A stretch of DNA of 64,000 bases. Origin: an uncultured virus (IMG/VR IMGVR_UViG_3300017593_000095). Taxonomy: Duplodnaviria > Heunggongvirae > Uroviricota > Caudoviricetes. The stretch is from the IMG/VR virus record IMGVR_UViG_3300017593_000095, one strand, 5' to 3'. A program made the translations under genes and the position numbers. Shown one piece after another: positions 1 through 64,000 of this stretch (the stretch's first letter is position 1; each line of letters opens with the position of its first letter). The notes below the pieces were generated by a model. The model was not told the origin of the DNA. It saw only the letters and a program-made list of their open reading frames with translations, and searched no databases.

Positions 1-58
1 AGTTTCGGTTCGTTTAGGAGTTGTTCAAGTTAGCTTACCTCAGAAACAGCAGTACTAG

Positions 59-94
59 GGGCACTCCTAACAGGAACTATAACTCAAGCCGCGC
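59..94 (+). repeat. 36-bp direct repeat, copy 1 (GGGCACTCCTAACAGGAACTATAACTCAAGCCGCGC)
   Basis: Identical 36-mer at 1504-1539; both copies are followed after a short GC spacer by CTTGGTTCA. Confidence 0.95.
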
Positions 95-207
95 CCCGCG
101 CCTTGGTTCATAATAAGGTAGTTGTTGATCTTAGCATGAATTGTTGTTAAGTAGAATAAACTCGCTGGGTTTGAACTAAGGATTATGTATGTGCTATAGG
201 AGATGTT

Positions 208-1065
208 ATGATGTCGTCTGACATGATTGTAAAGGTTCCTAAAGATTTTTTAGATGCATTTCCAGTCACAACTTCTCGGAAAGTGATCAAAGAAGGACTC
301 TCTGAATTCGCAGGTTGGAGTGACCTTGAGAAAGTAGAGATTATGAACTCCCGCATGTTCAGTGCGTTTGACTTACAAACGTTCCTGAGCATTCTTTTTG
401 TGTTCACACAAGAAGAGGTGCTTGATCGAGAGTGGGCGACTCAAGAGGGTCACTTCATTCCTACAAAGGTAACAGTTTGTCAATGGAGTACTTTTGTGAA
501 GCGGTATCGAAAGAGAGAGTTCTATAGCGGGCCTGAGATCTTCGAGAGTATCAAGAACGTCGCAAGTATAATGTACGTTTTGTCTTGGAAGAGTAGAGTA
601 AAAGAAATTCGAAGACTTCTCTGGCATGCTGCTTTGTATTACTATGATGGTGGTAAATATAATGAGGTTGATCTCTTACGAGGTAGAGGGCGGCATACTA
701 AAAGACTTTCGGTTGGATTCGCTGTTGATGGAGATTTTTGGGAAGCTTGTCAGAAAGGGTTTCACATCAACATCGCTCCTATTCTTGATTTATCAAATCC
801 GATGGCTATTTTGTTAGGAGTTTGGATCCAAGGACAAAAATACACTGCTATTAGAGAAGATCGTCTTATGCGGTATGTATTTCGAGATTTACCTATACGA
901 GCCTCCCGTAAACGTGAGAGTATTTTTAGGGCATTTGATTTGTTAAAGCGAACGGGCCTTATTACTAATTGGCATCATGATGACGAATTTGGTTACCATA
1001 AGTACTCCTGGCAGAAACCTGAGAGGTTCACATATAACCCGGCCTGGCGGTACCCACCTACGTAG
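208..1065 (+). CDS. Putative plasmid-type replication initiator (TrfA/RepC-like winged helix)
   Basis: 285 aa; 'FSAFDLQTFLSIL' and C-terminal 'IFRAFDLLKRTGLITNW' resemble iteron-binding initiators; iterons lie directly downstream. Confidence 0.6.
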   Translation: MMSSDMIVKVPKDFLDAFPVTTSRKVIKEGLSEFAGWSDLEKVEIMNSRMFSAFDLQTFLSILFVFTQEEVLDREWATQEGHFIPTKVTVCQWSTFVKRYRKREFYSGPEIFESIKNVASIMYVLSWKSRVKEIRRLLWHAALYYYDGGKYNEVDLLRGRGRHTKRLSVGFAVDGDFWEACQKGFHINIAPILDLSNPMAILLGVWIQGQKYTAIREDRLMRYVFRDLPIRASRKRESIFRAFDLLKRTGLITNWHHDDEFGYHKYSWQKPERFTYNPAWRYPPT

Positions 1066-1268
1066 TTGACATCTCTTATCGTTTAGAAAGCTTTCGATGA
1101 CCTCATAGCTATGGGGTTGCTTGAACACTGGTGGGTTGAAAAAGACTTGTTGAATAGGTACCGTTACCACTGGAGGAAAGTTGAAAGGTTCAAATTTAAT
1201 GAGGGGTGGTGGCACGTGAGTTAGCAAAAATGTGGGGTGTAGTGGGGAACCGGGGACCAAAATCTTAA

Positions 1269-1347
1269 TCTACGTAAAACTGGCATGCCTTTACACAAAA
1301 CCGGCAGGCTTCTACGTAAAACCGGCAGGCTTCTACGTAAAACTGGC
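1269..1347 (+). repeat. Four tandem 21-bp iteron-like repeats (consensus TCTACGTAAAACYGGCAGGCT); probable replication origin
   Basis: Units start at 1269, 1290, 1311 and 1332 (21-bp period); an AT-rich tract follows at about 1370-1425. Confidence 0.85.
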
Positions 1348-1427
1348 GATTTTTGCGCAGCTAACTCGTTGAACTTTTTGGTGATTTTGAGCGTATATAA
1401 TATAACAAGATTTAACAATCTTGTACA

Positions 1428-1468
1428 AAGGACGCGGCGCGTCTGCTGCGCCGCCGCGTCCTTCTTTT
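1428..1468 (+). terminator. GC-rich hairpin (terminator or origin structure)
   Basis: 12-bp stem AAGGACGCGGCG / CGCCGCGTCCTT followed by CTTTT. Confidence 0.5.
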
Positions 1469-1503
1469 GAGAAGAAAATGAACCTGCCAACCCAGAAGGG
1501 GAT

Positions 1504-1539
1504 GGGCACTCCTAACAGGAACTATAACTCAAGCCGCGC
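1504..1539 (+). repeat. 36-bp direct repeat, copy 2
   Basis: Identical to 59-94. Confidence 0.95.
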
Positions 1540-1821
1540 GCGCCCGGCTTGGTTCAAATTGTTGAAAAAGAGGCTAGTGTGTGTTAGTTGTTGGAGAAGT
1601 CTCTATAGTTGGGAAACCTGCGTACTTCCATCGCGAAATTTTCGCGAATTTGTGCAGAATCGCGCGTACCTTCAGCACTTAAATCGTGGGTACCTATCTA
1701 GGCTATATCAAACTATTGCTTAGGTATGTACCTGCGTAAAATTCGCGTAAAATAAGCGCATCTGAGCGTCTATTTTGTGAGGTCTCAGCTTTAGTAAGTA
1801 CAGAAAAAAGGAGGTCCATTT

Positions 1822-2520
1822 ATGACTTGTAAGTTTTCCTTCGAAGTTCCTTTGAAAAGCCTTGAGCTTCAAGTTGAGTTTAGTGATTATATCTTCGCTA
1901 TAGCTCCTTGGTTTGAAAATGAGACTTACCGTAACTTCGTACACGAACACCGTTCTCAACTCCCTCTCTATCTGGACAACGGTGCTTATGAACAAGGAGC
2001 TTCTATTGACATTAAGAAGTACATAGAGCTCATCCAAACGTTACGCCCAGACGTAGTGGTTGCACCAGATGTGTATAGTGATAGTAAGGGTACCATTAAA
2101 CTCACTCGTCAGTTTTTCAAACACTCACTTCCTGCGGATACTAAAGTTATGATTGTACCTCAAGGACACAGCATCATCGAGTGGACACGGTGTTTACGTA
2201 TCCTTTATTCTGAGTTTGAGAACCGTTTTCATTTGGTTGGTATACCTCGAGTGATGTATCCTAACAGATTATTTCTGTCAGTTTATTCATTTAAGTTGAC
2301 TTCTAAACCAGTTCACATTTTAGGGTGTCCTGACCCTAGTGAGCTACCCGAAATTTTTGATTCGGGAGTACCTATTGAGTCATTGGATACTTCTTATCCA
2401 ACACGTAAAGCGTTAGGAAAGGTAGGTCTGGATGATCGGATCGATTTTTTTAATGATAGAGTTTCTTTTAAATCGATGCAGAAGGCAGTAGAAGAATTTT
2501 TTCAATTGATTCAAACTTGA
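1822..2520 (+). CDS. TGT/DpdA-like transglycosylase (7-deazaguanine insertion)
   Basis: TIM-barrel TGT motifs LDNG, APDV, VPQG, HILG, SLDTS; adjacent to queC. Confidence 0.7.
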   Translation: MTCKFSFEVPLKSLELQVEFSDYIFAIAPWFENETYRNFVHEHRSQLPLYLDNGAYEQGASIDIKKYIELIQTLRPDVVVAPDVYSDSKGTIKLTRQFFKHSLPADTKVMIVPQGHSIIEWTRCLRILYSEFENRFHLVGIPRVMYPNRLFLSVYSFKLTSKPVHILGCPDPSELPEIFDSGVPIESLDTSYPTRKALGKVGLDDRIDFFNDRVSFKSMQKAVEEFFQLIQT

Positions 2521-2549
2521 GCTCGTTTCCTTAGAAAGGAGGTTGTTAG

Positions 2550-3314
2550 ATGGAATGGACGATTTGTGAACGGCCTGCGGAAGTTTATGATATTGAACCA
2601 ACGCAAAGAAGTGCTGTTGTGTTATCTTCTGGCGGCCTTGATTCTTCGAGTTTAATCTCGATGTTACTCAACCTAGGTTGGGACCTTACTTTGATTCACT
2701 TTGATTATGGTTCTACTCATCATGAAGCTGAATATCACGCCTTCCTCCGGTTGGTTGAGCATTTTGGAATTGAGAAAGAGAGGGTTTATGTAGTTGATCT
2801 TTCGTCTCTGAAGCGATTGGTTTCTAAAGGAGTTGCGTTATTAGACGATCAAGTAGATGTACCAGAAGGGTACTATACCGAAGAAAGTATGCGTCAGACT
2901 GTAGTTCCTGGAAGGAATACGGTAATGATCTCCTACGGACTCGCCCTTGCGGAGTCCTTAGGGAAGAAGTTCGTTGCTATCGCAGCTCATGAAGGTGACC
3001 ATTTTATTTATCCTGATTGCAGAATTGACTACCTGAGGTATATGTCACAAACAATTTTTCTTGCTTCTGATAGGAAGGTAAAGTTATTAGCTCCTTTTGC
3101 CCATCTTGCGAAATGGGAAGTTGTTTCTGTCGGGAATAGATTTAATTGTCCGTTTGAGTTAACGTGGTCCTGTTATAAAGGGGAGCCACCAAAACATTGT
3201 GGCACCTGCGGTACTTGTGTTGAACGTGCTGAAGCTTTTCAGAAAGCAGGAGTTGAGGATCCTACTATCTACGATAAAGATCCTTGCTCTTTTCTTCGGA
3301 ACAAGGAGGATTGA
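2550..3314 (+). CDS. queC: 7-cyano-7-deazaguanine synthase
   Basis: SSGGLDS PP-loop, VPGRN, YPDCR, and SCY...CGTCGTC Zn site. Confidence 0.97.
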   Translation: MEWTICERPAEVYDIEPTQRSAVVLSSGGLDSSSLISMLLNLGWDLTLIHFDYGSTHHEAEYHAFLRLVEHFGIEKERVYVVDLSSLKRLVSKGVALLDDQVDVPEGYYTEESMRQTVVPGRNTVMISYGLALAESLGKKFVAIAAHEGDHFIYPDCRIDYLRYMSQTIFLASDRKVKLLAPFAHLAKWEVVSVGNRFNCPFELTWSCYKGEPPKHCGTCGTCVERAEAFQKAGVEDPTIYDKDPCSFLRNKED

Positions 3315-3316
3315 GG

Positions 3317-3478
3317 ATGATTGAGGTTCTTAAACTAAAGCGTAAGGACAAACCTTGTGAGGTACCCGGTATGTTCGATTCTGTGTTAACGTTAGTTGTT
3401 AAGGGAAGTCGTTTTGAGGTATTGTGTTTAGAGAGAGCGATTTTTAAAGCACTACAAAAGTTAACCAAGAAGGTTTAA
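3317..3478 (+). CDS. Small hypothetical protein
   Basis: ATG downstream of an AAGGAGG RBS; tightly packed in the operon. Confidence 0.5.
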   Translation: MIEVLKLKRKDKPCEVPGMFDSVLTLVVKGSRFEVLCLERAIFKALQKLTKKV

Positions 3479-3497
3479 TTTTACCTAGGAGGCTCCC

Positions 3498-3764
3498 ATG
3501 CAAATTACAGTTTGTGATGTTTGCGGTACGCAAAAGGACGTGCAACGAGTTAGTTTTTCATATGACCGCCGTGCCGATGCTGCTGGATCCGTGGAGGATG
3601 TATATGAAACTTTTGATTTGTGTTGTAAATGTTACCTGAAAGCTTTGAAAGCCGCCGTTAAGGAGGAGATCAGAAGGAAGCACCTTAACGAGTACTTGTT
3701 CAATAAGAATTTGATTGAGATCATTAGGATTCGACAGGAAACTTCAGCTAAGAAATGGGAATAG
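3498..3764 (+). CDS. Small Zn-finger protein
   Basis: CDVC...CCKC; AGGAGG RBS. Confidence 0.7.
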   Translation: MQITVCDVCGTQKDVQRVSFSYDRRADAAGSVEDVYETFDLCCKCYLKALKAAVKEEIRRKHLNEYLFNKNLIEIIRIRQETSAKKWE

Positions 3765-3773
3765 GAGGTACAC

Positions 3774-3995
3774 ATGGCATTATTGGAGAATGTTCGTCAT
3801 CCTAAACACTACACTCGTGGTAAGATTGAGGTAATTGATTTTATTGAAGATCAAGGATTTGATTTCCTTGAGGGGAATGTAGTAAAATATCTTGCTAGGT
3901 ATAAATGGAAAGGTGCTCCTTTAGAGGACCTAAAAAAGGCAGAGTTCTACCTTGAGCGCTTGATTAAGCGGGAAGAAGCGCGTCGTAGAGGTTGA
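3774..3995 (+). CDS. DUF3310-family protein
   Basis: 'VRHPKHYT.GKIEVIDFI...GNVVKYLARYKWKG...EDLKKAEFYL' is the family signature. Confidence 0.9.
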   Translation: MALLENVRHPKHYTRGKIEVIDFIEDQGFDFLEGNVVKYLARYKWKGAPLEDLKKAEFYLERLIKREEARRRG

Positions 3996-4015
3996 TCCTC
4001 CTCCTTTCCCCGGCC

Positions 4016-4070
4016 GCCGCCCACGGGTAAAGTAGCGCCTTAATTAGAGGTTGCGAAGGGCGGCTTTTTT
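4016..4070 (+). terminator. Terminator-like stem with a large structured loop
   Basis: GCCGCCC...GGGCGGC followed by TTTTTT. Confidence 0.5.
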
Positions 4071-4078
4071 CTCGTGCT

Positions 4079-4327
4079 ATGCCAGCAACTAGAGATGTAG
4101 TTTTTTGTCCTAGGTGTGGTTATATAGTTGAGAAGTTTCCTACTTACCGATTAATCGGGTGGTATCGATTAACATATAGTATTTGCCCTTTCTGTCACTA
4201 TTTTGGTAAGTTGAGAATTGGTAAAACGTGCTTTGACTTGTCTCACTTGTTTGAGTTTGTTTTCCTTCCACCGTCGTCCATTTTACGAAGAGTCCATCGT
4301 CGACTTTGTGGTACCGGAACCCTTTGA
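4079..4327 (+). CDS. Hypothetical Zn-ribbon protein
   Basis: CPRC...CPFC; weak RBS. Confidence 0.45.
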   Translation: MPATRDVVFCPRCGYIVEKFPTYRLIGWYRLTYSICPFCHYFGKLRIGKTCFDLSHLFEFVFLPPSSILRRVHRRLCGTGTL

Positions 4328-4415
4328 AACCTTTAGGAAAAATTTAGTTTTGCTCTTGCCCTTCTTTGCAGTTACTATGATAATGACTTCGTTAGCCTTG
4401 CGCAGGAGTGCTTAA

Positions 4416-5030
4416 ATGAATTTTAAACGCATAGCTCGTGTTAACGAAGAACTCGTTCAAGGCTTAGAGAATTTTTCCCTAGAGCGGCTGTTCTTCTCAG
4501 TTGGGTATAGTAACATTGTTGGTCTTTACACAGATGGGAAGGAAGCAGCTTTTGGGCCTCTTGTTACTTGTGGCGTAGTAATTGATGTGCACCATACTCC
4601 CACAGCTTCTAAAGCGCCTTCCACCTTACGACAAATGGTGACCCCTATAGTTGATACTGTAGCTGGAGATGAGATCAATCGTATTGGTAATGTAGATGAA
4701 GCTATTCGTAGATCAAAGTTAAGAGTAGTCGAGCAGTTGGTACAAGAGTATCCTTCCTTGATCGTTGTTTCGGATCCTCTAATTCCTGAATTACCCGCTG
4801 ATTGCTTCCCCATACTTCGCGGTAGTATGTATGTTTACGTTCTTCGACTGGCTATGATATTGGCAAAGGAATTGCGTAAAGAAGCATTACTCTCATTGTT
4901 AAACGAGAACCCTGGGTGGCAAGTTTACGATTTAACGTCAAATTTGGGGTTTCTCTCGAAGAAACATCGAGAAGCACTTCTTGAGTACGGAAGAACCCCC
5001 CAACATAGGTACTACGTAAAGGTTAGATAG
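4416..5030 (+). CDS. RNase HII-like protein with a degenerate active site
   Basis: 'FGPLVTCGVVI', 'AMILAKELR' and 'SNLGFLSKKHREALLEYGRTPQHR' match RnhB; the DEAGRG motif is not retained. Confidence 0.75.
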   Translation: MNFKRIARVNEELVQGLENFSLERLFFSVGYSNIVGLYTDGKEAAFGPLVTCGVVIDVHHTPTASKAPSTLRQMVTPIVDTVAGDEINRIGNVDEAIRRSKLRVVEQLVQEYPSLIVVSDPLIPELPADCFPILRGSMYVYVLRLAMILAKELRKEALLSLLNENPGWQVYDLTSNLGFLSKKHREALLEYGRTPQHRYYVKVR

Positions 5031-5031
5031 T

Positions 5032-5505
5032 ATGCGCGATAGAGTTGAGAATGCATTAGTTCAGCTACGTGAAAAAGTTTACTCTTTACTCAGTGTTGTT
5101 AGTAGCCCTCCGTCTGAGAACATAGTTGCTAAGCAGAATATGGACTTACAACTGTCTCCTGGACTACGTAAGGGGGGCGTTAATATCTTCCAATTTCAAA
5201 ACGCTGTAATTGACAATAAGGTTGTAAACGTAGTTGTGGAGATTTTGCGGGATATTGATAGACTACGTGATATAGTACCTATAGAGTCGAGTATCGATTC
5301 GTACTTTGATAGTTTGATTGAAGAAGGTGTTACTTGGCGTGAGTTTGTTAAGAGAATGCAACGAGAGTTCATTCAAGCTTATCTACGAAAAGGGTTAACC
5401 ATTACAGAGATAGCCAGAAGGTTAGGTATTCAGAGGACTTACCTCTCCCGAGTATTGACTGAGCTCGGTTTACGAGACGATATCCAACTAATTCGAAGGA
5501 GGTAG
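5032..5505 (+). CDS. Fis-type HTH DNA-binding protein
   Basis: C-terminal 'QREFIQAYL...ITEIARRLGIQRTYLSRVLTELGL'. Confidence 0.8.
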   Translation: MRDRVENALVQLREKVYSLLSVVSSPPSENIVAKQNMDLQLSPGLRKGGVNIFQFQNAVIDNKVVNVVVEILRDIDRLRDIVPIESSIDSYFDSLIEEGVTWREFVKRMQREFIQAYLRKGLTITEIARRLGIQRTYLSRVLTELGLRDDIQLIRRR

Positions 5506-5508
5506 TGA

Positions 5509-7542
5509 ATGACGGACGTAATTACTGACTGGGATGACTTCGAGCGTGCTCTAATTTATCAAAGATATTCTATTCGTCATCCAAAGACTTCCGAACGTTT
5601 GGAGAAGACTTATGAAGATATAATTGATAGAATTACTAATTTCATCCTCTCGCGTAAGTACCCTGTCTCGAACGACCTATTATCAGAAGCGTTACAAATG
5701 GCACGTAATAGGAAGTTCACGTTTGCAACCCCCGTTTTAATGAATCTAGGTAACCCTTATACAAGAAGAGGCGGATTTTATTCTTGTTTCCCGTTAGGAC
5801 CTATTCCCGATTCAACTAAGGACATCCTGCGTTATATTGAAGCTTGCGCTAGCATCTTTCAGTATGCTGGTGGTGTTGGGTTAGACTTCTCTTCTCTGCG
5901 CCCAGAAGGAAGTGCTGTTGATCAAGCACAGGGAGTGAGTTCAGGCCCTGTTGGTTTCGTTCCTATGTTTGAAGCTACTTCAAAGAGTATTGCCGCAGGC
6001 GGTAAAAGACGAGGGGCAATGCTAGGTCAGCTTGATTACAACCACCCAGACATTTTTAAGTATGTTCGGCTTAAGAGAGATCGGCGTGATTTATGGTCAA
6101 TCAATATTTCTGTGAATGCCTTTGGCGATTTTTGGGAGCAGCGTGATCTGATTAAGGAGATCGCGTTAGGGATGTGGACTTCTGGTGACCCCGGGTTACT
6201 CTTCCCCGACGTACTTGCCGAGCATTCACCTTATCCTCCTAAGCTCAAACCTCTTGTACGTTACGTGAATCCTTGTGCCGAGTATGCTTCACCTCCCTTC
6301 AGTGTTTGCCATCTTTTAACAGGTAACGCCCTTTCTGCAGAGTCAGTCTCGGATTTTGAGGCGTTGGGTTATTACATGACTCATATTGGGAACGCAATTT
6401 TGTATTTAACCTTGAAGCACAATATGGGCTTACCTAAGGAGCCAAAGTGGCTTTATCATAAGCTCCGAGAGCGAGTTGACCAGATTCACCCTGTTGGTAT
6501 TGGTCTAACAGGAGTTGCAGAGTACCTCTTTAAGAAAGGATACAAGTACACTGATGTCGACAGAATTTCCGAGATGTACACCGCTCTTGCCCGCGGTTCA
6601 CTTATTGCGTCGAATGAGTGGGCCCTCTCGACTAAAGTTGAGAAGGAGTGGGACCCGACGTACAAAGATGAACATCTTTCACTTGTTGGTTACACTAAGA
6701 GGAGCAGGAAATTTTGGAACACGACTACTCTATCTCAAGCGCCTACTGGTTCAGTATCTCAGTTCCTACGCTGTGTGTCTACGGGATTAGAGCCTCTTGA
6801 ATCTTTTCAGGTTAAAAGGCAATTTCTTAATAGTGAAAATGAATTTCAGACCGTTATTCTTAAGTCTTCAGTGACTCCCTCCAATCCTACTACGCTACCT
6901 TTTATACCCCCTGAAGAGCAGATAAAGGTTGTTTCTACCGTTCAACAAATAAGTCATACATCAGCGAGTAAGACCATCAACGTCCCGAAGGAAACTACTG
7001 TTGAAGAGATAGAAGAGATTATCTACACAGCGCGAAAATATCGTCTTAAGGGGTTAACTGTGTACCGTAGAGGTTGTGCTTTGGAATCGATTGTTGAAGC
7101 AGACGAACCTGAAAGGGACGTGCTGATCGGACAAACTTACAAGTTTAAAGGCCTGAATAATATCTACATCACGGTTAATAGATCAACATCTGGGAAGCCC
7201 ATTGAGGTATTTGTGTCTACCGGTAAGAGTGGGAATGTTGTTAATGGACTAGCTATGGGTTTAGGGAGACTTGTTTCTCTTGCTCTTAGGTCAGGAACCC
7301 GCCCTGAAGTGATTATGAAGTCTTTATCGGGTATTGAAACAGGAGACTTCTATGTGAACAGTCGTGTTGGCCGTGTTACCTCGATCTGTGACGCCGTCGC
7401 TAAGGCTCTTAGTGATACTTTACAATCAAGTGGGAAGGTAGAAGAACTATTTGACTTATGTCCTAAGTGTCAGAATTACACTCTGACACGTAACGGACAA
7501 GGTTGTAAGAGTTGTTCTAGATGCGGTTATTCAACTTGTTGA
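5509..7542 (+). CDS. nrdJ: Class II (B12-dependent) ribonucleotide reductase with TSCPD domain and C-terminal Zn ribbon
   Basis: YSCF, GGGVG, RRGA, NPCAE, APTG, SKTIN, KGLTVYR, TSICD, CPKC...CSRCGYSTC. Confidence 0.93.
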   Translation: MTDVITDWDDFERALIYQRYSIRHPKTSERLEKTYEDIIDRITNFILSRKYPVSNDLLSEALQMARNRKFTFATPVLMNLGNPYTRRGGFYSCFPLGPIPDSTKDILRYIEACASIFQYAGGVGLDFSSLRPEGSAVDQAQGVSSGPVGFVPMFEATSKSIAAGGKRRGAMLGQLDYNHPDIFKYVRLKRDRRDLWSINISVNAFGDFWEQRDLIKEIALGMWTSGDPGLLFPDVLAEHSPYPPKLKPLVRYVNPCAEYASPPFSVCHLLTGNALSAESVSDFEALGYYMTHIGNAILYLTLKHNMGLPKEPKWLYHKLRERVDQIHPVGIGLTGVAEYLFKKGYKYTDVDRISEMYTALARGSLIASNEWALSTKVEKEWDPTYKDEHLSLVGYTKRSRKFWNTTTLSQAPTGSVSQFLRCVSTGLEPLESFQVKRQFLNSENEFQTVILKSSVTPSNPTTLPFIPPEEQIKVVSTVQQISHTSASKTINVPKETTVEEIEEIIYTARKYRLKGLTVYRRGCALESIVEADEPERDVLIGQTYKFKGLNNIYITVNRSTSGKPIEVFVSTGKSGNVVNGLAMGLGRLVSLALRSGTRPEVIMKSLSGIETGDFYVNSRVGRVTSICDAVAKALSDTLQSSGKVEELFDLCPKCQNYTLTRNGQGCKSCSRCGYSTC

Positions 7543-7561
7543 CTATGTAAGGAGGTTGTTT

Positions 7562-8152
7562 ATGATTCGTCTGTTGAGTAAGGAGGATGTTAAGGAAGAG
7601 TTTAGGGACCACGTTTCTCGGTTAGTTCGGTGTCCCGTTTTGAAACGAAACCACACTGCTTTGATGTGTTTCGCGTGCTCACGTAGGGCAACTTGTGAGG
7701 TTGCTAAAGAGGTTGGGATCGCCGATTTGGATGTTGATGATGTAGTGTACGATAGCGCTTTTTTCAAGAAAGCAACACTTTCTCGTAAACTCGAACTTGA
7801 CACGTTAATCCCTGATAAGAGGAAAAAAGAGAAGAAGGAAGGGCAGAAGACCAGGAAAAAAGCTGATAAAAGCTCTCAACCTACTTCTGCGGAGAAAAAA
7901 GTTGACATTTCTAAAGATAAAGTTGAACATAACAGTAACTCTTTGTCGGATGAAAAAGGTAAGGTTAAAGGAGGTAATGCTATGAGAGGTAATAAGAAGA
8001 AAGAGATTTTGGAGTATTTGAAGGCACATCCTAACGCGAAAGCAGGAGAGATACGAAAGGCCTGCGGCGTTTCCCATGTGTATGCGACCAAAGTATTGCA
8101 ACAAGTACGTCAGAATCAACCACAAGACACTGAAAACCCTCCTCAAGGTTGA
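7562..8152 (+). CDS. Hypothetical protein with an N-terminal Cys cluster and C-terminal HTH
   Basis: AAGGAGG RBS; C-terminal 'KEILEYLKAHPNAKAGEIRKACGVSHVYATKVL'. Confidence 0.6.
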   Translation: MIRLLSKEDVKEEFRDHVSRLVRCPVLKRNHTALMCFACSRRATCEVAKEVGIADLDVDDVVYDSAFFKKATLSRKLELDTLIPDKRKKEKKEGQKTRKKADKSSQPTSAEKKVDISKDKVEHNSNSLSDEKGKVKGGNAMRGNKKKEILEYLKAHPNAKAGEIRKACGVSHVYATKVLQQVRQNQPQDTENPPQG

Positions 8153-8255
8153 TCGAGCAGTTTTTAAAGACGTTGACTTCGAAGAAACGGAGTAGGGGGT
8201 ACTCTTTTGAAGTGGTCTTTGAAGAAGGAAGTATTGTAGTGAGGAGGAGAAGACG

Positions 8256-8873
8256 GTGACAGAGCTTGATTTCCCTGATCTCAGTAAGGACCCGCCGTGC
8301 TTCTCCTCAGCCCAGCCTTGTACTAAGACTAATTGCTATTACTGGGAGCGTACTACTCCTGAGTACGGTAATTGTACAATCCGCGTCGCTAATCAAGGTC
8401 CACACAAGCTAGAGGAACTGGCCGAAATTCTCAATCTCTCACGCGAACGAGTTCGACAGATCGAAGCTGTTGCTCTCCGTCACCTGGCGTGGGTTGCAAC
8501 CAAACGTGGCTTAACTGAGAGGGTTATAAATATCACTACGTCCACGTTAGGCAACGTTTGTTCATGGCCTCTACGCCCGTTTGATGTGATGGAATATCGT
8601 CGTAAAAGAGATCCTTCTGAGTTAGAGTTGATCGACAAAGCTTTTTATTTAGGCGTTTTTTCTCACTTTCTTAAGAAGTCAGTGGTTCTACCTGTTGCTG
8701 AGTGCTGGGTTCTTGATAAAGTGGTAAGCGGGTTTGTTTGCTTATTGTGCCCAGAAAGACCTTATTGCCCCAGTACTTCCTTAGGCTCTTCTTCTCCTGA
8801 AGAGTATTTAACTGTTACTTCGTTTTCTGAGATGATGAAGGAGATTAAGAAGGAGTTAGGGATAATTGCTTAG
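8256..8873 (+). CDS. Sigma-70 region-4 domain protein with Cys-rich flanks
   Basis: 'KLEELAEILNLSRERVRQIEAVALRHL' is a region 4.2 HTH; no region 2 is visible. Confidence 0.8.
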   Translation: MTELDFPDLSKDPPCFSSAQPCTKTNCYYWERTTPEYGNCTIRVANQGPHKLEELAEILNLSRERVRQIEAVALRHLAWVATKRGLTERVINITTSTLGNVCSWPLRPFDVMEYRRKRDPSELELIDKAFYLGVFSHFLKKSVVLPVAECWVLDKVVSGFVCLLCPERPYCPSTSLGSSSPEEYLTVTSFSEMMKEIKKELGIIA

Positions 8874-8887
8874 TCAGAAGGAGGTCA

Positions 8888-9661
8888 GTGATGTGGTTAA
8901 TGTTGGACACACCTATACCTCACCTAGAGCTACTTACGCAGTTTGGGATTTCCCACCATTTAGTACTCTTCGACGTAATTACGCAAAGTAAGAAGTGTAA
9001 ACGTTTTTATAAGAAAGTAGCTAAGAAAGGACACTGGCTTACACTAGCTGGTGTGAGTGACTTCGATGATGTTTTACCTACCCTAAGGGAGTTAAAAGTT
9101 TCCGAGGTAGTTCTACCCTACGTTCCTAATGATAGGGAAGGGACTTTAAACGTCGTTTCTCAGTTTGTGAAAGAGGTTAGAAGTAACTCTCTGTTTGGGA
9201 ATTTATCCCTTATGGGTGTACCTCAGGGAAAGAATGCTACTGATTTTTTCCAGTGTTTAGTTTCTATGGCAGAGAATCCTTATATTAGTGTACTCGGTCT
9301 TAGTAAGACATCGGTAGTAACGGGTGTACTACCCACTTATTCAGCGAGTTTGCGAGAGTTATTCGGGCGTTTTGCTGTTCTTGCGTTCCTTTGTGAGGAG
9401 TTTACCAACAGTAAGCCGGTACACATATTGGAGCTAGTTACTCCTGATGTAGAGATACCGTTTTATTTACGGCTCCCTTTTGTAAGAAGTTTTGACACTT
9501 CTTTCCCTTTTCGTCACTTCTCACCACCTGAACCTCAACAAGTGACTTCTAACGGTATTGTAGAGTGGTTAGATTACACTATCGAGCTAGAGAGTAAAGC
9601 ACTTCGTCAGTGTTTAGTTTGGGTTGAGAAGTACCTTTCACTTGAAGGGATTGAGGCGTAG
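8888..9661 (+). CDS. Second, degenerate TGT/DpdA-like paralog
   Basis: EVVLP, GVPQG, VHIL and VRSFDTS are colinear with 1822-2520; LDNG and PD are lost. Confidence 0.65.
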   Translation: MMWLMLDTPIPHLELLTQFGISHHLVLFDVITQSKKCKRFYKKVAKKGHWLTLAGVSDFDDVLPTLRELKVSEVVLPYVPNDREGTLNVVSQFVKEVRSNSLFGNLSLMGVPQGKNATDFFQCLVSMAENPYISVLGLSKTSVVTGVLPTYSASLRELFGRFAVLAFLCEEFTNSKPVHILELVTPDVEIPFYLRLPFVRSFDTSFPFRHFSPPEPQQVTSNGIVEWLDYTIELESKALRQCLVWVEKYLSLEGIEA

Positions 9662-9670
9662 GAGGGCCTC

Positions 9671-9886
9671 GTGAAGATAGTTGATGCTACGTGGACACCT
9701 TCCGCGAACTTGTTGTTGATTCGCTGCGGTTGCGGCAACGAATTTTGGCATCGGGCAGATCGCTGGCGTGTTAAGTGTCCCGCTTGTGGTTTTGTCTATC
9801 ATTTAGCACCATTACGTTTAAGATGGAGAAGAGAGCATACTTTGCTCTCGAAGGAGGTTTCAGATGCGTATCGTTCATATGGCTGA
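9671..9886 (+). CDS. Small Zn-ribbon protein
   Basis: CGCG...CPAC. Confidence 0.6.
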   Translation: MKIVDATWTPSANLLLIRCGCGNEFWHRADRWRVKCPACGFVYHLAPLRLRWRREHTLLSKEVSDAYRSYG

Positions 9887-10841
9887 TGCACACTTGGGGT
9901 TTAGTTCTTACGGTAAGTTTGATGGAAACAAGAACATACGTGAGTACGACTTTTATCGAGCGTTTGTTACTGCTTGTGAGAAAGCCAGAGAGTTAAACCC
10001 TGATGTTGTAGTAATTGCTGGTGATTTGTTTCACGTGAGAAGACCACCCGCGCAGGCTATAGCGGTAGCACAATCCGCTCTAGCTCTATTTGAGTGCCCT
10101 ATAATTGTAGTAGCAGGAAATCACGACAACTCTATTCATCGAGTCAGTTCACCCCTTGTTACGTTATCACTGTTACGAAACGTCGTGTTGTTTGAACAAC
10201 CTTCACTTTATGAGGTTCGGGGATCTTACTTTTACTGTGTTCCATATACGGAGTCTCCACCCAACTTCCTCGAGGCGGATTATCTTGTTGGGCATCTTCG
10301 AGACCGGCGTGTTCCTAAGTTCAAAGACTCTGCTATCGAGGTCCCTGATAAATACAAAATCGCTATGTTAGGTGATCTTCACATGCCATTTGAAGTGTCC
10401 CAGAACACGTTTTATGCAGGAGCTTTGGAAAGGGTATCTTTTAATCAATTAGGAGTTCCCTGCGGGTTTACTTTTTATAGTGACGGAACTGCAAGGTCAC
10501 GCACGTTTGTTGAGATTGAAACTCGTCCTTTCGTTGAACTAACGAAGCCCCCAGAAGATCTCGAGATGGTAAGAAATGCAGTTGTTAGATGCGTGATTCC
10601 TTCCTCTGCTTCTCTGGATTGGGTCAATCAGGTTAGAAAGGTCGCACTGCATGTTACAGTGCGAATCACTGATGAAGTTGATGTGAAGGATGACTTGGAA
10701 CGTGATCTACCCATAGTAGGCTCTATTTTGGATTCGTTCCGTGAGTTTTGTCAGGCAAATAAAACTAAGTATTCACCAGCTGCTATTAAGTTAGCAATAG
10801 AGACTTTAGAGGAAAAATCATTAGGAGGGAAGTCGTCTTGA
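9864..10841 (+). CDS. sbcD: Mre11/SbcD-like metallophosphoesterase nuclease
   Basis: DAHLG, GDLFH, GNHD, GDLH, YAG. Confidence 0.9.
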   Translation: MRIVHMADAHLGFSSYGKFDGNKNIREYDFYRAFVTACEKARELNPDVVVIAGDLFHVRRPPAQAIAVAQSALALFECPIIVVAGNHDNSIHRVSSPLVTLSLLRNVVLFEQPSLYEVRGSYFYCVPYTESPPNFLEADYLVGHLRDRRVPKFKDSAIEVPDKYKIAMLGDLHMPFEVSQNTFYAGALERVSFNQLGVPCGFTFYSDGTARSRTFVEIETRPFVELTKPPEDLEMVRNAVVRCVIPSSASLDWVNQVRKVALHVTVRITDEVDVKDDLERDLPIVGSILDSFREFCQANKTKYSPAAIKLAIETLEEKSLGGKSS

Positions 10842-12238
10842 AGATATCAAATGTACGATTAGTGAATTTTAACTGTTATGAGGACTCTGAATTTACGTTC
10901 ACTTCTGGCTTAAACGTTGTGGTGCTTCCTAATGGCGGTGGTAAGTCTTCATTGATTGAAGGGATTAGTTTTGCTATCTACGGGTCCAGAGTCCTTGACG
11001 AAAGTACAGAGTCTTATATTAGAGAGGGCTCAGTTGGAGCTTCTCTTGTTAAGTTAGAAGGAGAATTTCGAGGTGTTCCTTTCTCCTTGACACGTCACTT
11101 GAAACCTTCCCGTGTCAATTTTAAGTACGGCGATGTTCAGATCAAGAAGTTAAACGAGCTTTCTGGTTTTTGGAGGGATAAGCTTGTTCCCGCGGCGCTT
11201 TTTAAGGCGACGATTTGTTGCAATCAGCGTGAGGCAGCACTACTTGCTCAAGCTAAACCTCCATTGCGAAGGAAGATGATTTCCGAGCTACTTCGCCTCG
11301 ATGTAGTAACGGAGGCGATTAATTCGTTAACTTCTCCCGGAGTTCGTAGCGTATCTACTGTTTCTGAGGAACAGATTACTTCTCTTCAGAAGGAGTTAGA
11401 TGAACTAGCGGCTGTTGACGTTTCCCGCGAGAATTTTCATCGCGAACAATTGTACCTCTTAGAGCAAGAAGCTCGGGAGAAGCCGGATGTTGTAAGTGAA
11501 CGGCAGAAGCTCACTCAGAGAATGACTACTTTGTCTTATTTGGTCGAGTTACTTACTAAAGTTAGTAACGTGCAGAGTACTAGTTGCCCCGTGTGTGGCT
11601 CTACTCAATTTGATCGTAGCGTGGTTCAGGGTAGACTTACTCAGGTCCAGGAGGAATTAGCCAACGTTCGTAGTCAACTCGCACAGTTACCTATGGCAGT
11701 AACGTTAACAGAGGAACAGCGTCGCCGAATTGATCGAAGCCTTACTGTAGAAGATCACAAGACTATGTTAGCTTTAATCGAGCGGAAGAAGGCTTGCGAG
11801 ACTTCTCTTGCTAGTCTACTCGAACTCCGTGAACAGTTGTTAAGAAGTCAAACAGTGTTGCAAGCTCGCGCTGCTCTTCGAGACTTTTTGGACAGTGTGT
11901 CTGTTCCTTTATTAAACTCGGTTTCTACACTAGCGTCGAAGTTACTGACTGGCTCACCATTTAGAGAAGTTACTCTTACACCATCTTTCGATTTAGTGGT
12001 AGATGGACGCCCTTTTGGCAAGTTATCGGTGGGTCAACGTGATTTTGTTGCTACTGTATTCCGTGTTGCTGTTTCCTATATCACTTCCGCGCTTCATGGC
12101 GTAGAACAGTTCCCTTTACTCCTCGACTCCATTGGGGATTCTTTGGATGAGACCTTCTTTAGTCTGTTGATGTCTTTGTTGTCTTCTGAAGTGGTTAAAC
12201 TGTTCCCTCAGGTAATTCTAACAACACATCATGCGTGA
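10838..12238 (+). CDS. sbcC: Rad50/SbcC-like ATPase
   Basis: PNGGGKSS Walker A, coiled coil with CPVC zinc hook, LSVGQ signature, LLLDS Walker B variant, ILTTH. Confidence 0.88.
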   Translation: MKISNVRLVNFNCYEDSEFTFTSGLNVVVLPNGGGKSSLIEGISFAIYGSRVLDESTESYIREGSVGASLVKLEGEFRGVPFSLTRHLKPSRVNFKYGDVQIKKLNELSGFWRDKLVPAALFKATICCNQREAALLAQAKPPLRRKMISELLRLDVVTEAINSLTSPGVRSVSTVSEEQITSLQKELDELAAVDVSRENFHREQLYLLEQEAREKPDVVSERQKLTQRMTTLSYLVELLTKVSNVQSTSCPVCGSTQFDRSVVQGRLTQVQEELANVRSQLAQLPMAVTLTEEQRRRIDRSLTVEDHKTMLALIERKKACETSLASLLELREQLLRSQTVLQARAALRDFLDSVSVPLLNSVSTLASKLLTGSPFREVTLTPSFDLVVDGRPFGKLSVGQRDFVATVFRVAVSYITSALHGVEQFPLLLDSIGDSLDETFFSLLMSLLSSEVVKLFPQVILTTHHA

Positions 12239-13230
12239 TGTTACAGCGAGGTGAATTTTATTTGCTAAATTACGGAGCTAGGAGAGCTTATCAGATTGAG
12301 AACCCCTCTATGTGTAGGGGGTTTTTCAGTTTTGTCGACTCGCGCTGTCTTAGTTGTCCTTTCCACGTTGAGTGCGAGTCAATCGCACTGACGGAATTTG
12401 GTTACGCTGGGCGTCCTGAAACTCTTTTAAAGGAGTACTTTTATGCTATGCCCTTCTTTTATAAGGTTTTGTTACCTGAGAAAGTCTCGTACTTTTACCC
12501 TTATCTAGTTCCGAAACATCTTCCTTTTAAAATGCAACGTATAATAAGGCGACAGTTACGCGTTGTTTATAAGATGTACTTGTATCAAGATGTCCTGCGT
12601 TATTGGCGCGTCTTTGCTCTTAAAGAGGAAAATATGATTAACTATTATTCTAAGTTACCCCAAGTCGTTCCTTACTTTGAATGGTTTTCGGACGATCAGG
12701 TTAAACGTATTTCGCTCACGTTGCGCTCTCTGATCTCTCGAACGGGTAAGAATACCCCTTTCTGTGTCATTACTATTGAATCGTCTGGCTGGTTGTGTTA
12801 CAACATTAAGGCTTTGATGGCGTTTAAGTATGCGCCAGATGCTTTTTATTGGATCGACCTTGCGGACCCCGAGAGCGAAGAGATCCGACAAGCTATGTCT
12901 TCTGTAGTTTCGGATGACTTAAGTAGGAACCAGATCGAGTTCCCTTTATTGAAGATCTCGTGCGCTGTTGTTTGGTTAGTTTCACGACATTCATTTCTTC
13001 GTGTGCTGGCTTGGATTAAGCGGAATGAGAACTTTGTGAAGTACGTAGTTGTTTTGTTCAACGATTTTCGTTATTTTAAACTATTACAGTGTGTTATGTT
13101 CCCATTGATGTTTTCAGCTAGTACTAGTCAGAGTCACTATTCTTACATGGCCCTTTTCAAGGTGGTTAGGAAAGGAAAGTCGTTAGAGATACGAGGAGAT
13201 GCACTAAAGGAGGTTTTTAATGAAAGTTAG
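12235..13230 (+). CDS. Hypothetical protein
   Basis: 331-aa ORF overlapping both neighbours; Cys cluster near the N-terminus. Confidence 0.6.
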   Translation: MMLQRGEFYLLNYGARRAYQIENPSMCRGFFSFVDSRCLSCPFHVECESIALTEFGYAGRPETLLKEYFYAMPFFYKVLLPEKVSYFYPYLVPKHLPFKMQRIIRRQLRVVYKMYLYQDVLRYWRVFALKEENMINYYSKLPQVVPYFEWFSDDQVKRISLTLRSLISRTGKNTPFCVITIESSGWLCYNIKALMAFKYAPDAFYWIDLADPESEEIRQAMSSVVSDDLSRNQIEFPLLKISCAVVWLVSRHSFLRVLAWIKRNENFVKYVVVLFNDFRYFKLLQCVMFPLMFSASTSQSHYSYMALFKVVRKGKSLEIRGDALKEVFNES

Positions 13231-14560
13231 AGTTAAGGGCCCGCTTGCTGAGGTAATAGAAGCTTCTGAAGTTGAGAAGGACTTAGTTAAGAGCGCACTT
13301 TCATTTCCTGTTTCTTCAATGAGGATTAAGTATGAACCTCATAAGGGACGGCACGTTTCGTGGTCCTCCGATAAGAAGGAGTATTTCTTTGAGAATCGTT
13401 ATTTCCCGTCTCCCTTTCTGAGTTTGTTCCCTTCTTCCATCAAGTTGGAAGTTGAAGATGATACTACTGAATGTACTCCTCTCTCTTTAGATGACCTTCC
13501 TTACGAGCTTAAACCATTTCAGCGAACTGCGCTAGATAACATTCTTTCCAAGCGATCAGCTCTTGTAGTGGGCCCTACATCGATTGGTAAGACTTACTTG
13601 ATCGGAGCCCTTGTTTATGCTTTCCGCAATTCTAAAGTCTTGATCCTTGTCCATAACAAGGGCCTCGCTAAACAGAATTATGAACGACTACGGGACTGGA
13701 TGCCTCAACTAGAGTTCGGGCGCGTTTTTGGAGGACGAAAAGAGTTCGATAGTCAGATAGTAGTTGCTACATTTCAGAGCTTACGTTCTCTTCCTTTTAA
13801 GGCTGATGTGGTACTAGTAGATGAGTGTGTCCATGCGCTAGCACCTAGTTATATTCAGACTCTGATGCATACAGAAGCGCCTCGTTGGTATGGATTTACA
13901 GCGACTCCTTCTGGTCGGAGCGATCGACTTGATGAGAAATTGAGAGTTCTCTTTGGGGACCGGGTTGATGTGGCAGATCTTTCTGTGGGTTTGAAGGAGA
14001 AGTTGTTGTGCCCTGTTGATTTTTACGTTCTAAAGTATTCAAACAAGCGTTATCCCGTACCTGGTTGGCGCTTACAAGACAGTAATTGGATCTATCAGCA
14101 GTTCGTAGCTTTAGATCAGGATCGTAACGCTTTGATTAAATTACTGTGTGATTTAGAGCTCCAACGTACACAGAAAGTAGTTTTGGTCTTAGTTCATCGA
14201 ATGAACCATTTAGAGCAGTTAAAGAGTTTGATACCTGGGAGTTTGACTGTGAGTTATAAGTCCAGGTTGGAAGAAAGGGAGGCAGCTAGGAAGTTAGAAA
14301 GAGGTGTTTTGGTTGCCACTCGTGTTATTGAGGAAGGCGTTGATAATCACTCGATTTATTCGATAATAAATGCGGCATGTGTGAGATCTCAGATTGCTAT
14401 AATTCAACGAATTGGACGTGGTCTTCGATTTGAAGAGGGTAAACGACTAGCTTTTTTTGATATATGGGACCAGTTCCCTCCTGTTCTCCGATCACAAGGT
14501 AATTTCAGAATTGCTTTGTATAAAAGGTTTGGAGATGTTCACGTACTTGACCCAGCTTGA
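13220..14560 (+). CDS. Superfamily 2 DNA helicase (UvsW/Rad25-like)
   Basis: GPTSIGKT, VDEC, FTAT, EEGVD, QRIGRGLR. Confidence 0.9.
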   Translation: MKVRVKGPLAEVIEASEVEKDLVKSALSFPVSSMRIKYEPHKGRHVSWSSDKKEYFFENRYFPSPFLSLFPSSIKLEVEDDTTECTPLSLDDLPYELKPFQRTALDNILSKRSALVVGPTSIGKTYLIGALVYAFRNSKVLILVHNKGLAKQNYERLRDWMPQLEFGRVFGGRKEFDSQIVVATFQSLRSLPFKADVVLVDECVHALAPSYIQTLMHTEAPRWYGFTATPSGRSDRLDEKLRVLFGDRVDVADLSVGLKEKLLCPVDFYVLKYSNKRYPVPGWRLQDSNWIYQQFVALDQDRNALIKLLCDLELQRTQKVVLVLVHRMNHLEQLKSLIPGSLTVSYKSRLEEREAARKLERGVLVATRVIEEGVDNHSIYSIINAACVRSQIAIIQRIGRGLRFEEGKRLAFFDIWDQFPPVLRSQGNFRIALYKRFGDVHVLDPA

Positions 14561-14831
14561 GCTCCAGGACCTAGCTGCAGACCTAGTTTTTGTATTGAGA
14601 AGAGTTTATCCCCGCTTTGGTATAGAGTTATTTGACAACCTTAAGTCTGTTAAGCAGTTAATGCGGTTGAATAATTATTTGAAAGAGTATGGTATACGAC
14701 AGTTGGCCCCTCGTTATTTCGAGGAGATAATTCGAGAGACTTCCTTCAGTGACTGGAGGTTGATTTTGCAGTACGCTTCTCGTAAAAGTTCCGTTGTTGG
14801 GTTCTTCCGACGTGTTATGGAGGTAGTATGA
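14535..14831 (+). CDS. Hypothetical protein
   Basis: ORF between the two helicases with overlapping ends. Confidence 0.55.
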   Translation: MFTYLTQLELQDLAADLVFVLRRVYPRFGIELFDNLKSVKQLMRLNNYLKEYGIRQLAPRYFEEIIRETSFSDWRLILQYASRKSSVVGFFRRVMEVV

Positions 14832-16210
14832 AGGAAGTTTGGGTCCTTGTTTATTTCGTTACGGTACGAGATGTTGAGCTGCTCCTGATGGTTGAGGAAC
14901 AAGATTTTGTTCAGCCGGTTTACCAATTCCTTTTCCGAGCGATCCGAGATTTGATTCTTCAGTATAAGACCCTACCACACCCTGAAGTGGTCTTGAACGC
15001 CTTTAAGGAGATATCTCAGCAGAAGTTAACCCCAGAAGAGTTGCAGCTGGCTTCTGAGTTTTTTACTGAGTGGTCTGAGTGTACTTGGCAAGAAGGAGAT
15101 AGGAAGTACATTGCTGAAGAAATTCTTAAGTGGGTTAAATTCAGACGTGCTCAAAGGTATCTGCAAAAAGCTTCCCAGTTACTCACAAAGGGTAAAGTTG
15201 ATCAACTTCCCTCTCTATTTAAGAATCTGGCAATCTTAGAGAAGTCTACTGGCGTGCTTGATTTGAGTGACGACATTTCAAAGAGGATCGAGCACTGGCA
15301 ATCACTTCGTCAACGTTTGGGAGTTCCTACTCCTTTTGAACTTGGGACTTTTCGGTTTGTCTTGCCTGGAGAGGTTGCTCTTATCATTGCGCCACCTAAA
15401 GTGGGAAAGTCTTATTTATTGAACTGGATCGGAGCGCATGCACTTGTGGTAGGGAAGGTTAAGGTTATTCATTTTACTTTAGAAATGCCCGCTATTGAGG
15501 TCGCTATGCGGTACGACCTTACCTTAGTGAATCAGTTTGGGCAGTCCCCGCTCCGGATTTCCGAGGAGAATTACGCGAAGAATGCTACTTTAATAGAACG
15601 CTATCTAAAGTATTTTTTACGACCTCCAGCAGCTCTTAAGTTAGTAGATATTCCTTCTAAGAGAGCCTCGTTCTCAGCGATTGAGGCGAAGTATGATCAG
15701 TTGTGTGATGTAATTGGTGACTCTTTTGATTTAGTTCTGATTGATTATGCGAATTTGATTAAATCTGAGAACATCTCAGATCGTTCAAGGTTGTATGCAG
15801 TAGGGACGGATGTATTTGAATGGTTACACGATTTTGCTAAAGAGAAAAATGTTGCTTTGTGGACAATTGCGCGAACTACTAGAGAAGCTATGAAGATGCA
15901 GGAAGCAAATCGGTTAAAGAGCGGACTTAAAGAGAGAATTAAGGGTTCACAGATTGGACATAGTTATGCGATTATTTATGATTGTGATCACGTTATTACT
16001 ATGTCTGACCTAACTCAGTTTACCGAGTCGGCAGTTCTTGCCAGTCGGATTTTTGATATCTCTCTTGACTATTCAAGAAGGTGCTCATCCTATTACGGAT
16101 GCCAGGTCGAGCTTCATTATCCTACGGCTACTTTTTACTGTCCCCCTATTACTAAAATTGATAAGGCTAAGATACCCCGGTCCTTTCCGGAGAGTAGAAA
16201 TGACTACTGA
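14828..16210 (+). CDS. dnaB: DnaB-like replicative helicase
   Basis: APPKVGKS Walker A, FTLEM, LIDYA; directly upstream of primase. Confidence 0.85.
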   Translation: MKEVWVLVYFVTVRDVELLLMVEEQDFVQPVYQFLFRAIRDLILQYKTLPHPEVVLNAFKEISQQKLTPEELQLASEFFTEWSECTWQEGDRKYIAEEILKWVKFRRAQRYLQKASQLLTKGKVDQLPSLFKNLAILEKSTGVLDLSDDISKRIEHWQSLRQRLGVPTPFELGTFRFVLPGEVALIIAPPKVGKSYLLNWIGAHALVVGKVKVIHFTLEMPAIEVAMRYDLTLVNQFGQSPLRISEENYAKNATLIERYLKYFLRPPAALKLVDIPSKRASFSAIEAKYDQLCDVIGDSFDLVLIDYANLIKSENISDRSRLYAVGTDVFEWLHDFAKEKNVALWTIARTTREAMKMQEANRLKSGLKERIKGSQIGHSYAIIYDCDHVITMSDLTQFTESAVLASRIFDISLDYSRRCSSYYGCQVELHYPTATFYCPPITKIDKAKIPRSFPESRNDY

Positions 16211-17021
16211 ATGGGAACGATACTATTGCCCTTTTTGCCATTATAGAGGAAAGTCTCCTGATGTAAAAGGGAAGTTGTATGTAAATTGGGCAGCTAAACG
16301 CTATCTTTGTTTTCGATGTGGTAGTAAAGGTCGTTCATCTGAGTTGGACCGAAAGTCTTTAGTTCCTTACCGAGGATTTCTGAGTTCGGGACACACTGAC
16401 TCTTCTTCAACTTGGGATCCTCGTAGGTTTGTTGAGTATAGTTTGACAGAGGTTCGAGATCAATTCCCCGAAGTTTATCGTCTTCTTGAGAGGAAACACG
16501 CACTCGATCGTTTTCAGAAGGTGAACTTAGTTTTCTTTACTCAGGGTTATGGTTTAGTGATTCCTATAGATCAGGATAATTTTCAGATTCGCCTGTTTTC
16601 TAGTGCACCTGACGCACCGAAGTATTTGACTAAGAAGGGATTCCGTAAGAACGGGGTTTTGCTAGGTGCTGATAAGCTAGTTGGAGACTTTGCGATTTTT
16701 GTTGAAGGTATTTTTGATTATTATCGTTTGGAAGGTTTGGCCGTTTGTGTTTTTGGACACTTTATTTCTTCGTCTGTAACTAACCAACTCTTAGCAAAGG
16801 GGGTTAGGAAGTTCCTTGTATTTTGGGATGATGATTCGTGGGAAGAATCAGTGAGAGCAGCTGTAGAACTCTATCAGACCTACTTAGTGAAGACTTACGC
16901 CGTTTTCTGTTTAGACGGATCTCCTTCAGATACTTCTCAACTGTGGGACTCCCCGTGTTTGGAGGTGACCTCGGGTTCTTTTATGAGTTTAAGAGAATTT
17001 GTGTATAAGGAGGTAGCATGA
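16200..17021 (+). CDS. DNA primase (Zn finger + Toprim)
   Basis: CPFC...CFRC, PKYL, VEGIFD, WDDD. Confidence 0.88.
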   Translation: MTTEWERYYCPFCHYRGKSPDVKGKLYVNWAAKRYLCFRCGSKGRSSELDRKSLVPYRGFLSSGHTDSSSTWDPRRFVEYSLTEVRDQFPEVYRLLERKHALDRFQKVNLVFFTQGYGLVIPIDQDNFQIRLFSSAPDAPKYLTKKGFRKNGVLLGADKLVGDFAIFVEGIFDYYRLEGLAVCVFGHFISSSVTNQLLAKGVRKFLVFWDDDSWEESVRAAVELYQTYLVKTYAVFCLDGSPSDTSQLWDSPCLEVTSGSFMSLREFVYKEVA

Positions 17022-17842
17022 GCGTTCCTGATGTACAATCACGAAGTGAAGGATTTCCTAAAGTTTACTTACCTTGGGTAGGAGTCGAGGGTATCCGGTA
17101 CCCTGTTTACGTTTACTACCCTCTTACTGAAATATTTATGCAAACACTTGGAAGTTTTAATGTGTATTGTTCTTTAAACCCGGAAGTGAAAGGCGTTCAT
17201 ATGTCGCGTTTTTACGAGGTAATTCAGGACGTCTTTTCTGAGAAGAAGTTGTTAACCCAAAACGTTTCCGACACGTTAGGTGCAGTTACAGGTCGATTAG
17301 AGAACGAGAATGCACGAGTAGAGGTATCTTTTACTTATTTAGTTTCTACTACTGCTCCTGTGAGTGAGATCGATCAGTTTCTACCCGTTGAAGTTAAAGT
17401 TACAGGTATTAGGATGAAAGGGTACCCTGATTATATACTGATAAGTGTTGACGTTCCTTACACGTCATTATGTCCTTGTAGTAAGGAAATTTCTCAGTTT
17501 GGAGCGCATAATCAGCGATCAGTTGCCTCTGTCACAGTTACCACTCCCCCCAACAACGAGGTCCTGTTTGAAGATTTAGTGGGTGTGGTCGAAAATGGCG
17601 CTAGCGCGCCAATCAGGGAATGCTTGAAGCGGGTTGATGAGAAATACGTAACAGAGCGTGCTTATTTGAACCCTGTTTTTGTAGAGGATATGGTTCGGTT
17701 GATTGGTCTTGAACTCGAAAAGCGTGCGCTCCCTTACCTGATTAAAGTTACTCATTTCGAGAGTATTCATGCACACAACGCTGTCGCGTTTGCTTGGTCA
17801 TCGGATTTTAATTTTGCGCTGTTTAACTATTTAGGTAACTGA
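17018..17842 (+). CDS. folE2: GTP cyclohydrolase IB
   Basis: PDVQ, KGVHMSRF, LCPCSKEIS, AHNQRS, FVEDMVR, ESIHAHNA. Confidence 0.96.
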   Translation: MSVPDVQSRSEGFPKVYLPWVGVEGIRYPVYVYYPLTEIFMQTLGSFNVYCSLNPEVKGVHMSRFYEVIQDVFSEKKLLTQNVSDTLGAVTGRLENENARVEVSFTYLVSTTAPVSEIDQFLPVEVKVTGIRMKGYPDYILISVDVPYTSLCPCSKEISQFGAHNQRSVASVTVTTPPNNEVLFEDLVGVVENGASAPIRECLKRVDEKYVTERAYLNPVFVEDMVRLIGLELEKRALPYLIKVTHFESIHAHNAVAFAWSSDFNFALFNYLGN

Positions 17843-17856
17843 AAGGAGGTTAGGTA

Positions 17857-18315
17857 ATGTTGTTTCCAGAGGATATTTTGATTGAGGCCCTTGATAAGAT
17901 TTACGTCCCTCGTAGAGGTGAGCAGTTCTCCGCCGGCTACGATTTGGTTACTCACACGGTATCCCCTTCGCTTGGTGATTCCCCCGGAGATTACTTAATC
18001 CCTAGTCAAGCAACAGTTAAGTTGCACTGCGGCTTTCGCATGGCTTTACCAAGAAACTACTTTGCCTTAATTGTACCAAGGTCTTCCTGGCGACGACAGG
18101 GTTTACTGTGTTTATCTGTTTACGATCCTGGTTACCTCGACTTTGTTGAGCCTTTTGTGACTAACCTTTCTGACAGTGCTTTAGTAGTACACACTGGTGA
18201 GCGAGTCCTCCAAATGCTGATCCTACCACTAGAGCGTTTGGAGTTAGTGACAGTCGATGCGTTGCCCGCTTCTTTACACAATCGGGGCGGTGGCGCTGGT
18301 TCTACTGGCAAATAA
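17857..18315 (+). CDS. dut: Trimeric dUTPase
   Basis: SAGYDL, PRSS, DPGY, GERVLQ, RGGGAGSTG. Confidence 0.92.
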   Translation: MLFPEDILIEALDKIYVPRRGEQFSAGYDLVTHTVSPSLGDSPGDYLIPSQATVKLHCGFRMALPRNYFALIVPRSSWRRQGLLCLSVYDPGYLDFVEPFVTNLSDSALVVHTGERVLQMLILPLERLELVTVDALPASLHNRGGGAGSTGK

Positions 18316-18342
18316 TTAACCGTAACTGAGGAGGTTATTGAG

Positions 18343-21300
18343 ATGGAGTTGCATACACACATTCTTGAGTATTGCCGTGCCTGTCCTCTATATCGGAATT
18401 CCCTTAGGTTTGTTCCTCCGGAAGGGAGTGTTCACGCACCTATTTGTATAGTTGGGCAGAGCCCGGGTATTAATGAGTTCTTTGAAGGAAGGCCGTTTGT
18501 TGGAAAGTCAGGAGAAGAGATAGCCAAGTTTCTCATTCCTATCCTTGGTACTAGACCTCCAACCTTTGATAAGTTTTTAGAAACCCGTGGAGAACATTTA
18601 TACATTACTAATGCTTGTGTTTGTGAGGTCTTAACTCCTGTTCCTAAAGTGAAGAGGACTTTCTGTTATGACAGACTTCATACGGAACTTCGACGCATTT
18701 CCCCAAGATTGATCGTTACATTTGGTGGACAAGCTCTTGAGTATGTAACTAGAGGTGAGCTTACTTCTATTCTGTCCGCTAGGGGGTTCCTACTCCGTAC
18801 TGAAGTAGGACCTGTGTTACCCACAATTCATCCGGCGGGTGTAATGAGACAGCCCGAGCTTCGATGGCTGTTCGAGGCTGATATGAGAAAGTTGGCCAGA
18901 ATTGTTGAAGGGGCTTACTCAGAACCTTCTCCGTTGATTTTCCAGATCAATACCCTTGGAGCACTTGAGGAGTTGACAAGGTTGGTAGAGTCACTCCCAG
19001 AAGACACACTGATGTCATTCGATTTGGAGACGACCGATACGAACCCGTTTAGATCGTCGATCATTTGTCTCTCCCTCTCTTTTGAAGATTGGGTTGGGTA
19101 TACTATTCCAATGGATGACCCGATTGTTGTTCCTTACATCAAGCGTATTCTTGCGTCTCGATGCCGTAAAGTGGCCCAGAATTGCAAGTTTGACCTCCGG
19201 TTCCTGAAGAGGAACGGGTTCTGTGTAACTAACATGTACTTCGATACCATGATTGCTCAGCACGTGTTGAACGAGAACCTCCCTGCTGACTTGAATACGC
19301 TTATTACACTGTATTTGGATTACCCAAAGTACGACCGAGAGTTAGAGAAGTTCAAGAAGGAGCATAAGATTAAGTCATATGCAGAAATTCCGCAAGAAAT
19401 ATTGTTCAAGTACGCAACTCATGACGCCATTGTGACAAGGATGATTGCCCTAAAGCAAATTGAGGAAATACGAGAGAAAGGGTACGAGGAGCTGTACTGG
19501 AAAGTTGAGTTCCCGGTACAACTCGCTTTGGTCGATGTTGAATTAACAGGGATCCTTGTTGATAAGAAACGAGTAGACGAATTAACGAAGCGTGTGGTGT
19601 CCGAGATTCAACAGAACGAACAACAGCTTTTTCAAGCAGTGGGTTATGAGTTCAATTACAAATCTTTTAAACAGTTGACTAAGGCGTTGTATACTGATTT
19701 GAAGTTTCCTATAGTGAAGAGGTCCCCGACAGGAAACGCATCGGCTGATGAGGGAACCTTACAGAAGCTGAAGTCTAAAGTAGGCTCTGATCCCAAGAAG
19801 TCCGCTGTAATTACTTCGTTGCTCAAACTCAGAGCCCGTCAAAAGTTACTCTCTACTTACCTTTCTGGAGGTAAAGGAGGGATTTGGAAGTTTGTTGAAA
19901 ATGATGGGAGAGTACACCCAGATTTTAAAGTTACCGGTACTGTGACCGGTAGATTAAGTGCTGCAGACCCTCCTATTCAGACAATTCCTAAATCCGCAGT
20001 TAGATCTATTTTCACTGTACCTAAGGGGTACAAGTTCATAGAGGCAGATTTGAACAGTGCTGAATTGTATGCTCTCGCGTGGTATGCAAGGTGTAAGACC
20101 ATGCTCGACCAGTTAAACTCGGGTGAAGATTTTCATATTCAAACGGCAGAGCGGATATTTAAGAAAAAGGTTAAGAAAGGAGATATTGAACGGAAACTGG
20201 CAAAGTTTGCCGTTTATGGTATCAGCTACGGCCGCGGGGCGCGTAGCATGGCTGATCAGTTCAAGCTTTCACTAGAAGAGGCACAAAGAATCGTTGACTC
20301 GTTGTTTGAAGCCTATCCTGAGATTCCAACGTTTTTGGACTACGCCGTACAAACCGCTCGGGAGCAGCGAGAACTTCGAAATGTTTTTGGAAGGACGCGC
20401 ATCTTTCCTCGAGATTGTGCGTTTATGCCTGTGTGGGAAAGACAAGCCCTGAATTTTCTTCCGCAATGCGTGTGTAAGGGTTCTCTTGTTCTAACAGAGT
20501 ATGGTTACATACCGGTTGAAGAGTGTGACGGAGTTAGAGTTTTTGACAGCAAGGAGTTCACTCCTGCCGTTCTACAAGGACCTCGTTGGAAGGAAGAAGT
20601 AGAGATTACTACTTCTTTTGGACCACCACTATACGCAAGCGGCGATCATCGCGTGTTAGTACTAACAAAGGACGGGATTCAAGAACGGTTTGTCCGAGAT
20701 TTGCAAAAAGGGGAGCTGTTAGTAGTTCCTGAGGTGAATACCCTGAATAATAAATTGAAGGAGCTAGAAGATTCATTTTTGCCTAAAGTTAATACTGTGA
20801 AAGGGAATGTTTCTTTTTATAAACCTGTTCTAGTAAAGAGAGACGCGCTTCCTAAGATCAGAAAGAGAGGTTTGAAAGGAGGGTCTCCGCTTCCTGAAAC
20901 GGCTTACTTGTACCTTTCTAAGGTTTTCCGACATCTACCTTCTCGAGGCCTTTCTGAGACAGAACAAGTTCAACTTCGTAGACTGATACAGGAGAAGAGT
21001 TTATCATATGACCATGCTCGAGAGTTGTATACAAGGTTTAGGTCTCTGTTTAGTCCCGAGGAACGAAACGAACTCGATCTTTTCTTCAAGTCCACCTTTT
21101 TCGAAGTTACTCAAGTTAGGAGTACAGGCCGGGTTGTAGAGATGTACGATTTAACCGTACAAGGCCCGCGACCCTACTACGTGTGCCAAGGTTATTTGGT
21201 TCATAATAGTACTGTCGCAGATCATACTAATCAGACGCTTTGGATGCTCCAAATGATTTTTAACGAACGCGGGCTAGATGCGAGAGTGATAATCCAACTT

Positions 21301-21465
21301 CATGATGCTATAATGGTGGAAGTTCATGAGAGTGTTTTGGATGAAGTTGTTGGTTTAATTCAGGAGTTGTACACGCGCCCTGTGGCTAATACAGATTTAG
21401 TGATCCCGGTTGAAATTGAAGTTGGGGATTGTTGGAAAGGAGGTGATCATTTGTTTGAAGAGTAG
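18343..21465 (+). CDS. polA: Family A DNA polymerase with N-terminal family-4 uracil-DNA glycosylase and 3'-5' exonuclease; contains an intein
   Basis: UDG: CRACPL, GQSPG, GRPFVG, TIHPA. Exonuclease: FDLET, FDT, YATHD. Polymerase: TGRLS, EADL, RKLAK...YG, QLHD. Confidence 0.95.
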   Translation: MELHTHILEYCRACPLYRNSLRFVPPEGSVHAPICIVGQSPGINEFFEGRPFVGKSGEEIAKFLIPILGTRPPTFDKFLETRGEHLYITNACVCEVLTPVPKVKRTFCYDRLHTELRRISPRLIVTFGGQALEYVTRGELTSILSARGFLLRTEVGPVLPTIHPAGVMRQPELRWLFEADMRKLARIVEGAYSEPSPLIFQINTLGALEELTRLVESLPEDTLMSFDLETTDTNPFRSSIICLSLSFEDWVGYTIPMDDPIVVPYIKRILASRCRKVAQNCKFDLRFLKRNGFCVTNMYFDTMIAQHVLNENLPADLNTLITLYLDYPKYDRELEKFKKEHKIKSYAEIPQEILFKYATHDAIVTRMIALKQIEEIREKGYEELYWKVEFPVQLALVDVELTGILVDKKRVDELTKRVVSEIQQNEQQLFQAVGYEFNYKSFKQLTKALYTDLKFPIVKRSPTGNASADEGTLQKLKSKVGSDPKKSAVITSLLKLRARQKLLSTYLSGGKGGIWKFVENDGRVHPDFKVTGTVTGRLSAADPPIQTIPKSAVRSIFTVPKGYKFIEADLNSAELYALAWYARCKTMLDQLNSGEDFHIQTAERIFKKKVKKGDIERKLAKFAVYGISYGRGARSMADQFKLSLEEAQRIVDSLFEAYPEIPTFLDYAVQTAREQRELRNVFGRTRIFPRDCAFMPVWERQALNFLPQCVCKGSLVLTEYGYIPVEECDGVRVFDSKEFTPAVLQGPRWKEEVEITTSFGPPLYASGDHRVLVLTKDGIQERFVRDLQKGELLVVPEVNTLNNKLKELEDSFLPKVNTVKGNVSFYKPVLVKRDALPKIRKRGLKGGSPLPETAYLYLSKVFRHLPSRGLSETEQVQLRRLIQEKSLSYDHARELYTRFRSLFSPEERNELDLFFKSTFFEVTQVRSTGRVVEMYDLTVQGPRPYYVCQGYLVHNSTVADHTNQTLWMLQMIFNERGLDARVIIQLHDAIMVEVHESVLDEVVGLIQELYTRPVANTDLVIPVEIEVGDCWKGGDHLFEE
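20467..21207 (+). mobile_element. Intein in PolA (247 aa, no recognisable LAGLIDADG motif)
   Basis: NFLPQ|CVCKGSLV...SGDH...MYDLTV...LVHN|STVAD. Confidence 0.92.
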
Positions 21466-21534
21466 TTTAGGCTTTTTCCTAGAAGAAGTACAATAGATGG
21501 TCGATGTTAATTTTTTTACAAAAGGAGGTTTGTT

Positions 21535-22398
21535 ATGCCAGTTGATCTCGCTAAAATTAAGAATGATCTTGCTAAGTTTAGCTCTGGGAATTTTTGGAAA
21601 CCTAAAACAGGGAAGAATTATATTAGGATTTTACCGCCCTACCGTGAGGACATTCCAGTGTACTACTACGCCGTTCGATTACATTGGGTGAGTAGTAGAT
21701 ATGTCCTTTGTACAGGAGATGGTTGTATTGTATGTTCAATGTTGCAAGACTCGGCCTTTGCGATGGTACTGAAGGATAAGGTTCAAACAATGAACAAGTT
21801 CCTCGTGAACATGATTGACTTAGAGAACCCTTCAGCAGGTGTTCAAGTGTGGAGTATGCCTGTTACAGTATGGCGTTCGCTGAATCAGTACTTTCTAGAT
21901 CCTAAGTGGGGTGACCTAACTGATGTGAATCAGGGAAGAAATATCACCATAGTTCGTGAAGGCACTGGGGCTAAGGATACTAAATACCAAGTGTATCCGG
22001 ATCCTGAACCAACTCCGGTTGACCCGACCTTCTTGTCTGGCCTTAAGGACCTGAGCACGATCTTTGAGGAGATACCGTTTGAGGAGATAGCTGAGTTACT
22101 TCAAAACGAGAATGTGAGACTGACTCCGGCTTCTGTTGGTCAAAGTCTCCCTACGCCTGGTTCTACTCCTCCGTGGGAAGGAACCCCGGGTAGTCAACAG
22201 CCGGTTACACCTTCTACTCAGTCATCTACTCCTAATCCGCAGCCAGCGCCTAGCGCTCCCCCTCAATCACCTCCGCCTGATCAACCAGCTCAGGCTAGCC
22301 CTGCAGTAGAGACACCATCTTCTGATAAGAGTTCTTCGGGCCAGCAATTTGATCCTCAGAAAATGCAAGCTTTGCTCAATAAGTTGATGAATAAATAG
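21535..22398 (+). CDS. Phage ssDNA-binding protein (gp32-like) with a Pro/Ser-rich tail
   Basis: 'FWKPKTGKNYIRILPP', 'GRNITIVREGTG..TKY'; lies between pol and recA. Confidence 0.75.
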   Translation: MPVDLAKIKNDLAKFSSGNFWKPKTGKNYIRILPPYREDIPVYYYAVRLHWVSSRYVLCTGDGCIVCSMLQDSAFAMVLKDKVQTMNKFLVNMIDLENPSAGVQVWSMPVTVWRSLNQYFLDPKWGDLTDVNQGRNITIVREGTGAKDTKYQVYPDPEPTPVDPTFLSGLKDLSTIFEEIPFEEIAELLQNENVRLTPASVGQSLPTPGSTPPWEGTPGSQQPVTPSTQSSTPNPQPAPSAPPQSPPPDQPAQASPAVETPSSDKSSSGQQFDPQKMQALLNKLMNK

Positions 22399-22404
22399 AG
22401 TCAC

Positions 22405-22438
22405 TGGTAGGGGAGTAGAATATACTCTCCTACCATTC
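22405..22438 (+). terminator. Intergenic hairpin
   Basis: 13-bp stem TGGTAGGGGAGTA / TACTCTCCTACCA. Confidence 0.55.
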
Positions 22439-22457
22439 TGTTAATGGGAGGTAGGAG

Positions 22458-23585
22458 ATGGAATGGTTAGAAGCTGCTAGAAAGTCACTCAAGTGTGCGA
22501 CTTCTACTCTAGATACAATTTCTCAAGACGAACGAGGTTATCTTCCTTCAGGGGTGTTACCCCTTGATTATGTAACAGGAGCTCCTGGATTCCCTTTAGG
22601 TAGAGTTGTAGAGATTTTTGGTCTTGAGTCAGTAGGGAAATCTGCTATTGTAGCAGCACTTCTTGGCTCTGCCCATGTACTAGAAGGGACCGCTGTCCTC
22701 GCTGATACAGAGCACGCTTACACTAATGATTGGGCGAGGCTCTTCTGCGTCTCTCCAGAGAAACTGCTCGTTGTGAACCCTGAACACGTCCAAGAAGCCG
22801 TTGAGACATTTAAGACTCTTTGTACTCTTTTCAAAAAGCACCCCGCACCCCCACCACGTATATTTGCGTGGGATTCTATCGCAGCCACTCCTGTCCTTGA
22901 GGAAATAGACGATGATCTTTCAGATAAGGCCGCAGGCCTTCACGCACGGCTCCTTTCGAAAGGACTTCGTCAACTAACGACCGCTTTGGAAGATTTGAAT
23001 ATTTTGTTTGTTGCAACCAATCAGCAAAAGGAAAAGATCAGTATTTGGGGTGCTAGTGGAGTTTCGAAGATTGGTGGTCACGCGTTTGATTTTCACAGTT
23101 GCCTTCAACTACAATTGAAGCGAGTAAGTTTAATTCCTCATCCTGAGAGGAAAAATGAGGTAGTAGGAATGAAACTGTCTGTGACGGCGGTTAAGAATAA
23201 GATTTACCGTCCCTACTTGACCGCTCCGGTCACCTATTATTTTGACTCTGGTTTTGACGATACCGAGTTTGTTACTTGGTTCGCGAAGGAGACGGGTATT
23301 CTCAAGGATTTGGGTGGAGGTGGTTGGAAAGAGTTCAAAGGTGAAAAATTTCAAGGTACACCTCCGGTTGAGATTTTTTCAGAGATTGAGAAGTTGGTGG
23401 TAGAGACCTACTACGGGCCTCTTGCTAACACGGTTCTTCAACTTCGTAATCTTCGAACCAATCAAGTTCTGCTTTCACCTAAGTGGAGGAAGGGCGATGT
23501 TTCCCACGAAGACGGAGTCCAGACAGCTTTACCTGGAGAAGAGAGTTCTTCAGATACTTCATCCGACGCTAGTTCGGAGTACTGA
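22458..23585 (+). CDS. recA: RecA-family recombinase
   Basis: GFPLGRVVEIFGLESVGKS, DTEHA, WDSIAA, TNQ, GGHA, KNKI. Confidence 0.93.
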   Translation: MEWLEAARKSLKCATSTLDTISQDERGYLPSGVLPLDYVTGAPGFPLGRVVEIFGLESVGKSAIVAALLGSAHVLEGTAVLADTEHAYTNDWARLFCVSPEKLLVVNPEHVQEAVETFKTLCTLFKKHPAPPPRIFAWDSIAATPVLEEIDDDLSDKAAGLHARLLSKGLRQLTTALEDLNILFVATNQQKEKISIWGASGVSKIGGHAFDFHSCLQLQLKRVSLIPHPERKNEVVGMKLSVTAVKNKIYRPYLTAPVTYYFDSGFDDTEFVTWFAKETGILKDLGGGGWKEFKGEKFQGTPPVEIFSEIEKLVVETYYGPLANTVLQLRNLRTNQVLLSPKWRKGDVSHEDGVQTALPGEESSSDTSSDASSEY

Positions 23586-23940
23586 TTATTACTCGTTGAA
23601 AGGGTATTTACTTGGGGATGAGAGGTATTTTGACGTTCCTTTAGTTCGCCCGGGGCTGCTGTTTTGTCGTTACCTCAAGCTCTCTCTGAACCAATTACTC
23701 AAGAGGGGGTTTACCCCAGAGCTGCGCGAATTCATTCAAGAGTGTCATCAGCTCTCTGGTGGTGATGCTTTTTACATACTGACCCGTAAAGAGGGGAGTA
23801 ACATTTTCTTAATCACTCCGATAGATAACTTGCAAACACGCGTTCAACCATATTTGTTCATCAACGGATATTTCTTGTGTGAGTTTACTAACTTTGCCTC
23901 TCATGTGGTTTTAGGAGGTGCTTATGCTGCGAGTAAGTGA
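23497..23940 (+). CDS. Hypothetical protein
   Basis: ORF between recA and queE. Confidence 0.5.
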   Translation: MFPTKTESRQLYLEKRVLQILHPTLVRSTDYYSLKGYLLGDERYFDVPLVRPGLLFCRYLKLSLNQLLKRGFTPELREFIQECHQLSGGDAFYILTRKEGSNIFLITPIDNLQTRVQPYLFINGYFLCEFTNFASHVVLGGAYAASK

Positions 23941-24604
23941 GGTTTTTGAGAGCATCCAGGGTGAAGGTCCTTATGTTGGAGTCCCTGCCCATTTTGTGCG
24001 CCTACAAGGCTGCAATCTTGTTAATCTGCCGTGTGGCCCTTGTCGGATGTGTGATACGAGTTATGCTATTCCCATAAAAACTTCGCCTTCACTGTGTGCA
24101 GAAGGAGATTTTCTGCGATTATTGAAGAGTAAGAGACTGCCACTTCTTGTGATTACGGGTGGAGAGCCGTTACTTCAACAACGGGAATTGGTGCAATACC
24201 TGTCCAGAGTTCCTTCAGAGTTATTGCCAAAGTTAAACGTTGAGACTAACGGGACCATTCCTCCTAGTAGGGAATGGGCGAAGTTTGATACTCTTTTTTC
24301 AGTTAGTCCGAAGTTACACACTTCATCCTATCTTAACTTAACGTCTTTTCGAGGGTTTAAAAAGATACTTAAGGTTGTGTATAATAAGAAGGTTGATGAT
24401 TACACTTTTGCGCAGTTTGTGTTCAAGTGCGCTTCCCAGCTCGGAATTGCTTCGGAAGAAGATATTTACGTAATGCCTGAGTCTCGAACTAGGGATTCTT
24501 ACGTAGAACAAGGTCTCGCGTGTTTTGAGTTTTGCATGAAGTACGGGTTTAGGTTTGGTACCCGTGAACACTTAGTTCTTTTTAATGGAGTTGCGGGAAA
24601 GTGA
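23918..24604 (+). CDS. queE: 7-carboxy-7-deazaguanine synthase (radical SAM)
   Basis: EVFESIQGEG, FVRLQGCN...CRMCDT, ITGGEPL, VETNG, SVSPK. Confidence 0.93.
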   Translation: MLMLRVSEVFESIQGEGPYVGVPAHFVRLQGCNLVNLPCGPCRMCDTSYAIPIKTSPSLCAEGDFLRLLKSKRLPLLVITGGEPLLQQRELVQYLSRVPSELLPKLNVETNGTIPPSREWAKFDTLFSVSPKLHTSSYLNLTSFRGFKKILKVVYNKKVDDYTFAQFVFKCASQLGIASEEDIYVMPESRTRDSYVEQGLACFEFCMKYGFRFGTREHLVLFNGVAGK

Positions 24605-24984
24605 GGTCGAAGTTCATGTTTAAGGGTATGTTTACCTTAATGAGCGGCGTGTTGTTGTCTCCTTATTGCGCCAGTCAAATGGTGATTTTGGTTTGTCTGG
24701 TGATTGTGGAACTAGTCCTAAGTGTGTACTTGTCTTTGAAGTATCGGCGGTTTGATAGTCACATACTTCTTAGGACGTGTTGTAAATTCTTACTCTACTT
24801 CGGAGTCATTTTGACTGCAGTTGGAATCGACTCCTACTTCGGGTTTCGGAGGATTTTAGTACAGGGGTTTCTACTCCCTTTCTTGTCCGTGACAGAAGCC
24901 CTTGAAGTGTTCAGGCAAGCAACTGAATTAAAGTGGTTTGAGAGGAGATTTCCGCGTTTCTCTTATTGGGTTAGACATGGATGA
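24601..24984 (+). CDS. Membrane protein, holin-like
   Basis: About 3 hydrophobic segments; 'KFLLYFGVILTAVGIDS...TEALEV' resembles phage holins. Confidence 0.5.
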   Translation: MRSKFMFKGMFTLMSGVLLSPYCASQMVILVCLVIVELVLSVYLSLKYRRFDSHILLRTCCKFLLYFGVILTAVGIDSYFGFRRILVQGFLLPFLSVTEALEVFRQATELKWFERRFPRFSYWVRHG

Positions 24985-25297
24985 GGAGTATAGTGGTGAG
25001 AATTTATATGGCTTGTTGGACGCAGTGATGTCCCGCTTACATCGGGATTTAAATGGCCCCCGCGACAGCGGAAAAGATGGTTGGGATCTTTGTTGTAAGG
25101 CCCTACTGTGGTTTATGTTTAGCGAGGGAGTTTTATCTTTTCCGCGACGTAATAAAGCGGATGAGTTCTTTAGGTACCTGTTTAAGAAGGTAGTGAACAC
25201 GTCACGGAAGTTTGCTCTTAATGAGGACTTGATTTGTTTGGGCCTTTTTGCGCTGAAGAAGCAGTTTGAACAGAAAGGAGAATCGAATGAAGTTTAG
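24977..25297 (+). CDS. Hypothetical protein, weak resemblance to DUF5664 dATP/dGTP diphosphohydrolase
   Basis: 'LLDAVMSRL...DSG...ALLWF' pattern; the family's His residues are not retained. Confidence 0.35.
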   Translation: MDEEYSGENLYGLLDAVMSRLHRDLNGPRDSGKDGWDLCCKALLWFMFSEGVLSFPRRNKADEFFRYLFKKVVNTSRKFALNEDLICLGLFALKKQFEQKGESNEV

Positions 25298-26270
25298 TAT
25301 TTACACGCACGGAGATTTTGACGGTTTGGTGTCAGGTGCAATTGGATATAATTTTTGTAAGGAAGTTGGTTTAAGTTTGGATAAGATTACTTTTGTTGAG
25401 TATTCGACTTATCCTCCTGAAGTTTGGGATTCCTATCGGTTTGACCCTATTGTTAATGTGGTAACTGACTTTCCATATAGTCGTGCTCTTCCTTCTTCTG
25501 ACTTCTTTATTTGGGCTGATCATCACCAGGAAAGGTTTGTTCCAGACTCTTCCGAAATAACTCGGGGAGTTTGCTTTTATGACTCCGACGCCCCTTCCTG
25601 TGCTAGAGTTCTTGAACCTTTAGCTAAGTTGAACCCTCTGTTGGAGTCTCTAGTACCTTGGGCTGATATGGTTGATAGTGCTCGCTACGAATCTGCTGAA
25701 CAAGCCGTCTTAATGAAGGACCCGCCGTTAAGAGTTGCTGTTGCTATGTCTCAAACGTTCAACGATGATGTTTTCAGAGCCGAGTTGCTGAAAATGATAT
25801 GTCAAGTTCCTCCCGACCAGATACTCTCCCATCCGAAAGTAGACGATGCTTATCGACGGTATACTTGGAAGCAAGAGAGGTCTATAGATTTCTTACAAAA
25901 GAATTTGGTCCTTTATGAAGACAAAGACGTCTTAGTAGGGATATGTTCCTTTGTTGGTTATAAGTTTTCCTCTCGGTATGCCGCTTTCTTGGTTCAACCG
26001 AATTTAGACTTTTTAATACACATTCGTAGTATTCCTCCTTGGGATTCACCTGCAGTCAGCCTGTCGGTCTCTTATAACCCGTGGAAGGAGTTTGATTGTG
26101 TAATACCTTTACACGAGATTCTTCGTGATGTTTACGACGGTGATTCGGGAGGTCATGTTCGTGTTGCCGCTGCGGTTTTACCCAATGCTCAAGCTGCTAT
26201 GGAGCTAGCGCGGAAGTTGGCTCAGGTTGTATGTACACGTCTTACTACTGCGCGTGAAAAAGTCACTTGA
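25287..26270 (+). CDS. DHH-family phosphoesterase
   Basis: HGDFDG, VTDF, ADHH, SGGH. Confidence 0.85.
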   Translation: MKFSIYTHGDFDGLVSGAIGYNFCKEVGLSLDKITFVEYSTYPPEVWDSYRFDPIVNVVTDFPYSRALPSSDFFIWADHHQERFVPDSSEITRGVCFYDSDAPSCARVLEPLAKLNPLLESLVPWADMVDSARYESAEQAVLMKDPPLRVAVAMSQTFNDDVFRAELLKMICQVPPDQILSHPKVDDAYRRYTWKQERSIDFLQKNLVLYEDKDVLVGICSFVGYKFSSRYAAFLVQPNLDFLIHIRSIPPWDSPAVSLSVSYNPWKEFDCVIPLHEILRDVYDGDSGGHVRVAAAVLPNAQAAMELARKLAQVVCTRLTTAREKVT

Positions 26271-26295
26271 CTTTGGCCATTTGTGAGGGTAAATT
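26267..26295 (+). promoter_or_regulatory. Sigma-70-like promoter upstream of khpA
   Basis: TTGACT-N17-TAAATT. Confidence 0.55.
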
Positions 26296-26342
26296 TTCTC
26301 TTGTTGAATGTTCAGTTCAGTTTAGTTTTAAGGAGGTAGGTT

Positions 26343-26609
26343 ATGAGTAATACTGATAAAGTGAAAGAGTTAACCGAACTTGTCACTCAACTGGTTAAGG
26401 CTTTGGTGGACGACCCGGATACTGTAACCGTTGAGACTTACAAAGGGGATTCAATTGTGTTGTTTACGGTTAAAGCTGACTCTCCTAAGACGCTCTCGTT
26501 TCTAATTGGGAAGAAAGGAAGCACGGTGTCTGCGATGAGACATCTTGTTCGGTGCTTAGGAGCTCGGTTGGATCTTAAGACTGTCTTTGAGGTGTCTAGT
26601 CTTAAGTAA
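26343..26609 (+). CDS. khpA: KH-domain RNA-binding protein
   Basis: 'LVKALVDDPDTVTV...LIGKKGSTVSAMRHLV' (GxxG loop). Confidence 0.88.
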   Translation: MSNTDKVKELTELVTQLVKALVDDPDTVTVETYKGDSIVLFTVKADSPKTLSFLIGKKGSTVSAMRHLVRCLGARLDLKTVFEVSSLK

Positions 26610-27600
26610 TTTTATGTACCTCGAGCATGTTGTAGCTTTTTGCTGTTTGTAGGATAGTTCTGATGGTGTTAACTGGAGCTGTGGTTTTGTTTTGTATTGT
26701 TGAGCTGTAAAGACGTACTCTTACCCTCTTTCCCTCGTTGTCTATGTAAACACTTACGTTGTAACAAGCTACTGCTACTACGTCGCCCTTGTTCAAGTAA
26801 AGTTCGGAGTTGTGACTTCTTCCTACTAGTTCGAGATCTCCTTTCTCGTTTGCAGCTCCTAGGTCGTAGTTATAGACACCTTTTGTCTTTGTGGGGATCC
26901 TGTTAATAACTTTGAGCGCGAATTCTATATACCGTTTAAACTTGATGAATGTTAAATTATGTGCATCTTGTTTAGTTGGTTTGAGTATTGCTCCTTCAAA
27001 GTGTCTGATTTTACAGAACTTGCGGACGTTCTTGTCGACCTCTGAGAGAGACCTTGCTCGCTCGTAAGGGACCCTGTTTAGGGGTGTATCTATAGGAGTT
27101 AGTTCTGAGGGGATGGGAAGTGCCTTGAGTTCTTCTAGGCGCTCCAGTGTTGTTTGATGAGAGATATCTTTATTGTCTATGTAGAGACAATCGAAAAGAG
27201 TCAATACCGCGTGAACGTTGTTGCGAGTTTTCCTTCTCCTATGGATTAAACCAATGGTAATTCCTCGTGGTTGGTGCTTTTTGTTTACGTAAGTTTCCAG
27301 TTCGCCCTCTGCGACAAGGTTGTTACAGGGGAGGTTCTTTAGGGCTTCTATGATTGGATTTGGTAGTTGTAATGGATTGCCTTGGTCACTGTACGCTTTA
27401 ATGGAGTTACCTTCTTTACTAATTTGGATGTAGAGACCATCGTACTTGGGTTCAACAATGAAATCGAGCCGTGCTCCGTATTTTTTACGTATGAATGATA
27501 ACAGTTCGCGCGTGTTAATTTTCTTCACGTTGAAGATGAAAGCTACATAGTCGTGTTGACGCCCGTTGAACTTTCCTGGTGTTATTTTTTTCGCTAACAT
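26602..27600 (-). CDS. ATP-dependent DNA ligase
   Basis: EPKYDG (motif I), EGEL, LFDCL, EGAILK, IKFK; AGGAGG RBS on the - strand. Confidence 0.88.
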   Translation of the reverse strand: MLAKKITPGKFNGRQHDYVAFIFNVKKINTRELLSFIRKKYGARLDFIVEPKYDGLYIQISKEGNSIKAYSDQGNPLQLPNPIIEALKNLPCNNLVAEGELETYVNKKHQPRGITIGLIHRRRKTRNNVHAVLTLFDCLYIDNKDISHQTTLERLEELKALPIPSELTPIDTPLNRVPYERARSLSEVDKNVRKFCKIRHFEGAILKPTKQDAHNLTFIKFKRYIEFALKVINRIPTKTKGVYNYDLGAANEKGDLELVGRSHNSELYLNKGDVVAVACYNVSVYIDNEGKRVRVRLYSSTIQNKTTAPVNTIRTILQTAKSYNMLEVHKIT

Positions 27601-27658
27601 TGAGCCTCCTTGATTAGTGTTCTTAGTTGAGGTTAACTCCTTTTTTTGTTAGAGGCAA

Positions 27659-28450
27659 GTGAGGTTTGTGATGGATAGGACAATCTCTATAGTAATTGGT
27701 TATGAACATCATGAGCGACGTCTTCCTTTACTTCTTAAGTGTCTTTCCTCTCTCCAAGACATCGAGCAAATTTGCATCGTTGAGTCTGGTCCTTTTAAAG
27801 CACTAACTCGTAATGTGTTATCTCCTGTTTTAGCTGAGGATACTGAGTTGAAGTACTTGAAGATTTACACATCGACCCCGTACAACAGGGCCTGGAACTT
27901 CAACATTGGAGTTCGTCATCTTTCGACTTGTGATATAGTTGTTCTAATTGATGCTGATTTGGTCTTTCCTCCCGACTTCTCACGTATTGTACGTGAGCAG
28001 GTTACTTCCAAGGACTATGTCGGTCCTGCCTGGAACTGTATTGTGTACTTGAGTGAAAAGGATACTCTTCGGTCACTCTCGCTCCCAAGGTATGAAGTAG
28101 AAATTACGTCTCCGTCTCGGGCTTGTCGCCCTTCTAAGGCAGGTGCTGCCGGAGGAGCCTTTGTGTGCTATCGTGATACTTACTTCGATTTTCAGGGTAT
28201 GGACGAGAGGTTCTTTGGAAGGACGAGTGAAGACAACGCTCACTGGGCTAAGTTAGAGGTCCTAGGTTACAAGGTGAGGCCTCTCCCTGTAACTCTCTAT
28301 CACTTGTATCATCCTATCAACCCTGTAATTGCATCAAATCGTAGTGAAGTCTTTGACATGTTAAATTGGTCTAAAGAGAGGTGGTTGGAAGAGATAAACT
28401 CTAAAGGTAACTGGGGGTCGATTGATGGATTCATTGTTAAACCTATCTAA
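27659..28450 (+). CDS. Glycosyltransferase (GT2/GT7C-like)
   Basis: YNRAWNFNIG, IDAD, GMDERFFG..ED, YHLYH. Confidence 0.85.
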   Translation: MRFVMDRTISIVIGYEHHERRLPLLLKCLSSLQDIEQICIVESGPFKALTRNVLSPVLAEDTELKYLKIYTSTPYNRAWNFNIGVRHLSTCDIVVLIDADLVFPPDFSRIVREQVTSKDYVGPAWNCIVYLSEKDTLRSLSLPRYEVEITSPSRACRPSKAGAAGGAFVCYRDTYFDFQGMDERFFGRTSEDNAHWAKLEVLGYKVRPLPVTLYHLYHPINPVIASNRSEVFDMLNWSKERWLEEINSKGNWGSIDGFIVKPI

Positions 28451-29240
28451 GACTTGTTATCTATTTTGGTTGGTAAGAGGTGATGTACCTTTATATGTTA
28501 CTGTAAGTGTGTCTTCTTTATGTGCAGTGGCTGGATTTGATGAAGTAATTATGTGTTTGGATGTTTCTGAGGTAGACATGCCGTTTGAGTTCGTTCGAGA
28601 AACTTATTTCCCGGAGGTAACCCAAGTTGTAACTCCTCAAGAGTTCTTTGAGAAAGAGGCATTTTCTATTTATTCGAGTTTGCACGGTCGTTATGAGGTA
28701 GTTAATAAAGCCGATTTTTTTCGAATTTACGCATTGTACCGGTTTGGGGGTTTTTATTGCGATACAGATACGCTGGCTCTTCGTCCATTTCAACCCCTTG
28801 TAACTGGTTCTTCCTATATTTCTTCTGAAGACGGCTCTCATTTAAGCAACGGTATTCTTTTTACGGAGAAAGGGCACAAGGCTTTGGAGTTTATGTATAA
28901 GAATTTTACTAACCGGTGGCAGCCCAATACTTTTAATTTAGTAGGGTCTCAATGGTTTACTGAACTAGAAGAGTACTTCCTAGTTGATTGGAATAGGAAT
29001 CATCATTACTACATTAGTTGGCAGGAATGGAAGAAACTGTTTTCTCCTTTCTCTGGAGAGGTTGAGGATTTGTTTACGCGAGAGGTATTCTCTGTGCATT
29101 TATGGGGTACCACGCTTCGTCGAAACAACTTTTATCTCTCGCCGGATTATGTACGTGAGCGCCCTTCAACCCTTTTTTCGAAGATCGTGCAGTTTCTTTC
29201 ACAGAAGGATTCCGTAATTTGCAAGGAGTTGTGCCAATGA
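28425..29240 (+). CDS. DXD glycosyltransferase (GT32-like)
   Basis: ADFFRIYALYRFGGFYCDTD, SVHLW. Confidence 0.88.
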   Translation: MDSLLNLSKTCYLFWLVRGDVPLYVTVSVSSLCAVAGFDEVIMCLDVSEVDMPFEFVRETYFPEVTQVVTPQEFFEKEAFSIYSSLHGRYEVVNKADFFRIYALYRFGGFYCDTDTLALRPFQPLVTGSSYISSEDGSHLSNGILFTEKGHKALEFMYKNFTNRWQPNTFNLVGSQWFTELEEYFLVDWNRNHHYYISWQEWKKLFSPFSGEVEDLFTREVFSVHLWGTTLRRNNFYLSPDYVRERPSTLFSKIVQFLSQKDSVICKELCQ

Positions 29241-29767
29241 GCGTTCTTGAACGATTGTCCCCGGATAATCGCCTCTTTGGTATTCCGATTCAACACTCAT
29301 TTGCGTCACTCTATATCTTGGATCTAGTTTTTGACCAGTTTGATTTTGCTCAGGTTGTTGAGTTGGGTACTTATAGAGGTGCTCTTTCAACTTTTCTGTG
29401 GCTAGAGTGTCAAGTTCGAGGTCACCGTTTCTTGTCGGTTGATCGCGCTGATAAGAGAGTCACGGATTTATTTCCTTTCTTAAGAGGTGATATTTTTGAA
29501 TGTCAACGGACTAAGTTGAGAATTTTTGAGTTTTTAGGGCAGGCGCCCTCTTTCTTGTACTGTGACGATGGGAATAAACCACGTGAGATTCAGGTTTACG
29601 CACCTGTCCTTCCCCCGAGAAGTGTACTCGGTGTACATGATTGGGGCACAGAAATCTCTGAGAAAGATGTTTCGTTTTTGGCTGACTTGAGTTTTCATCC
29701 GATTGATGACATAAATTGTTTAAGCACGGAACTCCACACGTTGCAACAGTTTTGGGTTCGAAGATAA
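29237..29767 (+). CDS. Class I SAM-dependent methyltransferase (CmcI-like)
   Basis: VVELGTYRGA, VDR, CDDG, VHDW. Confidence 0.72.
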   Translation: MSVLERLSPDNRLFGIPIQHSFASLYILDLVFDQFDFAQVVELGTYRGALSTFLWLECQVRGHRFLSVDRADKRVTDLFPFLRGDIFECQRTKLRIFEFLGQAPSFLYCDDGNKPREIQVYAPVLPPRSVLGVHDWGTEISEKDVSFLADLSFHPIDDINCLSTELHTLQQFWVRR

Positions 29768-30027
29768 TGTCTCCTGAGTTTGTTCACGATTTTCGGAACG
29801 GGATTAGTTGTATTGCTGGGATTATCCTTAGAATTAACCGAAAACAGGAAAGTATCCTTGCTGCACAGGAAGAGTTGTCTCAGTTATTTTGCGAGCTTCG
29901 GCTCCAGTTACTTCGTGTTCTTTCAGCTTTGGAACGTTCCGTTGATAGCTTTGAAGAAGTGCATGGAGGTCAAAATGCCCTCAAGCAATCCGTTCGCGAT
30001 CACGAAAATCTTGACAGAAGTTCTTGA
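29767..30027 (+). CDS. Small protein with an H-box-like (HisKA) N-terminus
   Basis: 'FVHDFRNGISCIAG' followed by helical coiled coil; TAATG translational coupling. Confidence 0.5.
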   Translation: MSPEFVHDFRNGISCIAGIILRINRKQESILAAQEELSQLFCELRLQLLRVLSALERSVDSFEEVHGGQNALKQSVRDHENLDRSS

Positions 30028-30544
30028 TTTGAAACCTCAAAGTATTTTGGATATTGGTCCGGGTTTCGGTAAGTGGGGTGTACTCTTTAGGGAGTACTTG
30101 GATGTTTGGAATTGGAGGGTGTTTCCTCCTGAGTGGAAAGTTCGAATTGATTGTATCGAAGCTTATTCCAAGTACATCTCTCCTTTACACGAGTACATTT
30201 ACAACAAAGTAATAGTTCAGGACGTTCGATCCATTTCTTGGGAGTCTTTCCCTACTTATGATCTCATATGTTTGTTCGATGTTATTGAGCATATGAGCAA
30301 ACTCGAGGGCTACGATCTGTTACACACCTTGCTCCGGAAGGTTACTAAAGCAGTGTTTGTTTCAACACCATTGCCAGAGGATTTCTCTTCCTTTCCTCAC
30401 GGAAGATGGGAAGATGATTATGAAGGACATAAGGAAGCTTGGTCTCCGGTAGAGTTTGTTGAAAATTTTGGCGCCGAAATAGTGATGTGTGACGGTGGTA
30501 AAAGAGGGTTCCGGACTTTTCTCGCGAAGATTATGATACGATAG
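29975..30544 (+). CDS. Class I SAM-dependent methyltransferase
   Basis: ILDIGPGFG, YDLICLFDVIEH, VSTP. Confidence 0.85.
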   Translation: MPSSNPFAITKILTEVLDLKPQSILDIGPGFGKWGVLFREYLDVWNWRVFPPEWKVRIDCIEAYSKYISPLHEYIYNKVIVQDVRSISWESFPTYDLICLFDVIEHMSKLEGYDLLHTLLRKVTKAVFVSTPLPEDFSSFPHGRWEDDYEGHKEAWSPVEFVENFGAEIVMCDGGKRGFRTFLAKIMIR

Positions 30545-30555
30545 GAGGCTTTTTT

Positions 30556-31695
30556 ATGGAACTCGTAGAGTTTAAGGGTCGTAAAGGAATTTGGATTACT
30601 TACAAGGGCCGCAAGATCTTTATCCCTGAGGAAAGAATTCATCAACGAGAGTTGGGGTCACGTTCCCGTCTTGATCCAAAGATGAAAGTCCTCGGAGGTA
30701 TCACTTTAGCAACTTTAGCCGCTTACTTTTTAAAACCCGGTACGCCCATTTCTGAACTTTTTCGCAATAAAAGGTTTGTCGTGATCGCTAAACACCCAAA
30801 TCCCACTCCCTCAATGAGAGAGAAGTTTTATGACATGATCACGTCGGCAATAATGGGGATGCGTGTAGTTCGTCCCAAAGCGGGCGCTAAACTTCCCAAA
30901 ACTGCAGGCGTTGTTCATACCTGGTCGAAAGAAGCCTTTAAGATGAAACTTCCTAAGATTCAAGACTATGACTTGATGTCTGCTATTGACGATAAAGCGG
31001 TATTTCCAAAGCTGTTCAAGGACGACCCTAAAATTGTTCCTCAAACCTTCTTACTTCGTGAGTTTCACAGTCTTGAATCCGCACGCTATGCGTTCCAACG
31101 TGCTGGGAAGGGATTTGTGATTAAACCGCGCATTGGCTCACTTTCGAAGGAACTCCCTACTCATGAGTGGAGTGACAAACGTTTGATGAAATATATTGAA
31201 CAGCACGGTGGTCCTAATAATGTGATCATACAAGAAATGTTACCTTTTAGAAATGAGTTTCGTGTTCACTATGTGAATGGGAAGGTTTACTCTATTACAC
31301 ATCGTCGTTTTCCTGATCCTTTCCGTAAAATTTACAATAAAATCTTTTATCGATTCGGAATGGAGGGTGGTTCTTCTATTCCAGTGCTCAACCCTGTGAA
31401 ACGTAAACGACTTAAGGAGTTTGTGACTCAAGCTATGAAACTATATGAGAAGAACGCCCATGTAGGGTTTGACATCGTCGAATTACCTGACGGTTCCTTC
31501 CGATTTATTGAAGGAAACCCTGTTCCAGGTAGTTTAATGAACCCTGTTATTGCCAGGAAGTTACACAAGACTGTCACTGGAGTATGGACTAATGACTTAC
31601 GCGCCGTTGCTCTAGCTGGAGGCGCGGCGGGTTTATGGTGGGCAGGAGAAGGAGTTTCCGAAGTACGGAAGAAGGAGAAGCAGCTGTGGGTGTAG
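30556..31695 (+). CDS. ATP-grasp (RimK-like) protein with hydrophobic terminal segments
   Basis: DDK, VPQT, VIKP..GS, IIQEML, EFRVH, VGFDI, FIEGNPVPG. Confidence 0.8.
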   Translation: MELVEFKGRKGIWITYKGRKIFIPEERIHQRELGSRSRLDPKMKVLGGITLATLAAYFLKPGTPISELFRNKRFVVIAKHPNPTPSMREKFYDMITSAIMGMRVVRPKAGAKLPKTAGVVHTWSKEAFKMKLPKIQDYDLMSAIDDKAVFPKLFKDDPKIVPQTFLLREFHSLESARYAFQRAGKGFVIKPRIGSLSKELPTHEWSDKRLMKYIEQHGGPNNVIIQEMLPFRNEFRVHYVNGKVYSITHRRFPDPFRKIYNKIFYRFGMEGGSSIPVLNPVKRKRLKEFVTQAMKLYEKNAHVGFDIVELPDGSFRFIEGNPVPGSLMNPVIARKLHKTVTGVWTNDLRAVALAGGAAGLWWAGEGVSEVRKKEKQLWV

Positions 31696-32069
31696 GAAAA
31701 CACGTGTTGATTGACGTGTTTGAGGTGCCTTTTGAAGTTTTAGATAATGAGAAGTTGGTTCTTCAGTGTTTGATTCGGGCCGCTAGTAAGGCCGGCGCAA
31801 CCATACTTCATTCATTCGTTCATCATTTTGAACCTCACGGGGTAAGTTGTGTGGTTGTGATCTCTGAGTCTCACTTTTCTATCCATACTTGGCCTGAACG
31901 ACTTTACGCGGCCGTTGATTTGTTCACTTGCGGCGATTCCGTTGATTTAGATGTAGCGGTTCAGGAGATTCTTCAGTTTCTTAAAGGTAATCCTAAAGTT
32001 TTAGTCTTGGAGAGGGGGGATGTACATGATCGCCGATTGGGGACTTCACCTGATTTTAGATTTGTATGA
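31686..32069 (+). CDS. speD: S-adenosylmethionine decarboxylase proenzyme (short type)
   Basis: GKH, HHFEPHGVS...ISE|SHFSIHTWPE, DLFTCG. Confidence 0.93.
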   Translation: MGVGKHVLIDVFEVPFEVLDNEKLVLQCLIRAASKAGATILHSFVHHFEPHGVSCVVVISESHFSIHTWPERLYAAVDLFTCGDSVDLDVAVQEILQFLKGNPKVLVLERGDVHDRRLGTSPDFRFV

Positions 32070-32397
32070 TTGTGATGAGTTCCTTATTTCTAGTAAGGGC
32101 AAACTTAGGGAATTCGTATTCGAACTTTGTGATATTCTTGATGTGAAAAGGTACGGTGACCCTATAATTGAGTGGTTTGGTAACGGCCCTTCTGAAGGAT
32201 ACACTCTTGTTCAGTTAATAGAGACGTCTCTGGTATCAGGACATTTTGCTCCTTCTAGCCGGACTGCTTACATTGATGTGTTTAGTTGTAAATTTTTTGA
32301 CCCGATTAAGGTTCAGGAGTACATTGGAGGTTTCTTTAAAGCTAAGAAGGTTGATTCTACCCTTCTTGAAAGGGGGTCGAAGTTACGTGAAGTATAA
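32026..32397 (+). CDS. Second AdoMet-decarboxylase-fold pyruvoyl enzyme
   Basis: WGLHLILDL..C, GYTLVQLIET|S.VSGHF, IDVFSCK.FD. Confidence 0.85.
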   Translation: MIADWGLHLILDLYDCDEFLISSKGKLREFVFELCDILDVKRYGDPIIEWFGNGPSEGYTLVQLIETSLVSGHFAPSSRTAYIDVFSCKFFDPIKVQEYIGGFFKAKKVDSTLLERGSKLREV

Positions 32398-33586
32398 GAT
32401 AACATTTCTGGGTTCTAAGGGTATGATTGAGGAAAGTTCCCCTCATCACAAACTGAGAACAGGTATTGTAGTCGAGACTCGCAGAGCGCGTTTCCAAATT
32501 GACTGTGGTGAAGAGGAGTTCTTTGATAACCTTAAGGACGTGGATTTTTTGTATGTAAGTCATTGTTATGATGAGAAGACTGAAGTTTTTACTAATCGTG
32601 GCTGGAAGAGGTTTACTGAGTTAAGTAGTTCGGATTACGTCGCGACATTGGATGAGGACGATCGATTAGTGTTTGAGAAGCCTATAGATTATATTGAGCA
32701 AGATTACACTGGGTTAATGTATTACTTGAGTACGGATTTTTTGAATATGATGGTGACTCCTAATCACAATTTGTATATTTCGGAGAACTTTGATGACCCT
32801 TCCTTTTCTCTTATCCCTGCCGCGAGGTGTTTTGGGCGCCCTAAGATGTTTACGTGCTCTTTTAAATGTGAACAACACGATACTTCTCTGGCACAAGCAG
32901 TTTTTTCTGACAGTCGTTCCTCTACCGCTAAGTCAGTAACCTCCGGTAGTCAAGAGTCCTGGGTTCCTTACGACGGGAAAGTTTACTGTGTTACTTTACC
33001 CGAGTACACTAGGCATATACTGTTGACTCGCCGTGAGGGTAAAGTGTGCTTTTCCGGGAACTCACACCCAGATCATGTAAGTGGCTTAAAACACAAGGAA
33101 ATTCCGACGACGTTGGTGTCTACGTCGCTCGTTCGACGTCAATTAGTCCGTAATTGGAAGGTCACTCCTACTCTTTTTTCTTCACTTCCTTTTGAGTACG
33201 AAGATGTGTCGTTAAAAGCTGTTTCTTGTTTTCACTCTATTCGATGTCCTATGTGGGGTGTTGTAATAAATAACGAATTGGGTATCTTTACGGATGTTAT
33301 ACGACCACGTGCTGGCTGGGGGATTCTCAAGGGACTCCGAGTTTACATTGGTGATGGCTCCGCGATTAACCATCCCATAATCCGCGTTAAGGAAAAGGGA
33401 GGAGAACCGTTCGGGCACACTTGTATGAAATCTCAACTCCGATATGCTTCTCAATTGAATTGGCAAACAGTTGTTTTTACTCATCTTGGCCGCCAGCCTG
33501 TTTTGAAAGGTGATGAGAGAGTGAGAGAAATTCTCGGTGTGGAGGATTTAATTATTGCGAAGGATGGACTTACAATCGAAGTTTGA
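32387..33586 (+). CDS. Metallo-beta-lactamase-fold hydrolase interrupted by an intein
   Basis: ITFLG, IDCG, spliced motif SH-SHPDH, HS, FTD, GH, FTHLG, AKDG. Confidence 0.88.
   Translation: MKYKITFLGSKGMIEESSPHHKLRTGIVVETRRARFQIDCGEEEFFDNLKDVDFLYVSHCYDEKTEVFTNRGWKRFTELSSSDYVATLDEDDRLVFEKPIDYIEQDYTGLMYYLSTDFLNMMVTPNHNLYISENFDDPSFSLIPAARCFGRPKMFTCSFKCEQHDTSLAQAVFSDSRSSTAKSVTSGSQESWVPYDGKVYCVTLPEYTRHILLTRREGKVCFSGNSHPDHVSGLKHKEIPTTLVSTSLVRRQLVRNWKVTPTLFSSLPFEYEDVSLKAVSCFHSIRCPMWGVVINNELGIFTDVIRPRAGWGILKGLRVYIGDGSAINHPIIRVKEKGGEPFGHTCMKSQLRYASQLNWQTVVFTHLGRQPVLKGDERVREILGVEDLIIAKDGLTIEV
32564..33061 (+). mobile_element. Mini-intein (166 aa) inside the MBL HxHxDH motif
   Basis: VSH|CYDEKTEV...VTPNH...VYCVT...CFSGN|SHPDH. 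Confidence 0.93.
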
Positions 33587-33794
33587 GTCAGAGGTGCCGA
33601 AGTACAGACATCGAACACGAAAACGTAGAATTCCTGTTTACTATCGACTTAGAAGGGAGTACCGAAGTAGGGTACCGTGGTTTCGTGAGTGGGCCGTTCT
33701 AAAACGTTATGTCACCGTGGATGATGCTGAAAAAGCTGTTAAGGTCTTGAACGCTAAGGATAAGTGGTTTGAATATAGTTTAGATCCTTATTAA
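33555..33794 (+). CDS. Small basic hypothetical protein
   Basis: Fills the intergenic gap; Arg-rich. Confidence 0.55.
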   Translation: MRRMDLQSKFESEVPKYRHRTRKRRIPVYYRLRREYRSRVPWFREWAVLKRYVTVDDAEKAVKVLNAKDKWFEYSLDPY

Positions 33795-33804
33795 GGAGAT
33801 TGGC

Positions 33805-34803
33805 GTGAAATTTAGAGTCCCTCCTGAGTGGATTGAGAAATGGATTACCAAGGGCGGACGTAGAGTTCCGATTATTAAAAAGGAGTTCCGCCAAGCTTTC
33901 TTGTGGACTTTCGCCTTTGCCAGGAAGTCTCCTCTTCGAGTTGTTGACTCCCGGTCTATTAATGAAACGCTAGAAGGGGCGGGCTTCGAGACTTTTAGGT
34001 TTCTCGAGAACGTTGCAGCGCCTCATCCCGAAGTCCGCAGGAAAGTCCTTCCTCAGGCTGATGCATTTTTGAATTTTTTTATTGGGAGTGCTGAGAGTGA
34101 AAGAGCATTTCGTAATGTAAGTTTATCCTTTCATCGTTATACGTCGTCTGCTCCAATAGGGTGTTATGTTGATGCCTATATTCTTAGGTCGACGGGGAAA
34201 ATTGAAAGAGAGCTCACACAACAGTGCCTTGAACAATTTTCCGCAAATGATCGTGTCCATCTCAGACACGTTCTGGGAATTACTCTTCCTAAGGTTCAAA
34301 GGGTTCCTTCTGAGGTTAAGGATCTTGCTGAGTACGCGTTTCCGCAAGGATCGGGGGCTATTAGTATGCTAGTGTACTCCCCTAGGCGGCGTGATGTTCC
34401 TTATGATCTTACTTTTCTCCATGAATGCGGTCATTTTGTTCAGAGTCAGCTTGCTACTCGGGCTCCTGATTATTATGTAGAATTTGGTCGAAGTGTTTAT
34501 GCTCCTTACCTTCAGAGAGTTTTGCCTGAAGCTGTACAGCTCTTTCAGCAAGCTACTAAGCATTATGGTTCGGTACGCCCTTCAGTTAGGCGTAATTTTG
34601 TGAGGTTGCAGTTTTATCGGGCTTTAATGGACGACCCTTTTAACACGTCCGTGATATCAATTCCCAGCCTTCAAAGTCCAGAAGAGGGCTTTTCTGAGGC
34701 TTTTTCGCTTTTTGCACATTCAAATCTTCAGCATCGTAGGTTTCTTAGACTTAAGTGGCCTGAGGCACGTGACTATTTTGCTACTTTGGAAGGAGTACTG
34801 TGA
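33805..34803 (+). CDS. Zincin-like metallopeptidase
   Basis: FLHECGH plus downstream EEGFSEAF; N-terminal WITKGGRRVPI. Confidence 0.75.
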   Translation: MKFRVPPEWIEKWITKGGRRVPIIKKEFRQAFLWTFAFARKSPLRVVDSRSINETLEGAGFETFRFLENVAAPHPEVRRKVLPQADAFLNFFIGSAESERAFRNVSLSFHRYTSSAPIGCYVDAYILRSTGKIERELTQQCLEQFSANDRVHLRHVLGITLPKVQRVPSEVKDLAEYAFPQGSGAISMLVYSPRRRDVPYDLTFLHECGHFVQSQLATRAPDYYVEFGRSVYAPYLQRVLPEAVQLFQQATKHYGSVRPSVRRNFVRLQFYRALMDDPFNTSVISIPSLQSPEEGFSEAFSLFAHSNLQHRRFLRLKWPEARDYFATLEGVL

Positions 34804-35042
34804 TGACTGAATTCGACCCAATTCGGTGGCTGTCCAAGTATCGAGCAAAACATCTCGGAGAAGATCACTTCTCCCTGTGCTCTTTTTGTAAACATTTCCG
34901 TGAGGATTGTACTTGTGTAGCGTTTCCCAAAGGAATTCCAGGAAAGTACTTGTTCTTTGATGTCTATCACCTTGAGAAAGATCCTTCTCAGAAAGGGGAT
35001 GCTGTATTTGAATTGTCTTCTCGTTTTGTGAAGGAGAAGTAA
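34800..35042 (+). CDS. Small Cys/His-rich protein
   Basis: CSFCKH...CVAFPKGIP...H; overlaps the zincin stop codon. Confidence 0.7.
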   Translation: MMTEFDPIRWLSKYRAKHLGEDHFSLCSFCKHFREDCTCVAFPKGIPGKYLFFDVYHLEKDPSQKGDAVFELSSRFVKEK

Positions 35043-35044
35043 CT

Positions 35045-36013
35045 ATGCTGAAGATTTTATATATTTGTAAAGACTTTACTAACTGGATTGGACATGGACA
35101 TCTAGCCTTTAAGAAAGCTCTTGCTAAAGTTGCTGATGTTACTTTTCATCACAAGCCCTGTCACGTACCTACGCTATTGAAGGAGCTCGCTGACAAAGGG
35201 AAAACTTTTGATCTACTCATGTTGGGTGAAGCTCCTCCAGTAACTCCTCCTTTGACAGGGCTAGCTGAGATTAAGCTTCCTAAGGTAGTTCACTATTGGG
35301 ATGTTCATGCTTATCAGAGAGATCGGCTCCTGTTTATCAAGGAGAATAAAATCGACTTTGTGGTAGTAAAGTTTAAAGAAGGGACGCTCAAGTTGTTTCC
35401 TCGACTCCTTGATGTAGTTCCTTGTGAGTGGTTACCTATTGGAGTTGACACTCACGTGTTTAAGAAATGGTCTCAAACGAAGACCATAGACATCTTACTA
35501 ACCGGAGCTATTCTCCCTGATGTTTATCCTATGAGAACATCTTATTTACGTACGTTTAAGGGGTACCCTGGTTTTGTACACGTCCCTCATCCTGGTTATG
35601 GTCACTTTGATTCACGAACTGCGATTGTTCATGATACCTACGCGAAGCTTTTGAACTCAGCTAAAGTTTGCCCTACTTGTGGTAGTATCTACAATTACTC
35701 CATTCAGAAGTTCTTCGAGATTCCCGCGTCTTTTTCTCTTTTGGCAGCTCCACCTATTAACGACATTGTAGAACTTGGGTACGTTCCAGATAAACACTTT
35801 TTGCCCGTCTCACCAACTTCCTTTGAGGATAAAATTCTCTCAGTGTTAAGGGACGAAGACCGCTTAGTTGAGATTACGACACGAGGGTATAGATTAGTTC
35901 GTAAGTTCCACAGTGTCGATGTGAGAGCAAAGCAGTTTGTTAACTTGATGTGTAGAGCTGTATTGGGCGTTAAGCAGCCATTTGATGGGTTAAGGGAGTT
36001 TTCTCTGAGGTGA
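35045..36013 (+). CDS. GT-B glycosyltransferase (CgeB-like)
   Basis: YAKLLNSAK, KFFEIPA, LGYVPDKHF, GYRLVRKFHS. Confidence 0.82.
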   Translation: MLKILYICKDFTNWIGHGHLAFKKALAKVADVTFHHKPCHVPTLLKELADKGKTFDLLMLGEAPPVTPPLTGLAEIKLPKVVHYWDVHAYQRDRLLFIKENKIDFVVVKFKEGTLKLFPRLLDVVPCEWLPIGVDTHVFKKWSQTKTIDILLTGAILPDVYPMRTSYLRTFKGYPGFVHVPHPGYGHFDSRTAIVHDTYAKLLNSAKVCPTCGSIYNYSIQKFFEIPASFSLLAAPPINDIVELGYVPDKHFLPVSPTSFEDKILSVLRDEDRLVEITTRGYRLVRKFHSVDVRAKQFVNLMCRAVLGVKQPFDGLREFSLR

Positions 36014-37086
36014 GAATCGCAATTCTAGGGGCAGACGGCTACTTAGGTTTTGCACTTTCACATCATTTGCTTAGAGAAGGGCACTCTGTACTAGGCGTTG
36101 ACAATTTAAAGCGGGAGTCTTTAGTAGAGGCGACCTCCTCTTATTCGATTATTCGTCACTCTTTTGAGTCCTTAAAAGATTTACAGACTGTTGAGTTAGA
36201 TGTTACAGATTCCGCTGCCTTACGTGACCGATTGGAGAAGTTTGAGCCTGATTTGATTGTCGACTTATCCCGGTTATACAGCCCAGCCCTTTTTCAGCAG
36301 CGAGACCAATTGCTTTGTGTTACTAACCTTTACAACACCATTTCGGTTGTAAATACACTAGCTTCGTCCGCTTTACGTAACGTTCCTTTATTTGTGGTAA
36401 CCGATCTAAACTCCTATTATCCCTCACAACTACCGGTTCCAGAAGGTCCGTTATTGATTCACCACAATGAGCTTGAGGATTTTTTACCTTTTCCATTGAA
36501 AGGGGACTCTCTTAATCAGTGTACTGAAGCCTTTGTTCAAATTTTCTTAACATATGCTCGTAACCACTTAAAACTCAAGTTAGTCGATCTCCGTGTAGGT
36601 TCTGTGTATGGTGTGTATCCAAGTGAGGAACCACTTCATCGATTGCACGTTGACAAGTTTCATAGTACCGTCATTAACTACTATTGCGCCCGAGGCGTCC
36701 GTCAAGGGATCGTAAATGTGCCTCAGGAGGGTTACTATACTATTATCTCGTTGAATCAATTTGTTGAGAGTTTTACTTACTTGTTGACTAAGAAGGTGGA
36801 CAAACCCATTGTTCATTTGTTCGATCGGCTGGTCAGCTTTCAGGATTTGATTTATAAGATAAAACATGTTTTTGCGGAGGATTTTGGGTATAGACTACGA
36901 ATTGGGTTCTTTCGTACTAAAACATTTGAGTTTACTTGGCCACAGTTTGTCCACATTGAAAGGGAACTCTTGAGTGATTGTTTCTTAAGTGATACAATTG
37001 AGCTTGAGGATGATTTGAGAACGTTGATCGATGTGTGCTTCAGGAATAAGAAGAAAATCACTTCGTTACCTCGTTCTTTGTGGTAG
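36010..37086 (+). CDS. UDP-sulfoquinovose synthase (SqdB)-like SDR with a degenerate catalytic motif
   Basis: GADGYLG...VDNLKR, LPFP, VDLRVGSVYG; the YxxxK position reads NQCTE. Confidence 0.72.
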   Translation: MRIAILGADGYLGFALSHHLLREGHSVLGVDNLKRESLVEATSSYSIIRHSFESLKDLQTVELDVTDSAALRDRLEKFEPDLIVDLSRLYSPALFQQRDQLLCVTNLYNTISVVNTLASSALRNVPLFVVTDLNSYYPSQLPVPEGPLLIHHNELEDFLPFPLKGDSLNQCTEAFVQIFLTYARNHLKLKLVDLRVGSVYGVYPSEEPLHRLHVDKFHSTVINYYCARGVRQGIVNVPQEGYYTIISLNQFVESFTYLLTKKVDKPIVHLFDRLVSFQDLIYKIKHVFAEDFGYRLRIGFFRTKTFEFTWPQFVHIERELLSDCFLSDTIELEDDLRTLIDVCFRNKKKITSLPRSLW

Positions 37087-37097
37087 GAGGAAAGAGT

Positions 37098-37985
37098 ATG
37101 AGAGTCCTAATCTTGGACGATGAGGCGCCAGTAAGGGACTTTTTTAAGTCTTTCCTCGAGAGTAGTTTTGACAATTGTGAGTGTTATACTTGCGGTTCAG
37201 TTCAAGAGTTTAAGAAGTTAAATACTGAAGTCAATCCCGATTTCTACATCCTTGACGTTGTCCTACTCAATGGGCAAGTGTTCTCAGCGGTGGACCAGTT
37301 TGACCCTGCACGGGCGATACTTGTGACAGGTTACGATTCGGATAGAGTTCGTAAAATCGCCCGCGTATATGGGTTTCACGGGGTTCTTCCCAAGCCTGTA
37401 AATGGAGACGTGTTGAAAAGTATGCTGGATTCTTTGGTATTGAGGGTGAGCCCCCGCTTACGGTCTAGAGTTCAGGATTTAATGGGCGTTTTCCCGAAAC
37501 TGTTTGAAGTTCTTGCAAAGAGTTTGGTTAGTGGGCAGAAAGTGCAAGAATGTGTTGAGATAGTTGGTAAAGCTCTTAACGCAACAGTGATAGTTTCCCC
37601 ATTTGAACAAGGTGGTATGATTAGTTTCCCTTTGTTTGCATACTTTAAAGAGGGCGAACCTAAAATGCCCCGACGATTTAAGTTACCTAAAGGTTGGTTT
37701 GATCAGTTGTTGAACGGGAAATTTGTTACCTGTTTCGAACAGGGACTCGACGAGCTTGGCATCGATGTTAAGAGGGCTTTAGCATTTCCTATCAAGGGCG
37801 AAGGTATAGGTCAATGGGGTTTCTTCTTGACTTATGATGATAAGGATGCTCCTTATTCTCAAGAGGAAATTACGTTCGTGAAGTGTGTTACGGATATTCT
37901 TGCTCTTGCATTACTCCGGCTACGTCATAATACTACTCTCGAGACTGTGCTTCGCAACGCCATTACGAAGGTGAGTGCTTTTTGA
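37098..37985 (+). CDS. Response regulator receiver + GAF-like domain
   Basis: ILDDE, YILDV, VTG, PKP; C-terminal 'LAFPI...WGFF..D...YSQEEI'. Confidence 0.85.
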   Translation: MRVLILDDEAPVRDFFKSFLESSFDNCECYTCGSVQEFKKLNTEVNPDFYILDVVLLNGQVFSAVDQFDPARAILVTGYDSDRVRKIARVYGFHGVLPKPVNGDVLKSMLDSLVLRVSPRLRSRVQDLMGVFPKLFEVLAKSLVSGQKVQECVEIVGKALNATVIVSPFEQGGMISFPLFAYFKEGEPKMPRRFKLPKGWFDQLLNGKFVTCFEQGLDELGIDVKRALAFPIKGEGIGQWGFFLTYDDKDAPYSQEEITFVKCVTDILALALLRLRHNTTLETVLRNAITKVSAF

Positions 37986-38274
37986 AGTAACGGTGGACTT
38001 AAGGAATCTCTCTACAGTCGAAGAATTGTTGGTTGAACTAGTACGAGGGAATACGTCTGCCACGGAGAAGTTAGTTGAGCGGGTGACTGTGATTGAACGT
38101 AAGGCAGAAAGTCTGTGTGAAAATCAAACTTCTGTTGTGTCGAGTGTGACTGAAGTTAAACTCCGAGTAGATGATATTTGGCGTATTTTACGGAGTTTGT
38201 TCATTAAAGTTATCCTAGTTTGTGGCTCCGTTTGTGCGATTAGTTTCGTGTTAGGATATCTTTTAAAAGGATAG
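37975..38274 (+). CDS. Coiled-coil protein with a C-terminal TM helix (possible lysis/membrane protein)
   Basis: Hydrophobic C-terminus. Confidence 0.5.
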   Translation: MLFEVTVDLRNLSTVEELLVELVRGNTSATEKLVERVTVIERKAESLCENQTSVVSSVTEVKLRVDDIWRILRSLFIKVILVCGSVCAISFVLGYLLKG

Positions 38275-38276
38275 GA

Positions 38277-39068
38277 TTACATCTCCGTGATCTTGAAAGA
38301 GACCTTCCGCAGTGTTAGATCGTACACCGGAATACAGTTTTGGTGTACTCCCCCCTTTAGCGCTTTAATCTCTGGCCTCTCTTCTACCGGGAACATTCTC
38401 TGTAGTCTAATATAAAGAGGAACGAAGTAGTAAATAGGTATTTTGGGTATTAAGAAGAGATGATATGCAGGTGCGTAGTGTATAAAGTTTTTGATAAGTG
38501 TCTGTTTTTCGGGTAAGTCGTTGACTATTTTGTGAAGATCAATGGAAATTGGGTTGGTATAGTTTTTAGGGTACATAGGCGCGTACTTCCTACTCAAGAC
38601 CGGCGGTGTGAGCTCTAAATTGTAGATGGGAGCGAACGTTGAGAAAGGTGTTCCGTAGTATGCGTTTGACCAGTGAACATAAGTTGGTAGAAATTTTTCG
38701 AGGACTTGTTTGGTCACTCTGGCGATTGGGTCTTCTTCAATCTTGAGAGGAGTGAAGACCATAAAATCGAGATCGTGCGGTGTTCCGTAGAAGACTGATC
38801 CTGTTACGATCACGTAGGGGTTTTTGATCTGGAAAGGTAACATCCTGTTCAAACTTCTTTTTACTTTATGAGCGTTTACCCCTCTCTTACGCAGTTCTCT
38901 GACTATTAAGCTGTCGAGTTTCATAAGCTGCGATAGAGTCAAACCCCCGACTTTCCCTCCTTTTTTTCGGGCCTTTTTAATCAGGGCTACTACAATTGAG
39001 TGCTTAAAAAGCAGGTCTTTAGTAGGGATTTTTGATAAATCGGCCCCTAAAAGCTGAGTTACTTTCAT
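38277..39068 (-). CDS. Pol-beta-superfamily nucleotidyltransferase-like protein
   Basis: 'VIVTGSVFYGTPHDLDFMV' (GS...DxD); AAGGAG RBS on the - strand. Confidence 0.55.
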   Translation of the reverse strand: MKVTQLLGADLSKIPTKDLLFKHSIVVALIKKARKKGGKVGGLTLSQLMKLDSLIVRELRKRGVNAHKVKRSLNRMLPFQIKNPYVIVTGSVFYGTPHDLDFMVFTPLKIEEDPIARVTKQVLEKFLPTYVHWSNAYYGTPFSTFAPIYNLELTPPVLSRKYAPMYPKNYTNPISIDLHKIVNDLPEKQTLIKNFIHYAPAYHLFLIPKIPIYYFVPLYIRLQRMFPVEERPEIKALKGGVHQNCIPVYDLTLRKVSFKITEM

Positions 39069-39077
39069 ACTTACTCC

Positions 39078-39106
39078 TTGCACTAGTTGGTTGGTTCTAG
39101 TATAAA
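39078..39106 (+). promoter_or_regulatory. Promoter-like sequence upstream of portal
   Basis: TTGCAC-N17-TATAAA. Confidence 0.5.
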
Positions 39107-39146
39107 GGTAAGGAGACGCCGAGTCAACCCGTAGAGGAGGAAGACT

Positions 39147-42100
39147 GTGGAGAGACAACTTGAGAAGAAGGAGAAGGAACAACAGGTTAAGGAGCGATTA
39201 GTTGGAGAGACTTCGATCACTGCAGGAACTTTCGCAAGTTTGGTTACTTCTCTTTCCGCCTCGCAACTCCGTCAAATCTATAAAGAGACTAATGTTGTGA
39301 GGCGGTGTGTTGACCATATTGCGAGTTCTGTTGCGGACCTTCCGCGAGAGTATGATGTAAAGTTTGGTTTGAAGAAAAGTGAAGTAATCGATCTTATTTT
39401 TGTGCGCGAGACTATAACTGGAGAGACTTTTCGAGATGTGTTAATCGCTTTGACAGTGGATTTGTTGGTGTTGAACAAAGGTGTGTTAGTACCTTTGAAG
39501 ACATTTGGCGGAAGGTTAACCGGATTTACGGCACGCGATGCAGCCACTTTTTCTCCAGTGTATGAGAAAGACGGCAGGCTTCGTGGGTTCATTCAACAAG
39601 TCGGCTTGGGTAAGGTGTATAAGTTTCGCCCAGATGAGTTAGTGTACATTCAACTTATTCCTAAAACTTACACTGCTACTGGAGGGTCTATCTTAGAGTC
39701 TCTTACTTATGAAGTTACGAGCTTGTTAAAGAACTTAGTGAAAAGCGATCCTGAATCTAGGAAGCCTATCGGGACATTTATTTTTCCGGAGAGTTTGGAC
39801 GAGGCAGTTGTTAATAGGTTTCAAGAGGACTTAACCTCGTTAGTATCTGGAGGTAAAGTGAAAATCCCCGTGGTATGGGGCGCTGGTAAAGGGGAGTGGA
39901 TCGAGTTGGTTAAACAATTTGACATTCAGATGGTTGCTACGTTCTTGGATCGCTTAGATTGGCTAGTTCGGAGCGCTTTTGGATTTGTGCCTCCTGGAAG
40001 TAGTTTACTTCAGTCACGACCTAACGAAGATTTGATGTATTCTACCTTAGTCCCTGTGGTTGCTCGGGCGATCCAGAATCGACTGAATCGGTTTCTTAAA
40101 CCTTATGGAGTTACTTTTAGTTTTAAGATTCCTCCTGCACACTCGTTGCAACGTATTATTGAAGGGACTAAGTCAGGGTTGATCTCACCTAATGAGGCCC
40201 GTCAGTTTATGTACTTACCACCGGTTAAAGGCGGCGATCAGTTGTCAGTTATGCAGCCTCAAGGTTTAACTCCTGTAGGGAAGAGTGGGCAACAATCTCC
40301 TGTGGTACCTCTCTCGGACGCTAAACAAGATACAGATATTACTCGCTCGCTTTCTATAGAAGAAGTGAAACAGCTTAGGAATCTCTCTCTTTTGTCCGAT
40401 GAGAAGGTAGCACGGTTTGTTCTTAGGAGAATTAAGTTGCTGAAATCGATGCAAGAGGAGTTAAGAGAGGCAGTTCTGGATTATCGTTCTTCTTTTGAAG
40501 AGAAGGTGATGTTGCGTCAGGATACCCCTGCTTTACCTTCTTATGTGCCTTTCTTACTACGAGTAGAAGGGATCATTGATAATTATGAGGCCCAGTCGAT
40601 TGCGCTGGGTTATGAACGCGTGCTCCAGTTTTGGAACAGACGCGAGTTCGATAAGGATCTGATTGACGCTGAGATTGCTGAACACGATCGACGACTTCGT
40701 CGAGAGTCTATTCGGAGTTGGAAAGAGCGTTTAGATTCTATTCACAATGAAGCAAAAAGAGGTGAGTGGGATCAAGTTAAAAAAGATCTTGACAATTTTA
40801 TACGCGCGATTATTGCCGCCGCAGGGTTTGTCACTTTGTTTGCGAATCTCCCTCTTGTACTTGTGTCTAAGTTTTTTGAGGAGACACAAGGAGTGCTCTT
40901 ACGCTGGGTGGGCATATCTGATGATGTTACATGTTATGATGAAGCAACTAAAGTGTTGACGGATCGGGGGTGGAAGTTCTTTAAGGATTTGGATGGTACG
41001 GAGAGGTTGTTGAGTATTAACCCTGATGATTTGACTCAGGTTGAGTGGCTTAAACCTGTTGCCTATCAGACGTTTGAGTACGATGGTGAGATGATTCATT
41101 TCGAGGGCTATCAAACGGATCTACTCGTGACACCTGATCATCAGTGTTTTGTGTATGATAATGGAAGACTTCGGAAAGTTCGCGCAGGAGAGCTGACTCA
41201 ATTTGCGAAGGTTTCTTTCTACCATGGTGTTCCCGTCGATGTTGCTGACGTGTCTAGTATTTCCTGTAGTGAAGCAGAAGTTCGCCTTTCTTACTACAAG
41301 GGGAAGGTCTACGACGTGACTCTTCCTAAATGGCACACTCTTTACATCATGCGCAATGGGAAGTGTATGTGGAGTGGTAATTGCGAAGACTGTGCAGCTC
41401 TTCAAGGGCGCGTTTTTAAACCATCCACGCTTGAACTGCTTCAAACTTGGCCCGGTTATGGTGTGCGTTGTGGCCATAACTGTAGGTGTGCCCTTGAACC
41501 TGTTTCTAATATTACGCAAGCAAGTGTTAACGAGTGGATCGGTAAAGTTATCAAGTTTAGGAATTTGCACGTCCCTCTAAAGGAAGCAGCGCTTGTTTAT
41601 TCTGACGTAATCGAACATATCGATAAGAAGATCGCAGAAGCTCTCAAAAAGAACCCTCACTTACGGGAGCCTTCGTACGTTGCTTTATTTAAGGAAATCC
41701 GATTGCGCGAGACTTTAACCCAACCTAAATACGATGCTATACGAAATATACTCGAAATCCCCGCCTCTTTTACTGAGGAGCAGATTCGTTCAGCTTTTGT
41801 CGATGCAGTCGCCCTGAACGTCCTGTTACGTCAGAACTTTCAGTATCCTAGCTCACCTTTCGTCTCTGAGATAATGTCTATAATGGAGCGGGCCAGGAAA
41901 GTGCTTTGGAACGAGCAATTAAGTAAGCTTTTACCTTCAGAGTTGAAAGAGTCTTGGTTGGAAGGTGATTTCGCTCCTTTTGAGAAATTGTCACTTAAGC
42001 TGTTTGATATTCCAGTTAAGGCTTACTTTGATCCCAGAGAGTTTTTTACTTACATGTTCCGGGCGTCCATTTTTAGCCCTCATCGAGAGGATATAGTAGG

Positions 42101-43415
42101 GATGCCCGCTTTTCGAGAACTCCTGGCAACCCATGTGTGGTCCCCAACTACTTATGAGAATTGGCTTAACCGTGTTTATAAGGCCCGTTCCGCCCCTTGG
42201 CGGGCCACGTTAACTCCTGATAGAGTACTTACTCGACTGGAATACGTTGACTCAGAGTTCCGTGATAGATTGGTAGAAATCCTTAAGAGTTATCCGATGT
42301 TACGAGTTCCATCTTTTTGGGATGGGTTGAAGGGAATTAAGTTGTCAGATGTATCTCGCTACGACGCGTCTTATAGTTTGGAGGGGACCTATGATGAGTT
42401 TGTGAAGTCCTTTGTTGGTTCTATCTTGACTACGGGGGATACATTTCAGTTCCTCCACGAGCTAGGCCATCATGTGTTTGAGCGTCATTTTACCGCGCGC
42501 TCTACACTAAGAGACGCGTTTGCTTATGTGTACCGTGAACGAGTTTTGATCCCGTTTTACGAGCAAGTTTTACCTTATTTGACTGAAAAGGAAGCTCAAA
42601 AGTTCATGGGGTACATGAACGAGATGCTTGATGCAAGTGAGAAGAGAACTCTTGGGAGCTTTTTCTTAGGGTCTCGAGACGTATTTAGAGAGGAAATTTT
42701 TAAGCCTATTTATCCTAAGTTACAAGAGGTGATGCGGAACTGGGCACTTCCGATGCGACTGTACTCATTACAGAGCATCGACGAATCCTTTGCCGAGTTG
42801 TTTGCCACTTATATACGTAACCCATCGGTGTTGTACTTCAGTGACCCCGAGTTGTACTTGTTTATGGAATCGCTCTTGCAGAACCTTGCTGTACGTCCAG
42901 AAACTTTGATAAGTAAGCACCCTATGTGGAAACGTGTTTTTGAGGCCCTTTCACGTATAGGTTTAACACGGAGTCAGATAAAGCAACTTCTTCCGAACCT
43001 TCTGTGGGCACATATTAGAGAAGATGTTGGGTTTGAGGAGTTGATAGCGTTGTTCGAGAGCGCTGCTACTGCAGAGGGCGAAGACTTACGGAAGAAGATA
43101 AAAGATATTGTCGAGCGCTTTTTCAAAGCGCCTGAGAAGAAGAAAATGCCTAGTTCTGAGCCGAAACCCAAAGAGATTAGGAAGCCTCGTAAGGCACCTT
43201 CTCTTCCCGAAAAGACTCTAGTAACTCTAAAGGATGTGCGCGAAGTTCTTGAGAAGACTTTGAAGCTCGAAGGTAGAGACTTAGAGGTTTTTATGGACAA
43301 GATTGTTTCGGTTGTAGCTGAAGGTAAGATGAGTATGATTGATGTGTATGAGAAATTGACTTCTTTCAAGACTAAAAAGGAGGCTTTGAAGTGGCTAGCC
43401 GGTTTGAAGAAGTAA
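39147..43415 (+). CDS. Portal protein fused to a MuF (SPP1 gp7-like) domain with an intein and a C-terminal zincin domain
   Basis: Portal: VRRCVDHIASSVADLP, GLISPNEARQFMYLPP. MuF: W...DD.TC..C..L.G...C..NCRC. Zincin: HELGH, ESFAELF. Confidence 0.85.
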   Translation: MERQLEKKEKEQQVKERLVGETSITAGTFASLVTSLSASQLRQIYKETNVVRRCVDHIASSVADLPREYDVKFGLKKSEVIDLIFVRETITGETFRDVLIALTVDLLVLNKGVLVPLKTFGGRLTGFTARDAATFSPVYEKDGRLRGFIQQVGLGKVYKFRPDELVYIQLIPKTYTATGGSILESLTYEVTSLLKNLVKSDPESRKPIGTFIFPESLDEAVVNRFQEDLTSLVSGGKVKIPVVWGAGKGEWIELVKQFDIQMVATFLDRLDWLVRSAFGFVPPGSSLLQSRPNEDLMYSTLVPVVARAIQNRLNRFLKPYGVTFSFKIPPAHSLQRIIEGTKSGLISPNEARQFMYLPPVKGGDQLSVMQPQGLTPVGKSGQQSPVVPLSDAKQDTDITRSLSIEEVKQLRNLSLLSDEKVARFVLRRIKLLKSMQEELREAVLDYRSSFEEKVMLRQDTPALPSYVPFLLRVEGIIDNYEAQSIALGYERVLQFWNRREFDKDLIDAEIAEHDRRLRRESIRSWKERLDSIHNEAKRGEWDQVKKDLDNFIRAIIAAAGFVTLFANLPLVLVSKFFEETQGVLLRWVGISDDVTCYDEATKVLTDRGWKFFKDLDGTERLLSINPDDLTQVEWLKPVAYQTFEYDGEMIHFEGYQTDLLVTPDHQCFVYDNGRLRKVRAGELTQFAKVSFYHGVPVDVADVSSISCSEAEVRLSYYKGKVYDVTLPKWHTLYIMRNGKCMWSGNCEDCAALQGRVFKPSTLELLQTWPGYGVRCGHNCRCALEPVSNITQASVNEWIGKVIKFRNLHVPLKEAALVYSDVIEHIDKKIAEALKKNPHLREPSYVALFKEIRLRETLTQPKYDAIRNILEIPASFTEEQIRSAFVDAVALNVLLRQNFQYPSSPFVSEIMSIMERARKVLWNEQLSKLLPSELKESWLEGDFAPFEKLSLKLFDIPVKAYFDPREFFTYMFRASIFSPHREDIVGMPAFRELLATHVWSPTTYENWLNRVYKARSAPWRATLTPDRVLTRLEYVDSEFRDRLVEILKSYPMLRVPSFWDGLKGIKLSDVSRYDASYSLEGTYDEFVKSFVGSILTTGDTFQFLHELGHHVFERHFTARSTLRDAFAYVYRERVLIPFYEQVLPYLTEKEAQKFMGYMNEMLDASEKRTLGSFFLGSRDVFREEIFKPIYPKLQEVMRNWALPMRLYSLQSIDESFAELFATYIRNPSVLYFSDPELYLFMESLLQNLAVRPETLISKHPMWKRVFEALSRIGLTRSQIKQLLPNLLWAHIREDVGFEELIALFESAATAEGEDLRKKIKDIVERFFKAPEKKKMPSSEPKPKEIRKPRKAPSLPEKTLVTLKDVREVLEKTLKLEGRDLEVFMDKIVSVVAEGKMSMIDVYEKLTSFKTKKEALKWLAGLKK
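40932..41381 (+). mobile_element. Mini-intein (150 aa) in the MuF Cys motif
   Basis: DDVT|CYDEATKV...VTPDH...VYDVT...MWSGN|CEDC. Confidence 0.93.
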
Positions 43416-44047
43416 AAACTGAATTGGGTTATATCGTTGATAAGGAAGGTACCCTTGTAGGGACGTGGTTGTGGAAAGAAGGGAATATGACTGTGAGCAC
43501 AAAGAACAAAGCTCTACAAGAGGTACTATCTCGAGGGGTACAGTTAGTAGAGCGTGTATTTGATCGAGGGGAGATTCAGCTTAGCTATTCCCCCCCAACA
43601 GTTCGAGTAGTAAAGTTTACCCCTGTTGAACTCAGTTCGATTCTTGCGCCTGATTTCTACTGTATTACAGCTGAGGAGCGAAAGAAAGGAGTATCTTTAC
43701 CTGCTAATACTGGCAGACACTCTCGCACGTTTAAACAAGTTCACCGGGGTTATGTCCTCGAACGATTAAAAGGGCGTGATATCACCATAGGAATTTGGTT
43801 TTATTCCCCGGGAGGAATTGTATGTCAGACTAATAGCAGGACGTTTGATAGGGAGTTCCACGAGGTTAAAAAGAAGTTAACAAGGACAGTGTTTACACGG
43901 GATGGGGTAAGGGAGGTTCCTCTTCCATTTAACGAGGCTACTTATTTTGATGTTAACTTGAAACTTCCCTCACGGTATTTTCTGGTACCTAGTTGGGGAA
44001 TTGAAACCTCAGAGAAGGAGAAGTTCGAGGATGTCAAAGAAACTTGA
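43391..44047 (+). CDS. Hypothetical protein with an internal two-domain repeat
   Basis: GYIV..VGTWLW..G...STKNK versus GYVL..IGIWFY..G...QTNSR. Confidence 0.6.
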   Translation: MASRFEEVKTELGYIVDKEGTLVGTWLWKEGNMTVSTKNKALQEVLSRGVQLVERVFDRGEIQLSYSPPTVRVVKFTPVELSSILAPDFYCITAEERKKGVSLPANTGRHSRTFKQVHRGYVLERLKGRDITIGIWFYSPGGIVCQTNSRTFDREFHEVKKKLTRTVFTRDGVREVPLPFNEATYFDVNLKLPSRYFLVPSWGIETSEKEKFEDVKET

Positions 44048-44396
44048 AGATTTTCTTGATCACTCGTTAGACGATTTAGAGTCTCCTCCGGTCTTGGGGT
44101 TGGGTAAAGCTGCCTCTGAGGACTTACCTAAGCAGGAGGACATTCCATCTGAGGTTGGTTCGCCTGAACAGGAAGCGATTGATACAATTGCTGAGAGGAT
44201 AATAGAAGAGTTACGCGGTAATGAAAGCATTAGGCCGAAGAATTGGAGTGACGTTCTCCGTGGTTTGGAATTAGTATTAAAGTTTAAGCATGAGTTACAC
44301 GGCAAGCACAAGAAAGGAGAACAGGACCTCGCATACCAAGCTCTTCAGGAGTTTAAGGAAGTGGTAGATGCCTTCTCGAGATTTGAGTCAAAGTAA
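44031..44396 (+). CDS. Probable terminase small subunit
   Basis: Helical protein overlapping the terL start; call is by position only. Confidence 0.45.
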   Translation: MSKKLEDFLDHSLDDLESPPVLGLGKAASEDLPKQEDIPSEVGSPEQEAIDTIAERIIEELRGNESIRPKNWSDVLRGLELVLKFKHELHGKHKKGEQDLAYQALQEFKEVVDAFSRFESK

Positions 44397-45813
44397 GTTC
44401 CACATTTCGTTAAAGAAGCTTCGTACTATTTGCCAAAATAGTTTCCTTCACTACTTGATCTTCGTTTTTGGGTTTCCAGTGTCGGCAATGCATCGAGAGT
44501 GGATTGACGCTCTTATGAAGTGTTCTCGAGTTGTGATTGCTGCTCCTCGGGCCCACTCTAAAACTACCATAGTTTCTATTGCGTATTCGACGTGGTTGAT
44601 TGGGCGTAACCCCAATATAAGGATTAAGATCATAACTAACTCTATTGACAAGGGTAGAGAGATTTTAGCCGCAGTTTCGAGTACTCTTCTTTTTAATAAA
44701 AGGTACCAGTTTGTTTTTCCTGAGATTAGACCCGCAAAGACACGTTATTGGACGAAGGATAGATTGTATGTGGAGCGTTCTTTGGTTCTTCGTGATCCTA
44801 CGATCGAAGCAAGAAGTGTTCTATCTACAGGGGCCGGAGGTAGGTCAGATGTGATAATTGGAGATGACATGGTTGATAATTTGAACTGCGTTACTGAAGG
44901 TTTGCGGAGAAAAGTAAAGGAAGCTTTCTATGATACTTGGATGAATACTCTCGAACCACAAGGGAACCAAGCGGTAGTTGTTGGTACTATTTGGCATGAA
45001 GACGATCTGCTCTCTGAATTGCTCAGGAATAAAGACTGGGAGTTTCGTAAAGTTTGGGCGATAAATGATAACTTTGACCCTCTATGGCCCCAAGTGTGGT
45101 CGCGAGAGAAGCTTTATAAGAAGTGGAAGGAAAACCCTTTGGCTTTCGATAAAGGCTTTCGCCATCGTCCAACACGTGTAGATACTGCTCTTTTCCCGCC
45201 ATCTTCATTTAAACAACGGTCTGATTGGCCTCTTTCTCCAGGGTCTAATCCTCCTGAGTATAACGATGTGGATCCTTCTCTTATCAAGTGTTACTTTGGG
45301 GTGGATATTTCAGCTGGACATGGAGATGATTTTTCGGTGATTTTTGTGGTGCGGGTGAATGCTGAAACTCTAATTCGGTGGCCTGTTGAAATAGCTCGGT
45401 TGAAGCAACCAGCTCCTGATGTGACCCGCAAGCTCATTCGGATGTACAAGCAGTACCAACCCGAAGTGATTATGATTGAGTCAAACGCTACTCAGTCTAT
45501 GATGCAAGATTGGATTTCTGAAGTAAGTAAATTACCTCTAAAACCGTATTACACAGGCGTTCAAAAGCACTTGATTTCGGTAGGGATCCCTTCTCTTAGA
45601 GTGGAACTTGATAATAATATGTGGATGATCCCTTCTTGGGATCACCCTCTTGAGTGTAGTTGTTCTTGGTGCCAATGGAAAAGAGAGGTACTGTCGTATC
45701 CTTATAGTAAGAAAGACGACACTGTTTTTGCTTGGTGGTTTAGTCGTGAAGCAATTAGGCTTTTCCTAGAAGGAAAGCGAGTAGGCCGCGGATATGCTGT
45801 CGTAGAACTCTGA
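44368..45813 (+). CDS. terL: Terminase large subunit
   Basis: PRAHSKTT, GGRSDVIIGDD, GTIWHEDD, GVDI, IESNA, DDTVFA. Confidence 0.92.
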   Translation: MPSRDLSQSKFHISLKKLRTICQNSFLHYLIFVFGFPVSAMHREWIDALMKCSRVVIAAPRAHSKTTIVSIAYSTWLIGRNPNIRIKIITNSIDKGREILAAVSSTLLFNKRYQFVFPEIRPAKTRYWTKDRLYVERSLVLRDPTIEARSVLSTGAGGRSDVIIGDDMVDNLNCVTEGLRRKVKEAFYDTWMNTLEPQGNQAVVVGTIWHEDDLLSELLRNKDWEFRKVWAINDNFDPLWPQVWSREKLYKKWKENPLAFDKGFRHRPTRVDTALFPPSSFKQRSDWPLSPGSNPPEYNDVDPSLIKCYFGVDISAGHGDDFSVIFVVRVNAETLIRWPVEIARLKQPAPDVTRKLIRMYKQYQPEVIMIESNATQSMMQDWISEVSKLPLKPYYTGVQKHLISVGIPSLRVELDNNMWMIPSWDHPLECSCSWCQWKREVLSYPYSKKDDTVFAWWFSREAIRLFLEGKRVGRGYAVVEL

Positions 45814-45817
45814 CGTC

Positions 45818-45847
45818 TTGCACTTTTCTGTGTTATCCTAGTAAGCT
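45818..45847 (+). promoter_or_regulatory. Promoter-like sequence upstream of head genes
   Basis: TTGCAC-N18-TAAGCT, resembling 39078-39106. Confidence 0.4.
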
Positions 45848-45875
45848 TTTCTTAAGATGTTAGGGGGATTAAGGT

Positions 45876-46766
45876 GTGGGAGAGAATATCTCGGTAACTT
45901 CCTATACTTTTAAGAAGTACCTCAGCCCTTTTTTAGTTTGGTGTGAAGGTAAATTCGACTACATTCTTCACGTTCATTGGGCTAGCGTCCTCCACGGAGA
46001 CTTGCGAATGGGTTACTGTGGCGACCCCAATAACGTGATTGGAGTTACCTTGTTCATTTACAAGCAAGGTGCTGTCAAACGCCGCCCCAATGGACCGAAG
46101 GGTTGGACAGAGTTCTTGAAAGTTGTTCGAGACCCTAAGAACTTCAAACTAAACTTCAAAACAGGAGAAATTCAGGGCCAGCGCAGCTTAGCGGCAACTG
46201 TTAAGTTACCGGAAGCTAAGGCATGGATGAGAGTGAAAAAGTACATCTCTCCTCCAGGCACTATTGGCGCTCGAGTTTTGCGCAAATGGTGGTCCTATAT
46301 GACGATTGTTGATAAAGGTAAAGTGGAACATTTAACTCGGAAACTGGACGAGTTTGAGTTTTACTTTACTGAGGGTAAGGCTTTTAGAGGACGGTACATT
46401 CTTCGACCTTTTGGTAAGAACTTTACCTTCTTTACTGCCAGTGCCCGACCCGTACTTGTTGGGACGACCCAGAAGCTGGAAGAGGGTAAGGAAATTAGTG
46501 GTTTTCTTTGGATTAAAGCAAAGAACCAGACCCCGTATGTTCTTTCTACACGAGCTGTAAAGAAACGATTTATTTCCCCTGTGCATTTTAGTGGGCTGCC
46601 CCAGGCACTGAAGGAGAGAATTCCAAGAGCTTTTCAGTATTGGACTATAGAGTCAAAAGCGAAACGTTTAAAGGTGCGGGATAGTTTGGTGTTAGCTCTG
46701 AAGAGCCAGAGACAGTATCAGTACTTGGAAGAGGGGGCTTGGCATAAGGTCAGTTTGAAAGTGTGA
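45876..46766 (+). CDS. LigD 3'-phosphoesterase (PE)-like protein
   Basis: H-x5-H-x-D-x-R (HWASVLHGDLR), 'VDKGKVE', 'FEFYF.EGKAFRGRYIL'. Confidence 0.65.
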   Translation: MGENISVTSYTFKKYLSPFLVWCEGKFDYILHVHWASVLHGDLRMGYCGDPNNVIGVTLFIYKQGAVKRRPNGPKGWTEFLKVVRDPKNFKLNFKTGEIQGQRSLAATVKLPEAKAWMRVKKYISPPGTIGARVLRKWWSYMTIVDKGKVEHLTRKLDEFEFYFTEGKAFRGRYILRPFGKNFTFFTASARPVLVGTTQKLEEGKEISGFLWIKAKNQTPYVLSTRAVKKRFISPVHFSGLPQALKERIPRAFQYWTIESKAKRLKVRDSLVLALKSQRQYQYLEEGAWHKVSLKV

Positions 46767-46843
46767 CCGTGGACCCCTTGCCCAAATTTAGGTTCCCTGT
46801 GACTTTATTATGGAAAAAATTTGGAACAGGAAGGAGGTGCAAG

Positions 46844-47989
46844 ATGAGGTTTGAGAACGGCTTGTTTCAGTTAAATCCAGAATTCATTCGCGCTCCAGCT
46901 GAGGTTTCCGAGAAGATTGCTAATCCGGGGGAGTTGGTGATCGCAGGTTATGCTACAACTTATGATAAAGGTTTGGATAATGCTGTCATATCTAGGAAGG
47001 CATTGTCTAACGCTGCTGAGGACCTGAAGAAGAGAAGCACAGTGTTGTTCAATCATGATCAAAATCGCCCTATTGGCCGCATTCATGAGGTGAAGTTGGA
47101 TAATAAGGGGTTGTTTACAATTGCTGTAATTGATAAGACAGAGCAAGAGATTCAGGAGAAGATCAAATCAGGAACGTTGAACAAGTTCTCGATCCGCGGA
47201 CGGATTTTAGCTTCTCATGAAGAGTGGGATGAGAATACTGGAAGGTCCACGTCAGTTGTTGATAACTTGAAGTTGCTTGAGGTATCTGTTGTTTCCGTAC
47301 CTGCTGTTGATGAAGCAGAGATTCAATCGTGGTATGTACAAAGGAGTGCGAGCGATAATGACTTCGTCCCCTTACAAAGGGATGTTAATTCAGAACAAGG
47401 AGGTGACAAAATGAGTGATAAGGAAATGAAAGAGCTAGAGGAGCAGGAGCTTGAGGAGAAGGAAGAGGAAGCTCTTGAAGAAGAGGAAGGAACTGAGGAG
47501 TTGATTGAGGCAGTGGAATCCAGTCAGCTTGAACTGTTACTAGACCTTGATGAGCGTGTTTCTGCGTTGGTTGAGCGGGCGGACGAACTTCTTAAGGCCG
47601 CGAATTTAGATGCTGTTATGAAGAAGTTGGATGAGGCGATGGAGATGCTTAAGAAGATTTTGGACAAGTTGGAAAAATATCCTTACCCCTATCCTTATCC
47701 CTACCCTGCAAAAAAGTCTGCAGAGATTGAAGAGAGTGTAGAGGAGCTCGATCTTGAAGAGAATGCGGAGGAGCCGATGCAAGAAGTGCTCGAAAGTGTT
47801 CGGGCTCTTACTGATGAAGTTAAGGAGTTGAAGGAAACTGTAGTTGTTCGTGGCGAGAGGTCTGAAGAGGCTCCCGAGGATGCAATCCGGCAGTTTCTCG
47901 AGTCGGAAGAGTACAAAAACGCAGATCCTTCTGAGAAGATGAGGATGCTGTGGGATTTCACAGAAAAGTATAAAGGAGGTGAAAAGTAA
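46844..47989 (+). CDS. HK97-type prohead protease with an acidic scaffold C-terminus
   Basis: IAGYATT, VLFNHD..RPIG, FSIRG, LLEVSVVSVPA; Glu-rich coiled coil. Confidence 0.92.
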   Translation: MRFENGLFQLNPEFIRAPAEVSEKIANPGELVIAGYATTYDKGLDNAVISRKALSNAAEDLKKRSTVLFNHDQNRPIGRIHEVKLDNKGLFTIAVIDKTEQEIQEKIKSGTLNKFSIRGRILASHEEWDENTGRSTSVVDNLKLLEVSVVSVPAVDEAEIQSWYVQRSASDNDFVPLQRDVNSEQGGDKMSDKEMKELEEQELEEKEEEALEEEEGTEELIEAVESSQLELLLDLDERVSALVERADELLKAANLDAVMKKLDEAMEMLKKILDKLEKYPYPYPYPYPAKKSAEIEESVEELDLEENAEEPMQEVLESVRALTDEVKELKETVVVRGERSEEAPEDAIRQFLESEEYKNADPSEKMRMLWDFTEKYKGGEK

Positions 47990-48939
47990 TGTTGAATCCT
48001 ATATCTGAACTTCGAAGGGCATTAGCAGAGAATACTGGTGGCGGTTATGAAGGTATCGCTGATATCCTGCCGAAGGAAGTTGATAAGATCATCACCCAGA
48101 TGGTCGAGCACCTTAACCCGCTGAGACAGAATATACCTAGGAAACCCGGTTCTGGTGCAGGGGTTTACATCAATCGTAGAACCCCTGGTGCTGCTAAGGC
48201 TGCGTTCTATGCTGATACTGATTCTTTTGATGAAGAAACCGGTACTTATGAACAGGTCGAGTTCCTTTATAAGACTATCGGAACACAAGGGAAGGTTACT
48301 CGTAAGGCGCGCGCTATCGGTTCTAAGTACGTTGATATTCTAACAGCTGAGATGGAGGCGAAGGCAGAGGATTTCAAAGATAAAGAGGAGTATGCTATTT
48401 GTTGGGGAGACTCCAGCGCCAACGCTAAGGAGTTTGACGGACTGTACAAGCTGTGCGATTCCTCGAATATTATTCCTGCTGGGTCCGACAACACAGGTGG
48501 TGATTTAACTCTGGCACTGCTGGATCAGGCTTTGGACGCCATTCGTGGTATGCCCAGTTTGATCGTATGTTCAAAGAGGACCCGTAGAAGGATTAGGGCA
48601 TTGCTCCAGGCACAGCAAAGGTTCATTAACATGGTGAAGGTGAAAGGTGGATTTGAGGTTTTGAGTTATAACGAGGTTCCTATTTTGGTTAGCAACCAGA
48701 TTCCGGATACTCAGCAGGTGAGTGCTAGCGGTGCTACAATTACTTCTCTCACAGGAGGTAATTTGAGTACTCTGTTTGTAGTTGATACAAGCAAAGTATT
48801 CGTCTCTGAGTTGACCCCGCTAACCGTTCAACCGCTGGCTAAGGAAAGTAGTCAGTATGATAAGTTTGATATCTTCGCTGATGAGGTGTTGGTAGCCAGA
48901 GATCCTCAAGCAATTTCGTGCATTGTAGGTATCAGGTAA
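47989..48939 (+). CDS. Major capsid protein
   Basis: 316 aa directly after protease/scaffold; 'WGD...EFDGL', 'LTLALLD', 'PLAK'; strong RBS and a downstream terminator. Confidence 0.88.
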   Translation: MLNPISELRRALAENTGGGYEGIADILPKEVDKIITQMVEHLNPLRQNIPRKPGSGAGVYINRRTPGAAKAAFYADTDSFDEETGTYEQVEFLYKTIGTQGKVTRKARAIGSKYVDILTAEMEAKAEDFKDKEEYAICWGDSSANAKEFDGLYKLCDSSNIIPAGSDNTGGDLTLALLDQALDAIRGMPSLIVCSKRTRRRIRALLQAQQRFINMVKVKGGFEVLSYNEVPILVSNQIPDTQQVSASGATITSLTGGNLSTLFVVDTSKVFVSELTPLTVQPLAKESSQYDKFDIFADEVLVARDPQAISCIVGIR

Positions 48940-48962
48940 TTAGTTCAGTTAAGAAGTAGTAT

Positions 48963-49000
48963 AAAAACCCTCAACGTGTTGACGTTGGGGGTTTTTTGTT
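48963..49000 (+). terminator. Rho-independent terminator
   Basis: AAAAACCCTCAACGT / ACGTTGGGGGTTTTT stem with a U-tract. Confidence 0.85.
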
Positions 49001-49087
49001 GCTTCTTAACTAGTTGGTACTTGCTTTTCTGTGGGAAAGTCGGTAAAAACTTACTATAAGTACTTGTGGTGTAATGAGGAGGTTGTT

Positions 49088-49456
49088 GTGATAGAGTTAG
49101 AATATAAAGGGCCTTATGAGGGTGAATATTGGGAGATGCCCACGTATAGGGAGTTAGTTCGAGTTTATAAGGGGCGGTGTAAGGTGAAGTATGAAGACAC
49201 CGCACAAACTTTGGAGATGCACGGGTTTGTTCGAGTTACCAAAAGTGAACCGGTTAAGAAGGTCGAAGTGTCTGTAGATACTACTCCGGCTCCTCTCCCA
49301 GAGTCGAGTCGAGAGCGCAAAGTGATTGAAATGTATAGAGACGGAAATGCTTCGGTCTCGATGATTTCTAAAACTTTGCGAATGAGTAAGAAGAAAGTTG
49401 AGGCGATTCTCGAGACTTACAAAGCTTGCTTAAACGAAGGAGACAGGAATGTTTAA
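49088..49456 (+). CDS. Hypothetical protein with a C-terminal HTH
   Basis: GAGGAGG RBS before GTG; 'SVSMISKTLRMSKKKVEAIL'. Confidence 0.55.
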   Translation: MIELEYKGPYEGEYWEMPTYRELVRVYKGRCKVKYEDTAQTLEMHGFVRVTKSEPVKKVEVSVDTTPAPLPESSRERKVIEMYRDGNASVSMISKTLRMSKKKVEAILETYKACLNEGDRNV

Positions 49457-50264
49457 ACAAGTTTACACCGGGAGTGAGATAAGGCTGCAGTTTGATTTCG
49501 TTGTAGGAGGTCAAACTGTCCTTGTTTCACAACCTCAGGCAGATGTTTTCGATCCTTTTGGAAATAAAGTGGATGTAGTTGATCTTGTTTTTTCTGGCGG
49601 ACATTATTTGACTTATTGGACTACTCCTTCTGCTACGTTAGGGTCCTACGTTGCAATCGGCCGAGGAAAGTATGGTTATGAAGACCTTCTAGCCAATTCT
49701 CAAGTCAGGTTCGATGTCGTTTCGTCGTTGACTACTGAGCTTGTTACATTAGATGAAGTAAAAGAGTATTTGCACGTAGATGATTTTTCTGAAGATCCCT
49801 TTCTCAGAGCCCTCCTTTTGGCTGCCTCGTCCGCGATTTTGGCGTATACACAGTTGAAATTAGGTTCTGTTAGTGAAACAGAGCGCTGTTTCTTGTCGGG
49901 AGCTACTCAGTATGGACTGAGATACTTTCCCATTTCTGAAATCACTGAGATTAAGCTCGACAGTGTGGATTTGGTTGAGGATACTGATTATTTTGTAGAA
50001 CTGTCCACAGGTCTTATTAAGTTTTTCGTACCACAAACTGGTTTCTTTGAATGTACTTACACTTTTGGACTTTCCCAAATCCCTTCTCCGGTTAAACTCG
50101 CCTGTTTGAAGCTCGTTGCCGCTCTTTATAACCTGCGGGAATCTGAAGGTTTTTCCAGTCGCCGTTTATTGAGTAACGTTGAGAACTACTTGAGAGACGC
50201 GAAGATGGATGTAATGACTGAAGTTAGGAGTTTACTCGCTCCGTATAAACGTAAATTAGTTTAG
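49449..50264 (+). CDS. Head-tail connector (gp6-like) with an extra N-terminal beta domain
   Basis: LVTLDEVKEYL...LLLAAS..I..YT; PVKLACLKLVAALY; LLAPYK. Confidence 0.85.
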   Translation: MFKQVYTGSEIRLQFDFVVGGQTVLVSQPQADVFDPFGNKVDVVDLVFSGGHYLTYWTTPSATLGSYVAIGRGKYGYEDLLANSQVRFDVVSSLTTELVTLDEVKEYLHVDDFSEDPFLRALLLAASSAILAYTQLKLGSVSETERCFLSGATQYGLRYFPISEITEIKLDSVDLVEDTDYFVELSTGLIKFFVPQTGFFECTYTFGLSQIPSPVKLACLKLVAALYNLRESEGFSSRRLLSNVENYLRDAKMDVMTEVRSLLAPYKRKLV

Positions 50265-50283
50265 TTACAGGAAGGAGGTTGTT

Positions 50284-52176
50284 ATGATTACCGCTGTAAC
50301 GTTTACGTCGGAAGATGTAGTCGCGTTTTTGAACACTACACTACCTTTTCACATTGAGGGCATTCCTTTAGTTGTAGTTGGACAGGATCAACGAGATCTT
50401 ACCAAAGTCTTGAACTGTCGTACTTATGAAGGGGGAAAGACTTTTGGTAGGAAGTTACTTGCTGGATTAGAGAAGGTCGAAACGGAGTATTTTGTTTTTG
50501 TACACCCAAAGGCGGCTCTCTCTAATTTAGACTTCCTTGGTGAGGCTTTGAAAGTTCTTTCTTCCCCTGAAGTTGGTTTTGTAGTTCCTGGACTTCCTAA
50601 GGGTGTGGGACCACAGAGCTATAAGAGGAAAGACAGAGGAGCATTAGCTCGGATTGCCCCTTGGTGTTTCGCGTTCAGAACAGAGGAGGCTATTACTCTG
50701 TTTGAGAAAGCTCTGAAGGTGTTTCAAGACGAGCGAATTGTTCAGCTTGTATGTTATGAGCTGATGAAGCAAGGTCGTTTTAGCTATGTACTCCCAATGT
50801 ACACTTTGGATATGGAAGAGGATTTTAGTGATCTGAAACTTGACGCGAGGTTCAGAACTCAACCGTTGGAGCCAGTATTAATCTATCAATATCGCCGGTT
50901 GAAGGACATCCCCTCTACTGCGAAATCTTTGTTCAAGGATGTCATTGTTTGCACTCCTTTAGACGTTCCTGAAATTGATCAGGGAAAGTTGATTTTTGTT
51001 CTGAGAGAGGGTGAGGATTTTGCCGATATTTTTACCCTTGAGCAATTGCAAAGGATGTGTGACAATCCTGATCCGTTTGTTTTCGCGTACCAATTTCCTG
51101 TACTACGGACTTGGTCGGATAATCGATATTTGAAAGATCAAGTTACTTGGGAAATTAGGGCTTTTGCTTCCTTTGAAAAGATTGCCCCGCGTATTTTGAT
51201 TAATCCTTACTACGGGCAACAGCTTCCTTATGAAGGCCTACGCCCAGTTAATGTGCCCATTATCAAGAAGGTTAATGACTTACCCGACAATTGTTCTATT
51301 GCGAGACTTCGTACTCCTACCTTGACTATTGCAACGATTATGAAGGACGAAATGAAAAACCTCCCCACGTATTTGGGCACTGCTCTTCCTTTTGCTCAAC
51401 AGGTGATTTTGGTAGACACCGGTTCTCAAGATGAATCTCTGTCTTTTGCAAAGCGCTTTGGAGCTGAGGTGTTAGAGACTAAATTAGATAAAGACTTCTC
51501 TAAAGCGCGGAATTTGTACTTACAGAGGGCGAACGGCACTTGGCTCCTTCAACAGGACCTGGACGAAATTGTTGACTATAAGCAGATTTACGCAGTGATG
51601 TTGGAAACACCTGAGAATACAGACGCGGTCCAGCTTCAGGTGCACAATTTAACTCCGCAAGAGGGGACGGTCATCTATCAAGATGCCATTCGTTTGGTTA
51701 AGAACCCACGAACTTGGTACTACTCAAATCGGGTTCACGAGACGTTTGAACGCTGCGCTACTGAGGAGAACCGTGTTGTATCACGAGTTAATGATGTAGT
51801 GATTTACCACCTAGGATTTCTGTCCCCACGCATGAAAGAGAAACTCTCTTTTTATCGAGAGTTGATCAACATGCAGTTAGAGGAGGAACCGGAAAACCCC
51901 TTACCGTATTTTAATCTCGCGCTCGATCTGTTGAACGAGTATGAAGAGCATCCTGAAAATTTGGACGTAGCGCTCAAACTCCTCCTTCAAGCAACTTCTC
52001 TCCATCCGAGTTTTGCCCTTGCACAGTACGAAGTTTCGAGAGTATATTGTCAAAAAGCACTCGAGGCAATTGAGAGGACCCTCGAAGTTGTGCCACCTCA
52101 ACATCCTATGGTGAATGCTATTAAGAAGGTTTACGGACCTTTGAAAGAGTACACCAAAAGGTATATTGTGAGATGA
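50284..52176 (+). CDS. Multi-domain GT2 glycosyltransferase with a TPR C-terminus
   Basis: IMKDE, VDTGSQD, DFSKARN, QDLDE, RVHE, IYHLG, followed by TPR helices. Confidence 0.88.
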   Translation: MITAVTFTSEDVVAFLNTTLPFHIEGIPLVVVGQDQRDLTKVLNCRTYEGGKTFGRKLLAGLEKVETEYFVFVHPKAALSNLDFLGEALKVLSSPEVGFVVPGLPKGVGPQSYKRKDRGALARIAPWCFAFRTEEAITLFEKALKVFQDERIVQLVCYELMKQGRFSYVLPMYTLDMEEDFSDLKLDARFRTQPLEPVLIYQYRRLKDIPSTAKSLFKDVIVCTPLDVPEIDQGKLIFVLREGEDFADIFTLEQLQRMCDNPDPFVFAYQFPVLRTWSDNRYLKDQVTWEIRAFASFEKIAPRILINPYYGQQLPYEGLRPVNVPIIKKVNDLPDNCSIARLRTPTLTIATIMKDEMKNLPTYLGTALPFAQQVILVDTGSQDESLSFAKRFGAEVLETKLDKDFSKARNLYLQRANGTWLLQQDLDEIVDYKQIYAVMLETPENTDAVQLQVHNLTPQEGTVIYQDAIRLVKNPRTWYYSNRVHETFERCATEENRVVSRVNDVVIYHLGFLSPRMKEKLSFYRELINMQLEEEPENPLPYFNLALDLLNEYEEHPENLDVALKLLLQATSLHPSFALAQYEVSRVYCQKALEAIERTLEVVPPQHPMVNAIKKVYGPLKEYTKRYIVR

Positions 52177-52754
52177 CCAATCTCGTTGGCTTTCATTACA
52201 GACAGCGTGTTTACACGGTTCGTCGGTATACCACTTGTGTTACAGTGGAGTTATCTTGCAAAAGAGGAGTTCCTACTGCTTTGAACATTTCGCAAATACA
52301 TCCTGAAGCTACGTTGCGATTGACCTGGTTAGGAGATACACCGAGCGTGTTGTGCACGTTAGTCGGGGCCTCTGTAACTGAAACTCTTACTTTAACTAAG
52401 TTTAGCGCGTCTCTTACGTCAAATAAGTTTCCTGGGCTGGAGTACGTTACGTGTACTCAGGATGGTTCCCTTTCGATTTATACCACCGAAGAAGTTGGTC
52501 TTGACATAGGACAAGTCACCGGCGCGGTTTATACTACTAGAAGGGCTATAGGAACGGATGAGTTTGGTCGTGTTACGTTAGTCTCTTCGAGTGTAATGGT
52601 GTGTTTACCCGGAGTTGAAATTCGCTCTGACGATGTACTGATTGACCAAGAAACGAACGAGACTTTTTCTGTAGTAGAGGCACAGCAAGCTTTTGATCGA
52701 AGAGGTAGATTGCATCATTGGGAACTTGATGTTGTACGGATAAGAGAACGATGA
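52173..52754 (+). CDS. Probable head-closure/adaptor protein
   Basis: Position; C-terminal 'EIRSDDVL...HHWEL'. Confidence 0.55.
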   Translation: MTNLVGFHYRQRVYTVRRYTTCVTVELSCKRGVPTALNISQIHPEATLRLTWLGDTPSVLCTLVGASVTETLTLTKFSASLTSNKFPGLEYVTCTQDGSLSIYTTEEVGLDIGQVTGAVYTTRRAIGTDEFGRVTLVSSSVMVCLPGVEIRSDDVLIDQETNETFSVVEAQQAFDRRGRLHHWELDVVRIRER

Positions 52755-53128
52755 GACTGTTAATTCGATTACCTTCTGTTTCGAAGATTTACGATGACCT
52801 TGAGAGAAGGAAGCAAAAGTCCATCGATGTGATATTTGAGGAGGTTATTCGACTCGTTAGTGGTGAACCTCTTTCTAACGAGGAGTTACGCAGACGAGGA
52901 CATCCTTACTCAAGGCGACGTCCTACTAACTTGTCCCCTTTGGTTCATATTCGTACTGGACGTTTAAAGGCTTCGATTCGTAAGAATCGCGACGGAATTG
53001 CTTTTGACACTGGTAAAGCACCCCATCTAAAATATGTGACTAAAGGTACAAGGCGGATGATCCCTCGAGACTTTATTGCGGCTGCTCTCCAAAGGGCTTC
53101 AGATCGATTGAGGGAGATTTGGGAGTAG
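52751..53128 (+). CDS. Neck/tail-completion protein (HK97 gp10-like)
   Basis: RTGRLKASI, YVTKGTRRMIPRDF. Confidence 0.8.
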   Translation: MRLLIRLPSVSKIYDDLERRKQKSIDVIFEEVIRLVSGEPLSNEELRRRGHPYSRRRPTNLSPLVHIRTGRLKASIRKNRDGIAFDTGKAPHLKYVTKGTRRMIPRDFIAAALQRASDRLREIWE

Positions 53129-53134
53129 GATAGT

Positions 53135-53563
53135 ATGATTTATTTGCACGAAGTTCAGTCGGATTTGAGTAGTAAGATTGAGTCCGTTTTGACGGATTTG
53201 GATCAAACGTATAATTTGGGGTTGATTAGAGCTCCGGTGATAGTTTCCTCCTTACCAGAGGATCGCGTTACTCCTTCTACTTACTTGAAAATGGAAGAGG
53301 TTTCAAGTCAAGAGAAGGTTTTCTTTCGGTGTACTGGAACGTTACTCGTTGAGTTATCTTTTGAGATAGGTGAAGATGTGGCTTCGAGCCTGATCCGGAA
53401 GTTAGGTAATAAGTTGCAAGATCAATTGGAGCGAAGAAATAATACTACCCATACCTACTATTCAGGTAGTGTTAAAAGAGTCACGTGGTCTCTTCCTAAG
53501 GAAGAGATGGTTAGAACAATTAAAGTTGAGTTCGAGGTACAAGGCATTGAGCAACCAATCTAG
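53135..53563 (+). CDS. Probable tail terminator
   Basis: Size and position before the major tail gene. Confidence 0.5.
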   Translation: MIYLHEVQSDLSSKIESVLTDLDQTYNLGLIRAPVIVSSLPEDRVTPSTYLKMEEVSSQEKVFFRCTGTLLVELSFEIGEDVASSLIRKLGNKLQDQLERRNNTTHTYYSGSVKRVTWSLPKEEMVRTIKVEFEVQGIEQPI

Positions 53564-53783
53564 TGCTTGGAAGTGCTCAAGTTGTGGGGCCGTCCTAGGT
53601 TACCTGGATGGTACAGACATCTTGCGTATCAAGTATAAGGACTTATACTTTTACGTAAATGTTATAAGAGGAGCTTCGTTGATAAAGTGTTTGTGTCGTA
53701 AGTGTGGTAAAGTTAATGAAGTTATGGCGAAAGCGATGAAGATGAGTGAACCTGCTGTGATCGAACTGGAGAAGTACTTGTAG
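53547..53783 (+). CDS. Com-like Zn-ribbon protein
   Basis: WKCSSCGAVLG...LCRKCGKVNEV. Confidence 0.6.
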   Translation: MSNQSSAWKCSSCGAVLGYLDGTDILRIKYKDLYFYVNVIRGASLIKCLCRKCGKVNEVMAKAMKMSEPAVIELEKYL

Positions 53784-53834
53784 TGAGTTAGGTTGTTGAG
53801 GTACACACTTAATTTGAGGAGGTGAGAATTGTAA

Positions 53835-55572
53835 ATGAACACACCAACTTATAACACCAAAAGATTGAGTTTCGGGCCTAAGTGACACTGGGCCCGTAAA
53901 ACCTCTGCTGATCAACGGGGAAACACAATGGTATCCACTCAGCTAAATGAGATTTTAGATGGATTAATTTTCAGTGATGGGCATATTGCTTATTGTAAGG
54001 CTGGTGACTATAGGTTCGAGTTGGGGACGACCAAGCGTTTGTACGCAGAGCAAGTTTGTAACCTTCTTCGTCCTGTTATTTCCTGTTCTATTAGAGAACA
54101 AGTACGTATTGGATTTGGGAAGAAATTTATCTCTTACAGAGTTGTTGGATATAAAGCTCCTGTTATGAAGAATCTTCACTATCGTTGGTATGATGATAAA
54201 AAGAAAAAGCTTCCCAAAGATTTTAGATGGACGCCTACTACTTTGAACGTTGCTTATTGTGGTGATGGTACTGTTATTGAGAATAGCCCGACTATGTGCT
54301 TAAATAGTTGGGCGGTTCCCGAGGTGAAAGAGATAGTTAGGTGCTTTGAAGAGTTGGGCTTGTATGGGACGGTTGTCCAAACCCCAACAGGACCGATTTT
54401 TAGGTTACATCAAGATTGTGCCCTAGATTTCTTCGAGTACATAGGAGACCCACTAATTCCGTTTCACTCTTATAAGTGGATTACCGTTGTCAACCCCCAG
54501 CAAGCAGTTCGCGCGACTCTGTGGGACGATGACCTAGCTCAAAAGGTTGCGAGGTGTATTAAGAAGATTATGATTTTACGCGTTTGGGGAGGTTCGAAGG
54601 AACGGCGGTACTTGTCGTACTTTCCTGAGTTAGTCGTAATGGTTAATGATAAAGACGTTAAAGATGCCCTTCAGAGAATCAGAACTTCAAGGAAGAAAGG
54701 TGAGGTTGTAGTTAGAGGTCGACAAGCGAAACGTGTTTTAGAAAGGGTCCATTTGTTTCTTCCGGACGATAAACGAATGTTAGCTACAATTGCGTTAGCT
54801 TTGCCTCTTGGGCGGAGGAAGAAAGATTTGAAGGAAGTTCTATATCAGTTTTTCTGGACGAAATTTAATGAATTAAATCCGCCCGAGAGAAGACGGGGAC
54901 CCAAAAGAGAGTTGAATAGCGAACTGCGGCTGCAGAGACTGAGCGTAGAGGACACTAACCTCTTTCAGGATCTGGTTAGTGTATACGACAGTCCGACCCC
55001 TACGGTGACGTAGGGAAGTAGTTGTACTACTTGCCCGAAAGGGTCAAGAAAAATAACAGGTTAAAGCGGGTGTGCTTTATATTGGAAGCGCCGGCCAAAC
55101 ACCTACTATTGATATAGGCGCTGTTAAGACTGGAGCAACTCTAACATTTACTCGAGATAAACTCGAGGTTAAACAGGGTTCTCCCGAGAAGTTGATCAAA
55201 CAGTGGGTTGTTACTGAGACAGTTAAACTAGATGTTGTTGGTCATGAATGGAATCTTGAGAATTTGAGGTATGCTATTGGTTGTGGTATCATTCAAACTT
55301 CGGGAAATGAGAAGACGATGGATTTCGGCGGAGATATGGAAGTTACTGAAGCGTCGCTGAAGTTCGTTCACCAGATGCCTGCTGGAGGAACTGTGGAAAT
55401 TGATATTTGGAGAGCTCAGTCCGCAGGAGAACTCTCGATCGAGTTTGGGAACGATCCACACGAATTCCCTTACTCGTTCGTTGCTCTGGATGCCGATACT
55501 GCTTGGGATGGCACTACCTTGGATGAGAGGGGAAGGTTGTGCCGAATTAGGTTAATCGGTGACTTCTCCTAA
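53835..55572 (+). CDS. Major tail (tube) protein, spliced: join(53835..53879,55069..55572), 182 aa
   Basis: GAGGAGG RBS; exon 1 MNTPTYNTKRLSFGP joins in frame to GVLYIGSAGQ...; followed by chaperones and tape measure. Confidence 0.85.
53880..55068 (+). ncRNA. Self-splicing group I intron (1189 nt)
   Basis: P1 GGGCCU/GGGCCC with U.G at the 5' splice site; P3 CCUCUGC/GUAGAGG; P6a GCAGUUCGC/GCGAACUGC; P7 GACUG/CAGUC; P8, P9; terminal G; P10 ACACU/GGUGU. Confidence 0.93.
53928..55013 (+). CDS. Intron-encoded LAGLIDADG homing endonuclease
   Basis: ILDGLIFSDG and LNVAYCGDG motifs, 'LHYRWYDDKKKKLP'; C-terminal part looks like a second degenerate domain. Confidence 0.88.
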   Translation: MVSTQLNEILDGLIFSDGHIAYCKAGDYRFELGTTKRLYAEQVCNLLRPVISCSIREQVRIGFGKKFISYRVVGYKAPVMKNLHYRWYDDKKKKLPKDFRWTPTTLNVAYCGDGTVIENSPTMCLNSWAVPEVKEIVRCFEELGLYGTVVQTPTGPIFRLHQDCALDFFEYIGDPLIPFHSYKWITVVNPQQAVRATLWDDDLAQKVARCIKKIMILRVWGGSKERRYLSYFPELVVMVNDKDVKDALQRIRTSRKKGEVVVRGRQAKRVLERVHLFLPDDKRMLATIALALPLGRRKKDLKEVLYQFFWTKFNELNPPERRRGPKRELNSELRLQRLSVEDTNLFQDLVSVYDSPTPTVT

Positions 55573-55625
55573 TTTTAGGTTAACTTAGTTAGTACAATTT
55601 AGACGCCCCAGGAGGTGCATTTATT

Positions 55626-56024
55626 ATGAAAGCTTTTGAAGAGTACATTGAAGGAGCTCGTGAAGTTACCTTAAGCAATGGGAACACGGTTGAGATTCCT
55701 CCGCTTACTTGGGGGAAGGAACTTAGGCTCTACAACATTCTAACTAAGGTCTTTTCTAAGCTTTCCGTTAGTACTGATGCAGAAGGCAATCCTCAGTTCG
55801 ATGAGTCCCAAGTCTACGCGTTCATGACCGCCTTTGCTAATGACGTGTCTGAGATTGCATCGATTATTTTCAACAAAGACAAGAAGTGGGTTGAAAATAA
55901 TCTGACCTCAAAGGATATGGTAGAGTTTATCGTCCCTTTGTCGCTTCACATTTTCGGAAAGCTAAATCTCGGACTAACCAACGCGGTAACGAAGTTGGCA
56001 GAAGAGGCGGGGGAGACCCCATAG
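55626..56024 (+). CDS. Tail assembly chaperone
   Basis: Position between the tail tube and tape measure genes. Confidence 0.75.
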   Translation: MKAFEEYIEGAREVTLSNGNTVEIPPLTWGKELRLYNILTKVFSKLSVSTDAEGNPQFDESQVYAFMTAFANDVSEIASIIFNKDKKWVENNLTSKDMVEFIVPLSLHIFGKLNLGLTNAVTKLAEEAGETP

Positions 56025-56287
56025 AGAAGACCATAGCGCAGGTAGTCGACTTCTTGTGCTCTCAGTATGGATGGACTCCTGACCAGGTTTTCGCCTTGAC
56101 AAGGCCCACGATTGAGGGTTTACTAGAAGAAGCGAGAGAACGACTCCACGCTCAGTATCGTTTCTATGCTTCTCTAGTAGGCGCAGAACTTCGTGATGAT
56201 TACGTTCGGCCAGATAGTGATGATCCACGTACCTTGTTGAAGAAAGTGCGAGATATTGGAGTCGATTTTGAGGTGGTTGGTGGGTAA
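56009..56287 (+). CDS. Tail assembly chaperone, -1 frameshift extension
   Basis: Open -1 frame 'GGDPIEK...SQYGWTPDQVFALT'; G GGG GAG near the end of the upstream ORF. Confidence 0.6.
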   Translation, partial: GGDPIEKTIAQVVDFLCSQYGWTPDQVFALTRPTIEGLLEEARERLHAQYRFYASLVGAELRDDYVRPDSDDPRTLLKKVRDIGVDFEVVGG

Positions 56288-56292
56288 AGAAT

Positions 56293-59200
56293 ATGGCCGA
56301 AGAGTATATAGTAGAAATAGGTGTTGAGAATAAGGAGGAGTTAGAAAAACTCCGTACCCAAGTCGCGAAAACCGCTGAGTCTGTCCAAACCCTTTCTGAA
56401 ACTGTACGTAAGCTCGCTGAAAGTCAACGACAATTAGTTGAGTCGATTCGTAATACCGCCCGGAGTACCCAAGCTTCTGTTAAGTCCACCCAAAGTGCTT
56501 CGAAGGCCACTTCACAGTACGCCTCCTCTGTTCTCACGTTAAGGACTGCGTTTATTGCTATTGCCTCTGCAGCTGGGTTGGTAACTGCAGCGATTAACTC
56601 TAAAAAGATCTCGATGAGCTTAGCGAATAAGTTGTACGTACTTTATACGCGCTCAGCCCAAAGCGCTGCTCGAGCAGTCACCTCATTTGCAGTACAGCAT
56701 CGCTTCCTTGGTACCGTTTTGACGCAAACCGTTCATATACTTTCCACTACAACTTCTGCTTGGATTACTTGGGCAAAAGGATCAATCCCTGCTACTGCCG
56801 CAATGAAACAGTCTTTAAATTCTGTGCGAGATGCGCTCAGAGTGTTGTTCACCGAGTTTCGCAGGGGACCTTTTACTTGGATAGCTTCTCAGTTTACGCA
56901 CGTTGCAGAAGTTGGTAAGTCTGCGTTCGTTTCTATTGCTGTTTATGCTGTAAGGGCAGCTACTAGGTTAGTTGAGTTCTTGACTCCTGCTGTTGCTACG
57001 GTAACGCGCTTGTTTTTGAAGTTGAGCGATTCTCTTACTCCAGTAAGGGAAGCTCTTTCTCGTCTGTTTGTTAGACTGAGAATTCCAGACGCCTTTACTA
57101 AGCTAACCGAAGTTTTTACCAGGCTTAAAGTGATAATCGTTGATGTCGCGGATGTTATCTCTACTAAGTTTGTGTCTGGACTTCGTGTCGTAGCCGACCT
57201 CTGGAAAGGCTTACTCCGACTTGCTTATTCCCTACGTGATCGTGTAGCCCAGATCGGGAGTGTGGTGAAGTCTAAGTTAGCCGGCAAGATAGGACTGACC
57301 GCTAGTTTTGCGTTTTTAGGTACTGTATTGGATAAGGTGCGAGACAAGATCTTGCAGCTCGGGGCTCGTATTAACGAATCCCTAGGTGGTGAGGCCGTTT
57401 CTATAGGCGCGAAGTTATCTAAACCTTTTGTGGCGATGATGGGGAGTTTGACCATTCTTTCCGGGAAACTGTTGCGTTTCTTTCCCTTGACTAAGAAGTT
57501 AGGCTCTACACTAACTACGTTGGGGTACTCCCTCGCTTCTGTGTCCTCGTTTTCGCGGTCGTGGTCTATGGTAATGTCCCATTTGGATAAGACATTACCT
57601 GGAGTCAACGACCGATTACGCAGAGTTACTCGCGGTTTCTCAGAGTTGACCGGTAAGATTAACATACAAACGGCCGCGCTTCCTAGATTGATCAAGGCAC
57701 TTGGGGAAGTCACCTTTCACTACCTTATGATATTCAAGTTTAATGTTAGTCTAGCTCACGGATTCGAGCTCTTGGGTGAGAAGCTCTCTTACTTTGGTGA
57801 AGCCATGCTCGAGCACTTCTCCGAATCGTATAGAGTCAGTTCTGAGATGATTCGCACGCAGGTTGATTTGAACCGAGCGGTTCGGAGGTATGCTGAGTTG
57901 ACCGGCGATGCTTCTATGAGTGCAAAAGATTGGCTCCAGTGGTCCGACAGACTTGCTCTTTCTGCAGGTAAAAACGTTTCAGAGATGCGCCGGGTTACCG
58001 GTGCTCTGTTGGATTTTGCGGCTTTGTATAAGTTGAACCAAAAGGAGACGAAGCGATTCATTTCTTTGATGACAGACGTTTCGAGTTTCTTGGGCAAAGA
58101 TGTGTTCGAGACCTTGCAACATGTCCACGGTGCGTTGGCTGGGTTAACTAATTCAGCCATGATTTTGGGCATTAACATAGACCACCTCAGAGAGAAGACT
58201 AAGTTTTACGAAGAACAACTCCGGAAAGAAGGCACCGAAACTGGAAAGTCCGTCAAACAAAAAGCGAGGATGCTCGCTCTTATACAGGAGTTGAGTTACT
58301 TACAGGGTGTTAACAATAGGTTGATGGAAACAGGGTATGGTATTCTGAGACGTTATCGCGTTTCTCAAGAACTTCTCGCGGCCCAAACTGGAAATTATGT
58401 AACTCCTATTTTGAATGCTTATTACAAAATTTTGACCCGAATTAACGAGGTCATGGCTCAGCCCGGGATTGGAGGTTTTATCACTACGATGAAGGCCGCT
58501 GGTGCCGCCTCACTTGATTTGCTAGGACGTTTTGTAAAACTCGGAGCGCAGTTGTTTGTATTGATTGAGACTGTACATTTAGTTGAAAAGGCGTTAACAG
58601 CACTAAACGCAGCCTTTGACGTCTTTGGGATGACTCAGAGAACAGCTCTTGCTCCTCTATTCGTGATGAGAGATGGTATGGTCAAAACTAGTTTTACTGC
58701 CTCGTCACTAAGCAAAGTTCTCAAGAGGTTAAGCGTTTACATTGGTACTACCTTTGTAAACTTCTTCAAAAACGGTGCCAAGGCTGTTAAAGGCCTTGTT
58801 GTAGAGTTAAGAACTGCGATCTCCACATTAATGGCGACTAAAGTTCCCAAGGCCATTTTTGGCCCAGCTCTAGCATCTGCTATGGTTCCAGAAAGGGGTG
58901 TGATTAGGAAAGCTCTGGCTGCTAGTAAGTTGATGCAAGCGACTTTTATGGCCGAAGGGTTGGTGCTGGCGAAGAAGGTAACTCCTATGGTACAGAAGCA
59001 CGCTAAACAGGTTCGAGATTTGTACTTAATTACTCATGACGTCGCCGGAGCTCAACGGGAGTGGGCTAATACCATAATTACGTTTACTGGGGCGGCCGGG
59101 GGTTTGTCTAAAGTATGGTACACTTTCTTAGGTGTCGTTACAAAAGTTAAAGGTGCCGTGTTAAAACTCATTAACATATTCAAAGGCTTTGCCAAGATTT

Positions 59201-62200
59201 TTGGGATTATTTTGATCGTCATTCCCGCGGTGTATAAAGCCTTCAAAGAAGCGCTTATCCCGGCTTTTAAGGAAACTTTTGGGGAGTCCGAAACTTTTCG
59301 GGCCGCGGTTTCTGCACTAGGGAAAGTTTTGGGTTGGTTAGGAAAAATCATTGTACAGATTGTTACTGGCCCCGTTAAGCTGTTTGCGACGGGAATCGCT
59401 GGGACTGCAGGTGTTATTTCGTATGCACTGGGATTGATTATTAAGTACAGGGGCGTTCTTCTCCGCTTAACAGGACCTTTCTATTTACTCGGGAAGTCCG
59501 TCTTTAATGTGGGGAAGTGGTTCGGTATTTGGGGTAAGTCTGTTGACTCCTTGAACAAGAAACTTGACAGTGCTGGCGAGACTTTGATCAAGTTTGGAGA
59601 ACGGTCTGCAGATAATGCTCGAGCTATAATTGGGCTGAACAAGGTACTACAGACTAACATCGATCGTACTGCGCGGTTGCGAAAGGAACTTGCTGAAGGA
59701 ATGAAGAGACGACAAGAGGAACTGGGACTGAACCTTTCGTCTGCTAAGTCGTTGGAGCGAGTTGTTAACGCTATTCAGGAGTATCGAGATGCCTACCAAG
59801 AGTTCCTCGAAGTTCAAGATGAGATTGAGAAAGGTAGGACGACTGAGGGTAAGCAGTTAGAAGATGCAGAGGCTTTACATAGGAGAAGTACCGAAGCGGT
59901 TCAGGAGCTTTCGAAGGCGCGTTCCGCTCTTGCAGAGAATTTGAAGAAGCAGTTTGAAATTACAGGAGCCCAGATTAAGGAAACTAAAACGTTGGTAAGT
60001 TTGTACTCAAAGTACACTAAAGCTATTGGCGACGTTTCGACTGGACAAGTAGTTACTCTCAAAACTGGGCAAGCTATTTCACGGATTTGGCAAGGCTTAA
60101 ATCAGATTACACAGGGAAACTTAAGTGGGATTAAGACAACCGCAGAAGCGTACAACTCGTTAGCAGGTATACTTCGTGATATGGCCTCTAAAGCTAGCCC
60201 TTCACTACGGGCCGCGTTGGTAGCAGAAGCTAAGTCTTATGAGAAGCAAGCTGGTATACTAACTAAGGTAATGGAGAGGACCAAAGGGAAGGTCAAAATT
60301 GATGAAAAATTAATCGAGACTTCCTTCAAAGTCTCCGCTGCCCAACGTGCTGTGAATGACGAATTACAAAGGCACCAAGCAATTTTGACTTACTTACATA
60401 AATCGATTTCCGATACAACTGAGGGACTGGGTCAGTTCGCGAATGTGTATTCTAAAGATGTAACAGTCTCGGCCGAAACTGCCGCCCGTGTACAGCTCGC
60501 TTTAGCGAAGATCTCCGAAGTAGGTGCTCGTCGCTACGAAGAAGCTATCAATGGTAATATAGACTCTCTTAAAGTGTACCGGAACTATCTTGAAACAATT
60601 CAGAAGTCCCAGAACGACGAATTTGCCACTCTTGTTAAGGACGCAAAGGGGAGACAGCTCCTGAATGCTTACTTGGAAGCACAGATTCGAACCGTTGATA
60701 ACTTGATAAAGTCTTATGAGAGTGAGTCTCAAGTTCATGTAACTTTATCGGCTCGTATAAAAGCACGACTCGCTACTTTGAAGGCGCAGAATAAGGTAAC
60801 AACGGAAACTCTGAAGCTTCGGAAACTTCTACTTGACCTTTGGAAGTCTGAGTTTAACCTCCATTCTCGGTTAAACGCCCTTACGTTACAGGGGTTGACT
60901 ACAAGAGAAAAGAGAGCCCAAGCAGAACAGTATCTTAGCGAGGCTTTACAACAAAGTATCGAGCAGTATAGCAGAGCAGGACTTTCTCTCAAAGCCTTTG
61001 ATGATTACGAGAAAGGGGCTATTTCAACTACTACAGCCGTTAGACAGGCTCTGGTGCAATTACAAGGTCGTACCGACTTGTTAAGTAGGGCTATTAAGGA
61101 AACCCTCTTAGAAGCTCTGTCTCGTGCTACATCTCAACAGCGTGAGTATGCGGCTATGACGATCCAAAGTGCGAGGCGGATTAAAGAACTCGAGAAAGTA
61201 ATTCACCCTGTTTATACTACTTTTGGGAATTACTCGAATCTGATCGCTGATTTGGTTAATCGTTCTCGTGACCTAGCAAAGCAGACAGGGATTTCGGCCC
61301 TCGCCTTTGATTCCTCTACGGTTACTGTGAGTGAACTGGCTTCTTATCTCGCCCTTTTAAGCGCACATCAAGTTGATTACAACAATGTTTCAAAAGAGAC
61401 CGCTCAAGAAGTTACCTCTCTAGTTGAGAAGTTACTCGAGCTGACCAGAGTTGATGTCCCCCAATGGGGGTCAAGCTTAGCTAATGTATTTGAGAGCTTA
61501 CAAGGGAAGACTAAGGATTTCATTTCAGCGAATGATTACCTCAAACCCGCTCTCCTGAACGCTATCTTTGGATTTAGGGGGTTGGTTGACAGAGTCCGTG
61601 AGCTTGATGCTAACCTCGCTCCTGTTATACAAAGCGTGTTAGACAGCGCTTCGGCGATGTATGAAGCTAAGAGTTCTTCTTCGGCTTATAGTGAGGGGTT
61701 GAGTAAAATCACGAGTTTGGAAGAGCAAGTACGTACCGCCCTTAGTAGCGTACTCCCTCATTTAAACGCGCAAGTTCAGGCTTTAGCTAAAGGGAAAGTG
61801 CAAACTGCTGACATGATCGCGAAGACTCAAGATTATGCTAGGATCGTTTCAATACTGGTTTCCCAGTTAAACACATTGACTGATGCTGAGGAACGTTTGC
61901 GAGAAAGCCGCCGTAAGAATTTGGAGTTGAGTTCCTCTTTGGTATTTTCCACTCAGCAACTTCATGAGAATGTGTCCGAGCTCGCTAACATTGCTGTACA
62001 AGATCTGATTCAACAGTACCGACGAGCGGGTGTGGTACTGAGTGAATCGCAGAAACAAGCACTGGAGGACATAACAAGGACTATTACAGGTTACACAGAG
62101 TTAACTGAGTTGGCTCGTAGACGAGTTGATACTTTTACGAAGTTCGTGGACGCTAAGCTGGCCGAACAAACACGCGCTTGGTCGCGCAATAAGGATGAAG

Positions 62201-62910
62201 TTGAAGCTTTTGCTAATGGCTTGAGGACTATTGGCGAGAGTGCAATGCAAGGAATCTTGAAGAACTATGCTGAGATTGGGGCGAAGATCGAGGAAATGGG
62301 CGGGTTCTTTGGCGCCCTCGGACAAATGACTCAAGAGGCTGTTGCGAGGACCGCTGCGAGCGCGTTTGATGAGTTGAACAGGGCAATAATTGATTCTATA
62401 GTATACGGAAAGCGATTTCAGATGAACTGGCAGGAAATTTTGAGAAGCTTTACGGCAGGTCTTGCTCAGGCAATGCTACAGTTGTTAGAATTTAAACTAG
62501 CTATGATGGCGCTGCAGGCGATGGGAATTCGAGTTCCTATGATGAGACGTGGGGGTTTGGTTCCTTTAAGGAGGCAGGCCGGCGGCCCGGTACCTGGGCA
62601 AGGACGTGGAGATAGCGTCCCCGCTTTACTAGAACCAGGAGAATATGTTGTTCCAAGGCCTGTGGTAGAAAAAATAGGAGTTTCGTTCTTTGACGCGCTA
62701 CGTAAAGGTGTTGTACCTCCGACGATAACACCTTTTCATTACCAAGCGGGAGGCTTGGTTACGCCGATGCAACAACAAACGCAGGAACCGAAGGTAACGG
62801 TTGTGACTATTTTCGATGAGAAGGAGCTTAATAAGTATTATAGCTCTCCCACTTATGGCAGGGTTGTTGCGAACAATGTAGGTGAGAGAATCGCGAGGAG
62901 GACTAGCTAA
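56293..62910 (+). CDS. Tape measure protein (2205 aa)
   Basis: Long Ala/Leu-rich helical protein; C-terminal 'AGGPVPG.GRGDSVPALLEPGEYVV'. Confidence 0.92.
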   Translation: MAEEYIVEIGVENKEELEKLRTQVAKTAESVQTLSETVRKLAESQRQLVESIRNTARSTQASVKSTQSASKATSQYASSVLTLRTAFIAIASAAGLVTAAINSKKISMSLANKLYVLYTRSAQSAARAVTSFAVQHRFLGTVLTQTVHILSTTTSAWITWAKGSIPATAAMKQSLNSVRDALRVLFTEFRRGPFTWIASQFTHVAEVGKSAFVSIAVYAVRAATRLVEFLTPAVATVTRLFLKLSDSLTPVREALSRLFVRLRIPDAFTKLTEVFTRLKVIIVDVADVISTKFVSGLRVVADLWKGLLRLAYSLRDRVAQIGSVVKSKLAGKIGLTASFAFLGTVLDKVRDKILQLGARINESLGGEAVSIGAKLSKPFVAMMGSLTILSGKLLRFFPLTKKLGSTLTTLGYSLASVSSFSRSWSMVMSHLDKTLPGVNDRLRRVTRGFSELTGKINIQTAALPRLIKALGEVTFHYLMIFKFNVSLAHGFELLGEKLSYFGEAMLEHFSESYRVSSEMIRTQVDLNRAVRRYAELTGDASMSAKDWLQWSDRLALSAGKNVSEMRRVTGALLDFAALYKLNQKETKRFISLMTDVSSFLGKDVFETLQHVHGALAGLTNSAMILGINIDHLREKTKFYEEQLRKEGTETGKSVKQKARMLALIQELSYLQGVNNRLMETGYGILRRYRVSQELLAAQTGNYVTPILNAYYKILTRINEVMAQPGIGGFITTMKAAGAASLDLLGRFVKLGAQLFVLIETVHLVEKALTALNAAFDVFGMTQRTALAPLFVMRDGMVKTSFTASSLSKVLKRLSVYIGTTFVNFFKNGAKAVKGLVVELRTAISTLMATKVPKAIFGPALASAMVPERGVIRKALAASKLMQATFMAEGLVLAKKVTPMVQKHAKQVRDLYLITHDVAGAQREWANTIITFTGAAGGLSKVWYTFLGVVTKVKGAVLKLINIFKGFAKIFGIILIVIPAVYKAFKEALIPAFKETFGESETFRAAVSALGKVLGWLGKIIVQIVTGPVKLFATGIAGTAGVISYALGLIIKYRGVLLRLTGPFYLLGKSVFNVGKWFGIWGKSVDSLNKKLDSAGETLIKFGERSADNARAIIGLNKVLQTNIDRTARLRKELAEGMKRRQEELGLNLSSAKSLERVVNAIQEYRDAYQEFLEVQDEIEKGRTTEGKQLEDAEALHRRSTEAVQELSKARSALAENLKKQFEITGAQIKETKTLVSLYSKYTKAIGDVSTGQVVTLKTGQAISRIWQGLNQITQGNLSGIKTTAEAYNSLAGILRDMASKASPSLRAALVAEAKSYEKQAGILTKVMERTKGKVKIDEKLIETSFKVSAAQRAVNDELQRHQAILTYLHKSISDTTEGLGQFANVYSKDVTVSAETAARVQLALAKISEVGARRYEEAINGNIDSLKVYRNYLETIQKSQNDEFATLVKDAKGRQLLNAYLEAQIRTVDNLIKSYESESQVHVTLSARIKARLATLKAQNKVTTETLKLRKLLLDLWKSEFNLHSRLNALTLQGLTTREKRAQAEQYLSEALQQSIEQYSRAGLSLKAFDDYEKGAISTTTAVRQALVQLQGRTDLLSRAIKETLLEALSRATSQQREYAAMTIQSARRIKELEKVIHPVYTTFGNYSNLIADLVNRSRDLAKQTGISALAFDSSTVTVSELASYLALLSAHQVDYNNVSKETAQEVTSLVEKLLELTRVDVPQWGSSLANVFESLQGKTKDFISANDYLKPALLNAIFGFRGLVDRVRELDANLAPVIQSVLDSASAMYEAKSSSSAYSEGLSKITSLEEQVRTALSSVLPHLNAQVQALAKGKVQTADMIAKTQDYARIVSILVSQLNTLTDAEERLRESRRKNLELSSSLVFSTQQLHENVSELANIAVQDLIQQYRRAGVVLSESQKQALEDITRTITGYTELTELARRRVDTFTKFVDAKLAEQTRAWSRNKDEVEAFANGLRTIGESAMQGILKNYAEIGAKIEEMGGFFGALGQMTQEAVARTAASAFDELNRAIIDSIVYGKRFQMNWQEILRSFTAGLAQAMLQLLEFKLAMMALQAMGIRVPMMRRGGLVPLRRQAGGPVPGQGRGDSVPALLEPGEYVVPRPVVEKIGVSFFDALRKGVVPPTITPFHYQAGGLVTPMQQQTQEPKVTVVTIFDEKELNKYYSSPTYGRVVANNVGERIARRTS

Positions 62911-63884
62911 TGGCTTTTAGAAAAACGTCTGGAACTGTATCTTCGCTGTCGGATTTATTTGCTCGAATTAGGACTTTCTTTGTTGGCTCTCTCGGATGGA
63001 CACAAGTTCACTCAGGAACTCAAATGGGGAGTGCTTACTACTTTTATCATAGTACAGGAGAGGCTGGAAATAAAGACATTTACATTGGTGTTAGATCTTT
63101 CCGGCGCAGTAGCACTTTGTGCGGCTTTCAGTTTACAGCTTGTACAGATATAAACACGTCGGAGGATTTCGATAGTCAGCCGGGGGGTTTTGGAACTCCA
63201 GACTGTTGTTGCTGCCAGTTTGTAAGGTATCCTATCTTAAGCGCTGTTGATGATGGGACGTCGATGGCGTATTGGTTTATTGGGGATAAGGATTTTGCAT
63301 TTCTTTTGTTTAGAATTGGTTCTAAATATTTATCAGCTTACGTGGGGTTGATTAATTCGTACTGGAGTGATTACCCTTTACCATTAGTAGTTCTTGGTTC
63401 TTTAACCTTCGACCCCTATCTTAGATTTGGCTGTACTAGCGTTTGTTGGCGTGATCGTCAGCTTGCAATCCCGTATCGCCGGAATCTGGGGAGTGGTGAA
63501 GGTTATGACGCCTTTTTCGGTTGCTGTGGTTCCTGGCTTCGAAATTGCGGAAATACTGAGTGGTTTCGCCGCTTTGTAACTAATTGTGTAGATAGTTATA
63601 ATAACTGTGAATTTCTAAGCCATACTAATTCTTGTTGGTGGTTGGTTACTTACTTCTATTGCCAATCGTATTCGACCCGGTCTCAAGGGCACGTTTTATT
63701 TCCTATTTATGTCGGGAGCCCAGAGATTGACCTACTCGGTGAGTTGAAATATGTTTACTATTCATACTTTTATGGTAATGTACCGTCTGAGTCTACTATT
63801 TACGTTGGGGGCGACCCTTACTTGGTTTTTGTAAGTACTTATGGAGAAGACTCCGTTTCAATAGCAATAAGGGATTACGAATAA
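62910..63884 (+). CDS. Virion tail-associated protein (Cys/aromatic-rich)
   Basis: Coupled to the tape measure stop; 'LLGELKYVY...SESTIYVGGDPYLVF'. Confidence 0.6.
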   Translation: MAFRKTSGTVSSLSDLFARIRTFFVGSLGWTQVHSGTQMGSAYYFYHSTGEAGNKDIYIGVRSFRRSSTLCGFQFTACTDINTSEDFDSQPGGFGTPDCCCCQFVRYPILSAVDDGTSMAYWFIGDKDFAFLLFRIGSKYLSAYVGLINSYWSDYPLPLVVLGSLTFDPYLRFGCTSVCWRDRQLAIPYRRNLGSGEGYDAFFGCCGSWLRNCGNTEWFRRFVTNCVDSYNNCEFLSHTNSCWWLVTYFYCQSYSTRSQGHVLFPIYVGSPEIDLLGELKYVYYSYFYGNVPSESTIYVGGDPYLVFVSTYGEDSVSIAIRDYE

Positions 63885-64000
63885 TGGCATATCATATAGA
63901 ACACTTAACTGATATAAACGGGCCTCAAGCGTTATACAACGCCTTGATTGACTTTATGACAAGTACGTTAGGGTGGGAAGTCAAGAAAACTGGAACTACT
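63884..64000 (+). CDS. Partial tail-associated protein (runs off the window)
   Basis: TAATG coupling; 'MAYHIETL...LYNALIDFMTSTLGW' resembles the N-terminus of the previous gene. Confidence 0.6.
   Translation, partial: MAYHIEHLTDINGPQALYNALIDFMTSTLGWEVKKTGTT

Follow-up and report, generated by a model that had tools for sequence, protein, structure and literature searches.

Group I introns have been described from several kinds of bacteriophage genes. The orf142 gene of Staphylococcus phage Twort, later recognised as a tail-tube gene, carries three group I introns and shows exon skipping (PMC22036, as cited in the passages of PMC11878797 that deal with Twort). Among cluster J mycobacteriophages, introns lie in the capsid gene of LittleE and in the BAKA and Optimus minor tail genes, and splicing was shown by RT-PCR; the LittleE intron bears a LAGLIDADG-like ORF on the opposite strand, and the sections on these elements give the intron type as 'most likely group I' (PMC3706429). 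In Bastillevirinae, group I introns with homing endonucleases encoded in their loops were found in genes for DNA polymerase, ribonucleotide reductase and terminase, according to the intron sections of PMC11878797. According to the initial annotation of the DNA studied here, most of the described group I introns of phages occupy genes for DNA metabolism, which agrees with those sections, but introns in structural genes, a tail-tube gene among them, were already known.

The window, i.e. the whole stretch of 64,000 nucleotides analysed here, comes from an uncultured vent phage of the Caudoviricetes (IMG/VR record IMGVR_UViG_3300017593_000095). Within it, positions 53835-55572 very probably form a single tail-tube (major tail) gene with a mobile group I intron (53880-55068) lodged behind its codon 15.

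Organization of the interrupted gene

53816..53825, plus strand: Shine-Dalgarno site GAGGAGGTGA for exon 1, from sequence reading, with similar sites before the ATG in loci L001, L007 and L020
53835..53879, plus strand: tail-tube exon 1, encoding MNTPTYNTKRLSFGP; homologs begin MN.P.Y..KRLSFGPG
53880..55068, plus strand: group I intron of 1189 nt with terminal G55068 (omega G), recognised by its absence from 7 homologous loci and by its core structure
55069..55572, plus strand: tail-tube exon 2, GVLYIGSAGQTP... as far as TAA 55570-72, from homolog comparison, the fold of a homolog being that of tail-tube proteins

ATG 53835 opens exon 1, whose 15 codons end on U53879; an in-frame TGA (53883-85) follows just past it, and the frame is picked up again at GGT 55069 (GGT GTG CTT TAT for GVLY, at the head of GVLYIG...). 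The ORF lister returned the frame from GTG 55072 alone (166 aa) and no exon 1, so that the true start had indeed been hidden from the ORF track, as first described. Two of the three invariant columns among 58 aligned homologs, N2 and G14, belong to exon 1, thus a protein begun at GTG 55072 would be without conserved parts, and upstream of this GTG there is no Shine-Dalgarno site comparable to the strong one of exon 1. A gene start 1.2 kb ahead of the reading frame that first meets the eye is well supported. Public gene sets mis-call the tail-tube gene in this phage and its relatives as proteins of 166, 157 or 156 aa that start after an intron and so drop the two invariant N-terminal residues; the cause of the mis-calling is not flagged by the group I model of Rfam.

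The prediction that intronless homologs should read FGPGVLY was borne out. SFGPGVLY is uninterrupted at 7 homologous DNA loci (L001, L007, L008, L015-L018) and in proteins P0003 and P0005, and it runs straight through the 58 aligned homologs; in L007, for example, the intronless junction joins TTCGGCCCT to GGTGTGTTA. Removal of 53880-55068 restores ...SFGP/GVLYIG... in frame, matching these homologs. By DNA comparison alone the boundary is ambiguous by 1 nt (CCT/...G/GGT or CC/T.../GGGT), with the same protein either way; only the limits proposed earlier, U53879 and G55068, place a U at -1 and close the intron with a 3'-terminal G. Five IMG/VR loci from 4 contigs carry an identical insert (0 mismatches in 1189), which is also present in DNA contigs of two runs, X1 and X4, both flagged as a possible source of the window itself. 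Among the sequencing runs listed as containing this stretch, none is of RNA. No nucleotide match was found in the phage collection with either 8 kb around the gene or the 3' core as query.

Fold and genomic context of the encoded protein

An AlphaFold model of homolog P0003, built from the 58-sequence alignment, reached a pLDDT of 94.3; an earlier model from a 6-sequence alignment (pLDDT 34.8) was set aside. The top Foldseek matches of the model were tail-tube proteins (9n71_A, E 1e-8, TM 0.72), and lambda gpV and SPP1 were also among the matches. Neck or tail-completion genes and phrog_5 lie upstream, and a phrog_1442 chaperone and a 2205-aa ORF (tape measure) downstream. Among the 58 homologs, sequence matches go to phrog_2175 in 30 cases and to phrog_117 'major tail protein' in only 3; the protein has no match in Pfam, and none in PDB by sequence at E<=1. 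The modelled fold of the homolog and the gene order thus agree with the major tail protein named in the initial annotation, and together they support a predicted tail-tube function for the interrupted gene.

Secondary structure and covariation of the insert

53874..53895, plus strand: P1, exon GGGCCU plus A53880 with U53889 plus GGGCCC; 7 of 7 pairs standard
53885..53889, plus strand: P10 guide strand ACACU, pairing with exon-2 GGUGU 55069-55073; 5 of 5 standard
53902..53908, plus strand: P3 5' strand CCUCUGC, partner GUAGAGG 54945-54951; 7 of 7 pairs
53917..53920, plus strand: P4 5' strand GGGG, partner CCCC 54494-54497, followed by A-rich J4/5 (AAA)
53925..53939, plus strand: P5 5' strand, partner 54475-54490; 15 pairs with one bulge
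53940..54474, plus strand: 535-nt insertion in L5 that codes for the LAGLIDADG core domain
54498..54520, plus strand: P6 5' strand, partner 54908-54932; 4+9+7 pairs
54521..54907, plus strand: 387-nt insertion in L6 that codes for the intron ORF's C-terminal domain
54926..55037, plus strand: 3' core (J6/7, P7, P3', P8, P9, P9.1), from model R1, a partial Rfam match and the pair check
54935..54994, plus strand: P7, G54935, bulged A54936 and GACUG 54937-41 with CAGUCC 54989-94; 6 standard pairs
54952..54960 with 54974..54982, plus strand: P8, 9 pairs
54998..55004 with 55009..55015, plus strand: P9, 7 pairs, GUGA loop
55017..55022 with 55026..55031, plus strand: P9.1, 6 pairs
55033..55044, plus strand: P9.2 hairpin GCCC GAAA GGGU, 4 of 4 pairs

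The helices named in the initial annotation (P3, P5, P6, P7, P8, P9, P10), and P4 too, can be drawn with 100% standard pairs (P1 7, P10 5, P3 7, P4 4, P5 15, P6 20, P7 6, P8 9, P9 7, P9.1 6, P9.2 4). P1 pairs GGGCCU (53874-79) with GGGCCC (53890-95) and places U53879·G53890 at the splice site, as claimed, and the P10 strand is contiguous with P1, the two together giving the ligated exons a guide of 11 nt. The U.G wobble in P1, the omega G with P10, the P3-P7 pseudoknot with P8, the bulged P7 and the P4-P6 domain with A-rich J4/5, i.e. the structural features of a group I intron that were looked for, are all present.

P4, P5 and P6 emerged from an unconstrained minimum-free-energy fold, and their partners are the best available anywhere within the intron. 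The P4-P5 duplex has -28.7 kcal/mol vs -13.3 +/- 3.0 when shuffled, and the P6 duplex -30.1 vs -17.0 +/- 3.4; in neither case did any of 1000 dinucleotide shuffles reach the value. By the same kind of test P3 taken alone is modest (15 of 1000 shuffles), and for P1 the test tells nothing, since 213 of 1000 G+C-rich shuffles paired as well. P4 has just 4 bp. A J3/4 of 8 nt and the lack of a P2 depart from the textbook group I core, although the long J3/4 is common to 17 of 17 compact relatives.

Relative to the homologous intron in L020/L023, 13 pairs have changed on both sides (P3 2, P6 6, P9 3, P9.1 2) and none is broken; the six two-sided changes of P6 against L020 all fall in its 9-bp segment. 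In L020, which belongs to another phage, the P1 guide is adapted to an exon site that lies 5 nt downstream. Further relatives came from an uncharacterised family of compact group I introns (loci L029-L091) sharing GCAGAGACUGAG...GACAGUCC. Alignment A2 contains 41 rows after stricter pattern and end filters, with L100 removed by hand, and covariance model R1 represents 41 relatives with this phage excluded. R1 matched the window at 54926-55037 with 53.8 bits (E 2.2e-12), its sole match both in the window and in the whole assembly. A pseudoknot model of P3/P4/P6/P7/P8 in 17 compact relatives gave 95.9% paired cells vs 31-45% when slid, and 18 of its 29 pairs have changed on both sides in these relatives (0 of 500 shuffles as good), including 6 of 7 pairs of P3 and 5 of 5 of P8; P7 is invariant in the family because the search pattern selected on P7.

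The check with Infernal and Rfam RF00028 (Intron_gpI) proposed at the outset failed: the whole window gave 0 matches at the gathering score (50 bits), the whole element (53700-55300) gave none at E<=10, and the isolated 3' half gave only a partial match of 14.0 bits (E 0.17), which aligns the R, P8, S and P9 elements. The same model matched two compact relatives full-length (31.5 bits, E 3.5e-4; 29.3 bits, E 1.6e-3) and at E<=1 failed to detect 18 of the 20 pattern sites that relatives contain, thus the shortfall reflects a limit of model sensitivity and not a structural failure. The core pattern GCAGAGACTGAG...GACAGTCC was rejected as a group I marker, since its validation in Rfam failed (20 loci, 0 sites at or above the gathering score, 2 at E<0.01), and several of its matches among genome_contigs (e.g. 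L090, L092-L096, L098-L100) appear to be chance occurrences in coding DNA. Structure, covariation and homology to a large intron family support the identification of the insert as a group I intron.

A LAGLIDADG reading frame across the core

53928..55013, plus strand: intron ORF of 361 aa, a two-motif LAGLIDADG homing endonuclease, from Pfam PF03161, phrog_11023 and homolog P0008

The two motifs, LDGLIFSDG (residues 10-18) and LNVAYCGDG (residues 106-114), each have an acidic residue, and a C-terminal LAGLIDADG-like domain is present in addition to this two-motif part. Pfam PF03161 (LAGLIDADG_2) matched residues 8-157 with 45.9 bits vs a cut-off of 25, phrog_11023 matched with 3.5e-20, and an Atlas structure lead covers residues 199-320. 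P0008 conserves the ORF (46% identical over 99% of the length); neither P0008 nor P0009, another endonuclease homolog, was found in viral contigs. The enzyme presumably cleaves intronless alleles near TTCGGNCCT/GGTGTG, which would lead to homing.

The coding path of the ORF runs through P5', P4', P6, P7, P3', P8 and P7', with its stop within P9. Its AUG (53928-30) is located within the 5' strand of helix P5, and such a buried start codon would limit endonuclease translation from the folded RNA. The inserts of 535 and 387 nt, together with an ORF through the core, could slow folding. L020 and L023 have a 4-nt loop (AUCC UUUU GGAU) where the window has its L5 insertion, and their L6 holds a domain homologous to the L6-encoded one of the window; this domain is retained in all related A-type introns examined, including that of L023, which is without the LAGLIDADG core domain.

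Insertion sites in related genes

At least five insertion sites were found within 75 codons of this tail-tube gene family, occupied by two intron lineages with two endonuclease families, an A-type lineage with LAGLIDADG ORFs and a B-type lineage with HNH ORFs. Contigs from the same vent samples include near-identical phages with mutually exclusive intron sets. L019 has a mini-exon of exactly 16 residues between two B-type introns. An in-frame deletion of 16 conserved codons, as L009 seemed to show, does not hold for that allele in general, the L019 mini-exon encoding exactly those residues; L009 is either a recombinant between two B-type introns or a collapsed assembly. Endonuclease domains also shift among the loops of P5, P6 and P9.2, sometimes with clean loss.

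One possible, though rather doubtful, reading of this distribution is that the first 75 codons are a contested homing hot spot in which introns act as weapons between co-infecting phages, with the A-type ORF doubling as a maturase. If this were true, each endonuclease would cut the other allele, and one RNA stretch would be under ribozyme and protein constraint at once. The gene family is a small series provided by nature in which one can study homing, the competition between introns and how coding constraints overlap with catalytic ones.

Proposed splicing and alternative explanations

From the sequence, we infer that the intron is spliced in this phage. Through P1 (U53879.G53890) the guide ACACUGGGCCC (53885-95) would keep the last bases of exon 1 in place, and through P10 the first ones of exon 2. 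The P7 helix with its bulged A would bind a guanosine, which would attack behind U53879 and then give way to G55068, so that the exons would be ligated to GGGCCU/GGUGUG. The product would encode a 182-aa protein beginning MNTPTYNTKRLSFGPGVLYIG, translated from the strong ribosome-binding site before ATG 53835, while unspliced RNA would yield a 16-residue peptide only. Because exon 1 contains the conserved residues N2 and G14, tail assembly may reasonably be supposed to depend on splicing.

LAGLIDADG maturases exist, and a true group I intron spliced in vivo might need a protein helper to fold its 1.2-kb RNA; this could be a host factor, or else the intron ORF, if its extra LAGLIDADG-like domain lets it serve as a maturase. 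The overlap of the core by two long inserts and an ORF is in keeping with such a need, as is the L6-encoded domain in every related A-type intron examined, even where the LAGLIDADG core is missing. According to PMC11878797, 4 of the 8 spliced Bastillevirinae introns were spliced only in infected cells, which favours a helper here as well, and autocatalysis should therefore not be assumed for this intron. On the other hand, the core is whole, P9 and P9.2 are each closed by a tetraloop, and the same core serves compact ORF-less relatives; on balance we consider a helper requirement unlikely.

It is much less probable that the insert is a dead relic or an unspliced endonuclease cassette, with the protein starting at GTG 55072, 16 residues short at its N-terminus, and the upstream ORF of 16 codons being a remnant. 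The ORF lister and the public gene calls do begin at this GTG (P0001, 166 aa), but exon 1 retains its two invariant residues and the strong ribosome-binding site that GTG 55072 lacks, all core pairs are intact and covarying, and most full-length relatives among the 150 matches listed have alignments beginning at residue 1 or 2 of the query. The chance that the insert is another element (a group II intron, intein or insertion sequence) or an assembly chimera appears close to nil. No Rfam call at the curated score speaks for a group I intron, which would suit another element; however, in-frame stops rule out an intein, LAGLIDADG_2 is the sole Pfam family reaching its cut-off and no reverse transcriptase or transposase was found, the R and S elements, bulged-A P7 and P3/P7 pseudoknot are group I features, and a chimera is contradicted by the recurrence of the same 1189 nt in the 4 IMG/VR contigs and in those of X1 and X4, subject to the possible common source of the latter two. 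A spliced group I intron in a tail-tube gene is thus the preferred explanation, and it adds a well-supported case of a ribozyme controlling production of a highly abundant virion protein.

Comparison with described introns

Related to it in sequence are the compact introns, with which the window intron shares the J1/3-P3-J3/4-P4 consensus UAAAAYCYCU.CUGAU.AAUGGGGAA, the R and S elements and the layout of P8, P9 and P9.1. Compact members are mostly ~300 nt and without an ORF, whereas the window copy has inserts of 535 nt and 387 nt, and its P9.1 loop is short compared with their CAGAAAUG loop.

As in Twort, a phage tail-tube gene is host to several group I introns, if the window's gene family is taken together, and this family has mini-exons too (L019, L023); the phage and its host are unrelated to those of Twort. 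The introns of Twort are of subgroup IA2 and have P7.1/P7.2 as well as an HNH endonuclease. By comparison, the window intron has 3 nt from P7 to P3', a P3' abutting P8, no P2 and a LAGLIDADG enzyme.

With the cluster J introns, as presented in the sections on those elements, the window intron has in common a virion structural gene of a siphophage as host, the comparison with intronless alleles, a U at -1 and a final G in the intron (PMC3706429). It differs in interrupting a tube gene instead of a capsid or minor tail gene, and in having a full covarying core drawn (cf. PMC3706429).

A phrog_11023 LAGLIDADG_2 enzyme is common to the window and to Bastillevirinae, where the intron sections list one, and Rfam matches in that group were often partial, a long loop parting the core, which is the same detection problem as in the window (PMC11878797). 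Unlike the introns covered there, the window intron has a structural gene as host and an ORF spanning two loops and the core (PMC11878797). In view of the introns already known, the present one is a well-supported new example and not a new kind of element.

Interruption of the tail-tube gene

The frame opened by ATG 53835 comprises, on reading of the sequence, 16 codons only (MNTPTYNTKRLSFGPK) before TGA 53883-85, and exon 1 (53835-53879) is absent from the mechanical ORF list of the window, where ORFs of 361 aa (53928-55013) and of 166 aa with a GTG start (55072-55572) are listed at the locus.

53816-25, plus strand: Shine-Dalgarno site GAGGAGGTGA, strong, upstream of ATG 53835

The phrog_2175 match of the 166-aa ORF begins at profile position 25, suggesting that the ORF lacks its N-terminus, and two intronless homologs of 182 aa each, P0003 and P0005, start with MNTPTYTTKRLSFGPGVLYIG... 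and MNVPEYSTKRLSFGPGVLYLG..., respectively. Among intronless DNA loci, L001 reads TTTGGTCCT followed by GGAGTT across the site and L007 and L008 read TTCGGCCCT followed by GGTGTG; the window has TTCGGGCCT, 1189 nt and then GGTGTG, and four metagenome loci (L015-L018) are also without the interruption. The initial annotation proposed that a group I intron hides the true start of the major tail protein, and the comparison with intronless homologs that it suggested came out as predicted, both proteins and all of these loci reading straight across the site. The 1189-nt insert is identical across five IMG/VR loci on four contigs. Comparison alone places the boundary with a one-base ambiguity, within which the originally proposed position is the sole option with U at -1 and G as the last intron base. 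A library-wide search returned 210 tail-protein homologs; 58 of these, once aligned, show a conserved N-terminus, and two of the only three invariant columns (N2 and G14) lie in exon 1. Judged from these sequences, the interruption of the gene is real and exact.

An AlphaFold model of P0003 (58-sequence alignment as input; pLDDT 94.3) has tail-tube proteins as its top Foldseek matches (9n71_A, E 1e-8, TM 0.72), followed by further tubes of siphophages, lambda gpV and SPP1. The upstream neighbour is a gene for tail completion or the neck (phrog_5), and the downstream neighbours (55626-56287, 56293-62910) are a chaperone ORF (132 aa, phrog_1442), a 77-aa ORF and an ORF of 2205 aa, a size fitting a tape-measure gene. 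Sequence profiles assigned 30 of the 58 homologs to phrog_2175 and 3 to phrog_117 'major tail protein'. Predicted fold and gene order agree that the interrupted gene is the tail-tube gene. The 77-aa ORF could be a frameshift partner of the phrog_1442 tail assembly chaperone ORF.

Fold of the insert

Elements of the modelled intron (all plus strand)
53874-80 / 53889-95: P1, GGGCCU then A / UGGGCCC, with U53879·G53890
53885-89 / first exon-2 bases: P10, ACACU / GGUGU, its strand directly 5' of the P1 guide strand
53902-08 / 54945-51: P3, modelled pairs
53917-20 / 54494-97: P4, GGGG / CCCC, A-rich J4/5 next
53925-39 / 54475-90: P5, closing a 535-nt loop
54498-520 / 54908-32: P6, closing a 387-nt loop
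P7: G(A)GACUG / CAGUCC, modelled pairs
P8, 9 bp; P9 and P9.2, GNRA-looped; modelled pairs
G55068: last base of the intron

P1, P3, P5 to P10 of the initial annotation could all be drawn with standard pairs, which make up 100% of the modelled pairs in the insert. P7 has the bulged A that is classical for the helix formed by the R and S elements, P2 is absent and J3/4 is 8 nt. Because the P10 strand is directly 5' of the P1 guide strand, one 11-nt guide aligns both exon ends. An unconstrained fold of 53909-54934 yielded P4, P5 and P6 unprompted; their partner strands are the best available anywhere within the intron, and the duplex energies (P4-P5, -28.7 kcal/mol; P6, -30.1 kcal/mol) were reached by none of 1000 dinucleotide shuffles. 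By its fold the insert is a group I intron, and we infer that it would splice in a guanosine-dependent manner.

Detection by covariance models

The Infernal search with Intron_gpI suggested at the outset did not detect the element, giving no match at the gathering score and none at E<=10 across its whole length; with the 3' half alone, Intron_gpI gave 14.0 bits (E 0.17), and its alignment of R, P3', P8, S and P9 agreed with the drawn model. The family search pattern GCAGAGACTGAG...GACAGTCC matched 57 viral and 15 genome loci. Among 20 pattern loci (L029-L050), none reached the Intron_gpI gathering score at the pattern site, 18 sites with the R...S pattern of the family were missed by RF00028 at E<=1, and only two loci gave full-length matches with E<0.01 in Rfam (L034, 31.5 bits; L041, 29.3 bits). 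The missed detection of the window intron looks like a limit of the curated model, RF00028 appearing weak on this subclass; PMC11878797 describes the same problem for Bastillevirinae introns, where partial matches are split by endonuclease loops. A different, unrelated group I intron occurs in L050 (2242-2452; RF00028, 81.9 bits).

An independent covariance model, R1, was built from 41 non-redundant 3' cores of other contigs, excluding the window, its copies, L020, L023 and L097. RNAalifold on these cores recovered P7, P8 and P9.1, with two-sided changes in 12 of 19 pairs. R1 gave a single match in the window (54926-55037, 53.8 bits, E 2.2e-12), matched L020, L023, L026 (42.7 bits) and L027 (42.5 bits), and had no further match in the whole assembly holding the contig. 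In 17 compact relatives, the P3/P4/P6/P7/P8 pseudoknot had 95.9% paired cells, against 31-45% with partners slid, and two-sided changes in 18 of 29 pairs; none of 500 shuffles reached any measure. The invariance of P7 arises because the search pattern selected on it. Comparison with the homologous L020/L023 intron revealed 13 two-sided changes (P3, 2; a 9-bp segment of P6, 6; P9, 3; P9.1, 2) and no broken pair. The L020 intron lies 5 nt downstream of the window's site (after ...CCAGGAGU), with the guide re-matched to that site in a P1 of 8 bp whose last pair is U·G.

Endonuclease ORF

By profile, the 361-aa ORF encodes a LAGLIDADG homing endonuclease (PF03161, 45.9 bits, cut-off 25, residues 8-157; phrog_11023, 3.5e-20), which would putatively be active. 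Its AUG (53928-30) is inside P5, and L5 is occupied by the LAGLIDADG core (motifs at residues 10-18 and 106-114); from there the frame continues through P5', P4', P6, a second domain filling L6, P6', P7, P3', P8 and P7' to a stop in P9. The homolog P0008 shares 46% identity over 99% of the length, which shows protein-level conservation of the entire frame, and in an Atlas structure search residues 199-320 resembled LAGLIDADG domains (TM up to 0.69), a lead only. In L020 (2510-4010) a 465-aa ORF starts in L6 and has the L6 domain ahead of the LAGLIDADG core, which lies in a P9.2 loop with an 11-bp closing helix; in L023 (1582-2216) the P9.2 hairpin is closed and ORF-less, the core is cleanly gone and a 190-aa ORF is left. 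Another relative, P0009 (JGI), is a 278-aa gene call with an exon-1-like start LNVPSYDTSRISLGP, an apparent ORF-less intron core and, further on, L6-domain and core sequence once more as a partial copy, a layout suggesting tandem introns.

Insertion sites and alternative alleles

Tail-protein searches gave 23 loci, of which nine are uninterrupted (L024 and L025 by tblastn coverage only), five equal the window, seven carry other introns, L021 is ended by a contig edge and L028 is unclassified. The window's lineage, A-type, recurs at +5 nt in L020 and L023 and at a third site, before EWNLDNL at about codon 74, in L026 (1-915) and L027 (1-125), where a LAGLIDADG ORF of >300 aa spans both R and S, the intron terminating only 6 nt past P7 (..GACAGTCCAATAG). 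A second lineage, B-type, carries an HNH ORF in its codon-27 copy.

B-type introns (core ..GCAGAGACUUYC.. / ..GAUAGUCC..)
L019: 1-1000
L009: 3299-3995
L022: 3268-3990
L023: 2231-2880

L019 has an extra ORF-less B-type copy after codon 11, and the copies after codons 11 and 27 thus delimit a mini-exon encoding exactly SFGPGVLYIGSAGQTP. L009 is without this mini-exon and may be either a recombinant between two B-type copies or a collapsed assembly. Contigs of three sequencing runs from two studies (X1, X4, X5) diverge from the window at 53860, share a common continuation and rejoin it at ~55105-08. Read by eye, this continuation has 1 mismatch to L009 in 30 bases and matches the B-type allele of L009/L019; near-identical phages in the same kind of samples thus have an alternative allele with another intron set. 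As read from these alignments, the tube gene family is an insertion hot spot, with five sites used by two intron lineages.

Source assembly

The window's contig belongs to assembly G000 (1.23 Mb, 239 contigs, 98.6% complete, 8.8% contaminated), in which window positions 1561-64000 map to contig C1 and positions 1-1560 are N or off C1. The phage contig may come from a virus that was binned with the small-genome bacterium of this assembly, or be contamination. G000 contigs C73, C177 and C10 (L102-L105), which carry bacterial 23S and 16S rRNA genes, have group I intron matches, one of 78.5 bits and the others of 24-49 bits. An L020-like intron core (L097) is on a contig assigned to an 'uncultured archaeon' MAG, and a family member in a Candidatus Woesebacteria MAG (L086) is identical to IMG/VR locus L030.

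Relation to known systems

Phage structural genes are already known to harbour group I introns: PMC3706429 reports them, with RT-PCR, in the LittleE capsid and the BAKA/Optimus minor tail genes, and cites one in the capsid gene of lactococcal phage Tuc2009. PMC11878797 cites group I introns in orf142 of Staphylococcus phage Twort, since identified as coding for the tail tube. In our limited literature search, no siphophage major tail gene was reported to carry an intron with a LAGLIDADG ORF. The window intron is well supported as a further example of these already described structural-gene introns, with unusual local features, namely an ORF that passes through two loops as well as the core, and the use of five insertion sites by two lineages.
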